Part shown: positions 1 through 64,000 of the stretch, piece by piece
Numbering within the stretch: the stretch's first letter is position 1
How the letters are laid out: the number at the start of each line of letters is the position of its first letter
NCBI RefSeq assembly: GCF_001194135.2
Contig: NC_068994.1
Location: 22,727,887-22,791,886 of the forward strand
DNA from: Octopus bimaculoides
Taxonomy: Eukaryota
Direction of reading: 5' to 3'
Length of the DNA: 64,000 bases
The notes under the pieces: model-generated
The model's database searches: none
What the model was told of the DNA's origin: nothing
What the model saw: the letters and a program-made list of their open reading frames with translations, nothing else
Translations under genes and position numbers: made by a program

Positions 1-470
1 TTATTAGCAAAGCTTTCAACTGAGTCTGACAAAGTTGTACAGTTTTGGATTTCATCCATCTTTTATTTCTTGACTCAGAAGTTACCTGTCAGATTACTCC
101 ACTAAAACATAGTTTGCTCTAATCCACATTATATCAACCTCAGTGTGCAATTTTCAAGATTTTCCACATTCTTCCTTCTCTGTATTAATGGTCATTTGAT
201 ATTACTTCTCACCATATGCTCTTCAATAGATCCCTCCACTCTTCATAAAATTTCAACAGACAAATAACATTCATATTCAAACTAGACACTTCATGCCACT
301 CTTGCACAACTTTTATAAACAGGACTACATTTCACCAAAAGGTATCAGTTTCAGATATTACAAGCAGAACATCAGCCTTAACAGAAAAGTAATTTCTAGT
401 TTAACAAGACCACCAGTGGATAAATACTACCATTAAAATTTCAAGTTTTACTACAACAAGCAATAAGTTT

Positions 471-2330
471 CTTTTTTTTTTTATTATTATCCTAATTAGG
501 TCTGAAGGAAGGAACTACATCCTTAGCTTTCAGGTCATCCAGCAGTAAGACTGATGTTAACATTTAGCTTAAACAGAAGCAAGTTGATGACTTTAAGAAA
601 GATATATATAGAGAGGGAATTCCAGAGGACTAAAGTTCTGGAAAGAAAGGACAGGGTATAACAGTTAGTATGTGTGAGGGGAGGGGATTATATAAAAACA
701 ATTGGAAGAAACAAGTGAATTGAGAGGGCCTGGGTAAAGTTTATATGAGACCAGCCAGCTTCAAAGATAAGAAGTCATTATAGTAGCAGTAGAAAAGGCA
801 GAGGAGTCAGTACATTTCAGGGCCAGAAGTTAGAATGAATCTGTGAGTGAGTGACTTGAAGTCATTAAGTGGCCTTTCACTGGATGTAATCCACAATAGC
901 CATGTGTGCAGCAGCTTGTACTGACCCAGACGTAGAAGCAATACCTCATTGTAGTCTCACCTAAGCTTTGTAGAGGACTAATTGTTGGTGGCTGAAATGC
1001 TAGCAAGGCATAGTATTTCAAGTGATCATAAAGACTCTAGTTATGTGCTGCTCATGTGTGATGAAGTTAGAGTGAGATAATGTTTTCCTGATATGTGCAG
1101 TGATTGTCTTTTTTTTTTTTAATTAGAGCTCCTTATGGCAAGGAGACTAAAAGGATCATCTGCAATTTCAGAAGTAGGAGAGCTTGATGGCTCTGCAATG
1201 CACAGAGGCAACCTTTTCAGTTTGGATGGTCTTACTGGAATTATGATATTGGGTAAGAGCTGTCTAGTTTGTAAAGTGGGTGATTTTCTCCAAGTATTAT
1301 AGGTCATGTATTTTTGCCTAAACTACTACAGCACAGCTGCGTGAACCATTTGGAAAAGTCAGGGCTGTGAGTTTTGTTGTGGCATGTAAGAAGACATGTT
1401 TAAGAAGATGGTTTCAGTAACTCCCCAAGGTTTTGTTGTGTGAGATGTGGGAAGACATGTTAAACAGGATGGCTTTAGCAAGCCATCTGGTGTTTCTGAT
1501 GTGTCAGAAATGAAGCACGTGCTGTCAGGGCAAGAATAAGTGGAATTCTGTTAGTTGGTTAACTTGAAATGCCATAGGATCAGGGACATGTATATGTGGA
1601 GGGGAGGGCATTGCATATGTGCATTTATAGTGGGTAGTTGTAATAAGGCACTAATCAGACAACCTGATGGTTTGATGGTTGCAGAGAAAGTTTTGGTCTG
1701 GTAGAGGATGTATTTAGGTAAGAAAGTGACCAAGGGAGTCTGGCGAGTCTGTGTGTTGGTTAAGGAGCGAAAAGACTTGTTTCTGCATTGGTATCATCAA
1801 TATGGGATGTGTATGAGAGCCAAAGAAGAGTTGTGAGCATTGAAGTCTTCACTGAATGACTTCAGAGAGGAGTGAAGGTGAGCTAGGTGTTCTCAATAGT
1901 TGAAAAGTTGTTAGTGGTTTGCGAGGTTTGAGGAAGGAAGCAAATTTGGAGGTGGGAAGGCTGGCTTTGAGCCAGAGTAATTGAAAGTCTTCATGACTGA
2001 GATCCAGGTGAAAGAGATGAATGTCAGGGAGAGGGAAATTTATGTATGACCTTTGAGTAAAAAAAGTATATCCTTACAGTAGAGACTGATAAGATAAGAT
2101 TTGTCTCAGAGGAACAAGATGTGAAGTTAGCATATTCATAAGAGGTGATCTTGGTGTTCATGGATGTTAGAGAGAAGGAGGGAGAATTGTTTTTATTTCT
2201 GGCATCTAGTGAAGTGTAGCAGGTATCAGCTCTTTGTGTGGTCACGCTAACTTCTTGTCATGAGCTGGGTCTGGAGGTTCACAACAGAGTGAACTCTTTT
2301 AAAGGCTTTTATGTATCAGGCTGTAGTGTT
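471..2330 (-). mobile_element. Degenerate CR1/Jockey-group non-LTR retrotransposon (endonuclease remnant to RT C-terminus and A-rich tail)
   Basis: Broken minus-strand ORFs (830-1021, 1119-1307, 1551-1733, 2024-2245) read like LINE ORF2 pieces, e.g. PTISPLQSL..TMRYCFYVW and HLTYNTWRKSPTLQ. T-run at about 471-482 would be the A tail. Clade assignment is from memory of similar ORF2s. Confidence 0.65.
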
Positions 2331-5300
2331 AAACCGGGTAGCATGATGTACCTACCACACAAGTTAGGAAACACGTTACCATGTGTCATTTAAATTTAAA
2401 ACTTGAAAAAAAATTCATCTTACAAGAGAAGATGTTAATTTAAAAGCGATTTCTTTTGGCAAAACTCAAAACCAATTTTTACAAATGATATGGAAAATTG
2501 ATTCCCCTTCGCATACTACTGGTATTCATGATGTTTCTGTTTAAAAGTTTAACTTTTTAAAGAAATTCTTGTAAATGCTGCAACTTTTGAATAAAGCATT
2601 TAAAAGAAAAGTAATTGTCATTGGCGTTACTGAAAAGAAAAACTAGATCTCTTTAACAAATGGTATACAGAGAAGGTAACTTCATTATCCATGCAAAGCA
2701 AACGAGTTCGAAAAATTAAGAGTTTTGATGGTAGTTGCTTGTCTGTGTAAATACAGCTTTATATTCATATCTTGTTTTGGATTAGAATTTCCGAAAATTT
2801 CAAACTATCTAAATTTCACGGCATTTAAAACTTTCAGCACATGAAATATTTTCATGAGATACAAATTAAAAAATAATAATAAAGAATGAATGAAAAGGCA
2901 ATCCAAAGGCCCACCAACACTGGTGTGAAATGTATAAGGAAAACTTAAAATTTCCGTTTTATAAACAGAATTATTCGATCTTATTTCTTTTTCGAAAAGT
3001 GCTTAATTTCAAAAGGTATTGAGGTATTATATTAACTAGAGAAGACAGTGTTCAATTCTAAGCATACTTACCCCATAATCGCAACTCACAAAGTGAAGCG
3101 TCGAAATATTATCCATATCATCTGGGAAAATGATAGTGAAATATGAAAGATAAATCATTACAGCAAACCACTGGGAATGATCAAACCAGTGAACCAAATG
3201 GCCGGTGTTTAAACTGAATTATATAACCTAATTAAAATAAAATCCTTACATGCTATATCTGTTGCATATTTTTGAATATCAATGTTGTTTCTTGTTTTAT
3301 AGCGAAACACTAATTTCAGTTAAGTGCTACATTTTAAACATATTTACGAAAATATCGCAAGAAGAAAACAATATATTGCAGAGAACACTGTAATTATCAA
3401 TTAAAAACATCAATAGACATATATAAGAACACTTCAAATATAAGAATCCATTAGATAATATATTTACGAAAACATAACACTCACTATTTTTCGTATGTGT
3501 ATGTATGGAACTGCTGTCATTTTAAGTTATAAATCTATTCATTAAATGGCCCCGAGTCACTCCCAGCAGACTTGCTATTCGAAATTAGACATACTGAACA
3601 TTTATAGTTTATCCAAATCACAACTCAGTCAATGAAATAATTTAGAGAGAAAAGTAGTAACAGATTCAGTTAGTCAAACCAAGGTCTACAGACATTCTAA
3701 CCTAAAGAAAATCTACCATTACTAGCTATTCCCTAAACTTTTATATATACATATATATATATATATATGTATATACACACACGTATATGTGTATGTGTGT
3801 ATGTATATGTGTGCGTATGACTTCAATCAAGAAATATTTCAGCGTGCTTACGTAGTGTTAATATAATAAAATCAAGCAACTGTTTGAGTAACATACGGAA
3901 GAATCATTACAATTACCGGCCATTCATATGTTTAAGTCGGCTAGTGACAAGTTGGCAGCGAAGTGTACTTACATTGTAAGCTAGTGGTGAAGTTTTTCAT
4001 CGTTTCCTATGCAGCCATTTTTTTAAGGGATGGGGATCCTGTCTAATTTCGACATAAACAAAGGGGAGACAACTGCAGACACCGAGATCTCGCACCGACA
4101 TGGAGGTCACTTCACACCTGCTTTGATCGTTTCCTCTTTAACTCTCACCAATTTCCCCATTGATCACTGTCAAACCACTTCATAATGCTTCAAAAGGTAT
4201 TTTCAATGGTTATAATTTTTTTAGAAGTTAATTTTTCCTTTGTTTTTCCATCGTTTTATAATCATCTTCAACTGAAAAAACCGGTCACTTCTAAGACCTG
4301 ATTTTATATAATTAACTTCTATTTCCGTCGACTATCTCATACCACAATTATATTCTATGGGATAAACCAAGTAAAATTATTACAAAGCCGTTTTTCAGAT
4401 GTCTTATTATTCTACGTTTTCTCTTATTTAGTTTCATTTATTTCGTAGAGTTTTATGAATTTAAAGCTATTTCGTTTATTTATTTATTTTTTTATATCTT
4501 CGTTTTGTTAATTTAATTCAATCGAGTTGCTAAATAGAATATTGTGCTGAAATAATAAATGAAACTGATGAGAATGATATTTAATCGCAAAACTTTCATC
4601 CGAAATAAGAAATTGATTAGTAACAAAGAAAACTATTTTCTGTGTCAAGTAAATAGTTGATTGTTCTCTTGAATGGGGAGTTGTTAGTACGACACTGGAA
4701 TGGTCTCCGACTTATTGTCCGCCTTTTCCATATTATTTGTCCTCCGTCTGAGACAATCAACCGCATTGTCCCGCTTTATTTCAGTTAATCTAACCCTAAG
4801 CATTTTCTGTTTAAAAAGAAATCCGCATTTGGTACCATGATTAGTACAAATAATTGTTTTAATACGATGCAAGTTATAAACAAATTTATTATAATCAAAA
4901 TATTGTATGATATGACAGATAAAGAGTACACTTAATAATAAGTGATTTATAACTTGCAGTAATGGTCTTTTGATAACGTTAGTCTGAATGATCGAAACTA
5001 GTTCTTTCACTGTTAGTTTTATACTGATTGCTGCTGATTCAACGCATTTCTAATTTCTAAATTGCAATTTATTTCATTATCAAGAATACATGCTGATATT
5101 TAGTGGAAATGGATTCATTTGACTTATTTTATCTTACACCACTGCATTTGGGTTGAATCTGTCAAATGTATTAATTGTAGTATTGTCTAAAGAAGGCGTA
5201 TTTGACTAAGATTATGTTGCAGATAGTATGTGTATATTACTTTATTATTGTTATACTGATGTGTTTGTCTACTTTTATAGCGGATCCCTTGTCTTATTCT

Positions 5301-5559
5301 CGTTATTAGTTACTTTTTATATTTTTATGTGCTAATAATTGATCGATTCAGTTTATGGCTATTACTTAGCTCCCTTTCCAAGTTAGGTGACGAGTGACAG
5401 AACTGATTACATTGATTTTTTTTAATAAACTTTGCGTTAACTTATTTTACCTTCAAATATGTCTTTCTAGCTAGTGAAAAGAAAGATTGATCGTCGTTAA
5501 TTTTCAACACGATCTGTTTCTAAATCGATTATAAGTTTGTAACAGTTGTCAAGCTAATA

Positions 5560-5572
5560 GGAAGTGACGTCA
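5560..5572 (+). promoter_or_regulatory. Overlapping ETS-CRE composite motif GGAAGTGACGTCA in the candidate promoter/first-exon region of gene 1
   Basis: Perfect TGACGTCA palindrome overlapped by GGAAGTG, in a CpG-retaining unique region; GTAAGT donor-like site at 5607-5612. Confidence 0.45.
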
Positions 5573-5666
5573 GACTGCGTTTCGGCTTTGTTTCTAGTTT
5601 ATTGTTGTAAGTCACATGGAAGCTCCACTTTGTTACAGTTGTCAACCATACTGAAACTGATACTAG

Positions 5667-5669
<3 letters not shown>

Positions 5670-5709
<40 letters not shown>
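5670..5709. repeat. Poly-T tract (about 40 nt)
   Basis: Direct reading. Confidence 0.95.
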
Positions 5710-5710
<1 letters not shown>

Positions 5711-6422
5711 TATATTTATTTTGTTTTAAACAGTTTCTCTCAGAAATAAGCACACATGGCAGTTTGTTTCCTAACACTTTTTCAACGATGACGTTCCACC
5801 TCATTCATGTCTTAAAACTGTGAAACTTCTAAATAATTTTACTTTATAACTTTCGTCAGTGTTCTTAAGCCAGTTATGGGTTAGTATTGTAAATCTCACT
5901 GCATCCCGAAGTAATGTTGGTGACATCCCATTAGAAATGTACTGATCTGATACGCTACATTTTGTTGTATTAGAAAATGTTATTGTCTCAATGATGTACT
6001 TCCATTTACTGTTAGTTACAGATAATGTGACTGAAAAGAAGAATGGGGCAACCAGTGAATAATCTGCATATCAATGGAATAAGAATCACTATCCGAAGGA
6101 ATTCATGTACATGGTGGTATGGGGTCGATAAATCTCCAGAATAAGATAAATCTGTCTAACCTATTGGCTTTAGATCCAGTCTCAAATTCTTTATTAGTTT
6201 CATTTGGAGAAAGGAGCTGTACTCTTGGCCTTTTCTCCGGGTCAGGTTTTTGGAGACTGGTGAGATTGATGTTGTTAACTGCAGCCTAGACTGTTGCAAG
6301 ATGACGACTGCAGGAAAGGCGTGTGTAGGGAGCGAAGCAGTATGTCACGTTTTTTTCCTGGGAAGTGTTCTTCATAAACGACTTGGTGTAATCATTCGTC
6401 TGAAAATACAGATACAATGTCT

Positions 6423-6703
6423 GGAACAGTGGTAAGTATCAAATATGATTCTCAGAACAAGTAACCAAGGAAAACAATTTTAATTCCATGGGATTAACTA
6501 CTGAATACCCCGATCCAGTTTACAGGACTTATTTCATGCAAATAAGGGGCCTACAACTTCTCGTTGATACATACCAAATTGAGACAGCAAATTTTTGAAG
6601 TCCAATATTTTTTCCAGTTTAGATAGTCAAGAGCAGTTACCAGCAAGATTATTTTCCTTGGTTACTTGCTCTGAGAATCATATTTGATACTTAATACTGT
6701 TCC
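6423..6703. mobile_element. MITE with about 53-bp terminal inverted repeats
   Basis: GGAACAGTGGTAAGTATCAAATATGATTCTCAGAACAAGTAACCAAGGAAAA at 6423 matches the reverse complement of about 6652-6703 with about 3 mismatches; no clear TSD. Confidence 0.8.
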
Positions 6704-8000
6704 TTTCTAGTTGTTTCAAAGTCTTGTTTGTCACCAAATGAATTTTTTTACTTTTTTATTTTGTATCTCAACTGGTGAACGTGGGTGTCGTTGGTTTTCA
6801 ACATGCCAGTCACTGATTGATAGTGACAAGAATAAATATCACAAAAGACTTCTTTCAAAGAACACCTAATTTTTGTCTTTCTAACTTGATCTATATCAGT
6901 GTAAGATAGATAGATAGATGCAAAGTTTTCATATTACAAAGTATTTGTCAAGCTTAAGCTGTGATTGATGGCAATTAAGGCACTGTGCAATGAGATCACA
7001 TCCACAACGTTATTACAAAATGAACTTCTGGATCCTAGCCTTATGTGGTTTCAATTTTTTTTTTTTTTTTTTGTGCCTGCATCAAGTACTCTACCTTTTG
7101 TTTTGATTGCTCAAATTCTCATGGCCATAATGTATCTGTAATATTGTCAAAACTGCATCTAAAATCTAGGCTTTGTTTTCACTGTCACATATTTGAGGTC
7201 TGATCATTTGATTACACTATAAAGCTCAAGTGTGACTCGCATAAAAGTGATACTTTCATATCCTTGACAGTGCAGCTGCTACAGCTACAAATATTCTAGG
7301 TTGCATCCAGAAATGACCATCCAGTTGATTGGTACAAATTCACTCTAAAGTGCTACTGTCATTCACCCATAGACATGACCTTTCTTTTACTACTTCTACT
7401 ACTATAGTAACTCCCTACTCTTCTGAACAAGTCCATTTAGTGCACCCATCTCTCCTCTGCAACATCTCTGTTATGTCTCATCTTCCAAATCCTACGTTAA
7501 ATGCTTCCTGTCAATCCTCATTGTAGCAGTCCTCTAGAATCCCCAACAAACATTAGTCTATAGAAGTTTAGGCCTTATATCAACTATGTCAATCTTCAAG
7601 TGTGTAGGAGGGCATGAAAAACATATCTCAGGGAAAATAACCCTATTCAAATGTTCTTAACAGAGTATCCTTGTTTGTGGGCCTTTGATTATGTTGTTTA
7701 AATACTTTCAAGTACTTGGTATTGATGTTGGGAGCATCTTGATATGTAGGTCAAATGTAAATTGCATGCTTAGTATTAGTAATAGGATAAGAGGTATGCA
7801 TGTGAGAGAGGCAGTTACTAAAATCTCAAACTGATGAACCAAGTCTTTGAAGTAGCTGATATAGTTTTAGCAAAGTTGAAACAAGTCGCTAAGGTGTAGT
7901 TTCAGGTTTTGCCAGAGTGTTGAGCTACGGTATTTTTGTTGAAAATTGATTGAAGTGATAATGGCATTGTCTTCAGTCTCTTTATATTTATTACAGCTCT

Positions 8001-8220
8001 AAGGCAGCGAGCCGGCAGAAACATTAGCACGTCGGACAAAATGCTAAGCGGTATTTCATCTGTCTTTACGTTCTGACTTCAAATTCTGCCGAGGTCAGCT
8101 TTGCCTTTCATCCTTTCAGGGTCAATAAATTAAGTACCACTTGCGAACTGGGGTTGATCTAATCAACTGGCCCCCTCCTCCAAAATTTCAGGCCTTGTGC
8201 CTAGAGTAAGAAAAGTATAT
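8001..8220 (+). mobile_element. tRNA-derived SINE (family with GCCTTTCATCCTTT..GGTC.ATAAA..AAGTACCA core, Deu/Nin-like)
   Basis: A-box-like GGCAGAAAC, B-box-like TTCAAATTC and a conserved core. Further copies at 16275-16405, 34570-34660 (-), 46556-46620 and 48968-49195. Confidence 0.8.
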
Positions 8221-8590
8221 TTGTTACAGCTCTTGAGGTTTTATCATGACTTCATGATTGGTTATCCCTGAGAACTTTTATTCTAGTTCTCATTGCAAAA
8301 TTTGTGAGAGTTGCAAAGAAAAGTTTCACACCTGAAAGCATGGTCTGGATTGCAAAAGGCCTGATGGTGCTAACATGACATAGACCAAAGTACTAGATAG
8401 CAACAGTGAGTATACAATACCAGTGCTATCTGGGAGCTAGCCTTGCTAAATTTGTAGGAAGTCAATAAGTAAAAGCTTGAAACTATGTACACAATGCAAC
8501 CAATTTTTACTTTATATGCGTGGTGAAGTCTCTGGCTGGCTAACACAATCAGTATCTCAGATGCAATAAATGAACAGCTTTTGAATTACT

Positions 8591-8819
8591 TTAACCCTCT
8601 AGCATTTACATTTCTCTATCAGTTGTAATGCTTATTTATTCATATTGTTTTGAATTAACTATGCATTGTCTCATAGTTTCGAGATTTTGAAGATGTAGTT
8701 GTTTAGTTTTAGAATAACATTGTAGGGTAGGTGTGAGAGGCTGGATCTGGCCAGTTTCAGCATAAAACAAGCTAGAATATTTTGGCTGGATATGACTGGT
8801 TTAAATGCTAATGGGTTAA
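8591..8819. mobile_element. piggyBac-type MITE
   Basis: TTAA|CCCTCTAGCATTTA ... TAAATGCTAATGGG|TTAA: TTAA duplications at 8591-8594 and 8816-8819 flank 14-bp TIRs. Confidence 0.85.
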
Positions 8820-9479
8820 GTATTATAAATAATGCTAGGGTTGTAAATAAAATATGGTCGCTAGAAAAGTGCAAGATTTTCTCTCTTTGCAAAAAGCAAA
8901 CTGTGATTTGTGCATAGGATTATATGATATTGCACAATAATGAGACATGAGAATCAAATGTAAGTGATTTGCAGAAGAGAAAGGTGTGCAATATCCATTG
9001 GATAAAAGGCAGAGCTCAAACAGATTGAGAGTTTAGCGAAGGACTAAAAAATAGTTGATGTTTGCAAAAGAGAGAGTTGTACATAAATGTGTAGCATGTA
9101 TAGATGATGTACATTAATAAAATATCATACACAGAAACATCATAACAATAAAAACGAATGATACAGGGAAAAAAGTTCAATGACACCACAGTGAGGTGTG
9201 TGTATCTGTGTGCTAACCAGCAGATCCATTCAACTTACTCAGTTATGAAAAACAGATGTTAAAATGTCGATGTTTCTCAAACTGGGAGTTGTGTTAGAAT
9301 TGTAATTATTATATTTTTATTTACTGAGTGTTCTAAAATATTCTTTCTTTGGAGCTCGAAGCCTTTCTGTCTTTTCCATAATGTTTTTGTAATCTTCCTT
9401 TAGTTAAGAGTTCACGTTTTGTTGACTCTTTTGAATCTTAGTTCTCTGTACTTTACATCAGTTTCAAATGTTCTTTTCA

Positions 9480-10080
9480 CACTATCACTCAGTGCAAGCA
9501 TGCCAGAAATGTTTCTCCACATTTATAAAATATCATTTAAGCTAGCTCAGAGATGATATTGAATAGATTATTAGTGAGTGAGATATATAATTGTCCAAGT
9601 ATATAGAGTAAGGACTTGTGTGTGCTCTATCAATAAATACTGTTGTGATGTGTCTTTCAATCCAGATAATCAGTAACAGATGTAGCTTATAACTGAGTGA
9701 CATTGAGAAAAGATTTTTGTATAAATTAGAGTTGAAAGTTTTGTTGATGTGAAGAGTAAAAATTCATGGAATGATTGACCACTGTGGAAAGTAAAAGATT
9801 CAAAGTGAAAAAACAGTGGGTTACTTAGAAATATTTATGTGATAGTTATGAAATTAGCATAATTGCTTGGGGTGTGTTTAAAAGTAATGATTAGCACAAG
9901 TCTACTTGGAATTACACAATTTACAAGTATAAGTTGAAATGTCAACTAGAAACAATCATTTTTAGAGCTTTAATGGCTAAAAAAAGTTATACCTAGTGAT
10001 GTGAATCATTTGTGGTAATGGTGATAAAAGGAAAGTAGAGAAAATGAACCTAGAAAGGAGTTTGTTGTATTTCTAAAAAA
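9480..10080 (+). mobile_element. Very old LINE RT remnant (RTE-like)
   Basis: Fragmentary resemblance to RT motifs (IV..Y..K....C, DxEK.F); no intact ORF. Confidence 0.3.
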
Positions 10081-11542
10081 GTATAGTGGGTGTTAGTATT
10101 TTGAAAATACCTCATGGAATGACAACTGTGCACTGCATAGTTACAGGCTGTCCTTTGGCAACACATAGCACCTGTTCAGCCACCCTGCTAGGGATATGGT
10201 GAATTCATGGAAACTGCAGCATGGCTGATTGTGAAGAGGTAGCAGAATAGCTAACTGAGCCAATGATGCTTCTTACATTGATGCTGAGTGGAGGAATCTT
10301 AGAAAATCAATGGTCAGAATCACCAAGCTGTATCGAGAGAGTAACTGTAACACATCCATGGGGGTTGCATCCATGTTTGTGTAATTCACTATAACTCAAG
10401 CTCTTAATTCATATTCATAATAGAGGAATTGGGTGGCAACATAGTCATGGAAATCTGCAAAAGCAGTGAAAAGAAAATATTGGGTGCAAAATGGGCAGTT
10501 TAGTGACATACTGAAAAGTAGCAGGAAAGTTTGTCAAATTTTTTTTATATCTCAATTACAGCAGACCAAAATGCATAGCTATCTGAAGTTGAGAGAAAAT
10601 GAGAACTTTCAGAGCACAAAAACTCCTTTTACTGTCAAGATGCTTTTTAGTTGATGTTTGTAATTTCTTCCATATGTTATATGGGTGTTTATATTTTTAT
10701 CTGTATGTGAACAGCGTAACTTCTTGGTAAATCATTTGGAGTTGTATGTTGTAAGTGGAGAAGTTTTATTATAAGAGCTGGCTTTAAAAAACCCGCAAGT
10801 GTACGTGTGTGCTCTTTGCTATAATCTAAAAATATGGTTTTGCCTCGAACCTTTTCAATCTCAAATATTTCTTTTTGTTATTTAGTTCTTTCCATTTCTT
10901 AGCTTCTAACTCTGGCCAATTGCTGTATGGGTAATGTAGTTTTTGAAGTGCTTGGAAAAAGCCCCTAGAGAATTGGTGTGCTGTCATCTTATTTGGAATT
11001 ATATATTTGCACCGTTATGTTAAAACCATTCTTGCTTTGTCATGGGCTGCATTTCTAAGATGTAAGGCTTGAATATGCAGTACCCATTTCAAATTCTTTA
11101 AAGAGTTTAGGGATATACACTTAGTGATTAAGTAGCTAATACTATGTTGACAATATAATCAATACAAGTTACAAAATCTAAGTAGAATAAGCTAGTTCTA
11201 ATAAATATATATTTATTCAAAAACGTTTTATTTTTTCTAAAATTATATTTGTAAATGTTAAAATAATTTCTAACTATAATTTTTCAGGTTTGTTATACAC
11301 TGAATAAGTAAACATTCCAAGTGATGTCTCAGCATGGCGTTTACAAACTTGAAAACAAGTTTAATTCAACTTTGTTGCTGAAGCTTCTTTCCTTCTCTAT
11401 GTCTGATCTTTGAAATAGAAGTTAAATTGGATGTTAAGCATCATACAAAGTCAATATTTTGCAGGTGGAATTAGTAAGACGACTTAAAAAGATTTAAACA
11501 TTTCTATGACTGTCTAATTCCAGTAGTCACAGTTTTGGCTTC

Positions 11543-13615
11543 ATGTGTTCCTCTGCTTATAAACAAAAAGACACAAAAAAAAATGGTGATGCTTGTTCAT
11601 TTTTAAACTCACACCCTTTTTATTTAAATGCTCCCAATTTCCCATTCAAAATGAATACACCACATCATCACCATCATCATCATTATAATATGCCACCTAA
11701 TCATCAAATGAATTTTGATATTTGTAATCACAGCAGTAACAACAACAGCAACAACAACAGCAACAACTGTACTGCTTCCACAAATAATTGTCGGAATAAT
11801 GCTAAAAAGCTTTTACCTCCTATTGATCATCATCAACATCTCAATCATTTAATGCCAAAAAATAACAATGGTCGACAGAAAACTTTCCAACAAAACAGGA
11901 AATCTTCTACTACACCTTTACCAATATTAACTACAACAGCAATAACTGCAGCAGCAGCAACAACAACAACAACTACAACAACAGCACCTTCAAATGTTAC
12001 TAGTAAGAAAACTGCTTTGACATCATCAGTAGCTACACCACTAGCAACACTTCCCATGGCAACTACAGCTCTAACAAATAAAAGTATTCTTCCTTTCTCT
12101 ATGCTGACTCCACCATCAGAGAAAGCCAAAGACAAACCATATAAGTGTGAGACGTGTCGCAAGGCGTTTTCCCGACAATCAAATCTATCTCACCATGAAG
12201 AAACTCCAGCAGAACGTAAACATTTCCATTGTACCTACTGCTGGAAAGCATTCCCTGTGCGTGCCCGTCTTCGTGACCATGAACGTTCTCATACAGGGGA
12301 GAAACCTCATAAATGCCCCGTCTGCCCCAAAGCGTTTAGTCATCAAACTAACTTGAAAAATCATCTGAGAGTTCACTCAGGGGAAAGACCATTTGTATGT
12401 GGAATGTGTGGTAAACGTTTTAGTCATCTAACCAATCTACGTAATCATGAGAGGACTCATACTGGATTAAAACCATATATCTGTGGTCACTGTGGAAAGG
12501 GTTTTGGCCACATGACTAATTTGAAAAACCATCGTCGAACGCACACTGGAGAAAAACCATTTGTTTGCACTCATTGTGGTAAGGCTTTCAGCCATCAGAC
12601 CAACTTGAAAAACCATCAGAAAACCCATGCATCTCTAGAAAATTATGTAATGCTTGTAGGTCAGTCCAGTGCCTCTAACACTGTAGAAGAGCTCGAAAGA
12701 CTTTCTGCAGCAGCTGCTGGTGCCTTGATGCAAGCTTCTGATAATTCTGAACGACTACAAGCTGATTCAAGAGTGTCAATGTCTGATTCAAGGGTGTCAA
12801 TGTCTGATTCAAGGGTGTCAATGTCTGATTCAAGGGCATCAATGTCTGATTCAAGGGCGTCAATGCCTGATTCAAGAGTGTCAATATCTGATTCAAGAGT
12901 GTCGATGCCTGATTCAAGAGTGTCGATGCCTGATTCAAGGGCACCAATGTCAGATTCAAGGGCATCGATGTCTGATTCAAGGATGTCAATGCCCGATTCA
13001 AGGGTGTCAATGTCTGATTCGAGGGCGTCGATGTCTGATTCCAGGATGTCAATTCCTGATTCAAGAGTGTCAATGTCTGATTCAAGGATGTCGATGTCTG
13101 ATTCAAGGATGCCATTGTCTGATTCAAATATGAAAGAACAACAAAAGGAGCAACCAAGAGATACCCAATTAACGTGGCAGCCACCATCTACTCTTTCTTC
13201 ATCTAACATTGCTTCCAATTCAGTTGCTGCACGTACAGTTGAAGAATTGCAACAGTTATCTTCATTATCTTCAGCAAGTGCTTCAGCTGCACGAACTGTT
13301 GAAGAATTGCAAAAGCTATCTTCACTATCCAATTCATCAACAATTACACCTTTATCTTCACCACCTGCCTCCAGTGTACACATGCCTACACTAGAACATA
13401 TGAAGCATTCTCAGTCTTCTAGACGTATGACAGAGACACCTCATAGGTTTACCCCATCAAATGTTTGCCAAGCAGCAGAAGACTTTAACAGAATGCCTCC
13501 ACAAACTTCAGCAGCGACTAATCGCATGGTTGAAGAACTTCACAGGTTATCTGCACAATCATCTATACTTAGAATGCAACCCTTAAACAAAATTAAGGAT
13601 TCTCGTCCAAACTAG
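11543..13615 (+). CDS. C2H2 zinc-finger transcription factor, gene 1 (690 aa; 1 atypical + 5 canonical fingers; His/Asn/Thr low-complexity N-terminus; heptad-repeat C-terminal region)
   Basis: Uninterrupted 690-codon ORF with fingers at 12140-12628 and TGEKP/SGERP linkers. Splice acceptors upstream (TTTTCAG|G 11281-11288, TTTTGCAG|G 11457-11465). An alternative start at 11651 has a better context (CAAAATG). AATAAA at 13633. Confidence 0.95.
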   Translation: MCSSAYKQKDTKKNGDACSFLNSHPFYLNAPNFPFKMNTPHHHHHHHYNMPPNHQMNFDICNHSSNNNSNNNSNNCTASTNNCRNNAKKLLPPIDHHQHLNHLMPKNNNGRQKTFQQNRKSSTTPLPILTTTAITAAAATTTTTTTTAPSNVTSKKTALTSSVATPLATLPMATTALTNKSILPFSMLTPPSEKAKDKPYKCETCRKAFSRQSNLSHHEETPAERKHFHCTYCWKAFPVRARLRDHERSHTGEKPHKCPVCPKAFSHQTNLKNHLRVHSGERPFVCGMCGKRFSHLTNLRNHERTHTGLKPYICGHCGKGFGHMTNLKNHRRTHTGEKPFVCTHCGKAFSHQTNLKNHQKTHASLENYVMLVGQSSASNTVEELERLSAAAAGALMQASDNSERLQADSRVSMSDSRVSMSDSRVSMSDSRASMSDSRASMPDSRVSISDSRVSMPDSRVSMPDSRAPMSDSRASMSDSRMSMPDSRVSMSDSRASMSDSRMSIPDSRVSMSDSRMSMSDSRMPLSDSNMKEQQKEQPRDTQLTWQPPSTLSSSNIASNSVAARTVEELQQLSSLSSASASAARTVEELQKLSSLSNSSTITPLSSPPASSVHMPTLEHMKHSQSSRRMTETPHRFTPSNVCQAAEDFNRMPPQTSAATNRMVEELHRLSAQSSILRMQPLNKIKDSRPN
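12761..13117 (+). repeat. Coding minisatellite, 17 x 21 bp, encoding (A/S/P)DSR(V/A/M)(S/P)(M/I/L)
   Basis: Units such as TCTGATTCAAGGGTGTCAATG counted directly; 357 bp. Confidence 0.97.
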
Positions 13616-16274
13616 TCAGCAGAAAATTATCGAATAAAATCTCGCCACAAATTGTGGATATCTTCACTTTTATTTTTTTAAGACTTCATGTCACTGGTCT
13701 CTATTGAGGTTTTGATGGTTTTATTTTATCAATTTATGTAGACAATTACTCATAAATTATCCACTCGCTTTCTGATTTTTTTTTTTTTTTTAAGATTTTC
13801 TCTTTAGAGAAAAATAAGCCCTTCAAAGTTTTGAAGCTAAATAACTTTATTTTGTTTTTATTTCTTGATATTGTGCAAATACTAAGATTATTAAAAAAAA
13901 TCTAAACAAAATTTTAATCTGATGATAACTATTATTGATTTTATGATTTATGAAATATATTTTCACATTTGACATATATGCAATATTTATTGATACAGCC
14001 TTTTTACAATCTGAAATTCGTAGAAAACCATACTATACATTAATAAATCTTGACCTATTGAATTAAGGCTTTTTGACTCTCAGTCTGTTTAAATGGGTAT
14101 TGGTTGTCACTGGAAGTTAGAACAGTTGAAGGATTAATCTACTTGCACCAAAGATATGAAAATTATACAGAAATAAGACCATCAGTACTTGTCCTCTTAT
14201 CTTGTATGTTTCAAATGTGGCCAGTTCAATCATATCAGCTTACAATGGGACATATTTTTAACAAACCAAAAAAATATTTTTAGTTTTACATCAGAGCTAT
14301 CCTTCTAAAGGTAGCCATCATTCTAAAGAAAGCTAACCAGGCTGTTGTACCAATGTTGATTCTTATAAGTTCCAAACCTTGTGACATGACTATTGAGTGT
14401 GATAGTACACTTGATGGACTATGCAAATTAGAAGTATTTTTTTAGATTTGTAAATGTTTAATAATTAAGAAAAATATTAAAATAATTATTGAATAAAGAT
14501 AAGTTTCAACAATGTGAACATTTTGAAATCTGTTTATTTTATGAATTTTCTTTTCTACAAGTATTCTTTCTATTTATATTTTTAATTTATGATATTGTCA
14601 TCCAACCCATTTTAGATAGGAAAATGGAGGATGTAAAAGCAAAATTTTAATAAACCAAAGATAAATAAAAAATATTGAAAGCATTTTTTTTTTCATTATT
14701 TCAGTAGATGAACTGGATGTTCAGTTTGTGCATTTTTAGTATTTCATTTAAATTTTCTCAGATACATGGTATTGACAAATTTGTTGATAGGTTTAGCAAA
14801 TTAAACTACCCAATACATTTAAGAGTTATGAATATTTTATATTTAGTAGCTTATAATATTTGAGACAACAACATAGGTTTCATGTCTGAAGAAACATATT
14901 GGGCCAAGCTTATTCCAAGCTATTGCCACTTACCCTGCCATTCTTCAATCTGTCTTCAGTTATTACTCCAGATAGCCATTGGTAATATGGAATTTTGTGA
15001 AAGAAAAAAAAAACGTTACTTGTGGATGAATTTTTGTTTGGGAGGGGCAGTAATTTAGTAATATTTAAATGTAAGTTGCATCCCTTGATTTATCTGCACC
15101 CATTCACTGGAAAGAATTAAGTGGAAAAGTGTCTTTAGGTGTTGAATTTATTTAATTGTTTCATTTTTTTCTTGATGTAAATAGATGGGATGATTAAGTA
15201 GGTTCATGAGAAATCATGTAATGGTTTTATATATATATATATATATGGGTATTGTGTGTGCCAGTTGGGAACTTTTTAACTTAGCAGGAATGAAAGTGGT
15301 GTTTGTTCTGCTGGTATGGAGATTTGTGGTGGTGTGAGCCTAGTGAATGTGGTATTTTCCCAATTGGATAGAAAAAATTTGTCTTTATATATACATTTGG
15401 AATTGATGTATGTAATGAGTTAACTTTTACAAGGGTTACCATTGGCCTCATGGTCTTCATCTAGTTACCAGATCGTGTTAAAATATTTTCCAAAGTTTTT
15501 TAAATTTCTGTTTCACGATAATATAACTAATTCTCATGAGTCATAAATTATTTTCTTTTCGTTGTAATACTGAGGTTACTGAGAAAATCATTCTAAGATG
15601 AAGTTGAGGAGTGACAAAACCATTAAATGTAGTTCAATAAGAAAAGGAATATTAAGGGTAGCTAACAGAAAGAAAGGCATGGGAAGGAAAAGTAAATATG
15701 AAACTAAGGTGAATATAGTCAAAAATTTGGAAGAAGTAAATGAAGAAATATCAGGTAACAATGCATATCAGTGGCTCTTGTTGAATGAAGGTGGTGTTTC
15801 CCTGTTGTAAATAGGTGCTTTTCAAAGTGTCTGCATTTCCCTAATTTCTCTGATTGTATGTTTAAATAGAAGTCATGTTTATGAAGGTTTCTAAAGAGTC
15901 TCTTCCACTGAACATTAATCGCACCTTTTAGTTTAGTAGAGTCTGGAAATTTTCAGGATTTTCTATTTCATACTGTAGTTTGAAGCTTTTATTCCCAAAC
16001 ATATTTGACGATTGTATTCTTTTGATATATTTAAAGGATATGCTTATATTATAGAATGGTTTAAAAAAATTTTTCTTCTGTTTTGCTTATGTACCATTTA
16101 TTTATTTCTGTTAGGTTGGGTTGTATATAGTGACCTCTGCCTCATTAAGTATTGCTTCCATGCAGGATTAAGGTTCATGACTAGTATGTATTTTCTTGTT
16201 TAATGGTGGGTATGTGTGATATTACATTTATCTTGTTCTTAATGCAACTAAGAATTAATATTAAGCTTGAGATT

Positions 16275-16405
16275 CCATTGGGTCAACTTTGCCTTTGACC
16301 CTTTCAAGATTGATAAAATAAGTGCCACTTGAACACTGGGGTTGATATAATCAACTTATCCCCTCCCCTGAAATTGCTGGTCTTGTGCCAAAATTTGAAA
16401 CCAGT
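16275..16405 (+). mobile_element. 3' half of the tRNA-derived SINE family seen at 8001
   Basis: GGTCAACTTTGCCTTTGACCCTTTCAAGATTGATAAAATAAGTGCCACTTGAACACTGGGG matches the 8001 and 48968 copies. Confidence 0.75.
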
Positions 16406-17149
16406 GTTAAGCTTGAGACAGCTAAAAAGTTTTTATATATGATGAAGCGTTATGCAAATCATATACTATTACAGTGCTTCCTTTTCTTTTGTAGGCATGG
16501 AAAATGAAGTGTATTCGCAATTTTCATTTCCAAGCTCCTAACTAGTATGGCTCTATCAAATATTTACTTTTTTAAGGAGAGATTGAAGATCTTTCTTATG
16601 ATGTAGATAGGGCTCTTAAATACTACACAGGGAGAGATGACATGTTCCTTCTTTAATGAAAGAGTTTTTCATTTAGTTTCCTGGAAAGTTTGTGTAAGCT
16701 AGTTGTTAAATCTAGTGTAAGATTAAGTCAACAATAATTAGGCAGGAGTCTATAGTTATTCTGAGGCTGTGAGTATGAATAATGACTATTAGTGTTTTTA
16801 GTAGAGGGGTGAAAATAGCAATTAGACAAGAAGAAATCACAGTGACAAAAAAGGGAGAGGATGGAGAGAAAAATAAAAGGTTGAGGGGAGGGAGTAAAAG
16901 TGTGAAAGGATGGTAAGAACTGAAGAAAATTGGAGAAGCTTGGCCAAAAAAAATAAATAGAAAAATAATGATTTCTATAATTTGCCACCAGGACAACAGA
17001 TTCTGTGTAAACTCCAAAACATTATGTCTCAAAGAGAGACAAAGTTTTGGAGTTTATAAAGAATTAACTGGTTAAAAGTAAATATATACGATATACAACA
17101 TTAAAAACAAAAAGATGATTATGCTATCCTCCTGATACAGGAGGACCTT

Positions 17150-20024
17150 GGGCCAATTGAGGAGATCCACCATCCAAGACCTACCTGAATACCAAGGGCA
17201 AGTGCCCTCTCCAACTTACAGGCATAAATATAGCATGGTCCCATCCATTCTTGTTGTTCTCACCATACTCACTTTCAATAAATTCACTTAAAGATAGCAC
17301 TTTTTCCTCCACCTTCACTTTCCTTTCCAAGTGAAAAAATCGATAAGAGAAAAGAGAAAATTCTGTCTTCATATCTTTCAGCCTCACCCACCACTTCTTT
17401 TGCTTAGCCATAAAATAGAGGAGAACAGTGAGGTAATCATCATGATGGACTTGATTGATAACTGAATCCATCTCACACGTGAAAGCAGCTGCAACATAAC
17501 TCCACAAGTCAGCAAACCTGGACACTAAACAAGTGCATGCAAAATAATTTTGTCATGCTGCACACATCTTGGACATGCTCTCCTAGCAGCACTTCCATGC
17601 TTGTAGAGCATCTCAAGCTGGTAACACAGTAAACCCCATAACTTCTGGTAGTCCATGATAGGAAAGTTAACCAGAACAGACTAGTCAGTTCATTTTTATC
17701 AATACCCAAAGTCTCCTTAAGAATGTCATTACTCTTCCCCTGCCTGGCTTGTATAGGGTGGTGAGAGCCAGACTACACTCTAAATGCCAGGCACCCACTC
17801 TCAGCCTTTGTTCACCCAGGATTGCAGCTCTGCCAATAAGACAAGCTGCAGAAATACATGACTTTCAAACGGTGCCCACACCTGTCCACCAACTAAGAAT
17901 CTTTGCAAGTGGTGTAGCCTCAGCACATGTCTGTGTAAGAGCAACCAGGTCATGCCTAATTCGCTATGTAGAGGCTGCTGGTAGCTGATAGACTCCCTGG
18001 CCTGTGAAACACATCTTTTCAACAAGAAATTGAATATCAGATGCTCCACACTGATCAGGTGGGAATCAGAGCAAGATACGATGGTCAGGTGATAAGCAAT
18101 GAAGGTAATTTAGACATTCACTACATCTGCATGATATTTCAAAGATACTTCCGCTTGGCCCATTTCTGGGTAAGATTGGGTTCATCACCTCATCTCACTT
18201 TCTATCTACCCGGCAGTCAGGAGTGAACCAGACCNNNNNNNNNNNNNNNNNNNNNNNCCCAGTTTAACTTGTCTGTTGATCTAGTATTTCTGACAGCATG
18301 GACCTGCGTCTCAAGATGTTCAGTGACTTGCCCAGATTGACCTTAGTTCTTACAACCAACTCATTTTTTTAGAATGGTGCTGACTGCCTCCACTTCCATG
18401 GATAGTGACGTCAGTCGCATATGGTAACATGGCTCTCCTGGGTCACAGTTTGAAAGGGATGCCCATCAACCATTCCATCTTCCCACAGCAGTAGCTCAAG
18501 AGCCAGCACTTACAGAAGAGGCTGGAGGAGGTAGCCTAGGAACTGTTTTATTTTTACTGCCACATCGGCACTACTATGCATTGCAGCAACGCAACTCTGG
18601 AAGTGTACTCCAAATCACTCACTTTCAGGGTGCCTTCTTAGAAGCAAAGGTTAGCCTTGTCAGATGCCATTTACTGATCTAGAGTGATCAGAGCCCCACC
18701 AAAATCAGCTTTGTCCCTAACCCTCTCTCTGATGTGTTGCATAAAGTATCAGTTGTCATAGATGGACCTATTTGGAATTGCACGTGTATGTGCTTCTCCA
18801 CTCATACTTCTAACAGCAAGCATCAACTATTTCACTAACACCTTGTCCAAAATCCTAAGCTTTATGCTTAAAAAAGTTATAGGCCTAAATTTGTCAACAG
18901 CATCCCTTTTGTCAGCATCCTTTGCCAACAACATAACCATCCCCGGTTCATTCTCATTCAGCTGCAATTTGCAAGAGATGTCTGTCAAGAGCTCACCAAA
19001 ACAATCTGACAAAATCATAAAGCATGAGGGGCAAAGCATCCAAATTTGTTGATTTGCATCTTCTGCCAGGAGTCTCTGCATGTCATTGAGATAGAAATTC
19101 AAGTCTGCTACCATATCCTGCCCATTATGAACAGTTGAACGAAGTGTTCCTGGAATGCCACACACATTTGCTTGAAATCATGTAACTCACACCAGTTTCA
19201 CTTAGGCACATCAAACAGCTTCCCACCTCCCTCATGTTTCAACATATGGTTCTGAATCCTGACAATACAGCCTTCATGTTTTATGTTGAAGAAATAGTCA
19301 AGAGGTACTATAACTGAGAACGCGAGTTGTGATGCATTTACTAATTGCTTCTCCTGGAAGAATCTACTCCTTAGTGCTAGTTTTTTGCTAAATGCTATCA
19401 ATTCTGATATAATTGCCCTCTTCAGAATGACCCACCACCAGTTGTTGGTGATTATTCCCATCAGCTACTACTTAACCAATTCATAATATGGTCCCTGCAG
19501 TCTTCGCATGCTAATAAGGATACATTCATCTTCCAGTAACTAGTTCCCTGTCTATGGGCCCTACCTAAATCGGCCGGGAAATTCACAAATTTGTGGTTTG
19601 TGTAGCTGACCAAATGTTGACATTCTAAACTATTCCTATCCGCTATCCTATCAATTACTCAGTCTGTATACTATTTGGATATCTCACTGTAGTTGATTCA
19701 TGTCCACACTGGCACATCAGGGAAATCTAGCTGGTAACTGCAGCTAGTTGGAAATTTATGAGCAGGTTTTTGAGTCTTTTGCACCTCTTTCTCCCATACA
19801 CTAGTTTCATACAGTTCCAGTCCTCACTAGTAGTAGTAGTGACTGGGACATTTTCAGGAAAGCTACATGTTTAAATAAACCAGTTCTGCTGCTATAGAGG
19901 TATAGATGGCCTCTAGTTTGAAGCACCTTGTTCACTACTGTTCACATCCAGAAACAATGACTTTCCACCTGAATGCACATATTTCTGAAATAACACTGCC
20001 ATCCCACAGCATCGTTGGCCAATC
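17150..20024 (-). mobile_element. Degenerate Tx1/L1-clade LINE ORF2 (endonuclease, RT, C-terminal region)
   Basis: GMVMLLAKDADKRDAVDKFRPITFLSIKLRILDKVLVK (RT entry motif, 18827-19165), connector ILKRAIISELIAFSKKL, endonuclease-like FKLEAIYT near 19900; many stops and frameshifts. Confidence 0.8.
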
Positions 20025-20640
20025 CATTACCAAATTTGCATATGCTGGAGCTACCATTATTCCCATTACTGTTCCAAATATTTGTCTTGGCTTCACCAAA
20101 ATTAAGAGAGTTGTTTTGAGAGTAAACTGAAATCTTTCTAAAAGAAAATTCTTTACCTATATAGTTTCATAATTCTTGAGGACATTTATTTGGCCAAAAT
20201 TTATTACTTCTATTCCATATTCATCTTGCATATTTATATTCAGGGTAACTGCATTAAATGAAGCTTAAAGAGTTCTTCATACACTGTACATATGAGGTAA
20301 TTTAACATATCCAAGTCATCTCTTCTGTAAAACTGTATATGTTTACAATACAGTTTCAATAATGTCATAGAAATTATTCAATCGATAGGTTTCACGATGG
20401 ACCTCCCACTTTTAGTCTTAATTATAAATCATTTGGGCAAAGAACATTTTAGAAAGATGATGATTCTGTGCTGGCATCATTTATAATTTTACTTTTGTGA
20501 AATTTTGGTAATCCATAAAAATTACTTGCCTTGCATTTTAAATTGGTTATATAGTATTCTTTATCAGTTAAGACTTTACAGTATAAATTTACTAGGACAT
20601 TAAAATTTTGTAGTATTTTCTTTTGGTTATAGCATTCTTT
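20025..20640 (-). mobile_element. Penelope-like element reverse transcriptase remnant
   Basis: NFYGLPKFHKSKII (PLE YGLPKIHK motif), then GGPS.ETYRLNNF.D and QIFGTVMGIMVAPAYANLVM (motif B, Q..GTAMG..AP.YANL). Confidence 0.85.
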
Positions 20641-20830
20641 TATTCTTTTAGTTGTTTCAGTCATTTGACTGCAGCCATGCTGGAGCACTACCTTGAAAGA
20701 CTTATTTTTTAAGCCTATTCTATCAGTCTCTTTTGCCAAACTGCTAAGTTACGGGGACGTAAACACACCAACACTGGTTGTCAAGTAGTGATGGGGCAGG
20801 AGACAAACAAAGACACACACATATATATAT
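20640..20830 (-). mobile_element. 3' half of the abundant CORE-type SINE
   Basis: GTTGTTTCAGTCATTTGACTGCAGCCATGCTGGAGCAC...CTGCTAAGTTACGGGGACGTAAACACACCAACAC; same family at 36605, 39068-39385 and 59150-59360. Confidence 0.85.
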
Positions 20831-20890
20831 ATACACATACACACACACACACACACATATATATATTCACACATCTACATACATACATAC

Positions 20891-20982
<92 letters not shown>

Positions 20983-20990
20983 TTTTTTGC
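20820..20990. repeat. (AC)n/(AT)n/(GT)n compound microsatellite
   Basis: Direct reading. Similar tracts at 21640-21790 (CT), 33070-33135, 38845-38898, 39917-39953, 43737-43785, 45060-45245, 46470-46553 and 63978-64000. Confidence 0.97.
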
Positions 20991-20999
20991 GTGAAAAAA

Positions 21000-21290
21000 C
21001 ATTCAAGGGAGGTCATTGCCAGTGCCGCTGGAGTGGGTCCTGTGCAGGTGGCATGTAAAAAACACCATTTGAGTATGGCCGTTGCCAGTACCGCCTGACT
21101 GGTCTTCGTGTCGGTGGCACATAAAAGCACCCACTACACTCTCGGAATGGTTGGCGTTAGGAAGGGCATCCAGCTGTAGAAACTTTGCCAGATCAGATTG
21201 GAGCCTGGTGCAGCCATCTGGTTCACCAGTCCTTAGTCAAATTGTCCAACTCATGCTAGCATGGAAAGTGGATGTTAAACGATGATTATA
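21000..21290 (+). mobile_element. RTE-LINE 3' UTR/tail (short 5'-truncated copy or partner SINE)
   Basis: GGCACATAAAAGCACCCACTACACTCTCGG..TTAGGAAGGGCATCCAGCTGTAGAAAC..CATGCTAGCATGGAAAGTGGATGTTAAACGATGAT; same tail as 41400-41612, 54082 and 55599. Confidence 0.85.
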
Positions 21291-21638
21291 TATATATATA
21301 CATACATATATATAAGAGTTGTGTTCCACCCACATGTAATAACACACTTTTCACCCACTCTACCCTAAGAAATCAAACTACAACTCCTCTTCTAACTAAA
21401 TCTTTCTCTTCCTCACATTTTCTCCTCATACATTATGATTGTTTTCCAAATCCCCTTTCTTGCCCTCCCTGACATGTTCACTGTATCACTGCTCCCCACA
21501 CCCACTCCCTATTTTTCTAACCAGGTTCGACACTCATATTCTTGTTCCTTGTGAGTATACCCTAGCACTACACCATCTCTCTTCTGCTCTCTCTTACACT
21601 TTTGCTGTTTCCTGCTCTCTTTCCCTTTGGTCACTCTT

Positions 21639-21673
<35 letters not shown>

Positions 21674-21738
21674 TTCCTTCTGACTAGTTAACCAAGTATC
21701 ACCTTTACATCAACACACTTGCTTCTGGCCTCTTTCTG

Positions 21739-21783
<45 letters not shown>

Positions 21784-22429
21784 CTCTCTCTCTGTAACCA
21801 TGTACTTCCTCTATAGCAAAACACCTATCTCTGCCTCTCTATTTCTCTGTTACACTCTAAACCTTTCATCATTTGATACTGGATCACCTCCTCTAATGCA
21901 CCCTGTGTTGTGGCAAGACACCTGCTTCTGTCTCTTTGTCACACTCCAACTTTTATCCTCTGACACAAATGCCCTGTCCCACTCATAATTCCTTGTCTTG
22001 TGAGTTACTTGGTTACCCTGCCAGTGTTGGTATCACGTTAAAAGCATCCAGTCCACACTGTAATGTGATTGGCATGTGTAAGGGCATCCAGCAGTAAAAA
22101 TCTGGCCAAAACTAATTTCACCTGTGATAGTGCCATGTAAAAAGCACTGAGTCCACTCTGCGAAGTGGTTGGTGTTAGGAAGGGCATCCAGTCATAAAAT
22201 CCCTGCCAAAACAGACACAGTAGCTTTGGGCAGATTTTCTACCTGGCCAGCTCCTGTCAACCGTCCTACCTATGCATGCATGGAAGATTGACATTAAACA
22301 ATGATGATGGTGATATATATAACAGGCTTCTTTCAGTTTCCTTCTACCAAATCCATTCACAAGGCTCTGGTTGGCCCATGGCTACAGTAGAAGACACTTG
22401 CCCAAGGTACCACACAGTAGGACAATATT

Positions 22430-23900
22430 TTCATAACATTAATTCAAGCATGGATAATGTAACATTTTTACAATATTCTCTATCCTTGTCAGCTTCATTA
22501 ATAATCTGCTTTTAAACTGTTTTCAATGTATCGATGTTTTCTCATTCTATTATGCCAAAATTAGAAAATATCGAAAATAGTTATATGATCACAGAAATTA
22601 TTAAGTTCCCAACTCCTACTTTTTGGTGAATAAAATTTACTTTTATATTTGACTGTAAATATATTGCTGTTTTTATCAAATTGTTCCACTTTACATCTTT
22701 ATTTTCACCAAAAGTTTGAAATATCTTCTTTGATTTCATCAAGGTCCGAATTGCATTGAAGCTGGTGTAAATTTAAGTTCCTTTGTGTGTTCATATATTC
22801 TATTAATCTTTTTGAATAAATTTATCATGTCTCTGTTCCTTTCCCTTTGACAGGACCTAAAAAATGGTTTGAATGTTTCGATTGGTTGCCATTTGTCCCA
22901 TTCATATATTTGTTATTGCGATTACCAGAATTACATTGCCTGTTATAATTATTTCCAAAGTTGTTTCTCCAGTAGTTATTTCCAAAATTCTTTCTTCCAT
23001 AATTATTTTCAAACATGTCTCTCTTGTAATTATTCTTTCTCCTTGTGAAAACTAATGATCCCTCATTTTAGATTCTTTTCTTCTTGATAACAATTAGTTT
23101 TTATTCATTGAGTTATTTGTAAATCCATATGAATGTTAGTTTTTATTAAATTCATTATTTGCACTTCATTTGAACTTTTGGCTGTTGTTTCATTCACATT
23201 TTCTAAAGTTTGACTAACATTGTGAGTGTTTTATCATTTACATATAAAACATTATTTGAGGGGGTTCTTTTAATTAATAAGTCCTCCCAAAAATATTCTT
23301 TTCAAAATTACTCTCTGTAACTATGAAACCAGAAGTCCTTTTCTTCCATCTTTGGAGTGAAATAATTTCCTCATTTTTACATTCTTTCCATAGTTTACAG
23401 ATTTTTTTTTTAAGTGTCCCTTCTGCGATCTTGAAGAATTCAATAAACATTTATTCTTCAATTGTCTTATATTTCTCTTTGTTAGTGGCTACCTTTAATC
23501 ATAGTAGTAGTTCTACTTCTCTTCTGAATTTTCTTGGTTCATCTTTCATTGGTTTCAGTTGGAGTCTTCTTGAAAGAATTCTGTGTCAAATTAATTCATT
23601 TCCCATTTGTGTCAGCTTTATTACTGATCTTGACTCTATTCCATTTCAGATGTGTCCAATGTGATTTTTAAACAAAATTATGACCAAGGAATATTTTCAA
23701 CGCTTATATCGCTGATTGTTTTTTTTTGTTTGTTTTTTTGTTCTAGAACAGTTTGATTCATAAATACAGCTCATAGAATTTTGCAACAAATTCTGCCGAA
23801 CCTGCTTGAAATTTATCCTCCTTTCATCTTCATTAACTTCTCTGACAACACAGTCTAGCATATCAACTTTCTCGGCTATTATTGAGTTTCAAACTAATTC
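22430..23900 (-). mobile_element. N-terminal part of the same degenerate Penelope-like ORF (upstream of the RT remnant)
   Basis: Minus-strand remnants LKFTP (about 22770-22785) and IINEADKD (about 22480-22510) resemble the PLE GLKF.P and IIKPADKG motifs. Separated from 20025-20640 by a SINE/microsatellite cluster. Confidence 0.55.
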
Positions 23901-24012
23901 CCTTCAGTTCTTTTAAAACATTTGTTTTTGGAAGCATTTTCTTTCACTCTTGTGGTAATTAATACAGAAAAAAAGTTTCAAACATGCCTCACAAATCAAG
24001 AGATATGGAAAA

Positions 24013-24500
24013 TCTATACATACAAAACACAGGATGTGTGTCTGTGTGTGTGTTTGTCATGTTGTTAAAACTCAAGACCTACCCAACCGATTTTGATGAA
24101 ATTTTACGCATGCATTACACAAGCTCCATGGAATGTCATGGGACAAAACAATTTTCAACTTCTTGTCTAATGTAGGCGCAGGGGCAGATAAACTGCATTT
24201 TTAAAGCAATTTCACAGCATTAAGGCCTGTAACTTGGAAAGTGTCCACTTGCTTTCCTCCAAATTTGCAACAAACATCAATCAGGCTCCTTGAATTGCTG
24301 CTGACTTAAAAAACTGTCCGACGCTGACTATGGGCCCCCCAAAAATGCAGATTAATCAGATTTGAGTATACTGCACTGGGTTTTATCTTTGTTTTAGGCC
24401 ATTTTCCAACGATAAAATACTGATACTACTTATGCATTATAAGTAGCATATAACATTTCATGAAAACCTTTTTGTCTAATTTGGCAGAGGAAATGCGAAG
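24013..24500 (+). mobile_element. Helitron-like non-autonomous element (5' end)
   Basis: A|TCTATACATACAAAA start, then GTGTGTCTGTGTGTG and AACCGATTTTGATGAAATTT; 3' CTAG/hairpin end not identified. Confidence 0.45.
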
Positions 24501-24924
24501 AACATTAAAATTTTTGTCAGTGCCCTGTTGATACTTCATGTTACCATCCTGTGCACCACTAGGTCATGCACGTGTGTGTGCGGCTGGGTAAAGGCACAAC
24601 AAACCCATTCATCCATTCTCCAGAAGTGCCCTGTTGATGTTTCACATTTCCAATCCTGCACTACACAGCACGGCCCAACAGCATGTCTGCTTTCTATGTC
24701 ATCCATGTCTGAACTATACAAGGCAAAATGTTCATACAAAAAAAAAAAAAAAACTTGNNNNNNNNNNNNNNNNNNNNNNNNNNNNNNNNNNNNNNNNNNN
24801 NNNNNNNNNNNNNNNNNNNNNNNNNNNNNNNNNNNNNNNNNNNNNNNNNNNNNNNNNNNNNNNNNNNNNNNNNNNNNNNNNNNNNNNNNNNNNNNNNNNN
24901 NNNNNNNNNNNNNNNNGGAGTAAA

Positions 24925-25413
24925 TACAGGGCGTCCCAGAATTAATGATGAGTTGAGTGAAATCGGATGCATTTTTTTTAAAACCCATTTTTATCATGTT
25001 TATCATGTTCAATATATGTTAAAAGTGTATAAATTTTGAATTTTGTTTATAATTTTATTTTCATTCCTGTTGGACCCCTCTTATTTGTCCATGACAGCTT
25101 TTCTTTTCAATTTGGCTGCAATCATTTTCTTTACCTTCATCCCCATGATGGAGCAATCGTTCAGCTGAGCTTAAAGAACACATTCAGTTAGCAGTTCAGG
25201 AGCTAACTCCTGAAATGCTTCAAAATGTGTTCCACAATGCTAAGGAGAGATTTGAAGTGTGCAGAGATACAGACATGTTAAAAATTTTCAATAAAAGTTT
25301 GATGTAAAATTTATAAATCTATTTATTTTGGTAATAAACATAAAATTATGTTAGTTTTTGAAAAATTTGCTCAATTTCATTGAAACAGATAGTTAATTCT
25401 GGAACACCCTGTA
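24925..25413 (+). mobile_element. Tc1/mariner-superfamily non-autonomous element
   Basis: TA|CAGGGCGTCCCAGAATTAA ... TTAATTCTGGAACACCCTG|TA (17/19 TIR match, TA TSD); internal transposase C-terminal remnant ELKEHIQLAVQELTPEMLQNVFHNAKERFEVC. Confidence 0.88.
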
Positions 25414-25539
25414 AGGTGTAGTGTTGTTAGTTGTGTTGCTCGAGTAATTATTAAAATCAAAGGTCTTCTCGTAAAGATCCCATCTTTTTGTTAAACATAT
25501 AGTGTCAAGGAGCATATTATCCAAAATGTATCTCTCCTT

Positions 25540-25660
25540 TATAGGCATGGCTGTGGTTGAGAAGCCTGCTTTCCAACCATGTTACCTTGGGTCCAGTCCC
25601 ACTGTGCGGCACGTTGGGCAATTCTCTTTCATTACAGCTCCACGCTGACCAAAGCTTTGT
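25540..25660 (+). mobile_element. 5' head of CORE-type tRNA SINE
   Basis: GGCATGGCTGTGGTTGAGAAGCCTGCTTTCCAACCATG...GGGTCCAGTCCCACTGTGCGGCACGTTGGGCAA. Confidence 0.75.
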
Positions 25661-26049
25661 GTATTATAAAATTGCCATTACTGTATTGATACTTCACCAA
25701 ACAATATACGGAGTTCCTCAAGCATGTTTCTAAATGTATATATGTTGCATGAAATGGGCCTTAAACGTGTTCACTGTGAACCTAATATACATTTTGGTAG
25801 TGTCGCCACTGCTATATACTTTGGCCTTACAAATTCTTTAGAGACACATTTATTTTTGAGTGGACATTGTGACCTGTCTCTGTAACTACAACCCAATGAA
25901 TTTGAATTGTTAATGTCTATGGTTGCTTTGTTTTGATTCAATATTTGTTGTCAAGGCAGGTATGGCTGACCTTAACTGTATTCTAATTAAATATTTTACT
26001 GTATCTGCGTGAACTAGAGAAGTACCTTTTCTTTTGAGGGTAAGAAAGC

Positions 26050-26225
26050 ATCCACTTATATATGGGAGAATATACAAATAATAACAACAGACGAGGACAG
26101 GTGGTGTAAATAACAAAAGTATATATTAGTATGACGCTCGGGAATACGGAAAGTCTTTGACGTTTCGAGCTACGCTCTTCAACAGAAAGAATACGGAGAC
26201 AAGGAGAAAAACACGGAGAAAAAAA
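26050..26225 (-). mobile_element. Penelope-type terminal-repeat fragment with hammerhead-like variant
   Basis: Second copy at 42375-42530. Minus strand reads CTTTCTG TTGAAGA GCGTAGCTC GAAA CG TC AAAG (26153-26194). Confidence 0.6.
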
Positions 26226-28991
26226 TTATACATTACTGCAGTAGGGTGGGTTAAACCATATCACCTTTCTGATCTTGGACTGATGTTTCTTGATGGGAAT
26301 ACACTCAAAGTACCTTATATAATTGAGAAAAACACTTTTTGGTCAGCATATTCTTGCAATATTCAGTTCTGTTGAATTTGTTGAATAGCAAGAGTAATAA
26401 GAGACTGATTCGACCGAAATATAATTATCATTAGTCTGAATATCCTTTCCTCTGACAGTCAACACTAAACGTGTGTATCAGTGATAATACATGTGTGCGT
26501 GTAAGATATACACAAACGCTACACAGCAAATAGATCTCCGATGCCTACAATAAGTATTCAGTTGTTTGATCAACTGAGCTACATGATCATTAAATTATCA
26601 GGTAAAGGGTTTACTATTATATTGAAAGTACAATCAGGTTGACTCAGTATGACACTGTATGTGACAATGTAGGTCCTTCGAAATGCAAGTACAAACCTTC
26701 TGGGTTTCCGCACAGTTTCCACCCGTCCAATTTTCCCAAACTAATGTGTTAACTATTCGGTCATATAATATACAAATATACACGTGCGCGCACACATATA
26801 TATAAACACATACATGTGTGTGATTGCAAATGATCGTTCTATAAGAAACTGAATTTTATTCAATGAAAGAAAATGTAAAAATACAATAAAATGAAATACT
26901 AAAATCATTAAAAAAATTACCAATATTCATTATTGCATTACAAGATGTAGATATTGATTGAATATTCATAATTGGACATCCATTGAAAAGTAAGTTATCG
27001 AAAATCAAATTTAATTATTTCACTGAAAAAAATGGAACAGGAAAAAAAAAGGTTTCAAAAAAATACATTCCGGTGTGGTTGTTCAAGAGGTGTCCATTAT
27101 CAGATGCCCGGTTTCGTATGAGTGTTTGATGTTCCAAAAGAATTAACTTTAGGTAAAGTGCCAGGGATATTCGGTTAAAATGAAAACAAAAAAGAAGAAG
27201 AAAGGAAAAATAAGAAAGAAAGAAATTTTATTCTCAAATATATTAAAACTCGTGAATGAAAGTAACAACACATATTGAACGAAGACGATGAATTACGTGA
27301 GCTCCCTATTCATTGTTTAGTGGACGGATACAAAGTGAGGGATCCAAAGCAAGTTTTTCCCTCAACGATCACCAGTGAATTCCAATGTCATCTCATGACT
27401 TCGATTACACTGTTGGTGGTGACTATTCATTTCTTTATTTATAAAAGGTAAACTGAAACGGTTTTCTCTCCCTTTTCACACTGCTGTTTCTTGTTTATTT
27501 TATTTTATTTTTTTAATATTTTTCAATGTGGAGATTTTGTTTATAATGAAATGTGGAAGATGGTGGGAGAAAGAATAAGAAAATTAGTGTAATTATGTAT
27601 GGATGTGTCAATGCTTACTGGTCCTGTTCCCTCTCATCTCTCTTATCATTTCTCTTAAACAAACGTACCTCTCTCCCCACCTCTTTCTAACGATGTATAT
27701 ATTTTTTAAATCTCCAAAATGTATCGTGTTTCATATTCTTGCTATTCGGACTAAACATCAACTCGCGTTACGTTTCTGCTGAAGATTATATAGGGAAATT
27801 TTACGATTGACTTTTTCTTTGTAAAAATATGTTAATAAATAAATAAATAAGTAAATAATAATAACAACAACAACGACAAGACATAATAATTAAAGAAAAT
27901 AGAACAAAAAACAAGATGCATTTCATTTTACCCTTATTCTAACATAGCCTGTAAATTATTTTCGTGATTTCTACCCTACGAATAAAGTAGCCAGTTTGAT
28001 GTCACAGAAATCATCTTGTCTTGGATGGTCGTGTATATTCAAATCTGGATTTGAAGTGCTTTACTTTTAGTCGCAGAGTGTATTATTCATATTAAATCTG
28101 TATCCGTTACGATAATTAGGGATAAAAAATATATATGTACTACATATCGATAATCACTTTACAAAGATTAACAGAATTTGATTTAATTTCTACGGAAATG
28201 AAGGCCCCAAAGCAAATTATGTCATAATTTTTTTTTTAATGTCTAAGTATCTGAAAACTCCTACAGTTGTCAACAAATTAGATTTTCGTTTTCAACAAAG
28301 AGAAATATTTAGAAGTTCCTTTCAACTTTTATAAACTATTTTGATATAACATGAAAAGAAATTAAAATGAACAGGTGGTAGATTATTAGGTAAAATTTAC
28401 CGATTCTTCGCTATGGGGATTACTTCACAGCATATATTAGCATTTGTCAAATGCTAATGCATTCCTATGGAAGAAATGCTATTTCATAATATATACATGT
28501 GACAGAATGGTTAAGCATACGCAATCACCATTTAAAAAATTACACTCGGTTAAAAAACACAACTGTTTGGTATCTATCTATCTTTCTTTCTTTCCTTCTT
28601 TCCATCGATATATATCTAAAAACGTGTGTATATATTGGTGTATGTAAAAATATTGCTTGTATGTACATATGCATGTATGTGTGTGCGTGCGCGCGCGTAT
28701 GTATGTGTATGTATTTGAAAAGCTTTTTTCAATATGAAAAATTAATACTTATGTAAAATAAAATCTTTAATGAAATAGATTTATATAAACGTGTTCTATC
28801 AAGTGTCTGCTAATAGTGTTTTTAAAGATGTTCTTTTTTCATAAATTAGTACTTTAAAATTGGAAATCTTTCAAATATTATGACTTTAGCAAGAAATATT
28901 TTAAAAATAAATTTTAAATATATACATGTATATACATATATGTTTATATGTGTATGCTTGTTTGTGTGTGAATGTGTGTACATGTATGTAC

Positions 28992-30470
28992 CAATTTGTC
29001 CACGAGGGAATGATATCCATCGACTAGTGTAGCAGCATTACAGTCAACTGCTACTAAGATAAAGGTGATAGAAATAATTACTGAGGTATCAAATTGCTGG
29101 ACCAAGTCATGAAAGTTACAGAAAAGGTCAAAGCTCAACTAATTAGGAAGAGAGTTAGCCTAGATGAGATGCAGTTTGGTTTTGTGCCTGGGAGAATCAC
29201 TACTGATATATTTGTGCCTGGAAGAAGCACTACTGATATTCCTGGTAAGGCAACTGCAGGAGAAGCATCTTGCCAAAAATAAACATCTCTACTTGGCTTT
29301 TGTTGACATGGAGCAAGCCTTTGACTGGGTCCCCCATTCCCTTATCTGGTGGTCAATGCAGAAGCTAGAGCTAGATAAGCGGTTGGTGAGAGCTATACAA
29401 ACTATGTACAGGGATATCATCAGTAAGGTGAAAGTCAGCAGTAAGGAATTTATGTACAGATAGGAGTTCACCAAGGATGGTTCTCAGCCTACTCTTGTTT
29501 ATCATAGTTCTTCAGGGTATAATGGAAGAAATTAAGACTGGCTGTCCTTGGGAGATGCTCTATGCTAATGACCTTGTTCTTATAAGTGAATCACTACCAG
29601 AACTGGAGAAGAAATTTCAGGTGTGGTAGCAAGGTCTGGAATCAAAAGTTAATTTAGCAAAGACCAAGGTCCTAGTAAGTAGGAAAAACAGAAAAATTAC
29701 TAATCCCTTTGGGAAGATGGCTCTGCTTGATATATAGAAAAGGTGTAGGAAGAAATTCTATATAGTGTACCTAGTGCAAACTATGGACATAAGAGGTGCA
29801 GTGGTATCATAGGAGATTAATAGAGAAAGCAGCTTTTGTGTTCAGGTACAATAAACACTGAGAATACACAGAAAATAGACTACTCAAATGTCTGAGGGTA
29901 TCCCTAGAAATAGTAGACAACTTCTGTTACCTAGGTAACCAAGTTAGCAGTAGAGGAGGATACTCTAAAAGTGTAGTTGATTGAATAAGAATGGGCTGGG
30001 TAAAATTCAGAGAGCTACTACCATTGTTGGTAATAAAGGGCCCCTCCCTCAGAGTGAAAGGCAGATTGTATGATGCCTGTGTATGAACAGCTATGCTACA
30101 TGGCAGTGAAACATGGGTAGTGACTACAGAGAGCATGTGAAGGCTTGATAGAAATGAAGCCAGCATGCTCCACTGGATGTGCAATGTCAGTGTGCATGTA
30201 TGACAGAGCATAAGTGTTTTAAGAGAAAAATTGGGTATGAGAGGCATTAGATGTAGTGTGCCAGAGAGAAGACTGTGCTGGTATGGTCATGTGATGCATA
30301 TGGATGAGGACATTTGCATAAAGAAGTGCTGATCTCTAATTGTGGAAAAAGTAAACCCAGAAAGATATGGAATGAAGTGGGGAAAAAGGATCTTCAGATG
30401 TGGAGCCTCACAGAGGAAACGACAAGGGGCCAAAATGTCTGGTGATTTACTGTACTTGAGAAGACATGTT
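28992..30470 (+). mobile_element. Degenerate RTE-clade LINE (RT domain to end of ORF2)
   Basis: LDQVMKV..LIRKRVSLDEMQFGFVPG, LYLAFVDMEQAFDWVP, LYANDL, GRWLCLIYRKGVGRN; frameshifted. Confidence 0.9.
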
Positions 30471-30834
30471 AAATAGTAAAATAGTGGTCATCCATACATG
30501 CAGGTGTGTCCTTTATGACCATGTTCTCCCTCACACATACACGCATAATCAGTCTTCTGTCAAAACACTCCTACTACCCATCTTCCCAATACCCCCATCT
30601 CACTAATCATGGTCACCACCCACTGTAGGCCCCTCCACTCTCCCTCATGTGCCTATCTGTGCACTCTCCATATTCTAACATATCTACTATACCCTGCTCT
30701 CTCTGCCACTCCATTTTCTCTCACCATCGCTTGCTACATGTCTTCTCCATCTCCAAACATCTGCCCTCACACTCTTATGGAACATCCCCTTCTATCCCCT
30801 TTGTATACTACATGTACTCCCCTATGAGGGCACA

Positions 30835-31130
30835 CTACTTAATGTTTAGAGTACTTGGTTCACAATCATAAGGTTGTGATTTTGATTCCTGGTGGTGCAT
30901 TATGTTCTTGAGCAAGACCTTTGCTCTAATCCACTCAGCTACCACAAATGAGTAGTACCTGTATTTCAGAGGGCCAGCCTTGTTACATTTTGTGTAATGC
31001 TGAATCCCACTGAGAACTACATTAAGAATACATGTATCTGTGGAGTGCTCAGCCACTTGTACATTAATTTCACAAGCAGGCTGTTCCATTGATCAGATCA
31101 ACTGGAACCCTTGTCATAACTGACAGAGAG
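30835..31130 (+). mobile_element. tRNA-derived CORE-like SINE (third family)
   Basis: tRNA-like head with B-box-like TTTTGATTCC, then GCATTATGTTCTTGAGCAAGAC (CORE-like); partial minus copy near 26640-26700. Confidence 0.7.
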
Positions 31131-32190
31131 CCAATTATACTCCCCTCCACTGTTCCCTCTAGATAGGTCCAATATATCCCCGGCACCATTTATTTCACTT
31201 TCTCTCCTCTTCCCTGTCCTATTGGGGTATCCACATATCTCCCCTATAGTAAGACAACTTTCTCTGTCCCTCTGTTGTACTGTACCTTTCACCTGGCTCA
31301 CACACACTTCCCTTGGTTCCACTTCCTCTCTCAGCTGAGAGGTCTTTGTCTTGTAAGCTACTTAGTGATCCCTCTGGTGCTGGTGCCAAGCAAAAAGCAC
31401 CCAATACACTGTGTGTGTGTGTATGTCTTATTTCAGTTTAATTTAGCTCCATGCAATTTAATGTTTCATAGATTCCGTACAGAAACCTATACTGTCAGAC
31501 TCAATTAACTAAATGGAGAGGTGCAGCAAGTCCAAGAAGACTACTCGAAACTGGCCTGCTATTGGTCAAGATGGGTTACATAGTATTAGAAGTGGAACTG
31601 AAATTCCAGCAACACCAAATAGACTAAAAAAAAAATTTCTTGGACTGCATGGCTGGACATGAAGTTGTTGGAGCCCTGCTGCCTGGCTGGTCTTTAAAGG
31701 GTTTTGTGCAACATTGGCTGGTGAGTGTGTGTGTGTGTCTATATACCTGCTGTATGAGTGCATAGATATGAGTGTCTGATGCCTATATATATGTATCACT
31801 GTTCTGTGAGTGTGGGTGAGAGCTGGTGGCATCAGCTCGCTGGTGTGTTTGTTAGGGTGTGTGTACATATGGGTGCAGATGCATATCAGTCATGTGCATG
31901 TTTATATGGGTGTATGTGTTAGTTGTGTATATTGGCTGTGTGTATTAGTTGTGCATATGCATGTATATGTGTCTATGCAAATAGGGGTTTATTGGTCTCT
32001 GTACGTGTGTGTGTGCATGTCCAGGTTTAGGATGCCTGTATGGGTGTGTGTGCATATGGATGTTTGGTGAATGTATGTACATTCCTGTATTTATACGTGT
32101 ATATATAAATGTGTGCATGTCTATTTGAATGGAGATGTGTATTATTTATGTGTGTGTGCATAGGTGTATATGTATGCAAATATATATGTA

Positions 32191-33064
32191 AACAAGGTTG
32201 TATCAAAAAGTTCCTGGACTAGTTATGTTTAATAAAAAATAACTTATCTCCTTCAAAATAGTCACCTTGTGCACCAATACACTGGTCCCAGCATTTCTGC
32301 CACTTTTGGAATCTGGCCTGGAAGTTATTTTCTGAAAGCGAGTCGAGGACCTTCTGAGATTCATTCTTGATCTCAATGATAGTATTAAAATGGCAATCTT
32401 TGAGCTGCATTTTCATCTTGGGGAAGAGATGGAAGTCTGTAGGTGCTAAATCAGGTGAATAGGCTGGATGTGGAAGAGAGAAGTGATACCATGTTGTTTT
32501 TGGTGAGGAGAATCCAGTGACAGTGCATTGTTGTCATGAAAAGTCCAATTTTTCATGCTGCACAGATCCAGTCACTTTTGTCAAATCTTCTCCCTCAAAC
32601 TCTTCAAAACATTGTTAATTGTCCTCCGATGATCCTCACGCACAAGCTGAGAAGTTTTCTCCACATTTTCAGGGGTGATGCTCATGGTAGGTCTTCCAGA
32701 TCGCTCATCATCCAGAGACATTCTTCCACTTTTGAAGCACCAGTGCTACTCAAAACATTTCGTACGACCCATTGCCTTGTCACTGTAAGCTTACCAAAGC
32801 ATGCTCATTGTCTCTGTAGCAGACTTCTCAAGTTTAACATAAAATTTCACATTGGCTCTTTGTTCCAACTTCCTTTCCATGACAAAAACCACAGACTACA
32901 GGATACATGTGATCATAAAAACACAAATTTCACAACTTGTGAAATAAACACAGTGATGTCACTTAGCACACACTCTCATGAAGGTCACTGCTAGCTCTCA
33001 CTGTGTCTGCTATCTGTTGGCATGCTACAGAACTAGTCCAAGAATTTTTTGATACTACTTTGTA
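32191..33064 (-). mobile_element. Internally deleted mariner (DD34D) element, about 870 bp
   Basis: TIRs ACAAGGTTGTATCAAAAAGTTCCTGGACTAG and CTAGTCCAAGAATTTTTTGATACTACTTTGTA. Transposase N-terminus (KLEQRANVKF, DDERSGRPST) is joined to the C-terminus (HPAYSPDLAPTDF, WQKCWDQCIGAQGDYFEGD). Confidence 0.9.
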
Positions 33065-33074
33065 TATATAGATA

Positions 33075-33136
<62 letters not shown>

Positions 33137-33849
33137 AACATCATCATTTAACATCCATGGTCCCTGCTGGCATGGGTTGAACAGTTTGGCAGGATCCGAT
33201 TAGTCCAAGGACTGCATCATGCTCCAGTGTCTGCTCTGGCATGCTTTTTTGTACAACTGGATGCCCTCTCCAATGTCAGCTTTTCAGGGAATGGGAGAAT
33301 GAGTGTGGGTAAGCAACAACTTTAAAGGTTAGACAGGGTTGAAGGGTGACTGTAGGAAATGGTGGTTAAGGGGTTGGGGATAACCAATGATGCATGAGTG
33401 TGGAAGGCAGAGGGCTGCAAAAGAGAGTGAGGGAAGAGCAGGATAGTAATAGTGGTACAGTTGACAAGAGGAGGACAAGAGAGAGATGACATATGATTGG
33501 GTAGGTTGCAAGAGTAGGGGTAGGATAGAAACAGGTGTGGTACATGAGGAGGGATAATTTGTTGGCTCTTTGGAGGAGGGCAGGATGATCAATGTAATGT
33601 GTGGCTGGAGAGAACAGTATTAATAGATGAAGAATGGATAAGCGAAATGGTTCCATGTAGCAAGAAAAATATATTATCAAGAGTGAGTTGCAGTGAGAGA
33701 GATGATAGGTAGAGGGGGTGATTTGAGGAGATTGGGCAAAAGGCCCATTTGTGCACACGCGCACACACACACACACACACATGCACTGTACTTCTAGAAT
33801 TCAGTTTTGCAGAGGTGTGTGGGTCTTGTGTATCATCAGTCATCTCAGT

Positions 33850-34330
33850 CTTTTGTTATCTCTTTGAAGCTTAGACTCCTGGGGTCAACCTTCACCACTT
33901 TATCTTGGGTCTCCTTCCTCTGCAATCTTCATTCATATTAAGCATTGGCACTTCTTTATACAGCTGTCCTTATCCGTATGCATCACAATTCCATACCAGC
34001 GCAGTCTTCTTTCTTGCACACTACATCTGATTCTTCTTATGTTCAGCTTTTCTCTCATCACATTTGTAATGTCATTCATGCAAATTACATTGCACATCCA
34101 TTGGAGCATGCTCAATTCATTTTTTCTAGTCTTCTCAAGTCCCTTGCATTCAAAGTACTATCATGCAGCATTGCAGTTCTAATACATGCATCATACAATT
34201 TACCCTCCAGTCTGAAGGGAAAAAAAACCTATTGTTGCCAACAGCAGTGGTAGCTTCCTGAACTTTCTCCAGTCTTTCTGCAGGGTACAATACTTTTGGA
34301 GCAACCACCTCCCTTGCTAATTACATCTAT
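33850..34330 (-). mobile_element. RTE LINE ORF2 C-terminal remnant
   Basis: MLQWMCNV..REKLNIRRIRCSVQERRLRWYG. Confidence 0.85.
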
Positions 34331-34519
34331 TAGCTAACAAAAGCTATGAACTACTTCTAATGGGCCATCAAGGCATTCAAAAGGGTTTGTTTCCAATGTT
34401 TTCATTGGCCTGTAGAGCCAGTGAACACATTGGAAACTTACTCTTTTGAGGTTCTGATGCTTTGATGAATAGGAAGGGACTGATGACTTGTGTTTGTGGA
34501 TGGATAATAGATAAGATGT

Positions 34520-34564
34520 GGTGCTGATGAAGGAGCAATAATTCCTGAAATATGCATATACACC
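34520..34564 (+). ncRNA. Minimal type-I hammerhead ribozyme motif
   Basis: GGTG-CTGATGA-AGGA gcaataat TCCT-GAAA-TATGCATA-TA-CACC. Stem I GGTG/CACC, stem II AGGA/TCCT, palindromic helix III ATATGCATAT, AUA cleavage triplet (after 34560). Confidence 0.85.
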
Positions 34565-34699
34565 GATTACCTTGGTGGAATTTGGACTTAGAATGTAAAG
34601 ATGGATGAAATCCCACTAAGCATTTTGCCTGATATGTCAACAATTCTGCTAGATTGCTGCCCACCCCAGTAGTAATATCGAGAACAACTTGTTTTAATG

Positions 34700-35570
34700 A
34701 TGAAAACAGTCCAGATAGCTCTGAAATTTCTGTTGGAAGATCTAATCCAAACCTTGAAACTTGAAAAACAGACCTTTATCTAGTAAGAGTAATAAGACTA
34801 AATATAAATATGCCTAGCCCTGCAATGATCATAACTACCACACCCCAACTAATAGCAATAGAACAGCATTAACCATAGGGAAGATAAATTTTGTAAACCC
34901 ATCCCACTCTGATTTCAAGTAACCTCTGATGATCCTGGAATTGTCTTCTGGGCATTGAAGAGGCACTTTCCCCCTTCTAATAAGTATTACGAAATATTTA
35001 ATAGCATATTGTGAAATTAGCACAGTCTACCACACCTTATCTACCTCACAATATACCCACAGCCAACAATAAAAAATTAATTAGTATTGATCATCCTAGT
35101 AATTGATGTAACTCTAGCTCCTTGTTAATATATCTCTCTCTGACAATATTATTGGTTTAGAGCCCCCTCCTAACAATAACGTTAATACTGCAATGATTAA
35201 TGTTTCACCAATTAATAGCTATAATAAGATGTGTAATTTCAAGGATCAATGTAAGTGCCCTCTAAGTAAGCAGTGCAAATTTAGTATATAAATGTTCTGT
35301 TCAAGCACCTATAGACTGTTATATAGATTCCACAGCATCTAATTTGGATCTATGTAGACTAGTTATATACATTCTTTTAATAACAAATAGTAATAGCACT
35401 TCATTAACTAAATTTATTTTAGATTTCAAGGAAAGAGATATTTCTCTATTTCTAGTTAATTATACATACTGCAGTTATACATACAAAGGGGTTTGGAGTA
35501 GGTGTAATTTGTTTTCTATGAAGGCAGTAGAAATCATAATGTGTGAATTTGGTCTTATTTATAAACAAAT
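34700..35570 (+). mobile_element. Highly degenerate Penelope-like C-terminal/GIY-YIG endonuclease remnant
   Basis: LKRHFPPSNKYYEIFN, CNFKDQCKCPLSKQC, STSLTKFILDFKERDI and SRCNLFSMKA parallel the motifs in the 36739 ORF. Confidence 0.7.
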
Positions 35571-36656
35571 ATAATAAAACTTTTTCCCTATTTCTGTTTA
35601 ACTAACTCACATAGTTTACACAGAGTTTAATGATAGATTTTTCATTCTCTGTATTACTATAACTTTTCACTGATTATTTTCTATTTTTAACATCTTACAC
35701 TCTCTACTAATTTTATTCCTATGGAATTAATTTAATTTAATTTAATTTCAACTCTGATTTAATTATATATGCATTCCCTTGGGTGGGGTCATATACCTAT
35801 GTATTTTGTCAACATATCTCTTATACCTAGCTTTACTTTTCTCATTTATAACTAAACATTGATTTCATGAGTACTAAATTTATTAAATTTTAACTATCAA
35901 TTCACCTAATGATGTTTAGCATAATTTCTGAGTTAGGTCATTAACCCTACGTTCTTATTCTCATCTTTCAAAGTCCTTTTTTCGTAATGTTTTTTTTTTT
36001 TGTTTCTTGAAAATATTTCTGAGAGTATAATAGTAATTACTACTGTTATCTGAACATTTATCTTTCTTCTCATATATATTGAGTAAATTTCAACCTTTTT
36101 AACTTGTTAGCATTAATGACCTAAATATTACAATAGATCATATGTAGGGGAATTAATGAGATTCTTTGTCCCCATGGTTTTATTACTTTTGTTTTTCTTC
36201 AGTTGTATGTCAACTTAGTAACTTAGTATGTCATTTATTGCTCTGATCATCTAAGTCACCCTCACTCATTGTATTTATAAGACTGTAGCCACCTTTGTGC
36301 ACTGTATTACTATTGTTGATTGTCATGAAGAGATGACTGGTGGTATTTTCATTTGACATAGTATGGTTTTATAGAATCCTTATATGACATGTTTTTTAAT
36401 CATTTTTCTATGATCCAGCATGTTGATTGATTGAGAACAGTTCCACCAGTTATCAAAATGATCATAACTGATTAGTAAAAGTGATACTGCTATTGTTTTC
36501 CCTTTTTCATTTTATTATGTGTGTGTGTGTACGTACATATTTATATGTATATATGCACATATATATATATATATATGCACACACATATATATGTATTAAA
36601 GAATAAGTGTTTTAGTCATTTGACTGTGGCCATGCTGGATTCTCTGAGAAGATCCA

Positions 36657-37395
36657 GTATAACCAACTTAATGCTAGCAGTAATACAACATGTAGAACTA
36701 GGACTAGGAAGGTTTTGTGATTTAAGCCAGCTTTCAATATGGCCGTAAAAACAAATATGGGTAGGGAATTCTTAAAATTAGTCTCTAGACATTTTCAATC
36801 TAGCCATAAGTTTTATAGAATATTTAATAGAAGAACGTTTAAGATCAGCTATTCTTGCTGCAAAAACTTTGCCTCTTTTATTAACCAACACAACAATAAG
36901 ATAATTGCAAATAACCAGAGTGCTGATTCTTTTCCTAAAAATTTCAATTGCAAAGATGGGACCTCTTGTCCGTTGGATGGAAAATGTCTGGAGAAAGGAA
37001 TCGTGTATAGAGCCAAAGTGCAGATAGAAGGCTCACACAAATATAGAACTTACACAGGGGCTTCTGAAAATTCTTTCAAAACCCAATTTTATTCTCATAG
37101 AAATTCCTTCCGATACCCTGAAAATAGGACAAAGACCAGCCTGGCAAAATATGTCTGGGAATTAAAAGAAAACGAAATCCAACATTTGAACGTGACAGGG
37201 AGAATTTTAGATAGAGCATCACCTTACAGACATGGTGCGCATAAAAAACCCATCAAATGTGATTTATGTCTGTTGGAGAAATTCTATATTTTATTCCAGG
37301 ACAATAGTGCTTTTAATCAAAGACACAAACTCTTGAATTCCTGCAGACATGCACCAAAATTCAAAATGTCAGCTAACAATATACCATATGGATAG
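36657..37395 (+). mobile_element. Penelope-like element (Neptune-type) C-terminus with GIY-YIG endonuclease, 5'-truncated
   Basis: CPLDGKCLEKGIVYRAKV..YTGASENSFK..HRNSF..TSLAKYVWELK..CDLCLLEKFYIL..NQRHKLLNSCRH. The upstream frame reads RKVL*FKPAF (conserved W of W-F-N-P-P changed to TGA at 36718), so it is a pseudo-ORF. Confidence 0.92.
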
Positions 37396-38687
37396 TATAT
37401 AATTTTTGATTCTTGAACTAGTTTTCAATCACACTGTTGGATTTGTATCTTATAATACATGATTTATTTCGCATCGCAAAGATATTGTATATATTTCGAC
37501 ATATTTCTTAAGAAAACCTTCGACTGTTATATGCATATATTATTTTCATGTTTAAGATTCTATTTTTATTTTATTTCATTTTATTGTATTTTATAAACCC
37601 ATTTAATTGTTTAATTTATAGATAATTCAATATATGGTGTTCTATTTTGCATGTCTTTTATCCAATTTTTATTATTATACACTCAGCAATTCTTAAAAAA
37701 AGTTGTTTGTGTATATATATGTCAGGACCAAGATATGTTTTTATGTGGATGTCTGTATTGTTGGCATGCATATATATGTGTATGTTGCATCTATGTATGT
37801 GTAAGTAAGCAGGTATGTTTATACTTGTGCACATACATACATGGATGTATATGTATGCATGTATACACTTATATTTGTGTGGATGTGTATTTACGTGCAT
37901 ATTTCCACATATTTATATGTGATCTTATATGTGTATTTATGCTAATATACACTTTTGTATACACATATTTATTTATTTATTTATGTGTTTCAGCCAAGTG
38001 GCTGCGGTCACCTATCTTTCTTTTTTCTTTCCTTATGAGAAGTATCCTTTCTTTCCCTATTCATTACTTGTATAGCATCCTTTAACAATGCGTTCCTCTT
38101 CTCTCCCCCTTACTTACCTCTTTCCTTCACTAACTGTTATGTTTTGGATCCTTCCTTTTCCTTTCCCCCTCCCTACATTTAAGATATACTTCTCATCTAT
38201 ATAACTTCTATATGTATACACCAAGAGATTTTCGTATGCAGGCATGGTTGTGTGCATATATGTACATGTGTATATGTGTATTTGTGCATATATTTGTCTT
38301 ACATATATATGCCTGTATATGTATGTAGTCTGTGTGTACGCATCTGTGTATTTTGATGTATATATGTATATTACAGATGGTCTAGTATGTGTATATACTG
38401 TTTTAAAATATGTAATGCAGCGTGAACATTTTAATTTTAATTTTAATGTATTAATTGAATTATATTTTGTATATAATTATTTACAATATGTATTTTGAAT
38501 CCACTTTTCGGTTTAAGGTTTTCTTCAATTTTCATAATAGGATGAATTTATATTGAACTCATTTATTTTGTTTATTTTGTTTGTTGCATGCTTAAGACCG
38601 TTAATTGAAAGGACCAATGAAACAAATCCATTTTTAAAGGTGTATCCTTTAACTAGTTTTGATTATATCGTTATTTCTGTTCTATTT

Positions 38688-38743
38688 TAACAAAACCTGT
38701 CTGACGAACGGGAACATGAAACTCTGAGTAACAGCTTTTGTTA
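38688..38743 (+). ncRNA. Minimal type-I hammerhead ribozyme motif downstream of the Penelope endonuclease ORF
   Basis: TAACAAAACCTGT-CTGACGA-ACG GGAA CAT-GAAA-CTCTGAG-TA-ACAGCTTTTGTTA. 13-bp stem I with one mismatch, GNRA-capped stem II with one mismatch, helix III ACTC-T-GAGT, GUA triplet (after 38730). Confidence 0.85.
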
Positions 38744-38849
38744 TATTTCTGCTGCTTTTAAATAAAGCATATTACTCTACCTCTGGTATTTGAGTACTCT
38801 TTTTTCCACTTCGTTTCACATTTATGTGCTTACTCCGGTATATACATAC

Positions 38850-38897
<48 letters not shown>

Positions 38898-38899
<2 letters not shown>

Positions 38900-39510
38900 G
38901 ATGGGGTTCTTTTAGTGTATCAAATCCAGTCACAAGGCTTTGATTGGGCAGAGGTTTTAGTAGAAGACACTTGGCCAAAGTGCCATGCAGTGGGACTGAA
39001 CCCAGAACCATGTGGTTGGGAAGCAATCTTCTTACCACACAACCACTCTTGTGCCTGTATATATATATTCTTTTATTCTTTTACTTGTTTCTGTCATTTG
39101 ACTGCAACCATGCTGAAGCACCACCTTTAGTCGAACAAATTGACCCCAGGACTTATTCTTTGCAAGCCTAGTACTTATTCTATTAATCTCTTCTGCTGAA
39201 CCACTAAGTTATGGGGACATAAACACACCAACATCGGTTGTCAAGCTGTGGGGGGGGGGGGCAAACACAAATACACACACACACATACGACAGGCTTCTT
39301 TCAGTTTCCATCTATCAAATCCGCTCACAAGGCTTTGGTCAGCCCGAGGTTATAGAAGAAGACACTTGCCCAAGGTGCCACACAGTGGGGCTGAACATAC
39401 ATTCATATTTTATCTTTTACTTGTTTCAGTCATTAGACTGCAGCCACGCTCAGACACTACCTTGAAGAATTTTAGCCAAACGAATTGATTCCAGTACTTA
39501 TTATTGTTTG
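38898..39510 (-). mobile_element. Cluster of three partial CORE-type SINE copies
   Basis: 5' half 38898-39058, near-complete copy 39068-39385, 3' piece 39410-39505. Confidence 0.85.
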
Positions 39511-39519
39511 TGTAGAGGT

Positions 39520-39659
39520 CTTTGCTACTACAATTATCTTGTGGTTATTTTCCAGAGATAATTGTAGTAGCAAAGGTGGATATATATCATATCGTATCCG
39601 GAGTACTCTGTACTCCGGATACGATATGATATATATCTCCGGAAAATACCCACAAAGAT
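39520..39659. repeat. Three interlocking inverted repeats (20-bp and 28-bp perfect stems plus a 16/18 loop-tail pairing)
   Basis: 39520-39539 pairs with 39556-39575; 39579-39606 pairs with 39610-39637; 39541-39558 pairs with 39636-39653. Confidence 0.95.
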
Positions 39660-39800
39660 TCTTTACATGGATGTTTACTGCTGGAATGAAGCTACACTCC
39701 AAGTACTGTTTCTTCTTTGTTCTTTTTTCAGCGCATCTCTCTCACTTCTTACTACAAATCTCCTCTTATAGATGTAATAATCCATTCCTCTACTATTACC

Positions 39801-39849
39801 GTCTCCGATGAAGGGATACATTGGATTTTCCCTGAAACAGCTGTAAGAC
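39801..39849 (+). ncRNA. Minimal type-I hammerhead ribozyme motif (CCGAUGA core variant)
   Basis: GTCT-CCGATGA-AGGGA tacattggattt TCCCT-GAAA-CAGCTG-TA-AGAC; palindromic helix III ACAGCTGT, GUA triplet (after 39845). Confidence 0.82.
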
Positions 39850-39912
39850 TTTATCCATAAAATATATTTCTAACTTTGCCATTGGTCTCTTTATCTTTTT
39901 CTTTCTTTATAC

Positions 39913-39953
<41 letters not shown>

Positions 39954-40669
39954 NNNNNNNNNNNNNNNNNNNNNNNNNNNNNNNNNNNNNNNNNNNNNNN
40001 NNNNNNNNNNNNNNNNNNNNNNNNNNNNNNNNNNNNNNNNNNNNNNNNNNNNNNNNNNNNNNNNNNNNNNNNNNNNNNNNNNNNNNNNNNNNNNNNNNNN
40101 NNNNNNNNNNNNNNNNNNNNNNNNNNNNNNNNNNNNNNNNNNNNNNNNNNNNNNNNNNNNNNNNNNNNNNNNNNNNNNNNNNNNNNNNNNNNNNNNNNNN
40201 NNNNNNNNNNNNNNNNNNNNNNNNNNNNNNNNNNNNNNNNNNNNNNNNNNNNNNNNNNNNNNNNNNNNNNNNNNNNNNNNNNNNNNNNNNNNNNNNNNNN
40301 NNNNNNNNNNNNNNNNNNNNNNNNNNNNNNNNNNNNNNNNNNNNNNNNNNNNNNNNNNNNNNNNNNNNNNNNNNNNNNNNNNNNNNNNNNNNNNNNNNNN
40401 NNNNNNNNNNNNNNNNNNNNNNNNNNNNNNNNNNNNNNNNNNNNNNNNNNNNNNNNNNNNNNNNNNNNNNNNNNNNNNNNNNNNNNNNNNNNNNNNNNNN
40501 NNNNNNNNNNNNNNNNNNNNNNNNNNNNNNNNNNNNNNNNNNNNNNNNNNNNNNNNNNNNNNNNNNNNNNNNNNNNNNNNNNNNNNNNNNNNNNNNNNNN
40601 NNNNNNNNNNNNNNNNNNNNNNNNNNNNNNNNNNNNNNNNNNNTGTGTGTATGAAAGAGAGAGAGAGAG

Positions 40670-40997
40670 TAAATACTACATGCACGCTACGTCAATACCG
40701 GAAGTTGACATTTCATCACAAGTATGTAAGCATTTGGTACAAAAACGTCCAAATAGAGAGTGAAGCTTTGTGCCGTTGTTACGTCAATACCAGAAGTTGA
40801 CATTGAGGAACCTTTTTAAAGAAGTGAATCATAAATATAAAGCAATATTATTTATTTTTAATAAAAAAAATCAAATGAAGAGCCTAACATTTATCCGAGG
40901 TCAAATTATTCATGCATCACAAGTATGGAAGTAAATGGTGAAGCCGTTTTCACGTGATAAGCGAATACACACACATCTCTATTTTATATATTAGAGA
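40670..40997 (-). mobile_element. Helitron-like element 5' end with internal 25-bp direct repeats
   Basis: Minus strand begins A|TCTCTAATATATAAAATAGAGATGTGTGTG; TACGTCAATACC(G/A)GAAGTTGACATT at 40688-40712 and 40780-40804. Confidence 0.55.
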
Positions 40998-41011
40998 TAT
41001 ATATGTATATA

Positions 41012-41612
41012 TATGAGGTGATGAAGCACGACCGTCGAACATTAGGCCTCACCGAGGCAATGACTAGTGACCGAGACCTTTGGAAATATGCTGTGCTTGA
41101 GAAGACCCAGCAAGCCAAGTGAGACCATAACCCGTGGACTATGCCAGTGGTGTAACCAGCCCACTTAGGTGTACCTTTCTTTCATTGGGCACTAAACTCG
41201 GTTTGCAAAGACCTGTTGAGGCAAGTGAAATTGAAATCAAATTCAATGACAGCACCACATGACTGGCATCCGTGCTAGTGGAGCACTAAGAGCACCATCC
41301 AAGCATGATCATTGCCAGGGCCGCTGACTGGCCCCTGTGCCAGTGGTATGTAAAAAGCACAATTTGAGCATGATCGTTACCAGCGTCGCTTTAGGTGACA
41401 CATAAAAACACCAGTTGAGCGTGGCCGTTGCCAGTGGCATGTAAAAGCACCCACTACACTCTCGGAGTAGTTGGCATTAGGAAGGGCATCCAGCTGTAGA
41501 AATTCTGCCAAATTAGGCTGGAGCCTGGTGTTGCCATCCGGTTTCACCAGTCCTCAGTCAAATCGTCCAACCCATGCTAGCATGGAAAGCGGACGTTAAA
41601 CGATGATGATGA
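41012..41612 (+). mobile_element. RTE LINE 3' end (ORF2 terminus, 3' UTR, (GAT)n tail)
   Basis: EVMKHDRRTLGLTEAMTSDRDLWKYAVLEKT, then the shared tail ending GGACGTTAAACGATGATGATGAT; tail repeated at 42054-42252 across the gap. Confidence 0.88.
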
Positions 41613-42374
41613 TAGGTAGATANNNNNNNNNNNNNNNNNNNNNNNNNNNNNNNNNNNNNNNNNNNNNNNNNNNNNNNNNNNNNNNNNNNNNNNNNNNNNN
41701 NNNNNNNNNNNNNNNNNNNNNNNNNNNNNNNNNNNNNNNNNNNNNNNNNNNNNNNNNNNNNNNNNNNNNNNNNNNNNNNNNNNNNNNNNNNNNNNNNNNN
41801 NNNNNNNNNNNNNNNNNNNNNNNNNNNNNNNNNNNNNNNNNNNNNNNNNNNNNNNNNNNNNNNNNNNNNNNNNNNNNNNNNNNNNNNNNNNNNNNNNNNN
41901 NNNNNNNNNNNNNNNNNNNNNNNNNNNNNNNNNNNNNNNNNNNNNNNNNNNNNNNNNNNNNNNNNNNNNNNNNNNNNNNNNNNNNNNNNNNNNNNNNNNN
42001 NNNNNNNNNNNNNNNNNNNNNNNNNNNNNNNNNNNNNNNNNNNNNNNNNNNNNGCGTGGCCGTTTTCGTGCGGGTGACACGTAAAAGCACCCACTACACT
42101 CTCTGAGTGGTTGGCATTAGGAAGGGCATCCAGCTGTAGAAATTCTGCCAAATTAGGCTGGAGCCTGGTGTTGCCATCCGGTTTCACCAGTCCTCAGTCA
42201 AATCGTCCAACCCATGCTAGCATGGAAAGCGGACGTTAAACGATGATGATGATAGGTAGATAGATAGATAGATAGGTCTAAAAGAGTGTAGAAAGTTAGA
42301 AATACCAGTGGAGAAGTTTGTGGGTGATGAGAGGAGACAGGATCAACTGGCGCAACCAGTTGAGTGTGTGATAT

Positions 42375-42530
42375 ATATAGGGAGAATTCACAAAAAAAAA
42401 CAACAGAGGAAGACAGGTGGTGTAGAAAACAAACAGATGTATTAGTATAATGCTCGGGAATTGGAAAAGTCTTTAACGTTTCAAGCCTACGCTCTTCCAC
42501 AGAAAGAAACAAGGAGAGAAAAAAAATGTG
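42375..42530 (-). mobile_element. Second copy of the Penelope-type terminal-repeat fragment (decayed hammerhead-like motif)
   Basis: GACAGGTGGTGTA...ATTAGTAT.A.GCTCGGGAAT.GGAAA.GTCTTT.ACGTTTC.AGC.TACGCTCTTC.ACAGAAAGAA shared with 26050-26225. Confidence 0.65.
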
Positions 42531-43613
42531 TGTAGTGGTTAGTGATCTATCATGGCGAATGCCGGATAGAAGGGTCACAAAGGAGAGCTAAGAAGAAGGG
42601 GAGATAACAAAGTAGTAGTGATTCCAGAATGAAGGTGCGCGTGTGTAAGAGAGTATGTATGCGCGTGTGAAAGAGGTCTGGTGATCTTGATGTGTGCGTG
42701 TGTATGTGTAGGTGTGAAAATTTGGGGATGGGAATAGATCAGTGCTGGTGTGTTGTGATGTGTTGTGTGGTATGGTGTAGTGTGGTGTGGTGTGATGGTG
42801 TTGGGAGGTGGAGAAAGCAAGGGTGGAGTTTGGGTTAGGCTGAGGGTGAGGGTAGAGGTGGGGTATGTGGGTAGGAAGAGGGTGTGGGTAGGGGTATGTG
42901 GGAGAGGGTGTATGGGATGGGAAGGACAGGGAAGGTGGAGTAGGGGTCGGTGGGCTTATGAGGGAGGGTTGATGATCAAGGGGGAAGGGGAAGGTGGGTA
43001 TGAGAGAAGAGAGTAAAAGAGAAAGAGAGTAGGGGTGAAGAGAAGTAGGAGTTGGAGCAAGAGAGGAGAGGTGAGTGGGAGGAAGTAGGAGGAAACAGAA
43101 GAGAGGCAAGGGGAGGAGAGTTGAGTCCATATGGTGCAAAGGAGCAAAGAGAGAAGATTAATCCCTGTTATTGCCTCTTCTCTATCTATCATTATCTTTC
43201 TAGCAATTCTGAGACACATTCTCTTATGTAGATAAGGGCTGGATATATGGTCCCAGTAATATAGCAGCAGGGGAGAGTATCTGACATTAATTAATTTATC
43301 ACTACCTACAAGAACTTAACTGTCGGTTAACCCAATGGATTTGATTCTAAGGGGTTGTAGACAACATGCTGCATTAAGTCTTTTGATAAAGATAAATATA
43401 AATGTAGCTATATCACCATTCCTCTTGACCCCCATTATTTTCTTCTGCCACTCTAAATTATATTAGGCTTTAGGTATACACTTTCTTCCCTAAATTCATT
43501 CTGCCACAAAAATAGCAAAACAAAATAATGTAATTATTTTAGTCCCTTGTACTGATGAAAATTTGCTAAAAAATAATGGTTTATACTTTATGTTGGAAAT
43601 CTATATGGTCATC

Positions 43614-43700
43614 TGCATCCGAGGAGACCGGTTTCTTTCAAATTGATGTAATGCTTACATTGATCAATTAAATGGAGCCGCTTGAAACGGCCATATTGCA
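43614..43700 (+). ncRNA. Degenerate type-I hammerhead motif with long stem II
   Basis: TGCAT-CCGAGGA-GACCGGTTTC...GGAGCCGCTT-GAAA-CGGCCA-TA-TTGCA. Helix III ACGGCCAT is one transition from the palindrome ACGGCCGT; stem I has a closing mismatch. Confidence 0.6.
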
Positions 43701-43734
43701 CTGATGCCTGGACATCCTTGTTACTTATTTGTTT

Positions 43735-43785
<51 letters not shown>

Positions 43786-44537
43786 NNNNNNNNNNNNNNN
43801 NNNNNNNNNNNNNNNNNNNNNNNNNNNNNNNNNNNNNNNNNNNNNNNNNNNNNNNNNNNNNNNNNNNNNNNNNNNNNNNNNNNNNNNNNNNNNNNNNNNN
43901 NNNNNNNNNNNNNNNNNNNNNNNNNNNNNNNNNNNNNNNNNNNNNNNNNNNNNNNNNNNNNNNNNNNNNNNNNNNNNNNNNNNNNNNNNNNNNNNNNNNN
44001 NNNNNNNNNNNNNNNNNNNNNNNNNNNNNNNNNNNNNNNNNNNNNNNNNNNNNNNNNNNNNNNNNNNNNNNNNNNNNNNNNNNNNNNNNNNNNNNNNNNN
44101 NNNNNNNNNNNNNNNNNNNNNNNNNNNNNNNNNNNNNNNNNNNNNNNNNNNNNNNNNNNNNNNNNNNNNNNNNNNNNNNNNNNNNNNNNNNNNNNNNNNN
44201 NNNNNNNNNNNNNNNNNNNNNNNNNNNNNNNNNNNNNNNNNNNNNNNNNNNNNNNNNNNNNNNNNNNNNNNNNNNNNNNNNNNNNNNNNNNNNNNNTTTT
44301 GTGCAAAAGTGTCATAAGTCCAAAACATTGCTTTTTCAGAAAATGAAAAAATAGTTTCACCATTCCATAGCAAAACCGTTGTACTACACTTTGACAATTT
44401 TTGATATCTTGGCATCTGAAGCAGCTAGATATATGATAGTTTGACCAAAAGAACCAGCTATTGCAAGCAAAAATAAATAATGAAACAAACACATTTGGCC
44501 AAATTTGGACATATATCAATTTAACTTAATAGCAACG

Positions 44538-44571
<34 letters not shown>

Positions 44572-45120
44572 ATAAAGCATTAAGTCAGGAGGTGTGTTAG
44601 GTGAAGACAGATTTATATCATCACATGACTTCCATTTGATTACACCCATTTCACAACCTTATTGATTGCAAGGAATCACACATACATTTGCATTATTATG
44701 TATGCTCAGCATTATGCAGTACAATTGTACATTCACAAATCAATGCATATAAAAATGCTAGCTGATCAGATCACCAGAACATCATGGTTACATCAAGAGT
44801 TCAACTCTAAATGTACACACAAAATTCACTCCTTATATTTACAATGCACAGAAGGTATGAATTGGCCAAAATATAATTTTCTCACTACAGAATAATTTAT
44901 TGCCTATATTTTATGGATTTTCATTTACACAGACACTTTACACTACCTTGTAATTAATTACTTGGTGGACTGATTACCGAGTCTGTAGGAGGAGCTTACA
45001 GTGATAGTGATAGTCATATGACTCTATGAATCCATATTTTAAACTCCTCTTTATATATATCTCTCTCTCTATATATATATACACACACACACTCATACAT
45101 ACCTACATATATACATACAT

Positions 45121-45240
<120 letters not shown>

Positions 45241-46129
45241 ATACATACCCCGCTGTGGAACTGAACTCAAAATCTTGTATTTGGGAAGCAAGCTTCTGAA
45301 CCACTCATCCATACCTATATATACATATATATTTGTAACAAAATCTCCCTAAACTAGAAACCTTTAAATACATATTATTCTAGCCATAATTAAAATCCCA
45401 ATGAAGGTCAGTCATGCAATATCAATGTATGGAATAATGTAAACAACAAAACTACCTGAAACCAAGAACACTTGGACAGGTTCAACTGTATGAGAATAAA
45501 AGACAAAACAACAAAAACACAAGCTATAAAAGATTCACAAAGAAGTACATCAAACACATATTCCCATCATCTGCTGCCAAATGGATATCATTATCATTTC
45601 AATACCTGGGCAGTACCGTTCAATCTGGTGGTGTTAACAGCTTTAAAAACATAAATACTGTTTTGGAACTAACAGACAAGAAGTATGAGTGAATCAGTAA
45701 CCTAATATTTTCCGTTATATCTATACCTGATTATTAATACAATTAGAAACATTGAAACTCAAATATAAATCATTTCATTACTATAGCAACAAATTACAGA
45801 TATGATGTATATCACACACACACACACCTCTTATATATATACATACATATATCTGTGTGTATTTGCCTATATACATATTACAGAAAGAGAGAATGAGAGA
45901 GAGAGATAGATAGCAACTTCTATTAACACCTACTGCAAGCAGTACCCATTGTTGCCACATTTGTTTCAAGTATGTAGACCCCTAGCAGAACTGAAAGTTC
46001 ACATCCATGCTGCTATGTCTTAAGAGAAGACTCAAGCAATGACTTTGTTTGAAAGTGATTTCTAGTTATCATTCTGAATGCATGTATCTATGTATATAAA
46101 TACATACATTATAGGTACAGGTATAGCCA

Positions 46130-46440
46130 TGTGGTGATTTTGCATCTGAACTGGTCAACCAAACGCTTGTGAGTGGATTTCGTTGATGGAGACTGAAAGA
46201 AAACTCTTTTGTGTGTGTGTGTGTGTGTGTTTTGTATCATGAAATAGTTATAAATGAGTATCAGTATTATACAGAGCCCTTTGTTTCCAGTCTTCTGTAA
46301 AAACATATCTGGCTACAGGGAAATATTAACTAAATAGAAACAGGTAGGGGTTGGCAACAGGAAGGTAGAAAATCTGCCACAACAAAATCCGTCTGACCCA
46401 TGCAAACATGAAAAATGAACGTTAAAATGGCGATGATGCT
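46130..46440 (+). mobile_element. SINE/RTE-tail composite remnant
   Basis: CTTGTGAGTGGATTTCGTTGATGGAGACTGAAAGA, then GACCCATGCAAACATGAAAAATGAACGTTAAAATGGCGATGATG. Confidence 0.65.
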
Positions 46441-46483
46441 GATATATATACATACATGCAACATGCATGCATGTATGTATGTA

Positions 46484-46555
<72 letters not shown>

Positions 46556-48967
46556 CCTTTATGGTGTCGATAAAGTACCAGTCCAGCACTGGGATCGATT
46601 TTCCTCTCCCCTTCTCTCTTCCTCTTGAAGAAATTGGTCTTGGTCAGTCCTGGAGAAGGATGGGCTCCGCCAGGTCGAAAAGAAATAAAGACCCGAGACA
46701 CACCATATGTTAAGACCGCGCTCTTTGGACTTCGTTAGGTGTTGAGAGGCCAAACCACTACCCCTTCCCATATTTCATACTTCAGGATAATATCAGATTT
46801 CCCTTCTCACATGCATGCACGTATCACACAGATCGCCAGTAAGGTATGATGCGATATAAACTGTTCCTAAACACTTGAGGGAAAGTGACTGAAGGAAAGT
46901 AATTTTTATATATATATATATTTTAAATGTGGAGAGTGTTTGACAATGAATTCAATAAAAGATTTTAAAAATCCGAAGGAATAAAAAAATAATTCGTAAG
47001 GCCTTGCCCTCTGCTACAATTCCTCTTGTGGGAAACTTTTACTCGGAGCTGTTTCTCATGACTCCGATAAAAAGCTGAAAGAAGAATGTTGGGCACAATA
47101 AACTGACTTCTGTGTAAGTGCAGCTTTTTGTTAATCGTTTATACTTATTGCGTATGTAACTGTAATCTATAGAATGTGTGTATGTGCTTATAACTGCATA
47201 TATTTATACTGTATATCTGTATTAATATAGCGTGTATTATGTATGTGCGCGTATATATGTGTTCATACCTGTAGTATGGATGTTTATAGTCAAATGCATG
47301 CATGTATGAAACACCTAGACATTAAATGTCAGCATCTTTTCTCAGTAATTGACCAGGTGCGTAAATATCTATACTTATCTAGGTGCTTTTTTTTTTACTG
47401 TGAGCTAAAGGGGAAATATTGTTGCTATATAAAAGTATAGAAATTTTTTGTGTGAAGGATATATTTCTTTTACTACACTTGCCGTTTCATAACCAATATA
47501 TCGTATACATTTGATATTCTGTGTATATTTGTCCATCACACTGTGCTCTAACGGTTCAGTCAGTATGAATACGTAATTTTTTTTATTACGATCACATTGT
47601 GCGATATCAAAGTATACAGTTGCTGTTTAGTTAGCTTTGTTTTTGTTTTTCTGCAATACTTCAGTTTTTTTGTTATTGTTTTTGTTCCAGTAGTAAAAGC
47701 AGCAGCAGCAGCGGTAGTAGTAGATGTAATTTCATACTGTTACTTCGGTAATTCAGTTGTTGAACACATCAATCCAAATTGTAATTTTGTATGATGATAT
47801 GAAACAAGAAGTTCGTGTAGAGTCCAGTACGCATAAATTGTACAAGTGGCAACGTTTCCTTTAGAATTGAACGGCTCTGAATTTACTGGAATTTTCAAAT
47901 AGAATTTCTTTAAAAGTGCTTGTAATTAGAAATAAATGACAATTTTAACGTGCAACAAATAGTGTCCGAGTCTTCTACCTTGTTTTTATATACATATGTT
48001 AGTAAGAATGTATTGACAGTACACTAGTCTATATCAGAATAATACTAAATGGTATTCCACTCCATTTTCATACCATCACATAAAAAACATTCAGACAAAG
48101 CCCATACTATATAAACAACCTAAACATGCAAGCGATACTCTTTACATCGAACTATACATAATCGTATATTTTGACTAAGATGAACATAATTTGTGCAAAT
48201 TTCAATCGATGTTTCCTTCAACATGTTATATTGGTGAAACATACATGCAAAATAAATACTACATTGTCTCTTATGCAAGCAAAGAAAGTTATGTCTGTAT
48301 TTCTTATTTTAGTCTATATATTCTTTATTTCTATTTAAGTCAGAGCAAGAGTTGGAGTTAAGGATGGTAGAATATAGAAACAAATTTAGTAACAAATAGC
48401 ATTCGAATTGGTTTCTTTATTGAAAGAGAAAGTATTTGAAGTATGAAAATAAGGTCCTTGTAATTCTTTTAAGAAATTATTTAGTTTCTAATAAGGATAC
48501 TTGGATGGTGTTGGCAGTAGCTCTTAGGATATTTCTTAATTAGAGATAGTAAGAAACTTAAAGTATAATAACCATTAAAAAAAATGCCTTAATTTGTAAA
48601 AGTATGGGAGATCTATAAAAGAACATGACTGATAGAAACTCAGGGTTAGTTATTTGTATAAAGGACTTGATCATTATATACTATAACAATCTTTAATTGA
48701 ACAAATATGAAAAAGCCATTTCATGGCTCATTGATAATTCAGAGAATGACATGTGAAGCCAGATTAAAATTCATTATAGCATTTGATGATGTTGAAATAT
48801 TCCAATCAGCTTTCATCAATCAGAACTATATCAAAGATGTAATTAATTAAACATTTGAAAGCATCTCATAAAGTCAGGACACTAGATATACCATGCTTCA
48901 ATCTGACCTTCAGTCACAATTGCATTAAGTGTAAGCTGGTATTCTGGTATTAATAATTAGAGTTATT

Positions 48968-49195
48968 AAGGTGGCAGACTGGCAGAATTGTTAGCACACC
49001 GGGCAAAATACTTAGTGGTATTTCGTCCATCTTTATATTTTGAGTTCAAATTCTACCGAGGTTGACTTTGCTTTTCATACTTTCAGAGTCAATAAGTACC
49101 AGTTGAGTACTGGGGTTGATGTAATCAACTTACTCCCTTCCCTGAACTTGCTGGTTTTGTGCCAAAATTTGAAAGCAATTATTAGTGTTATTGTA
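48968..49195 (+). mobile_element. Full-length tRNA-derived SINE (same family as 8001)
   Basis: GGTGGCAGACTGGCAGAATTGTTAGCAC..GAGTTCAAATTCTACCGAGGTTGACTTTGC..AAGTACCAGTTGAGTACTGGGG..GTGCCAAAATTTGAAA. Confidence 0.85.
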
Positions 49196-49829
49196 AATTT
49201 GTATAGTGTGATTTCTCAAATATTCTAATTAAAATATTTTTGCTCCATTTGCTTATTTTGCATTTGTTATTGATATCACAGAGAACAAGGAATCTAACAT
49301 TTTACTACTCAGCTACTCGATATCTCTTAATCTTGCCCTGTAACTTTTTCCCTATGACTTTATTTCATAACTTTATATTTGGTCTATCAATTTAAGATTT
49401 AGTTTTCTGTATGTGTCTTTATAGACATTAATGATGGTTCTGACATGCCAGTTATTGAAAATAATACCAATGTGTATAATATATAAATATGTTACTTTAT
49501 CTACCTCATAATTTCAATAAAACTTTCTTGTCATTGCCAAGAAATTCTTTGCCAATTTTTCAGAATTCTCTTATCAGTTAGTTCTAACCAAGATAGCTTT
49601 GTAAAGTAGCATTTCTGTTGAAAAGAAAAAAAAAACAAAACACATTTGCTGTCTATCTTGCTTCCAACTAATCATTGCACATTCAAAAAAAAAAAAAGAA
49701 ATAACCTCTACTCAATCTGTCTCACTACTGCATGCACAGTGTACCAAATGTAAAAAACTTCTGCATTAGCTTCAGCTTAACTGGTGATGTCTTTACATTG
49801 CTTCAATTAGTTATGTCGTGTTTTTCTCT

Positions 49830-50180
49830 ACAGGGAACTATCACAGTTTATGGAAACATGTGACAGTAAGTCCTATTTCTATGAAAGGCAACTTGTCTGC
49901 TCTTGTCAATTATCAATCTATTGCTCTCATTTCACACTCATCCTGCAAGAAATAGCTCCTCCGCTTGCTTGAAGAATGCAATTTGTTCTACTCTTGAGTA
50001 TACAAAAAGACAAGACCATTACAGATAAAAGGCCTTTGATGATAGGTTTGCCTGTTCAAAGCTTGCCTGTCGTTTAAACAAAAATTACTACCAGTAAAGT
50101 TACCAAGCTTCCAATTCTAGTGAAGAATTGATTTCTTTGTAATTGTCACCATTTCATTATCAGACATCACCTGGTCCTTT
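49830..50180 (+). mobile_element. CR1/Jockey-group LINE RT remnant
   Basis: VSPISMKGNLSALVNYQSIALIS resembles the V.P..KKG..S...NYRPI.L motif. Confidence 0.5.
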
Positions 50181-50643
50181 GGAGCTAACAGAAGTTGCTG
50201 CTTCTATCTTTAGAAATCCTCAAACAAAACATTGCTGTTACATATGGTAGCTTGCCAAGCTGAGACAAATTAATACAGGCACACAAAACATTGAAAATCA
50301 AAATATTGATGTGAACATGGCATTTTGCTGCAGGGTATTGTATCAGAGAACGACTTCTCCTTCTAGACAATATGTGTAAAGTAAGTGGATTATGAGATAG
50401 TATTTTGGTGTAATTGTTACCTTTTCAGTGGTAGACACTGCATGGTCCTTAGGAAAGTGATAAGAACGAATGCACATATCAGTATTATGATTCTTGTTGT
50501 CTTGTATTCTTGTAATAAATTAAATTCCAGTTTGACAAGTCACTACATGCATCAATAAATGATTTTGTTTGCTGATTTCTGTTGATAGAAGCAGCAACTT
50601 CTGTTTACTCCTGAAGAAGCAACAATAATGCTGAAACACTGTC
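50181..50643. repeat. Inverted-repeat element with decayed hammerhead core at its right end (Penelope-type inverted terminal repeat)
   Basis: 50181-50208 matches 50584-50611 in reverse complement at 26/28, with weaker similarity extending inward about 100 bp. CTGAAGA-AGCA acaataa TGCT-GAAA-CACTG-TC at 50611-50643; stem I 3' strand lost. Confidence 0.65.
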
Positions 50644-51370
50644 TTACAGTTCATTTATATCCCTTGCAGTAAGTATGTTGTTTAAATATATTGTCTGTAA
50701 GAAGTTGTTCTCTGATACTATGCTCTACAGTGAAGTACTATTTTCATGTTCAAGTGTGCTGGAACGTAATAAGAATAAGCGTACACATCAGTATTTTGAT
50801 CCCCACTGTTTTGCATTGCCTGTAATCATATATACCCTTGTAATTTTGCTTTTTGCACAATTTTACCATAAATGGTAATACATTTGGTTATTAAAATGTA
50901 ACCATATTCATCATTTATGGATATAAAAGTTTTTCTAGTTGATGTTGCTGTAAAGATGACTATTAAGAATAATTAAGAAAATGACAATTAATGCCTTTTT
51001 TTATTATTTATTTTTATTTCTCTTGTTTTCATAGGTTGCTCATTCTTTTACCAAGTCTATAGAAATAATCCAATCAAAAATATTTTATGAAACAAAATGA
51101 TAAGAATGTCTGCTGAATCTTTCTACAATTTATTGTGATATTATTTATAAAGAGGATTTCTTATATTTATCAATATATTTCCAATATATCTGCAGTGATG
51201 ATGGATTATTACCAGCTGAAATGAAGAGTAATAAAAGAATTACTGTGTTTAGAATTTGGTACAAAAGTAAAAACTAACAACTTTAGGAAGAAGAAATTAA
51301 CCAAAGTCAGCTGATGAATGTTTCTTTTGAAGGAAAATTCCTCGTTTATGGATGAGAAAAATATATAGCT

Positions 51371-52040
51371 ATGTATTCTTCTAAATCTTTGTACAATCCT
51401 ACAATTCTGGACAATAGCAGCCAACATCTTGATAAATCCTTGTATAATGCTTCGATATTAGATGACAACTGTCGAAGACTTGACCATGATATTATACAGA
51501 AAAGCCACCTGGAACAGTCCAGTATGAAAATGGGTGTTATCCCAAGAAGTGAGGATTCTCATAATGATCACCTAAAGTCCTATAACAGTCACTATAGCAG
51601 TAATAGCAACAATAGCCTCAAAATGAAAATAATAACGTCAGGCTCTTCTGGGTTTCCATACATTGCTGAGAATAATATGAACAGGAACAGTGATATTATT
51701 ACTAATTCTGAAAACATCACCACCAACAACGCCAATACCAAAAACAAGATAGGGCTTATTCCTAATTCTCCTTACATTGGTATCAGCCTTAGTATGAAGA
51801 AACCATATAAATGTGGAACCTGTCGTAAAGGTTTTGCTCAACGCGGCCACTTGATAAACCATGAATTAGGTGGCCGGAAGCATTTTTTCTGTACGTTCTG
51901 TAACAAAGCCTTCTCACAGGAGATTATACTGCGTAATCATGTAAGAACACATACTGGTGAGCGGCCATTTCACTGTAGTTACTGTACTAGAACCTTTTGC
52001 CAGGTGACTGAATGGAGAAATCACGAAAGAACTCATACAG
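51371..52040 (+). CDS. C2H2 zinc-finger gene 2, first coding exon (atypical ZF1, ZF2, ZF3)
   Basis: ORF with PYKCGTCRKGF..HELGGRKHF FCTFC.. FHCSYC..HERTHT. Acceptor TTTTCATAG|G at 51034/51035; donor ACAG|GTAAG at 52040/52041 (phase 1). Confidence 0.92.
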
Positions 52041-52329
52041 GTAAGATACAGTATGATTTCTTTTCTTTACATTATATTTTCACATGAGTATACCATCTTC
52101 TTTTTTTACTAGATTATTATGCTTAATCATAGTGAGATCAATTCACTACTTTTGAGTAACTGAAATTCAAGGTATAGTATAATGCATCATATCAGTAGCA
52201 GAACCCCAAATAATCTCTTAAATAAATAAATGTGTAAAGAAACGAAAAACATTAAAAAAAAAAGGATTTCAGTAATAATTTCAATAATTATCCAGTTTAT
52301 ATCATACGGATGCAGACAGTTGCATACAG

Positions 52330-52812
52330 AAGTGCTGATCACTTAAAGTGGATGGAACATGTGTAAAAAGGGAGACCCAAGAAGACATGGGACAAAATAT
52401 TGAAGGATGATCTCAAGACACTGAGCCTTGCAAAGGAGAAGACTAAAGACCGAGATATTTGGTACCTTGTTGTACTCAACAAGACTCATCTGTCACAGTA
52501 GAATTGATACCAGTGCTGGTACCACACAAAAACACTCATGCTGGTGTCACATTAAAAGCATTGGTGCTGGTGCCACATTAAAAGCATTGGTGCTGGTGCC
52601 ACAGAAAAAGCACCCAGTGCACTCTGTGGATTGGTTGGTGTTAGGAAGGGCATCAAGCCATAGAAAGTTGGTGTTAGGAAGGGCATCAAGCCATAGAAAC
52701 CATGCCAGAACAGACAATAGAGCCTGGGGTGGCCCTTGGCCTTACCAGCTCAGGTCAAAACCATCCAACTTGTGCCAGCATGGAAAATGGACGTTAAATG
52801 ATGATGATGAAA
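52330..52812 (+). mobile_element. RTE LINE 3' end in intron of gene 2
   Basis: KRETQEDMG..LKDDLKTLSL..KTKDRDIWYLVVL remnant, tandem GGTGCCACA..AAAAGCA units, internal duplication TTGGTGTTAGGAAGGGCATCAAGCCATAGAAA, (GAT)n tail. Confidence 0.85.
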
Positions 52813-54081
52813 ATTAAAGTATACATCTTACTAAGTAAATATAGCTCTGTAGTTGTTATGAATATTTACACTTGGTGTTTTACTCATATTCTTCATTGAT
52901 TACCTTCACCTAAAGTTACATTCACAGTATTGTATATCAGTGCCAAATTTATGTAATTTATATTTGTATTGAAGTAAATTAATTCAGTTTACATTCAATA
53001 CCAAAATGAAAATGATAAATATTATGATGACAATGAATTCCAAAGCTTTATTTATACATACAAAACTGAAGTAGAAATTTGATATGACATTAAGTTACAA
53101 TTAAATGGGAATTCTTAAACATTTCAAACACAAAGCTTTGTAAAAATCCTGTAAAATCATAATTTTCATCACCTTACCTTCATAATGATCAGGGTGAATG
53201 ATATCATTTATGAATCCTCTTCATCACTTTCAGTAATAATTGGTTGTATGTCAACTGCTACATCTTCATCATCATCATCATACGATATTCATCTTCTGTA
53301 CTATCCAGTGCATTTAAATTTCCACATTTCTACAATGACTTGATAATAATGTCAACATGTATTATTTTTTGTTAAGTAACAATCCATTTCCATTAAAGAG
53401 ACAATGATGTAGACAGCATACTATCATCTTTCTCCATCATTTATTCTCATTATCATGCTAATCTAATGGTTGCAAAACATTTGTGAATCCTTCAGGATTT
53501 TCTGCTGTGTCAGTCAGTGTTTGTGATTTATACACTATCAAACTGAAAGTCTTCACTAGATGTAACCTTAAGTAATCTCAAACAGGCAAGCACTTTTCTT
53601 TCTGAAACCCTCTAAGATGTAAATTTCAAATTTCCTTCATTTACTGCTTCTATCCCCTTTCATCTATTCAGCCATGTGACTGCATATTTACAATAATTCC
53701 TTCCAGAAATTTCTCCTTTGGTGTAGTATTTCTCTTAAAAACAACAATCTGTATTAATTTAGTAGAGCATGCCTTACATGAAGGAACTAAAACAAAACTT
53801 ATGTCCAGTAATTTTCACCAGTACTAATTTCTCTCCTGTTTGGTTCAAGTGTTTAATCTGTTTCCAATGCATGATAACCTAAAATCTTTTATTGATTTCT
53901 GATTATAAATCAGAGAAGTTTTACTATCTTATCTTTTTGACCATCAGGCAAATTTCATGTAATCTTCATTCTTTACCAAAGAGCTAAATGATACAATTTT
54001 GTACACAATCTTAGCCTTTGTCTTAGAATATAAATTCTATCCATTTTTAGTTCCTTTTGCACATAGGTTCACATAGCTTCT

Positions 54082-55480
54082 TCATCATCATCGTTTAACG
54101 TCCGCTTTCCATGCTAGCATGGGTTGGACGATTTGACTGAGGACAGGTGAACCGGATCGAGCAGGGCCATCTACCTGAGGAGGTTTGTGTTTTGTCTACC
54201 TTCCTACTTATTAGGACTTTGGTTTTAGCTAGGTTGACTCTAAGGCCCTTTGATTCTAGTCCTTGCTTCCACACCTGAAACTTCTCTAGTTCTGATAGTG
54301 ACTCAGCAATTAGGGCAAGGTCATCAGCATAGAGGAGCTCCCAGGGGCATCCCATCTTGAATTTCTGTGTTATTGCCTGGAGGACTATGATAAATAGGAG
54401 GGGGCTGAGGACTGAACCTTGGTGGACCCCTACCTCTACCCAGAATTCTTCACTGTACTCATTGCCAACCCTCACCTTACTGACAGTGTCCCTTTACATG
54501 GCTTGCACAGCTCTCACTAACCATTCATCTATCCCTAGTTTCCTCATTGACTACCAGATAAGGGAGCAGGAGACCCTGTCAAAGGCTTTCTCCATGTCAA
54601 CGAAAGCCAGGTACAGAGGTTTATCTTTGGCTAGGTATTTCTCCTGCAGCTGTCTTACCAGAAATATAGCATCAGTGGTGTTTTTCCCTGGAACGAACCC
54701 AAACTGCATCTCATCTAAGCTGACTCTCTCCCTAATTAGTTGGGCTATGAACCTCTCCGTGACCTTCATTACCTGGTCCAACAACTTGATTCCTCTGTAA
54801 TTGTTTGTGTCTAAAGCATCACCTTTACCTTTATAGCAGTTGACTATGGTGCTGCTACACCAATCATTGGGTATGACTCCTTCCTGTATCACCTGGTTAA
54901 CAATACGGATGACTAGGCTATAGCAGACACGGCCAGATATTTTGAGCATCTCAACAGTGATTCCTGATGGGCCGGGGGATTTCCCTGTCTTCATACTCTT
55001 AATTGCTTTATCTACCATGGTACTGTCAATTAGGATAGCTGGTCCCTCTGTTGGGTCGACATGCAGCAGACTCTCTTCCTCCCATTCATTCTCTTTATTA
55101 AGTGACCTTTCATAGTGGCGTCTCCAAACTTCTCTCTTTGCAGCCTTGTTTAGTGCAAGTGAGCCATCAACCATGCGGACACATTTCTCTCCTACGACCT
55201 CACCACTCTCTCTCGCACACTGTCTTGCAACACGAAATACTTCAAGTCTTTGGTCCTCACAGCGCAGAACATTGGCAAATTTTTTCTTATCTGCTTCCCT
55301 TCTGGCTAAATAAACCTATCTGCTAGCTTCCCTTCTGGCAGTCTGATACAATTCCCTGCTACCTCCGTTCTTCCAGTCCTTCCAAGCCTGTTTCTTTTGT
55401 CTAATAGCCCTGTCAACCACATTGTTCCACCACCACATTTTTCATCTTGATGATTTTCAAGTATTCGTTCATTAACTTTA
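54082..55480 (-). mobile_element. Young RTE LINE fragment (RT domain) joined directly to the 3' tail
   Basis: KSPGPSG, NYRGIKLLDQVMKV, QFGFVPG, FVDMEKAFDRV, GVHQGSVLSPLLF, LLYADDL; one or two frameshifts; tail with (GAT)n at 54082. Confidence 0.95.
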
Positions 55481-55598
55481 TCCTTCAATTGTAGCTACCT
55501 GCAAGATTCTCTGACACATCAAATCCTCTTACTACACATAGTTATTTGTCTTGGTCAATTTGATAACTACTGCTTCTTCATTTATATATATATATTAT

Positions 55599-56648
55599 AT
55601 CATCATCATCGTTTAACGTCCGCTTTCCATGCTAGCATGGGTTGGACGATTTGACTGAGGACTGGTGAAACCGGATGGCAACACCAGGCTCCAGTCTGAT
55701 TTGGCAGAGTTTCTACAGCTGGATGCCCTTCCTAACGCCAACCACTCAGAGAGTGTAGTGGGTGCTTTTACGTGTCACCCGCACGAAAACGGCCACGCTC
55801 GAAATGGTGTCTTTTATGTGCCNNNNNNNNNNNNNNNNNNNNNNNNNNNNNNNNNNNNNNNNNNNNNNNNNNNNNNNNNNNNNNNNNNNNNNNNNNNNNN
55901 NNNNNNNNNNNNNNNNNNNNNNNNNNNNNNNNNNNNNNNNNNNNNNNNNNNNNNNNNNNNNNNNNNNNNNNNNNNNNNNNNNNNNNNNNNNNNNNNNNNN
56001 NNNNNNNNNNNNNNNNNNNNNNNNNNNNNNNNNNNNNNNNNNNNNNNNNNNNNNNNNNNNNNNNNNNNNNNNNNNNNNNNNNNNNNNNNNNNNNNNNNNN
56101 NNNNNNNNNNNNNNNNNNNNNNNNNNNNNNNNNNNNNNNNNNNNNNNNNNNNNNNNNNNNNNNNNNNNNNNNNNNNNNNNNNNNNNNNNNNNNNNNNNNN
56201 NNNNNNNNNNNNNNNNNNNNNNNNNNNNNNNNNNNNNNNNNNNNNNNNNNNNNNNNNNNNNNNNNNNNNNNNNNNNNNNNNNNNNNNNNNNNNNNNNNNN
56301 NNNNNNNNNNNNNNNNNNNNNNNNNNNNNNNNNNNNNNNNNNNNNNNNNNNNNNNNNNNNNNNNNNNNNNNNNNNNNNNNNNNNNNNNNNNNNNNNNNNN
56401 NNNNNNNNNNNNNNNGTTCGTACGCATGCGTCATACAGTCTGCCTTTTACTCTGAGTGAGAGTCCCTTTGTCGCCAGCAGGGGTAAGAGCTCTCTAAACT
56501 TTGCCCAGGCTATTCTTATTCTAGCAGCTACACTTTCAGCGCACCCACCCCCACTACTAACTTGGTCGCCCAGATAGCGGAAGCTATCGACTACCTCTAG
56601 TTTTTCACCCTGGAATGAGATAGAAGTTGTTTCCTGTTTGTTTGCAGT

Positions 56649-56650
<2 letters not shown>
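55599..56650 (-). mobile_element. Young 5'-truncated RTE LINE 3' end spanning the N gap
   Basis: 56417-56650 encodes the post-RT region (FRYLGD..RIRIAWAKFRELLPLL..KGLSLRVKGRLYDACVR); 55599-55822 is the shared tail; CpGs are retained. Confidence 0.85.
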
Positions 56651-56684
<34 letters not shown>

Positions 56685-56729
56685 GGAAGTATTTCTTCTG
56701 ATCCCACTGCTGAAGAGGATTGACCTGCA

Positions 56730-56925
56730 AGAGTCTGTGTCAGTACCACATTAGAAGCACCTAACATACACTGTAAAGTGGTTGGTGTTCGGAAGGGCAT
56801 CCAGCTGTAGAAACAAAGCCAAATCAGACTGCAACCTGGTGCAGCTCCCCAGCTGGCCAGCTCTGGTCAAACCATCCAACCCATGCCAGCATGGAAAACA
56901 GATGTTAAATGATGATGATGATACT
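56730..56925 (+). mobile_element. RTE tail copy, opposite orientation to 55599-55822
   Basis: GTGGTTGGTGTTCGGAAGGGCATCCAGCTGTAGAAAC..CCATGCCAGCATGGAAAACAGATGTTAAATGATGATGATGAT. Confidence 0.85.
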
Positions 56926-59149
56926 GGGAAGTATTTTCTCATAAAACCACATCAATTATCCTCCTATCAAGTGAGATCGCAACATGACTTTTATGCAGTC
57001 TTCTTGACCACTATAGCTGATAGAAATAGTGAACAGTTGTACTGATATTTGTAGTATCATTGTGTTAAGAGTTTCCACCTTTGGGGTTTTTTTTTTTTTG
57101 TCTTACCAACACTGGTCACATTGCTTCATAGCTGTGTTTACATCTACATACTAGAGGTTGATGGTGTGTTATGTACTGATAAGTACTACCCATTCAGAGA
57201 TATGATAGTTACAGTGAATAATAATGCTAAACGTATTTGGTCTAGTTTGTATCACTAATTATATTACAGCAATTGCAGTTCTTCAGTAATGAAGTAGTAA
57301 AATGTGTAGCATAATATTTCAGTGCTTAATAACTGGAAAAAAATACACTTTCTGACCATAACATTACAAGGGATAATTCTATGATCAGCATATATTGATC
57401 TGTTATCTATGTAAAAGTAGAGTTGACTTTTACATGATATTGACTTTTATTTGAATGTCTATGGAATTTATCCTTTATTTCAGTGATTCTCTGAGATTGC
57501 ATCAATTAAGAAGTTAAAGAGAGATGTATTATGTTAACCCAGTCATTGCTATAAGTTATAGTTTTATTGACCACATATTCTTATAATTCTACACCATTCT
57601 ATTGTATGCTTTTAATCATAAATTCTGTTCTCTCTACTAGTGAGTACATGATAAATATATGCAGCCATTTCAACCAGAATGGTGGAAGAAGGCATTATTA
57701 GCATTCTTGGTAGCCAGGATAGCTGATAGACTAATGGGTTTCAAACTAATTTTACATAATGTCATAGCATTAATGATCTCTACTTTTTATCAAAAGTAGG
57801 ATTAACAGATGTGCAAAAGCAACTTCGTTAGTATAGTTAACTATTTCCATGAACATGTCTAGAAACAAATGAAAGTATGGCCAAAATACAAAATATATAA
57901 AACAACTACCTAAATAATTGGTTACCCACCAGTCTGATAGGTGTAGGAATGAAATAGATTTTTTGCTTACCATTTAATGAGTCACCATTTATAAACAACG
58001 GTTCCCTTCACAATGTGGAATGTACTTCTTAACATGAATTAGTGAATTTAAGTTATTTCACTTCAAGTGAAACTTCCAAACAGTGCTGCATCTGTTTTGT
58101 CTGTTTTGGCACGGCTTCCACAACTGGATGCGCTTCCTAATGCCATCTGTTACTATCACTAGTAAGGTCATATTGCAACTTGCAAGTCTAAAGGATCTCA
58201 TGAAGGAGAGCAGAAGAGAAAGTGAGTGTGGTGATTTTAGGGAAGGTAATGAGAGATGGTAAAGGATGAGAGAAATAGTTTTATGGTTGTGAGAGGTTGA
58301 TAGTGGAGAAACTTTTTCTTGCCCATTATTATATTTATGGCAAAATCGTCCTTCTTTTATAAAGTTTGCCCTCCTTTTACTTTTGTCTATATTTTATGTA
58401 GTGATAAGTCTTGAATTGGAACAAACAAAAGTAAATAGTCAGGAGTTTTGAGTCATGAAGCTGATTAATTGAACTCCAATCTCTTCTAAAAATTTGAAAG
58501 TGAAATATTAAAAAAAGTTTTCCCTCCTCCTTATTCTCTCACTAGAAATCATCATTTTCAATACTGCACTCTGGCATTGTTAATATATTTAGAAATTAAG
58601 ACATTCAGTACAAAGACTGCCACATGTTATACTTCGTATATTTGTTGCATTCAAAAGTCATTGAAATTCAGATTGACACTTACTAAACAAAGTTAAAATA
58701 ATTTTACATAATATAAAAGAAGAGTAGAATGTTGAAGAAATGAGGAAAAAATGGATTTGGCAAAAATATCTACAAAGTTCACATCTAAAATATGTCAAAT
58801 GGTGAATAGCAGGTGTTAACCTTGTGAATTGACTTTTTATCATTATTGCAATAATGATTTTTATGTCAGAGTTGGTAAATTTTGTATATACATTCAGAAA
58901 AAGCAGTAAGTATGTCAGGGATAGTTGCAGAAGTTTTAAGAGCATCAGACTGTGTTGGTATTATGCTAGTTACTCACTTGAGCCTTTTGATGTTATTTCT
59001 AACTGAAATGCATCTCTCTATATTTTAATTAAATTCTAAAATAATAATGAATTTAAACTTGTTTTGTAAAACCATTACCTTTTATTTATTATTTATTCTA
59101 TAAATTTTGTATGGAATCTAATTGTTTCTCAGCCTCTCAAATTAGAGCT

Positions 59150-59360
59150 ATGTATATTTTCTTTCACTTGTTTTACTTGTTTCTCAGCTGTGGCCATGCT
59201 GGGACACCTCTTTGAATTTTTAGTTGAATGAATCAGCCCCAGTATTTCATTTTTAAGCCGGTCACTTATTTTATCAATCTCGGGGATGCAAATACACCAA
59301 CACCAGTTGTCAAGTGGTGGGTGGGCTGGGATACAAACATAGACACAAAGACACACACAC
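59150..59360 (-). mobile_element. 3' half of CORE-type SINE
   Basis: TTTACTTGTTTCTCAGCTGTGGCCATGCTGGGACAC..ACACCAACACCAGTTGTCAAG. Confidence 0.75.
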
Positions 59361-59589
59361 AAGGGGCTTAATATTCTACGATGACAGGTGGTATTGAGTA
59401 TGTTTGTGACAGAATGGTTAACTATCGTTAGTTACATAACCATTCTAGAGTGGGCTTAATGTAGCTGACAAGAGAGAACTTGGGCTTGGAGTTTGGGTTT
59501 CATATGTGGAATAACATGCCTCGGAGGATAGCTTTAGTCAACCATCTAGTTGTTTCTTGGACAGGGATGAAACTCAAATACTGCCAGTT

Positions 59590-60040
59590 ATACAATTAGT
59601 AGTACTCTGAATTGTTAACTAACTTGAGGTAGCATAGTATGGGCTTTGCATAGTATTTGTATGCATGGTAGATAAGGTTGTGTTTGGATGACCTAATAGG
59701 TGTAGAGATGATGATGGTTTGGTAGAAATGGGATGTGGAGGTGAGAAAGAGATCAAGAGTGTATCTGTGTTGGTCAGGAACATGAGTAAAAGATGACATT
59801 AGTTGATATAAAAAGTTGAAGATTGTGAAAGATTCAGTTTCTGCACTGGTGACATTTGTGTAGGTTGATTGTGAGATCCAAATGTAAACATTGAAGTCAC
59901 TAGTGGAAGGTGAAGTGTGATGATGTCCTTTATACAAGAAAATATGTGGTTGAAAAGTTGTAGGTGGTCAGGGGAGTTCATAGAACTGTAAGGGAGTTGG
60001 ATAGGGAAATTTTGAGTCTGAGTACATGGCAGTTTTTTTT
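59590..60040 (-). mobile_element. CR1/Jockey-group LINE endonuclease remnant
   Basis: SDFNV..HVPDQHRYTLDLFLTS..PIRSSKHNLI (AP-endonuclease GDFN / LDL / SDH motifs). Confidence 0.75.
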
Positions 60041-60471
60041 TTTTAGTTTTTTTTTTATGTTGAAATCTAAATGAAAGGGGGAAATGATGAAGAGAGTGGA
60101 ATATATATATTCTCAGACACCATCTTTTGGGTGAAATTTGAATACAGAGTGTACTGAATAGCAGAGATGAACTATGGATAATGGTTGAGAGGATTTGTGT
60201 CTTTGAGAGCAGTAGAATGCATATTAGTAAGAGTTTAGACTGGATTAAAGTCCATAAATGTTTATGAAGCATAGGGATAATTGTTTAGCAGGTTTAGATT
60301 TAGTTTTAGTATCTAATGAAACAGAAGATCATGATGGCATTGGTGCTAGTGACAACAACAATATTGATGATGATGAAATATTAGGTTTGGTACACTATGA
60401 CAGATATTTAAATGTTAAAATTTAAATCTTATGAGCAACATATCCATATATTCTACTAAATTGTATGCTTT

Positions 60472-61026
60472 ATTTAGAACAAGGGTGGGGAAACTTTTTA
60501 GTGTGGTGGTCAAAAATTTCCAAAAATGAAAAAAGGGTCCATGGGCAGATCACAAGTTCTAACTCTTATATCTGTATAAATCTTGTATATATCTATATAT
60601 AATTCGATATGCATTAATAAAGATAAGCTTAATACATTAAATTAACACATAACATCTTCATTAATGCCACCACTAAATTTAGGACATTTATATTATTCAT
60701 GAGGTATTCTATATTTTTCAGCTAGAGTGTAGTTGGGTCTCAGTGGGGTGGTACAAACCTAGCAATATGTATTTTGTAGTGAAAACAAAATTTCCATTGA
60801 AATGGCAATTGCTGGATGATTTTCTGTTTGAGTCTAACCATTTTAAGCTGTAGTAGAAATGCGACCTGTGTCACAAAGAGGCATATGAGTATTGTATAAA
60901 TTTTATAATTGAAAAATTGACTATATTTTGCATTTATGAGTTTACCAGCCTGTAGGCACAATAAAATGGGCTCGCAGGCGCAATTGCACTCACGAGTGGG
61001 GGTTTTCCCCCACCCTTGATTTAGAA
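60472..61026. mobile_element. hAT-superfamily MITE (539 bp, 60480-61018) with perfect 8-bp TSD
   Basis: ATTTAGAA|CAAGGGTGGGGAAAC ... GTTTTCCCCCACCCTTG|ATTTAGAA. Confidence 0.9.
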
Positions 61027-61489
61027 GGTCAATTATTGCTCTATTCATTTAAATTTTATATGTAAAAGATGTTAAAAACTTACACATACACACTCACATG
61101 CACAAATCAAAGGCTTTCCTCTCAATAATATCATAATTCTGTGAGTAGAAGAGGGGGAGATGAAAGGCTATAGAACAGATGCATCAGATAGAATAGATAG
61201 AGGAAGAGGGGTGAAGATATGGAAAAGGCAATAGTCAGTGGAGAGGGAGGATGCATGCACTATACAATAGACCAGCAGGTTGCAAATACTATCCTCTTAT
61301 CTTAATGAGTATTTGCCAAGTTTGTGCAGTAAACAGGGTCTTCTGCAACTACATATTGCCAGTTAGTATAATCCTTTGTCTTTCTACATAATATAGTCCT
61401 TTGTCTAACTATATATCACTAGTTAGTGTAGTCTTAACATCTTAAGATCATTTCTTACCAACTCATCCCAAGTCTTTCTTGGTCTTCTT

Positions 61490-61960
61490 CATTTACAAGT
61501 ACCATTTATTGTGAATGCTTGTCACTTGCTTATGCAGCTGTCATCCACCATCAGTATCATATGCCCATACCATTGCAGTCTCCTCTCTTGCATGCTAAAT
61601 CTGATTCCCCTTATACCCAATTTATTTCTCAGTTCATACTTTGTCGCTCATGTACACTTGCAAGGCACATCCAGCAAAGCAAGCTCTTCTTATTTCTTTC
61701 TAGCCTTCATTTCCCTTCGGCAATGAAGGATCATATCATGCTGCCATGCAACAGCACACTTCACATACAAGTTTCATATAATCTTTCCATGACCTTGAGG
61801 GAAAAATCCTTTGTTGCCAGCAGAGGTAACAGCTTCCTGAACATTGCCCAACCTGTTCTTATTCTGGTTACCACACGTTTGGAACACCCCCTTCATTGCT
61901 AATTTGGTCGCTTAAGTAAAAGTTATCTTCTACTTTTTGGGAGCTATCTGAGTATTTCAG
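61490..61960 (-). mobile_element. RTE LINE post-RT remnant
   Basis: Aligns by eye with 56417-56650 and 29900-30250. Confidence 0.8.
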
Positions 61961-62029
61961 AAAATCATTTCATGAATGTAATAAGCACTAAGATGATGCT
62001 TATAACCCCAATGTACCTGTTGCACTACC

Positions 62030-62600
62030 CATAATCTGACCATATAGTAAAAGAATCACTTTCAAGAAAATTGTCAATTTTAAAAGCTTTGTAATAAGAG
62101 ATATAAATCTGAACGGTGAAGGTAGTCGAGAATATGCTTCTGCTGTTGAAAATGATCAGCTGAAGATTTAGAAGAAAATCTACAACAAACTGTTTGAATG
62201 GTGGGAGGTGACATTTTAATAATTTTAAATCATCCAAAGCAAGTCAATGAAAAAGAGAGAAGTTTGACAAAAGGCTTCCACATAAATTCAATGAAAACCA
62301 AAGAATTGTCATTTTGAAGTGTATTCTTTACTGCTTTTGCATAACAAAAATGATCCATTTCTTGACCTGACTGTGACCTCTGAAGAAAGCTGGTTAATTT
62401 CTGACTATCAGAAATAATCTGTCCTTGTTAAATTGTGAGGTTTCAAGAAAATTCTTAAAGTATCTTAATCTGATCATGGTCCTTGTAAAAACTGTGTGGA
62501 ACTGGTATGATCTTTTCACCAGAAGAATATTACACCAGAGATTTACTTCCAAATATTGAAGAGGGTGGCTCATAAAATAGCATGATATTAATTAAACCAA
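62030..62600 (+). mobile_element. Old mariner transposase remnant
   Basis: HNKNDPFLDLTVTSEESW resembles the mariner first-Asp motif (N..FLD.IVT.DE.W). Confidence 0.6.
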
Positions 62601-63042
62601 TAATTAAGTTAATGAAAAAGCGAATCATTTTTTTTTTTTTTTTTTTCTCCCATTACACTTCTACCCATATTTTGCATGAAGGATATTACAGAAACTTAGC
62701 AGTTGAGGTTATGAAATTTGCTTTTATCGTTGTTCTGCCAAAGAATTGTCACCTACTGATTATTGTCTTAAAAAATCAACACATTTTAAAAGTAACAAAA
62801 TGCCTTCAAAGATTTTTTAAAGTTTGAGATCTCTGAGTTATTTTTTTTTATGTAGTTAATAATTTTTCTTGTTCGCAAATTTTTTTATTGGTCATGTTGC
62901 TTATGTATCAATTTATTAATTCAAATTTTCAAATGAGTCATTAATTTCTGTAAAGACTTGTAATTTGAATGTTATTTTTATGTTATTTTTATGTGTATAA
63001 GATCTTTTTCTAACAGTTAATTTTTTTTGTTTTTTAATTTAG

Positions 63043-63914
63043 GTGAGAGACCTTTCAAGTGTGCTCTGTGTCCCAAAGCATTTTCTCAGCAAGGCAATAT
63101 GAAAATCCATATGCGAACCCATTCTGGTATAAAACCATACAAATGTGATACTTGTGGAAAGTGTTTTTCCCAAAAGAATAATTTGCGCAATCATATTCGC
63201 ACCCACACTGGGGAAAAGCCACATAGGTGTGCAGTTTGTCAGAAATCCTTTGCTCAGGTGACGAATCTCAACAATCATGAACGGACACACACTCTAGAGG
63301 AGTTACAGAGGGTTTTCATCCAGCAACCTCCTGCTCACGCTCAGCCCATGAACTCACATCAGAACTTGTCTATGACGTCTTCTATTCCATCATCACCATC
63401 ATCTTCTTCATCATCATCTCCTGTTGCAGCGGTTAGCAATGCAGTAACAGGTTGTATGTCATTACCTTCATCATCTTCTGGAATCTCCTCTTCAGTGCCA
63501 ACTACTGTCCGGCCACAGGTGTTGAAAATCCCCACCACGTGGATGATGTCCATGGCAAACTCTACACCATCATCTTCTTTGTCTTTATCATCAGTTTCCT
63601 CAGCCATATCACCATCTTTGACAAATGTCTCATCATATGCACATCACCCACCACATACACATAGCCATCCTTACCAAACATCAACAAGTGCACATTTGCC
63701 TCCTTTGCCAACCATTCCCATGCCACCCAGCTGGCAAAATGGTTATGCTACGTGTTCACCTACAATGATCCCAAATCCGTCTTCAAGGTGGGGCTCTTCT
63801 GTAATGATGGCCAATCAGTCGGCATTTCCAGGAATGTTACTTCTTGATGATGTTAGAACTGATATTCAAGACTCCCCTGAAAATTTAACACAAAGATGGC
63901 AAGTTAATTCATAG
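63043..63914 (+). CDS. C2H2 zinc-finger gene 2, last coding exon (ZF4-ZF6 + Ser/Pro-rich tail)
   Basis: Polypyrimidine tract and TTTAG|GT acceptor at 63042/63043. Joining to 52040 gives ACA G|GT GAG AGA CCT = TGERP in frame. Total CDS 1542 nt = 513 aa. Confidence 0.93.
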
Positions 63915-64000
63915 TGTTAAAGCAAAGAATATACAAATATGTACATATGTATGAATGTACACACATATATTTTAATTTATATATATATATATATATATAT

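Follow-up and report, generated by a model that had tools for sequence, protein, structure and literature searches.

What DNA would a zinc-finger protein read when four of its fingers in a row present the same residues to the bases, and how did those fingers come to be so alike? The question is raised by a locus in a 64-kb stretch of Octopus bimaculoides DNA (64,000 nucleotides, referred to here as the window), where an earlier note had described four consecutive fingers sharing His, Thr, Asn and Asn at helix positions −1, +2, +3 and +6. The number of C2H2 genes reported for O. bimaculoides is about 1,450, and octopus genomes hold well over a thousand of them, with binding sites and links to repeats still unknown according to a 2025 survey (PMC12513265). 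The gene at this locus, referred to as gene A, offers an unusually simple and checkable prediction, namely a period-3, A-centered target, and it provides evidence that four fingers stay alike through selection and not copying. Gene A probably reads an A-rich three-base repeat, because four neighboring fingers, though old and diverged copies, still keep identical contact residues. If confirmed, this would tie a cephalopod zinc-finger protein concretely to a repeat class for the first time, and gene A would be a natural counterpart of engineered iso-specific arrays. Should the motif prove to be non-periodic, gene A would instead be instructive as a case in which prediction from the code fails.

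An intact gene with six fingers

Gene A lies on O. bimaculoides chromosome CM046614.1, and gene calls on assembly GCA_001194135.2 include the same 690-aa gene, at CM046614.1:22736429-22744501. The reading frame is intact, and the DNA there is 33–39% GC (Table 1). Further coding exons may lie on its 5′ side, since a candidate splice acceptor (ttccag) is found upstream at 11518-11523. Inspection by eye shows that the N-terminal 200 residues are low-complexity runs of His, Asn, Ser, Thr and Ala, with (CAT)n- and (AAC)n-type repeats underlying them in the DNA, and reveals neither a KRAB nor a SET domain in the reading frame. On the C-terminal side of the fingers, the 21-bp tandem repeat encodes 17 heptads of the form DSR[VAM][SP][MIL][SP]. 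The four VEEL motifs possibly constitute an effector or partner-binding motif, and together with the heptad repeat they would give the C-terminal part a regulatory role.

Table 1. Positions within the window of the features of gene A and of its paralogue, gene B.
Feature	Position	Strand	Details
Gene A	11543..13615, stop codon included	+	Intact single-exon ORF by translation, 690 aa, C2H2 zinc-finger protein
Gene A, N-terminal region	11663..11986	+	Low complexity
Gene A, His7 run	11663-11683	+	In the N-terminal region
Gene A, Asn/Ser-rich tract	11732-11767	+	In the N-terminal region
Gene A, Thr/Ala run	11945-11986	+	In the N-terminal region
Gene A, ZF1	12140..12208	+	Degenerate; helix RQSNLSH; C-X2-C-X12-H, HEETP in place of second His
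Gene A, ZF2	12224..12292	+	Canonical; helix VRARLRD; linker TGEKP
Gene A, ZF3	12308..12376	+	Helix HQTNLKN; letters HKCPVCPKAFSHQTNLKNHLRVH; linker SGERP
Gene A, ZF4	12392..12460	+	Helix HLTNLRN; linker TGLKP
Gene A, ZF5	12476..12544	+	Helix HMTNLKN; linker TGEKP
Gene A, ZF6	12560..12628	+	Helix HQTNLKN; terminal finger
Gene A, VEEL motif, 1st of four	12683..12703	+	VEEL[E/Q/H][R/Q/K]L(S)
Gene A, 21-bp tandem repeat	12762..13127	+	In frame; 17.4 copies; 85% matches
Gene A, VEEL motifs 2-4	13238-13258, 13298-13318, 13529-13549		VEEL[E/Q/H][R/Q/K]L(S)
Gene B, first listed exon	51371..52040	+	N-terminus; degenerate ZF1 QRGHLIN without second His; ZF2 QEIILRN; ZF3 QVTEWRN
Gene B, second exon	63043..63914	+	ZF4 QQGNMKI; ZF5 QKNNLRN; ZF6 QVTNLNN; C-terminus

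Translation yields six C2H2 units. ZF1 fails the zinc-ligand spacing because its second His is replaced, and AlphaFold2 returns a truncated helix of low confidence for it. Without one of the zinc ligands, this finger probably reads no bases. The RKHF that follows it is common to gene A and gene B. In ZF2-6, the spacing C-X2-C-X12-H-X3-H is seen in all five fingers, and F10 and L16 of the hydrophobic core are invariant in ZF3-6. Single-sequence AlphaFold2 models of ZF2-6 reveal the strand-strand-helix (ββα) order with pLDDT values of 65–82, and the finger domain matches solved DNA-bound arrays (ZNF568, 1.4e-85; Aart, 6.4e-58; PRDM9, 2e-57; CTCF, 2.4e-43). Judged by spacing, core, linkers and predicted fold, ZF2-6 are canonical Krueppel-type C2H2 fingers.

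Relatives and rarity

Gene B is located 40 kb downstream of gene A on the same strand. Its GT donor (52041) and AG acceptor (63041-63042) bound an 11-kb, phase 1 intron that lies inside a linker and cuts the Gly codon of TGERP, whereas the finger region of gene A is intronless. Like gene A, gene B has a degenerate first finger, the RKHF element, five canonical fingers and then an (L/V)EEL motif, which occurs as LEELQRV immediately past the last finger and is comparable to the VEEL motifs of gene A. Another relative, P0104, is a 791-aa protein from the transcriptome assembly SRR29271456. As in gene A, Asn+3 and Asn+6 are frequent in both. The scaffold of gene A ZF3 (CPKAFS...HLRVHSG) resembles that of gene B ZF4 and of the CPK fingers of P0104, and ZF6 has a tail (HQKTHASLEN) similar to HQRTHTASEL in the terminal finger of P0104. 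Unlike gene A, however, the two relatives carry Gln or Leu at −1 and mixed residues at +2 and +6; each finger has its own helix, and the His/Thr/Asn/Asn combination occurs in none. Positional orthology of the fingers in the two genes, as judged from the 48-nt scaffolds, is not collinear and is suggestive at most, so we make no claim of convergence over retention. The octopus origin and the nearby tandem paralogue fit a lineage-specific expansion of C2H2 genes in cephalopods.

The four-finger arrangement of identical contacts is rare. In a comparison set of 120 poly-zinc-finger proteins with 1,850 fingers in all, neighboring fingers share the same four contacts in runs of two in 24 cases and of three in two cases, and a run of four is not seen. 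A calibrated, helix-only profile found no protein with at least two such helices in 5.8 billion sequences, and no match in the PDB. This is the all-masked profile (A2); an earlier masked profile (A1), in which real sequence was kept, scored generic fingers high. The full-length protein search returned neither an orthologue of gene A nor a self match and was dominated by vertebrate poly-zinc-finger proteins, because their many fingers sum to high scores. The exact 690-aa sequence is absent from the protein collection searched. The non-finger parts gave no scoring match in the protein search, where low-complexity words probably crowded the candidates. When the C-terminal 329 residues were searched exhaustively, the top matches were all unrelated repeat proteins aligned through the DSR heptad only, and this route to relatives was rejected. 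Searching the literature for the helix strings and the four-letter module names found nothing.

Age of the identical contact residues

Translation confirms the four helices, and the interval that the earlier note assigned to them, 12308-12628, is exact, since ZF3 begins at 12308 and the last His of ZF6 ends at 12628. Across ZF3-6, 11 of the 28 unit positions are invariant. Seven of these are structural or consensus residues (C, C, K, F, L+4, H+7 and H+11), and the only non-structural invariants are −1 (H), +2 (T), +3 (N) and +6 (N). By simple counting, which is post hoc, the chance that four invariants fall on exactly those four of 21 non-structural positions is 1 in C(21,4) = 5985.

The DNA that encodes these residues is far from uniform. 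The finger cores of ZF3-6 are 55–68% identical and the finger-plus-linker units 55–63%, and more than one codon is used at each of H−1, T+2, N+3, L+4 and N+6, in line with the earlier statement that both scaffold residues and codons differ among the fingers. At the six conserved helix residues, codons match in 18/36 comparisons (0.50), where codon usage within the gene would predict ∼0.48, and different codons lie behind half of the amino acids common to ZF3-6. ZF3-6 are old, diverged copies in which synonymous sites have been randomized. In addition, their scaffolds match differing finger types of gene B and P0104. Selection for uniform specificity is supported as the best reading of the contact identity, because synonymous sites are randomized and the scaffolds have their counterparts in different kinds of finger in the relatives. 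The earlier note had likewise favored selection over recent duplication, and the codon matches and core identities bear this out.

It is very improbable that the identity is a functionally meaningless by-product of recent tandem duplication of fingers, or of gene conversion of the PRDM9 type. Tandem Repeats Finder does report an 84-bp period across ZF5-ZF6 (77% matches), and these two fingers are the most alike pair, with 68% core identity. However, the cores diverge in DNA to the extent given above, half of the common amino acids have differing codons, helix codon identity is at the random level, and the scaffold residues vary and resemble separate fingers of the relatives. Recent duplication or gene conversion as the origin of the identity is thus largely refuted by codon and DNA divergence. 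The repeated fingers of PRDM9-type and young KRAB arrays are recent, near-identical DNA copies. Those of gene A, unlike PRDM9-type fingers, are old copies with saturated synonymous sites, and with 55–68% identity neighboring fingers lack the near-identical DNA of minisatellite-type arrays. What the two kinds of array have in common is that neighboring fingers in PRDM9-type and young KRAB proteins can share contacts, often in connection with repetitive DNA (PMC12264921).

Predicted target and competing uses of the fingers

With their canonical structure and TGEKP-type linkers, ZF2-6 would be expected to wind along the major groove as such arrays normally do, with one finger per three base pairs. 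Finger junctions are set by residues +5/+6 and −1/+1/+2 (PMC3575815), and the three junctions between ZF3 and ZF6 are equivalent (K/R-N, then H-x-T). With identical contacts and equivalent junctions, ZF3-6 would read one triplet four times running. The assignment of Asn+3 to A is called well defined (PMC3668361), and Asn+3 arrays read A-NN-A-NN-A (PMC3575815). Because each of ZF3-6 has Asn+3 and the linkers are canonical, adenine would recur at every third base and the target would thus be periodic. The predicted site is 12 bp with a period of three and a central adenine in each triplet, and ZF2 would anchor at the 3′ end with a different triplet, approximately 5′-CGN-3′ by the structural code (PMC12264921). 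That ZF2-6 bind DNA, that their target is periodic and which bases flank each central adenine are inferences from the sequence, with the 5′ and 3′ bases uncertain.

The earlier note had proposed AAN as the triplet, with a 5′ A often read by Asn+6. The 5′ assignment is weaker than was claimed, as the base preference of Asn+6 depends on context (PMC4330361), and the 3′ base would be G or T rather than any base. This is because His−1 corresponds to G in the structural code (Asn and Gln to A; Arg, Lys and His to G; PMC12264921), and also sits in HRTTLTN, a designed module for AGT (PMC7317221, Table 1). The reading of His−1 is accordingly ambiguous, G by the structural code and T in designed modules. 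The likeliest site would be 5′-(A-A-G/T)4-3′, or approximately (AAK)4, where K is G or T. Thr+2 is too small to contribute much specificity, and among natural multi-finger proteins there are many that engage just a subset of their fingers or dock non-canonically, both of which count against this explanation. Taking these points together, we see an even prospect that gene A encodes a sequence-specific, DNA-binding transcription factor belonging to a C2H2 family of the octopus lineage, with iso-specific ZF3-6 and a periodic, A-centered target.

The fingers could be put to other uses. Gene A might bind A-tracts or A+T-rich, poly(dA:dT)-like DNA in general, with low sequence specificity and with His−1 tolerating A. 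The family is rich in Asn+3 and Asn+6 with Gln−1, a pattern that reads AAA by the code and is seen in QKNNLRN and QVTNLNN of gene B and in QRTNLAN, QKINLDN and QQINLRN of P0104; Asn and Gln both specify adenine (PMC12264921). The window also has many A12 and T12 tracts (61 overlapping positions), among them a T58 run at 5670. In gene A, however, His−1 replaces the usual Gln of the family in 4/4 fingers, and Thr+2 is uniform, which looks like a directed shift of specificity away from AAA, and His−1 is assigned G (PMC12264921) or used for T in designed modules (PMC7317221), not A. We therefore consider binding of this kind unlikely. A little more doubtful still is the notion that ZF3-6 are not canonical base readers, and instead contact RNA, single-stranded nucleic acid or protein, or act as spacers, with only some fingers on DNA. 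Such uses, spacer fingers among them, are documented for TFIIIA, CTCF ZF8 and Zfp568 ZF2 (PMC12264921), and ZF1 of gene A is clearly non-canonical. The spacing, hydrophobic core and TGEKP-type linkers of ZF2-6 are canonical, though, and the invariant residues are exactly the four canonical DNA-contact positions and not other surfaces.

If the periodic, A-centered target is taken as the preferred reading, gene A may further bind trinucleotide microsatellites in nature, reading (AAT)n or (GAA/AAG)n tracts in any 3-bp register, though we hold the chances of this to be low. Occupancy would rise with tract length because four iso-specific fingers fit any such register, and ZF2 would anchor the protein at the tract boundary. 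In the octopus genome, with its expanded repeats, gene A could then serve to mark repeat-rich DNA or to regulate it, and selection would be shown to make the specificity of pre-existing, non-identical fingers uniform. The trinucleotide-repeat context put forward earlier is not borne out locally, as the microsatellites of the window are almost all dinucleotide. With one mismatch allowed, (AAT)4 and (AAG)4 occur there at chance level, in a 64-kb sample that is a poor guide to the whole genome. The suggested link to retroelement tails is likewise not supported: the RTE fragment within the window ends in GATGATGATGAAGAAG, i.e., (GAT)3, which requires a 5′ G that Asn+6 does not predict. Among zinc-finger proteins that bind simple repeats, the Drosophila GAGA factor and CLAMP recognize GA repeats and Combgap recognizes GT repeats. 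The repeat units bound by such proteins are two or five nucleotides long, and none of these proteins is known to bind through four same-contact fingers. The idea they have in common with gene A is that of a C2H2 protein with a short tandem repeat as its target, which for gene A alone is a prediction.

Designed proteins provide the closer comparison at the level of the helix. The AAG module RKDNLKN has the same NLKN from +3 to +6 as gene A, and the AGT module HRTTLTN combines His−1 with Asn+6, as gene A does (PMC7317221). Other designed comparators are QRANLRA, for AAA, and the six-finger Aart (PDB 2I13), which matches the gene A domain at 6e-58. 'Finger-stitched' Asn+3 arrays place adenine at each third base (PMC3575815), as predicted for gene A. 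Designed ANN arrays, however, are engineered, with a different triplet assigned to each finger and non-repetitive targets, whereas gene A occurs naturally and has a single predicted specificity across four of its fingers.

Contact residues and age of the fingers

Gene A, the ORF that carries ZF3-6, is a C2H2 transcription-factor gene of the cephalopod C2H2 expansion already described (PMC12513265), and an exact look-up places its 690-aa product at ~22.74 Mb of Octopus bimaculoides chromosome CM046614.1 (GCA_001194135.2). Translation of the ORF returns the four helices at the coordinates that an earlier note on this DNA had assigned to them, the segment beginning exactly two residues ahead of the first ZF3 Cys and ending at the last His of ZF6. 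Alignment of the four 28-residue units reveals 11 invariant positions, of which seven are structural or consensus (C, C, K, F, L+4, H+7, and H+11); the remaining four are exactly the contact positions -1, +2, +3, and +6, which are the most variable positions in ordinary arrays. The scaffold residues and codons differ among the units, as the note had also said.

The DNA identity among ZF3-6 is 55-63% for finger-plus-linker units and 55-68% for finger cores, only slightly above that in comparisons with ZF1, ZF2, or the paralogue in the window (gene B). More than one codon is used at each invariant helix residue, H+7 excepted, and at the six conserved helix codons the same codon occurs in 18 of 36 pairwise comparisons, where a fraction of ~0.48 is expected from gene A codon usage. 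As codon sharing is at expectation, synonymous sites have been fully randomised across the helix, so neither recent duplication nor gene conversion can be the source of ZF3-6. Together with the low identity of the finger cores, this supports the note's proposal of selection rather than recent duplication. In a scaffold-only comparison, made on short sequences, the gene A fingers are no closer to one another than to fingers of relatives, a result that fits, though only suggestively, four fingers that have long been separate and in which the contact residues either became or stayed the same. Either route to uniformity, convergence or retention of an older state, requires selection in the gene A lineage.

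Features of gene A and gene B in window coordinates
Feature	Coordinates	Strand	Details
Gene A ORF	11543-13615	+	690 aa, six C2H2 units
Gene A ZF1	12140-12208	+	C-X2-C-X12-H; second His missing (HHEETP)
Gene A ZF2	12224-12292	+	helix VRARLRD, unrelated to ZF3-6 helices
ZF3-6 helices (-1 to +6)	12308-12628	+	HQTNLKN, HLTNLRN, HMTNLKN, HQTNLKN
In-frame 21-bp tandem repeat	12762-13127	+	17.4 copies, 85% matches; 17 heptads DSR[VAM][SP][MIL][SP]
VEEL[E/Q/H][R/Q/K]LS motif, four copies	12683-12703, 13238-13258, 13298-13318, 13529-13549		gene A
Gene B exons	51371-52040, 63043-63914	+	40 kb downstream of gene A, same strand
LEELQRV	~63296-63316		gene B; one copy, directly after last finger
RTE reverse-transcriptase fragment	54095-55174	-	in gene B 11-kb intron (52041-63042)

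Anatomy, relatives, and rarity of the arrangement

The spacing, core, and linkers of ZF2-6 are all canonical, and in sequence searches these fingers are strongly matched by the DNA-bound arrays ZNF568, Aart, PRDM9, and CTCF. An AlphaFold2 model shows ZF2-6 as beta-beta-alpha units (pLDDT 65-82) and renders ZF1 poorly, with low confidence. From its sequence, gene A is predicted to work like canonical poly-finger DNA readers; it lacks the defining mark of recently duplicated arrays of the PRDM9 type. No other zinc-finger-coding frame overlaps the finger region on either strand, and the 21-bp repeat accounts for the long minus-strand ORFs at 12661-13383. This repeat sits just after the fingers and is far more recent than the finger repeats. 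The VEEL motif may be akin to amphipathic helices that dock co-repressors, an example being the Sin3-interaction motif of some KLF proteins.

The two gene B exons are joined across a phase-1 intron, which interrupts a TGERP linker within its Gly codon. Like gene A, gene B has a first finger without the second His, RKHF, five canonical fingers, and an EEL-type motif. The gene B helices (QRGHLIN, QEIILRN, QVTEWRN, QQGNMKI, QKNNLRN, and QVTNLNN) are all different. The missing zinc-binding His is common to both first fingers (12140-12223 and 51806-51889), and RKHF is kept just ahead of finger 2 in both genes. In Arabidopsis REF6, a finger without this His uses one from the following finger instead and has no DNA-binding activity (PMC12264921). 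A further relative, P0104 (791 aa; transcriptome assembly SRR29271456), has 13 fingers of related types, including QQTEWRN, QQGNLKI, QKINLDN, and QQINLRN. On its 2579-nt contig (L002), the fingers recur in triads of xQINLRN, QQGNLK/R-I/T, and QKINLDN, and the linker after every QKINLDN finger is one residue shorter (TGDLF or TGELF). An unusual CPK.FS scaffold is common to gene A ZF3, gene B ZF4, and two P0104 fingers, one of which also has the H[LM]R.H spacing found in ZF3 and gene B ZF4; HQ[KR]TH(T)AS is common to gene A ZF6 and the terminal P0104 finger. Since Asn at +3 and +6 is also frequent in the gene B and P0104 helices, it is by sequence a family habit; His -1 with Thr +2 in all four fingers sets gene A apart.

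The first protein search returned 120 poly-finger proteins with 1,850 fingers; in these, neighbouring fingers share all four contact residues in 24 runs of two and two of three, but never in a run of four. Additive zinc-finger scoring and low-complexity repeats partly undermined three large protein searches and an exhaustive search; in the exhaustive search the DSR heptads pulled in hundreds of unrelated xDSRxxx repeat proteins. The apparent uniqueness of the gene A helices is based on a single custom profile search (A2), which keeps S-H-x-T-N-L-x-N at 28-residue spacing and masks all else. In local tests the A2 score was 66 bits for gene A and no more than 23 bits for generic poly-finger proteins; a synthetic array bearing two fingers of this kind reached 40 bits (E = 5e-5). 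A search of 5.8 billion protein clusters gave 2,933 word-sharing candidates. Only two of these had E ≤ 10, neither of them a zinc-finger protein, and PDB sequences gave no match. Thus, no protein with at least two such fingers is present in this collection, from which the octopus protein itself is absent and in which cephalopod coverage is incomplete. The novelty lies in old, diverged fingers that have the same contact residues, combined with an H/T/N/N contact set otherwise essentially absent from the collection searched and with a predicted periodic target that can be tested directly.

Predicted target and repeats in the window

Asn +3 has a well-defined preference for adenine (PMC3668361), and engineered arrays with Asn +3 in each finger read A-NN-A-NN-A, where positions +5/+6 of a finger and -1/+1/+2 of the following one together determine the two junction bases (PMC3575815). 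In ZF3-6 all three junctions have the same form (K/R-N, then H-x-T), so a tandem trinucleotide repeat is predicted as the site, whichever the junction bases. A recent structural review gives adenine as the base for Asn and Gln, and guanine as that for Arg, Lys, and His (PMC12264921), which yields AAG, and the designed module RKDNLKN, identical to gene A from +3 to +6, targets AAG. A second module, HRTTLTN, has His -1 and Asn +6 and is directed at AGT, which allows AAT (both modules from PMC7317221 Table 1). The preference of Asn +6 depends on context (PMC4330361). Our best estimate for ZF3-6 would be 5'-(AAK)4-3' (K = G or T), to which ZF2 would contribute ~CGN at the 3' side (Asp +6 to C, Arg +3 to G). 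With ZF2 as a distinct anchor finger, a tract boundary or a composite site would be a likelier target than a pure repeat along which the array slides. As predicted from the helices, a tandem-triplet target is plausible, with the chances about evenly balanced.

Trinucleotide repeats are rare within the 64-kb window. With one mismatch allowed, (AAT)4 occurs 4 times (2.8 expected), (AAG)4 twice (0.5 expected), and (AAC)4 17 times (0.8 expected), 13 of the 17 lying in the exon of gene A itself, as part of the coding sequence for Asn/Ser and Thr runs. The sole dense (AAC)4-like cluster lies in the gene A 5' coding region (11730-11767 and 11928-11986). If the fingers read AAC-like repeats, gene A would bear its own sites, which is pure speculation. 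The suggested link to RTE tails finds no support, because the 3' end of the RTE fragment in the window reads GATGATGATGAAGAAG (~54090-54075, minus strand), which is not an AAN repeat.

The window has a GC content of 30-43%, several assembly gaps, and many dinucleotide microsatellites. Inverted copies of one element, at 41558-42187 (-) and 55665-56459 (+), open with near-identical ORFs (MKPDGNTRLQ.NLAEFLQLDALPNANHSESVVGAFTCHPHENGH), and each copy runs into an assembly gap; the element is probably a dispersed repeat that breaks assembly. An assembly gap also lies in the gene B intron, at ~55.8-56.4 kb. Finally, a 218-aa ORF at 36739-37395 (+) contains Cys-rich and GIVYRAKV...YTGAS segments that, by eye, suggest a mobile-element nuclease module of the GIY-YIG type.

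Follow-up and report, generated by a model that had tools for sequence, protein, structure and literature searches.

The Thr-Gly repeat of the Drosophila period gene is a coding repeat that was born by slippage in a disordered region of a transcriptional regulator, and its variable length is thought to tune function. Human PER3 carries in its exon 18 a coding VNTR that has a unit of 18 aa (54 bp), is present in 4 or 5 copies and contains putative phosphorylation clusters (PMC5537342). Tandem, Ser-rich and disordered heptads (YSPTSPS) form the CTD of Pol II at the C-terminus of its largest subunit, RPB1, their Ser-Pro dipeptides being CDK sites, and RS domains as well as RD/RE tracts are low-complexity, Arg/Ser-containing, disordered sequences, the charge of which is set by phosphorylation. 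In the RS domains of SR proteins, Arg-Ser dipeptides follow one another in runs, next to an RRM. Reflectin motifs are rich in Met, Arg and aromatics, and contain neither Lys nor aliphatic residues (PMC11927725).

In coleoid cephalopods, the families of C2H2 zinc-finger genes are hugely expanded (PMC9795677). Here we describe an array of 17 tandem heptads with an invariant D-S-R core, encoded within a C2H2 gene (gene 1) of Octopus bimaculoides; it lies in a window of 64,000 nucleotides, by which we mean the whole stretch of DNA that was analysed. To our knowledge, little is known about the regions outside the fingers in the expanded cephalopod C2H2 proteins.

The array is composed of 21-bp units that are arranged head to tail, have a length divisible by 3, are in frame with the coding sequence on both sides and decay at the edge, and is best read as belonging to a well-known kind, the coding minisatellite. 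It thus has in common with the PER3 VNTR that both are coding minisatellites of a regulatory protein; the latter, however, has documented polymorphism and phenotype associations, whereas the octopus array is known from one assembly, and the two sequences are unrelated. The period repeat differs from it in the dipeptide unit, in the unrelated sequence and host, and in that its role is backed by population and genetic data. The likeness to the Pol II CTD that had been pointed out in the initial annotation holds as far as the Ser-rich period of 7 residues, the tandem and, in the array, predicted disordered character of the heptads and the probably transcription-related host are concerned. It does not extend to the heptads themselves, which contain no Tyr, no Thr and 0 Ser-Pro dipeptides, are present in 17 fairly diverged copies and belong to a protein with C2H2 fingers as its only domains, and CTD-type heptads were rejected on these grounds. 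RS domains and RD/RE tracts resemble the array in being low-complexity, disordered and Arg/Ser-containing, phosphorylation being putative in the case of the array. Its 17 SR dipeptides are, however, isolated, one per heptad, with each Arg balanced by an Asp, and since they do not form runs and the Pfam scan revealed no RRM, an RS domain was rejected too. The same applies to a reflectin-like motif, because the array, despite its contents of 15% Met and 14% Arg, has no aromatic residues and consists to ~14% of Val, Ala, Ile and Leu taken together.

Results

Gene 1 occupies positions 11543..13615 of the forward strand and encodes 690 aa plus a stop codon in a single uninterrupted exon. It was identified from the ORF list as part of a stop-free frame of 701 codons (11510-13612), which has an ATG at 11543 and spans the fingers, the array and the tail. 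By exact look-up, the 690-aa product was matched only on chromosome record CM046614.1 of GCA_001194135.2, the chromosome-scale Octopus bimaculoides genome (PMC10700109). Its DNA-binding domain (12140..12628, forward strand; residues ~200-362) comprises one degenerate and five canonical C2H2 fingers and was recognized by Pfam (zf-C2H2, 4.9e-29; zf-H2C2_2, 3.8e-34; no non-finger family), by regular expression and by PDB matches to ZNF568 (the best, 5e-85), PRDM9 and CTCF. The fingers are of the Krüppel type, with tandem C-x2-C-x12-H-x3-H modules and TGEKP-like linkers; the Cys and His ligands are intact in 5/5 canonical fingers, and four fingers share a nearly identical recognition helix, xHxTNL[K/R]NH. 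The host had been taken for a transcription factor at the outset, and as a C2H2 zinc-finger protein it is indeed likely to be one.

The N-terminal third of the protein is of low complexity; it contains a run of seven histidines (His7) along with one Asn/Ser and one Thr/Ala tract, and two of these three are reported by Tandem Repeats Finder (TRF) as short tandem repeats (11730-11767 and 11928-11986). TRF also reported an 84-bp DNA repeat within the finger region (12461-12617), and with the two tandem tracts and this repeat gene 1 is prone to slippage.

Outside the fingers we noted a motif, VEELxxLS, that occurs once upstream and three times downstream of the array, all four copies being on the forward strand and in one frame. 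The upstream copy, VEELERLSA (12683..12709; aa 381), falls into a helix that AF2 predicts for residues 381-408 with pLDDT 65-70, and helices were likewise predicted for VEELQQLSS (13238..13264; aa 566; helix 566-576), VEELQKLSS (13298..13324; aa 586; helix 586-592) and VEELHRLSA (13529..13555; aa 663; helix 657-673). That this motif recurs in one frame before and after the array, and that 165 codons remain open past it, indicates that the array, if it is part of the mRNA, is read in the frame given here, and from the ORF we infer that it is translated.

The array itself extends over 12761..13117 of the forward strand (aa 407-525 of gene 1) and consists, in the reading frame of the ORF around it, of 17 gap-free heptads of the form [S/P/A]DSR[V/A/M][S/P][M/I/L], just as had originally been described. 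The 357 bp would give rise to ~119 aa, with the proviso that, owing to N gaps in the source assembly, the copy number and the order of the units could be mis-assembled. TRF delimits the repeat as 12762-13127, with a period of 21, 17.4 copies, 85% matches and 0% indels, and thereby reaches into a decayed 18th unit, SDSNMKE (13118..13138, forward strand), which borders the array on its 3' side. The first unit, ADSRVSM, starts with Ala, and all others start with Ser or Pro, as in SDSRVSM, SDSRASM, PDSRVSM and SDSRMSM. Identity of the sequence to itself is 0.845 at a lag of 21 and 0.26 at lags of 7 and 14, so that the period is irreducible; for this reason, and because none of the unit variants could be encoded by a 7-bp repeat, an origin of the array from a 7-bp microsatellite was rejected. 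With up to 2 mismatches allowed, an 18-base core of the unit finds 15 matches in the window, all of them within the array, as against 0.04 expected. A 63-bp higher-order duplication, in which units 10-12 would correspond to units 13-15, had also been proposed, and this proposal we had to reject. The two blocks differ at 7 of 63 bases and rank 8th among 78 block pairs, an adjacent pair of at least equal similarity is obtained in 57% of shuffles of the unit order (P=0.57), and the identity at a lag of 63 (0.84) is not above that at a lag of 21.

By heptad position, the 17 units contain S11/P5/A1 at position 1, D17, S17 and R17 at positions 2, 3 and 4, V8/A5/M4 at position 5, S15/P2 at position 6 and M14/I2/L1 at position 7. 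D-S-R is therefore invariant in 17/17 units, as had been noticed from the beginning, in spite of variation at two third codon positions within the triplet: the serine at position 3 is encoded by TCA (x15), TCG (x1) and TCC (x1), and the arginine by AGG (x12) and AGA (x5). Relative to the consensus unit (TCT GAT TCA AGG GTG TCA ATG) there are 15 distinct types of variant, 7 synonymous and 8 nonsynonymous, and all the replacements are conservative (S/P/A, V/A/M and M/I/L), none of them altering the charge. These counts were compared with a neutral model in which 15 random non-stop single-base changes were drawn under a transition bias of 1 to 6. In this model, 8 or fewer nonsynonymous changes out of 15 have a probability of ~0.04, and the probability that none of the 8 falls into the D-S-R codons is ~0.003-0.008, or roughly 0.02-0.05 after a sevenfold correction for the post hoc choice of the triplet, all with the reservation that the units of one array are non-independent lineages linked by conversion and duplication. 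D-S-R thus appears to be kept preferentially, with a modest signature of purifying selection. We regard the mild constraint on the array's D/R pair as a signal that is real but modest, since it comes from one genome, from linked units and from a triplet that was picked after inspection; selection on the pair would be the explanation that suggests itself from the codons.

A natural point of comparison is provided by a second C2H2 gene of the window, gene 2, which is encoded on the forward strand in two exons. Exon 1 (51371..52040; donor GT at 52041-52042) encodes a degenerate first finger plus two further fingers, and exon 2 (63043..63914; acceptor AG at 63041-63042, phase 1 within a TGERP linker) encodes three fingers and a Ser-rich tail. 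The two genes have in common a layout of six fingers that includes the odd first one, and their fingers are 47-60% identical. In agreement with what had been claimed, the Ser-rich tail of gene 2 carries no heptad array; since the two genes are old paralogs, however, the absence of the array from gene 2 tells little about its age.

Our searches for relatives of gene 1 beyond the window were guided by its separate parts. A homology search with the whole protein was uninformative, as it returned only generic vertebrate poly-zinc-finger proteins, and a word-index search with the C-terminal 328 residues returned 0 matches. When the low-complexity tracts, the array and also fingers 3-6 were masked, the query returned one match, to a fish protein, which was confined to a finger. 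In a phmmer search of aa 363-690 against 1.84 billion representatives, 1041 proteins were retrieved at E<=1e-3; the best 150 of these, all of them unrelated heptad repeats, matched the array portion only, and none of the 150 combined fingers with VEEL flanks. Among the matches listed there were heptads such as ILDSRFS, PTPDSRL, IPDTRYQ, TTSDSRA, SSSDSRY and MPDSTVT, and MSDPGVA heptads of a HERC4-like protein from Saccoglossus. Ten matches that were traced to their source came from unrelated organisms or from ENA and JGI/IMG contigs, and several (ILDSRFS, PTPDSRL, KIQDSRF) proved to be 7-bp microsatellites translated in all three frames. Two of the top matches, P0126 (TTSDSRA in ~30 copies) and P0183 (SSSDSRY in ~16 copies), share with the octopus array the period and the D-S-R core but differ from gene 1 in having neither its flanks nor its fingers nor the VEEL motifs. 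The resemblance of these other D-S-R arrays to the octopus one is convergence and not homology. No relative turned up when metagenomes were scanned with the tail that follows the array. The exact look-up in a collection of 15 billion proteins found no record of the 690-aa product, and a look-up of its fragment from Met530 to the stop found no record either. Given that the product of gene 1 is itself missing from this collection, the lack of orthologs is weak evidence.

The missing product would also be expected if the array lay outside any working protein, with gene 1 being an unexpressed or recently dead member of the expanded octopus ZNF family, the array being spliced out or the number and order of its units being an artefact of assembly, in which case its regularity would have no biological meaning; all of these taken together we hold to be improbable. 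Such an explanation is further favoured by the failure of the searches to give an annotated relative of the non-finger parts, by the AG|GT-like strings that occur in every unit as potential cryptic in-frame splice sites, by the draft-derived nature of the assembly, with its many N gaps in the window, and by the massive expansion of C2H2 genes in octopods (PMC9795677), among which some dead copies are to be expected. However, an open frame of 701 codons in DNA of 33-39% GC would be very unlikely to persist without selection, and all five canonical fingers have retained their ligands. The 17 units differ at ~17% of their sites and yet contain no indels or stops, and the synonymous excess among the variant types points to a frame that is translated and constrained. 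An artefact is also argued against by the distinct variants in individual units, which make correct assembly easier.

With 17 Asp, 17 Arg and a net charge of 0, the array is exactly charge-balanced, and this balance as well as the Met content (15%) bear out the initial annotation. Charged residues account for a fraction of 0.286, and with a net charge of 0 per residue and a charge-patterning parameter kappa of ~0.06 the array is a well-mixed polyampholyte. AF2, run on the single sequence, modeled the array as a featureless coil with a pLDDT of ~31 and the VEEL motifs as helical; this agrees with intrinsic disorder of the array, for which low confidence in a single-sequence model is, however, weak evidence. 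A coiled coil, which would be helical and free of Pro and have its hydrophobic residues at positions a and d (3-4 spacing), was rejected: in the array, positions 5 and 7 are the hydrophobic ones (spacing 2 and 5), 7 prolines are distributed over 6 units, and the model is coil.

Candidate phosphorylation sites of two types, R-x-S (basophilic kinases) and S-x-x-D (CK2-type), had been reported for most of the units and many of their junctions, respectively. We count 15 of each; both motifs, however, name one and the same serine, that at position 6, and the array consequently offers 15 candidate sites and not 30. The serine at position 3, the most conserved one, matches neither motif. Full occupancy of the 15 sites by phosphate would, by calculation, bring the net charge of the array to about -30.

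These motifs invite the view that the array is a dedicated module for multi-site phosphorylation placed beside the zinc fingers, that is, a phospho-rheostat. Basophilic and/or CK2-type kinases would then act on the position-6 serine, and perhaps on the position-3 serine, of many units and would convert the neutral chain into a polyanion, by which DNA binding, recruitment of cofactors by the VEEL helices or formation of condensates might be graded, with the copy number setting the dynamic range. This would fit with the density of the motifs, namely 15 R-x-S and 15 S-x-x-D in 119 residues versus 5 and 1, respectively, in the other 571 residues of the gene 1 product, with the invariance of D-S-R amid synonymous variation and with the perfect charge balance, as a result of which any phosphate shifts the net charge. 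The array is also predicted to be disordered and could as such be accessible to kinases, and the PER3 VNTR with its putative phosphorylation clusters may serve as a partial precedent (PMC5537342). Nevertheless, we consider a phospho-rheostat unlikely. Kinase motifs of three residues are non-specific, and their 15-fold occurrence is an automatic consequence of the repetition of one unit. Moreover, both motifs converge on a single serine, and the conserved position-3 serine fits neither of them. Finally, the array was found in no ortholog, paralog or database relative, the best 150 phmmer matches included, and gene 2 functions without it.

Discussion

We propose, with a probability of roughly 0.6, that the array represents a coding minisatellite which is in frame, is translated as a disordered linker and is under mild constraint on its D/R pair. 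According to this model, slippage during replication, or else unequal exchange, would have multiplied a 21-bp unit within the large coding exon that gene 1 consists of, and translation of the copies would yield a disordered chain of ~119 residues that is rich in Ser, punctuated by prolines and exactly charge-balanced. Such a chain could serve as a flexible and soluble linker connecting the fingers and the first VEEL helix to the three VEEL helices downstream. Selection would be directed mainly at the reading frame and at the Asp/Arg pair with its intervening serine, thereby keeping the chain neutral, mixed and expanded, while the remaining positions of the heptad would be free to drift among conservative alternatives. 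Although the role as a linker is one that we infer, a disordered linker born by slippage accounts for every observation described above and is our default reading. The 15% Met is not obviously explained by a purely structural role of the linker. That the position-6 serine might be phosphorylated in many units is plausible on chemical grounds, as an addition to the model that the data do not require.

It is also conceivable that the array goes further and is a selected, lineage-specific effector module, which slippage built de novo and which acts as a switch operated by phosphorylation or Met oxidation. In this case, a neutral Asp/Arg polyampholyte would present one kinase-addressable serine per heptad together with periodic, oxidation-sensitive methionines, and graded phosphorylation or Met oxidation would turn an expanded neutral linker into a polyanion that either autoinhibits the adjacent fingers or drives condensation, with the number of repeats acting as an evolvable gain control. 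We regard this scenario as very unlikely.

As a disordered linker that originated by slippage, the array would make this locus a clean case of a DNA-binding protein gaining a long disordered segment through slippage, one that modification might tune, with a codon pattern hinting that selection already acts on the charge pair. If the array turned out to be both conserved and phosphorylated, the de novo birth of a regulatory domain could be studied in it as a tractable example; otherwise, it would be one more coding minisatellite, mainly of use as a polymorphic marker.

Rfam and tRNA scans of the whole window found nothing. The window is poor in GC (~0.21-0.43 in 2-kb bins), contains many TA/AT microsatellites and is interrupted by N gaps. 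On the strand opposite to gene 1, two ORFs of 240 and 170 aa, which are devoid of domains, run across the array, as a consequence of the repeat being stop-free.

Repeated elements of gene 1 and its relation to gene 2

In four of the six fingers of gene 1, the single-exon C2H2 zinc-finger gene that carries the heptad array, the recognition helix is near-identical (S/G-H-Q/L/M-T-N-L-K/R-N-H). Fingers 3 to 6 occupy positions 12290-12628 on the plus strand, and fingers 5 and 6 form an 84-bp DNA repeat with 77% identity (12461-12617; Tandem Repeats Finder). Taken together, the near-identity of these helices and the 84-bp repeat suggest that finger duplication in gene 1 was recent and that its protein would read a reiterated triplet; a candidate target is possibly A-rich simple-sequence DNA. 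The finger arrays of gene 1 and gene 2 both open with a degenerate finger of one kind, whose second His has shifted position (gene 1: HHEETPAERKH, 12140-12230; gene 2: NHELGGRKH, ~51800-51890), and this shared trait marks the two genes as paralogs within a single subfamily.

The tail of gene 1 holds four in-frame copies of the motif (T/M)VEEL-x-(R/Q/K)-LS, all on the plus strand, at 12683-12709 (aa 381), 13238-13264 (aa 566), 13298-13324 (aa 586) and 13529-13555 (aa 663), with the heptad array placed between the first copy and the other three. A structure model predicts a helix at all four, and the motif looks like a reiterated helical interaction motif. In gene 2, TLEELQRV immediately follows the last finger (~63300).

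Three additional slippage-type tracts lie in the N-terminal region of gene 1, namely His7 (11663-11683), a 12-bp repeat encoding Asn/Ser (11730-11767) and a 15-bp repeat encoding Thr/Ala (11928-11986). Among the listed matches to the array, many predicted database proteins with D-S-R heptads (for example P0121, P0127, P0130 and P0222) correspond exactly to three-frame read-through of 7-bp microsatellites: the heptads ILDSRFS, PTPDSRL and KIQDSRF follow from ATTCTCG, CCGACTC and AAGATTC. Public-database heptad proteins of this type may simply represent microsatellite read-through.

Known and possible mobile-element remnants

An open frame of 224 codons rich in Cys, Lys and Asn (36721-37392, plus strand), for which no Pfam match was found, may be a mobile element remnant. 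The segments 41561-42193 (minus) and 55659-56456 (plus) are two copies from a single repeat family in inverted orientation, each adjoined by an N gap and each translating to GLVKPDGNTRLQ...HPHENGHA; they probably belong to the same transposable element family. Within the gene 2 intron (52041-63042), two adjoining minus-strand ORF fragments at 54098-55315 match reverse transcriptase (RVT_1, 8e-10 and 2e-12); this is a broken retroelement copy beside an assembly gap.
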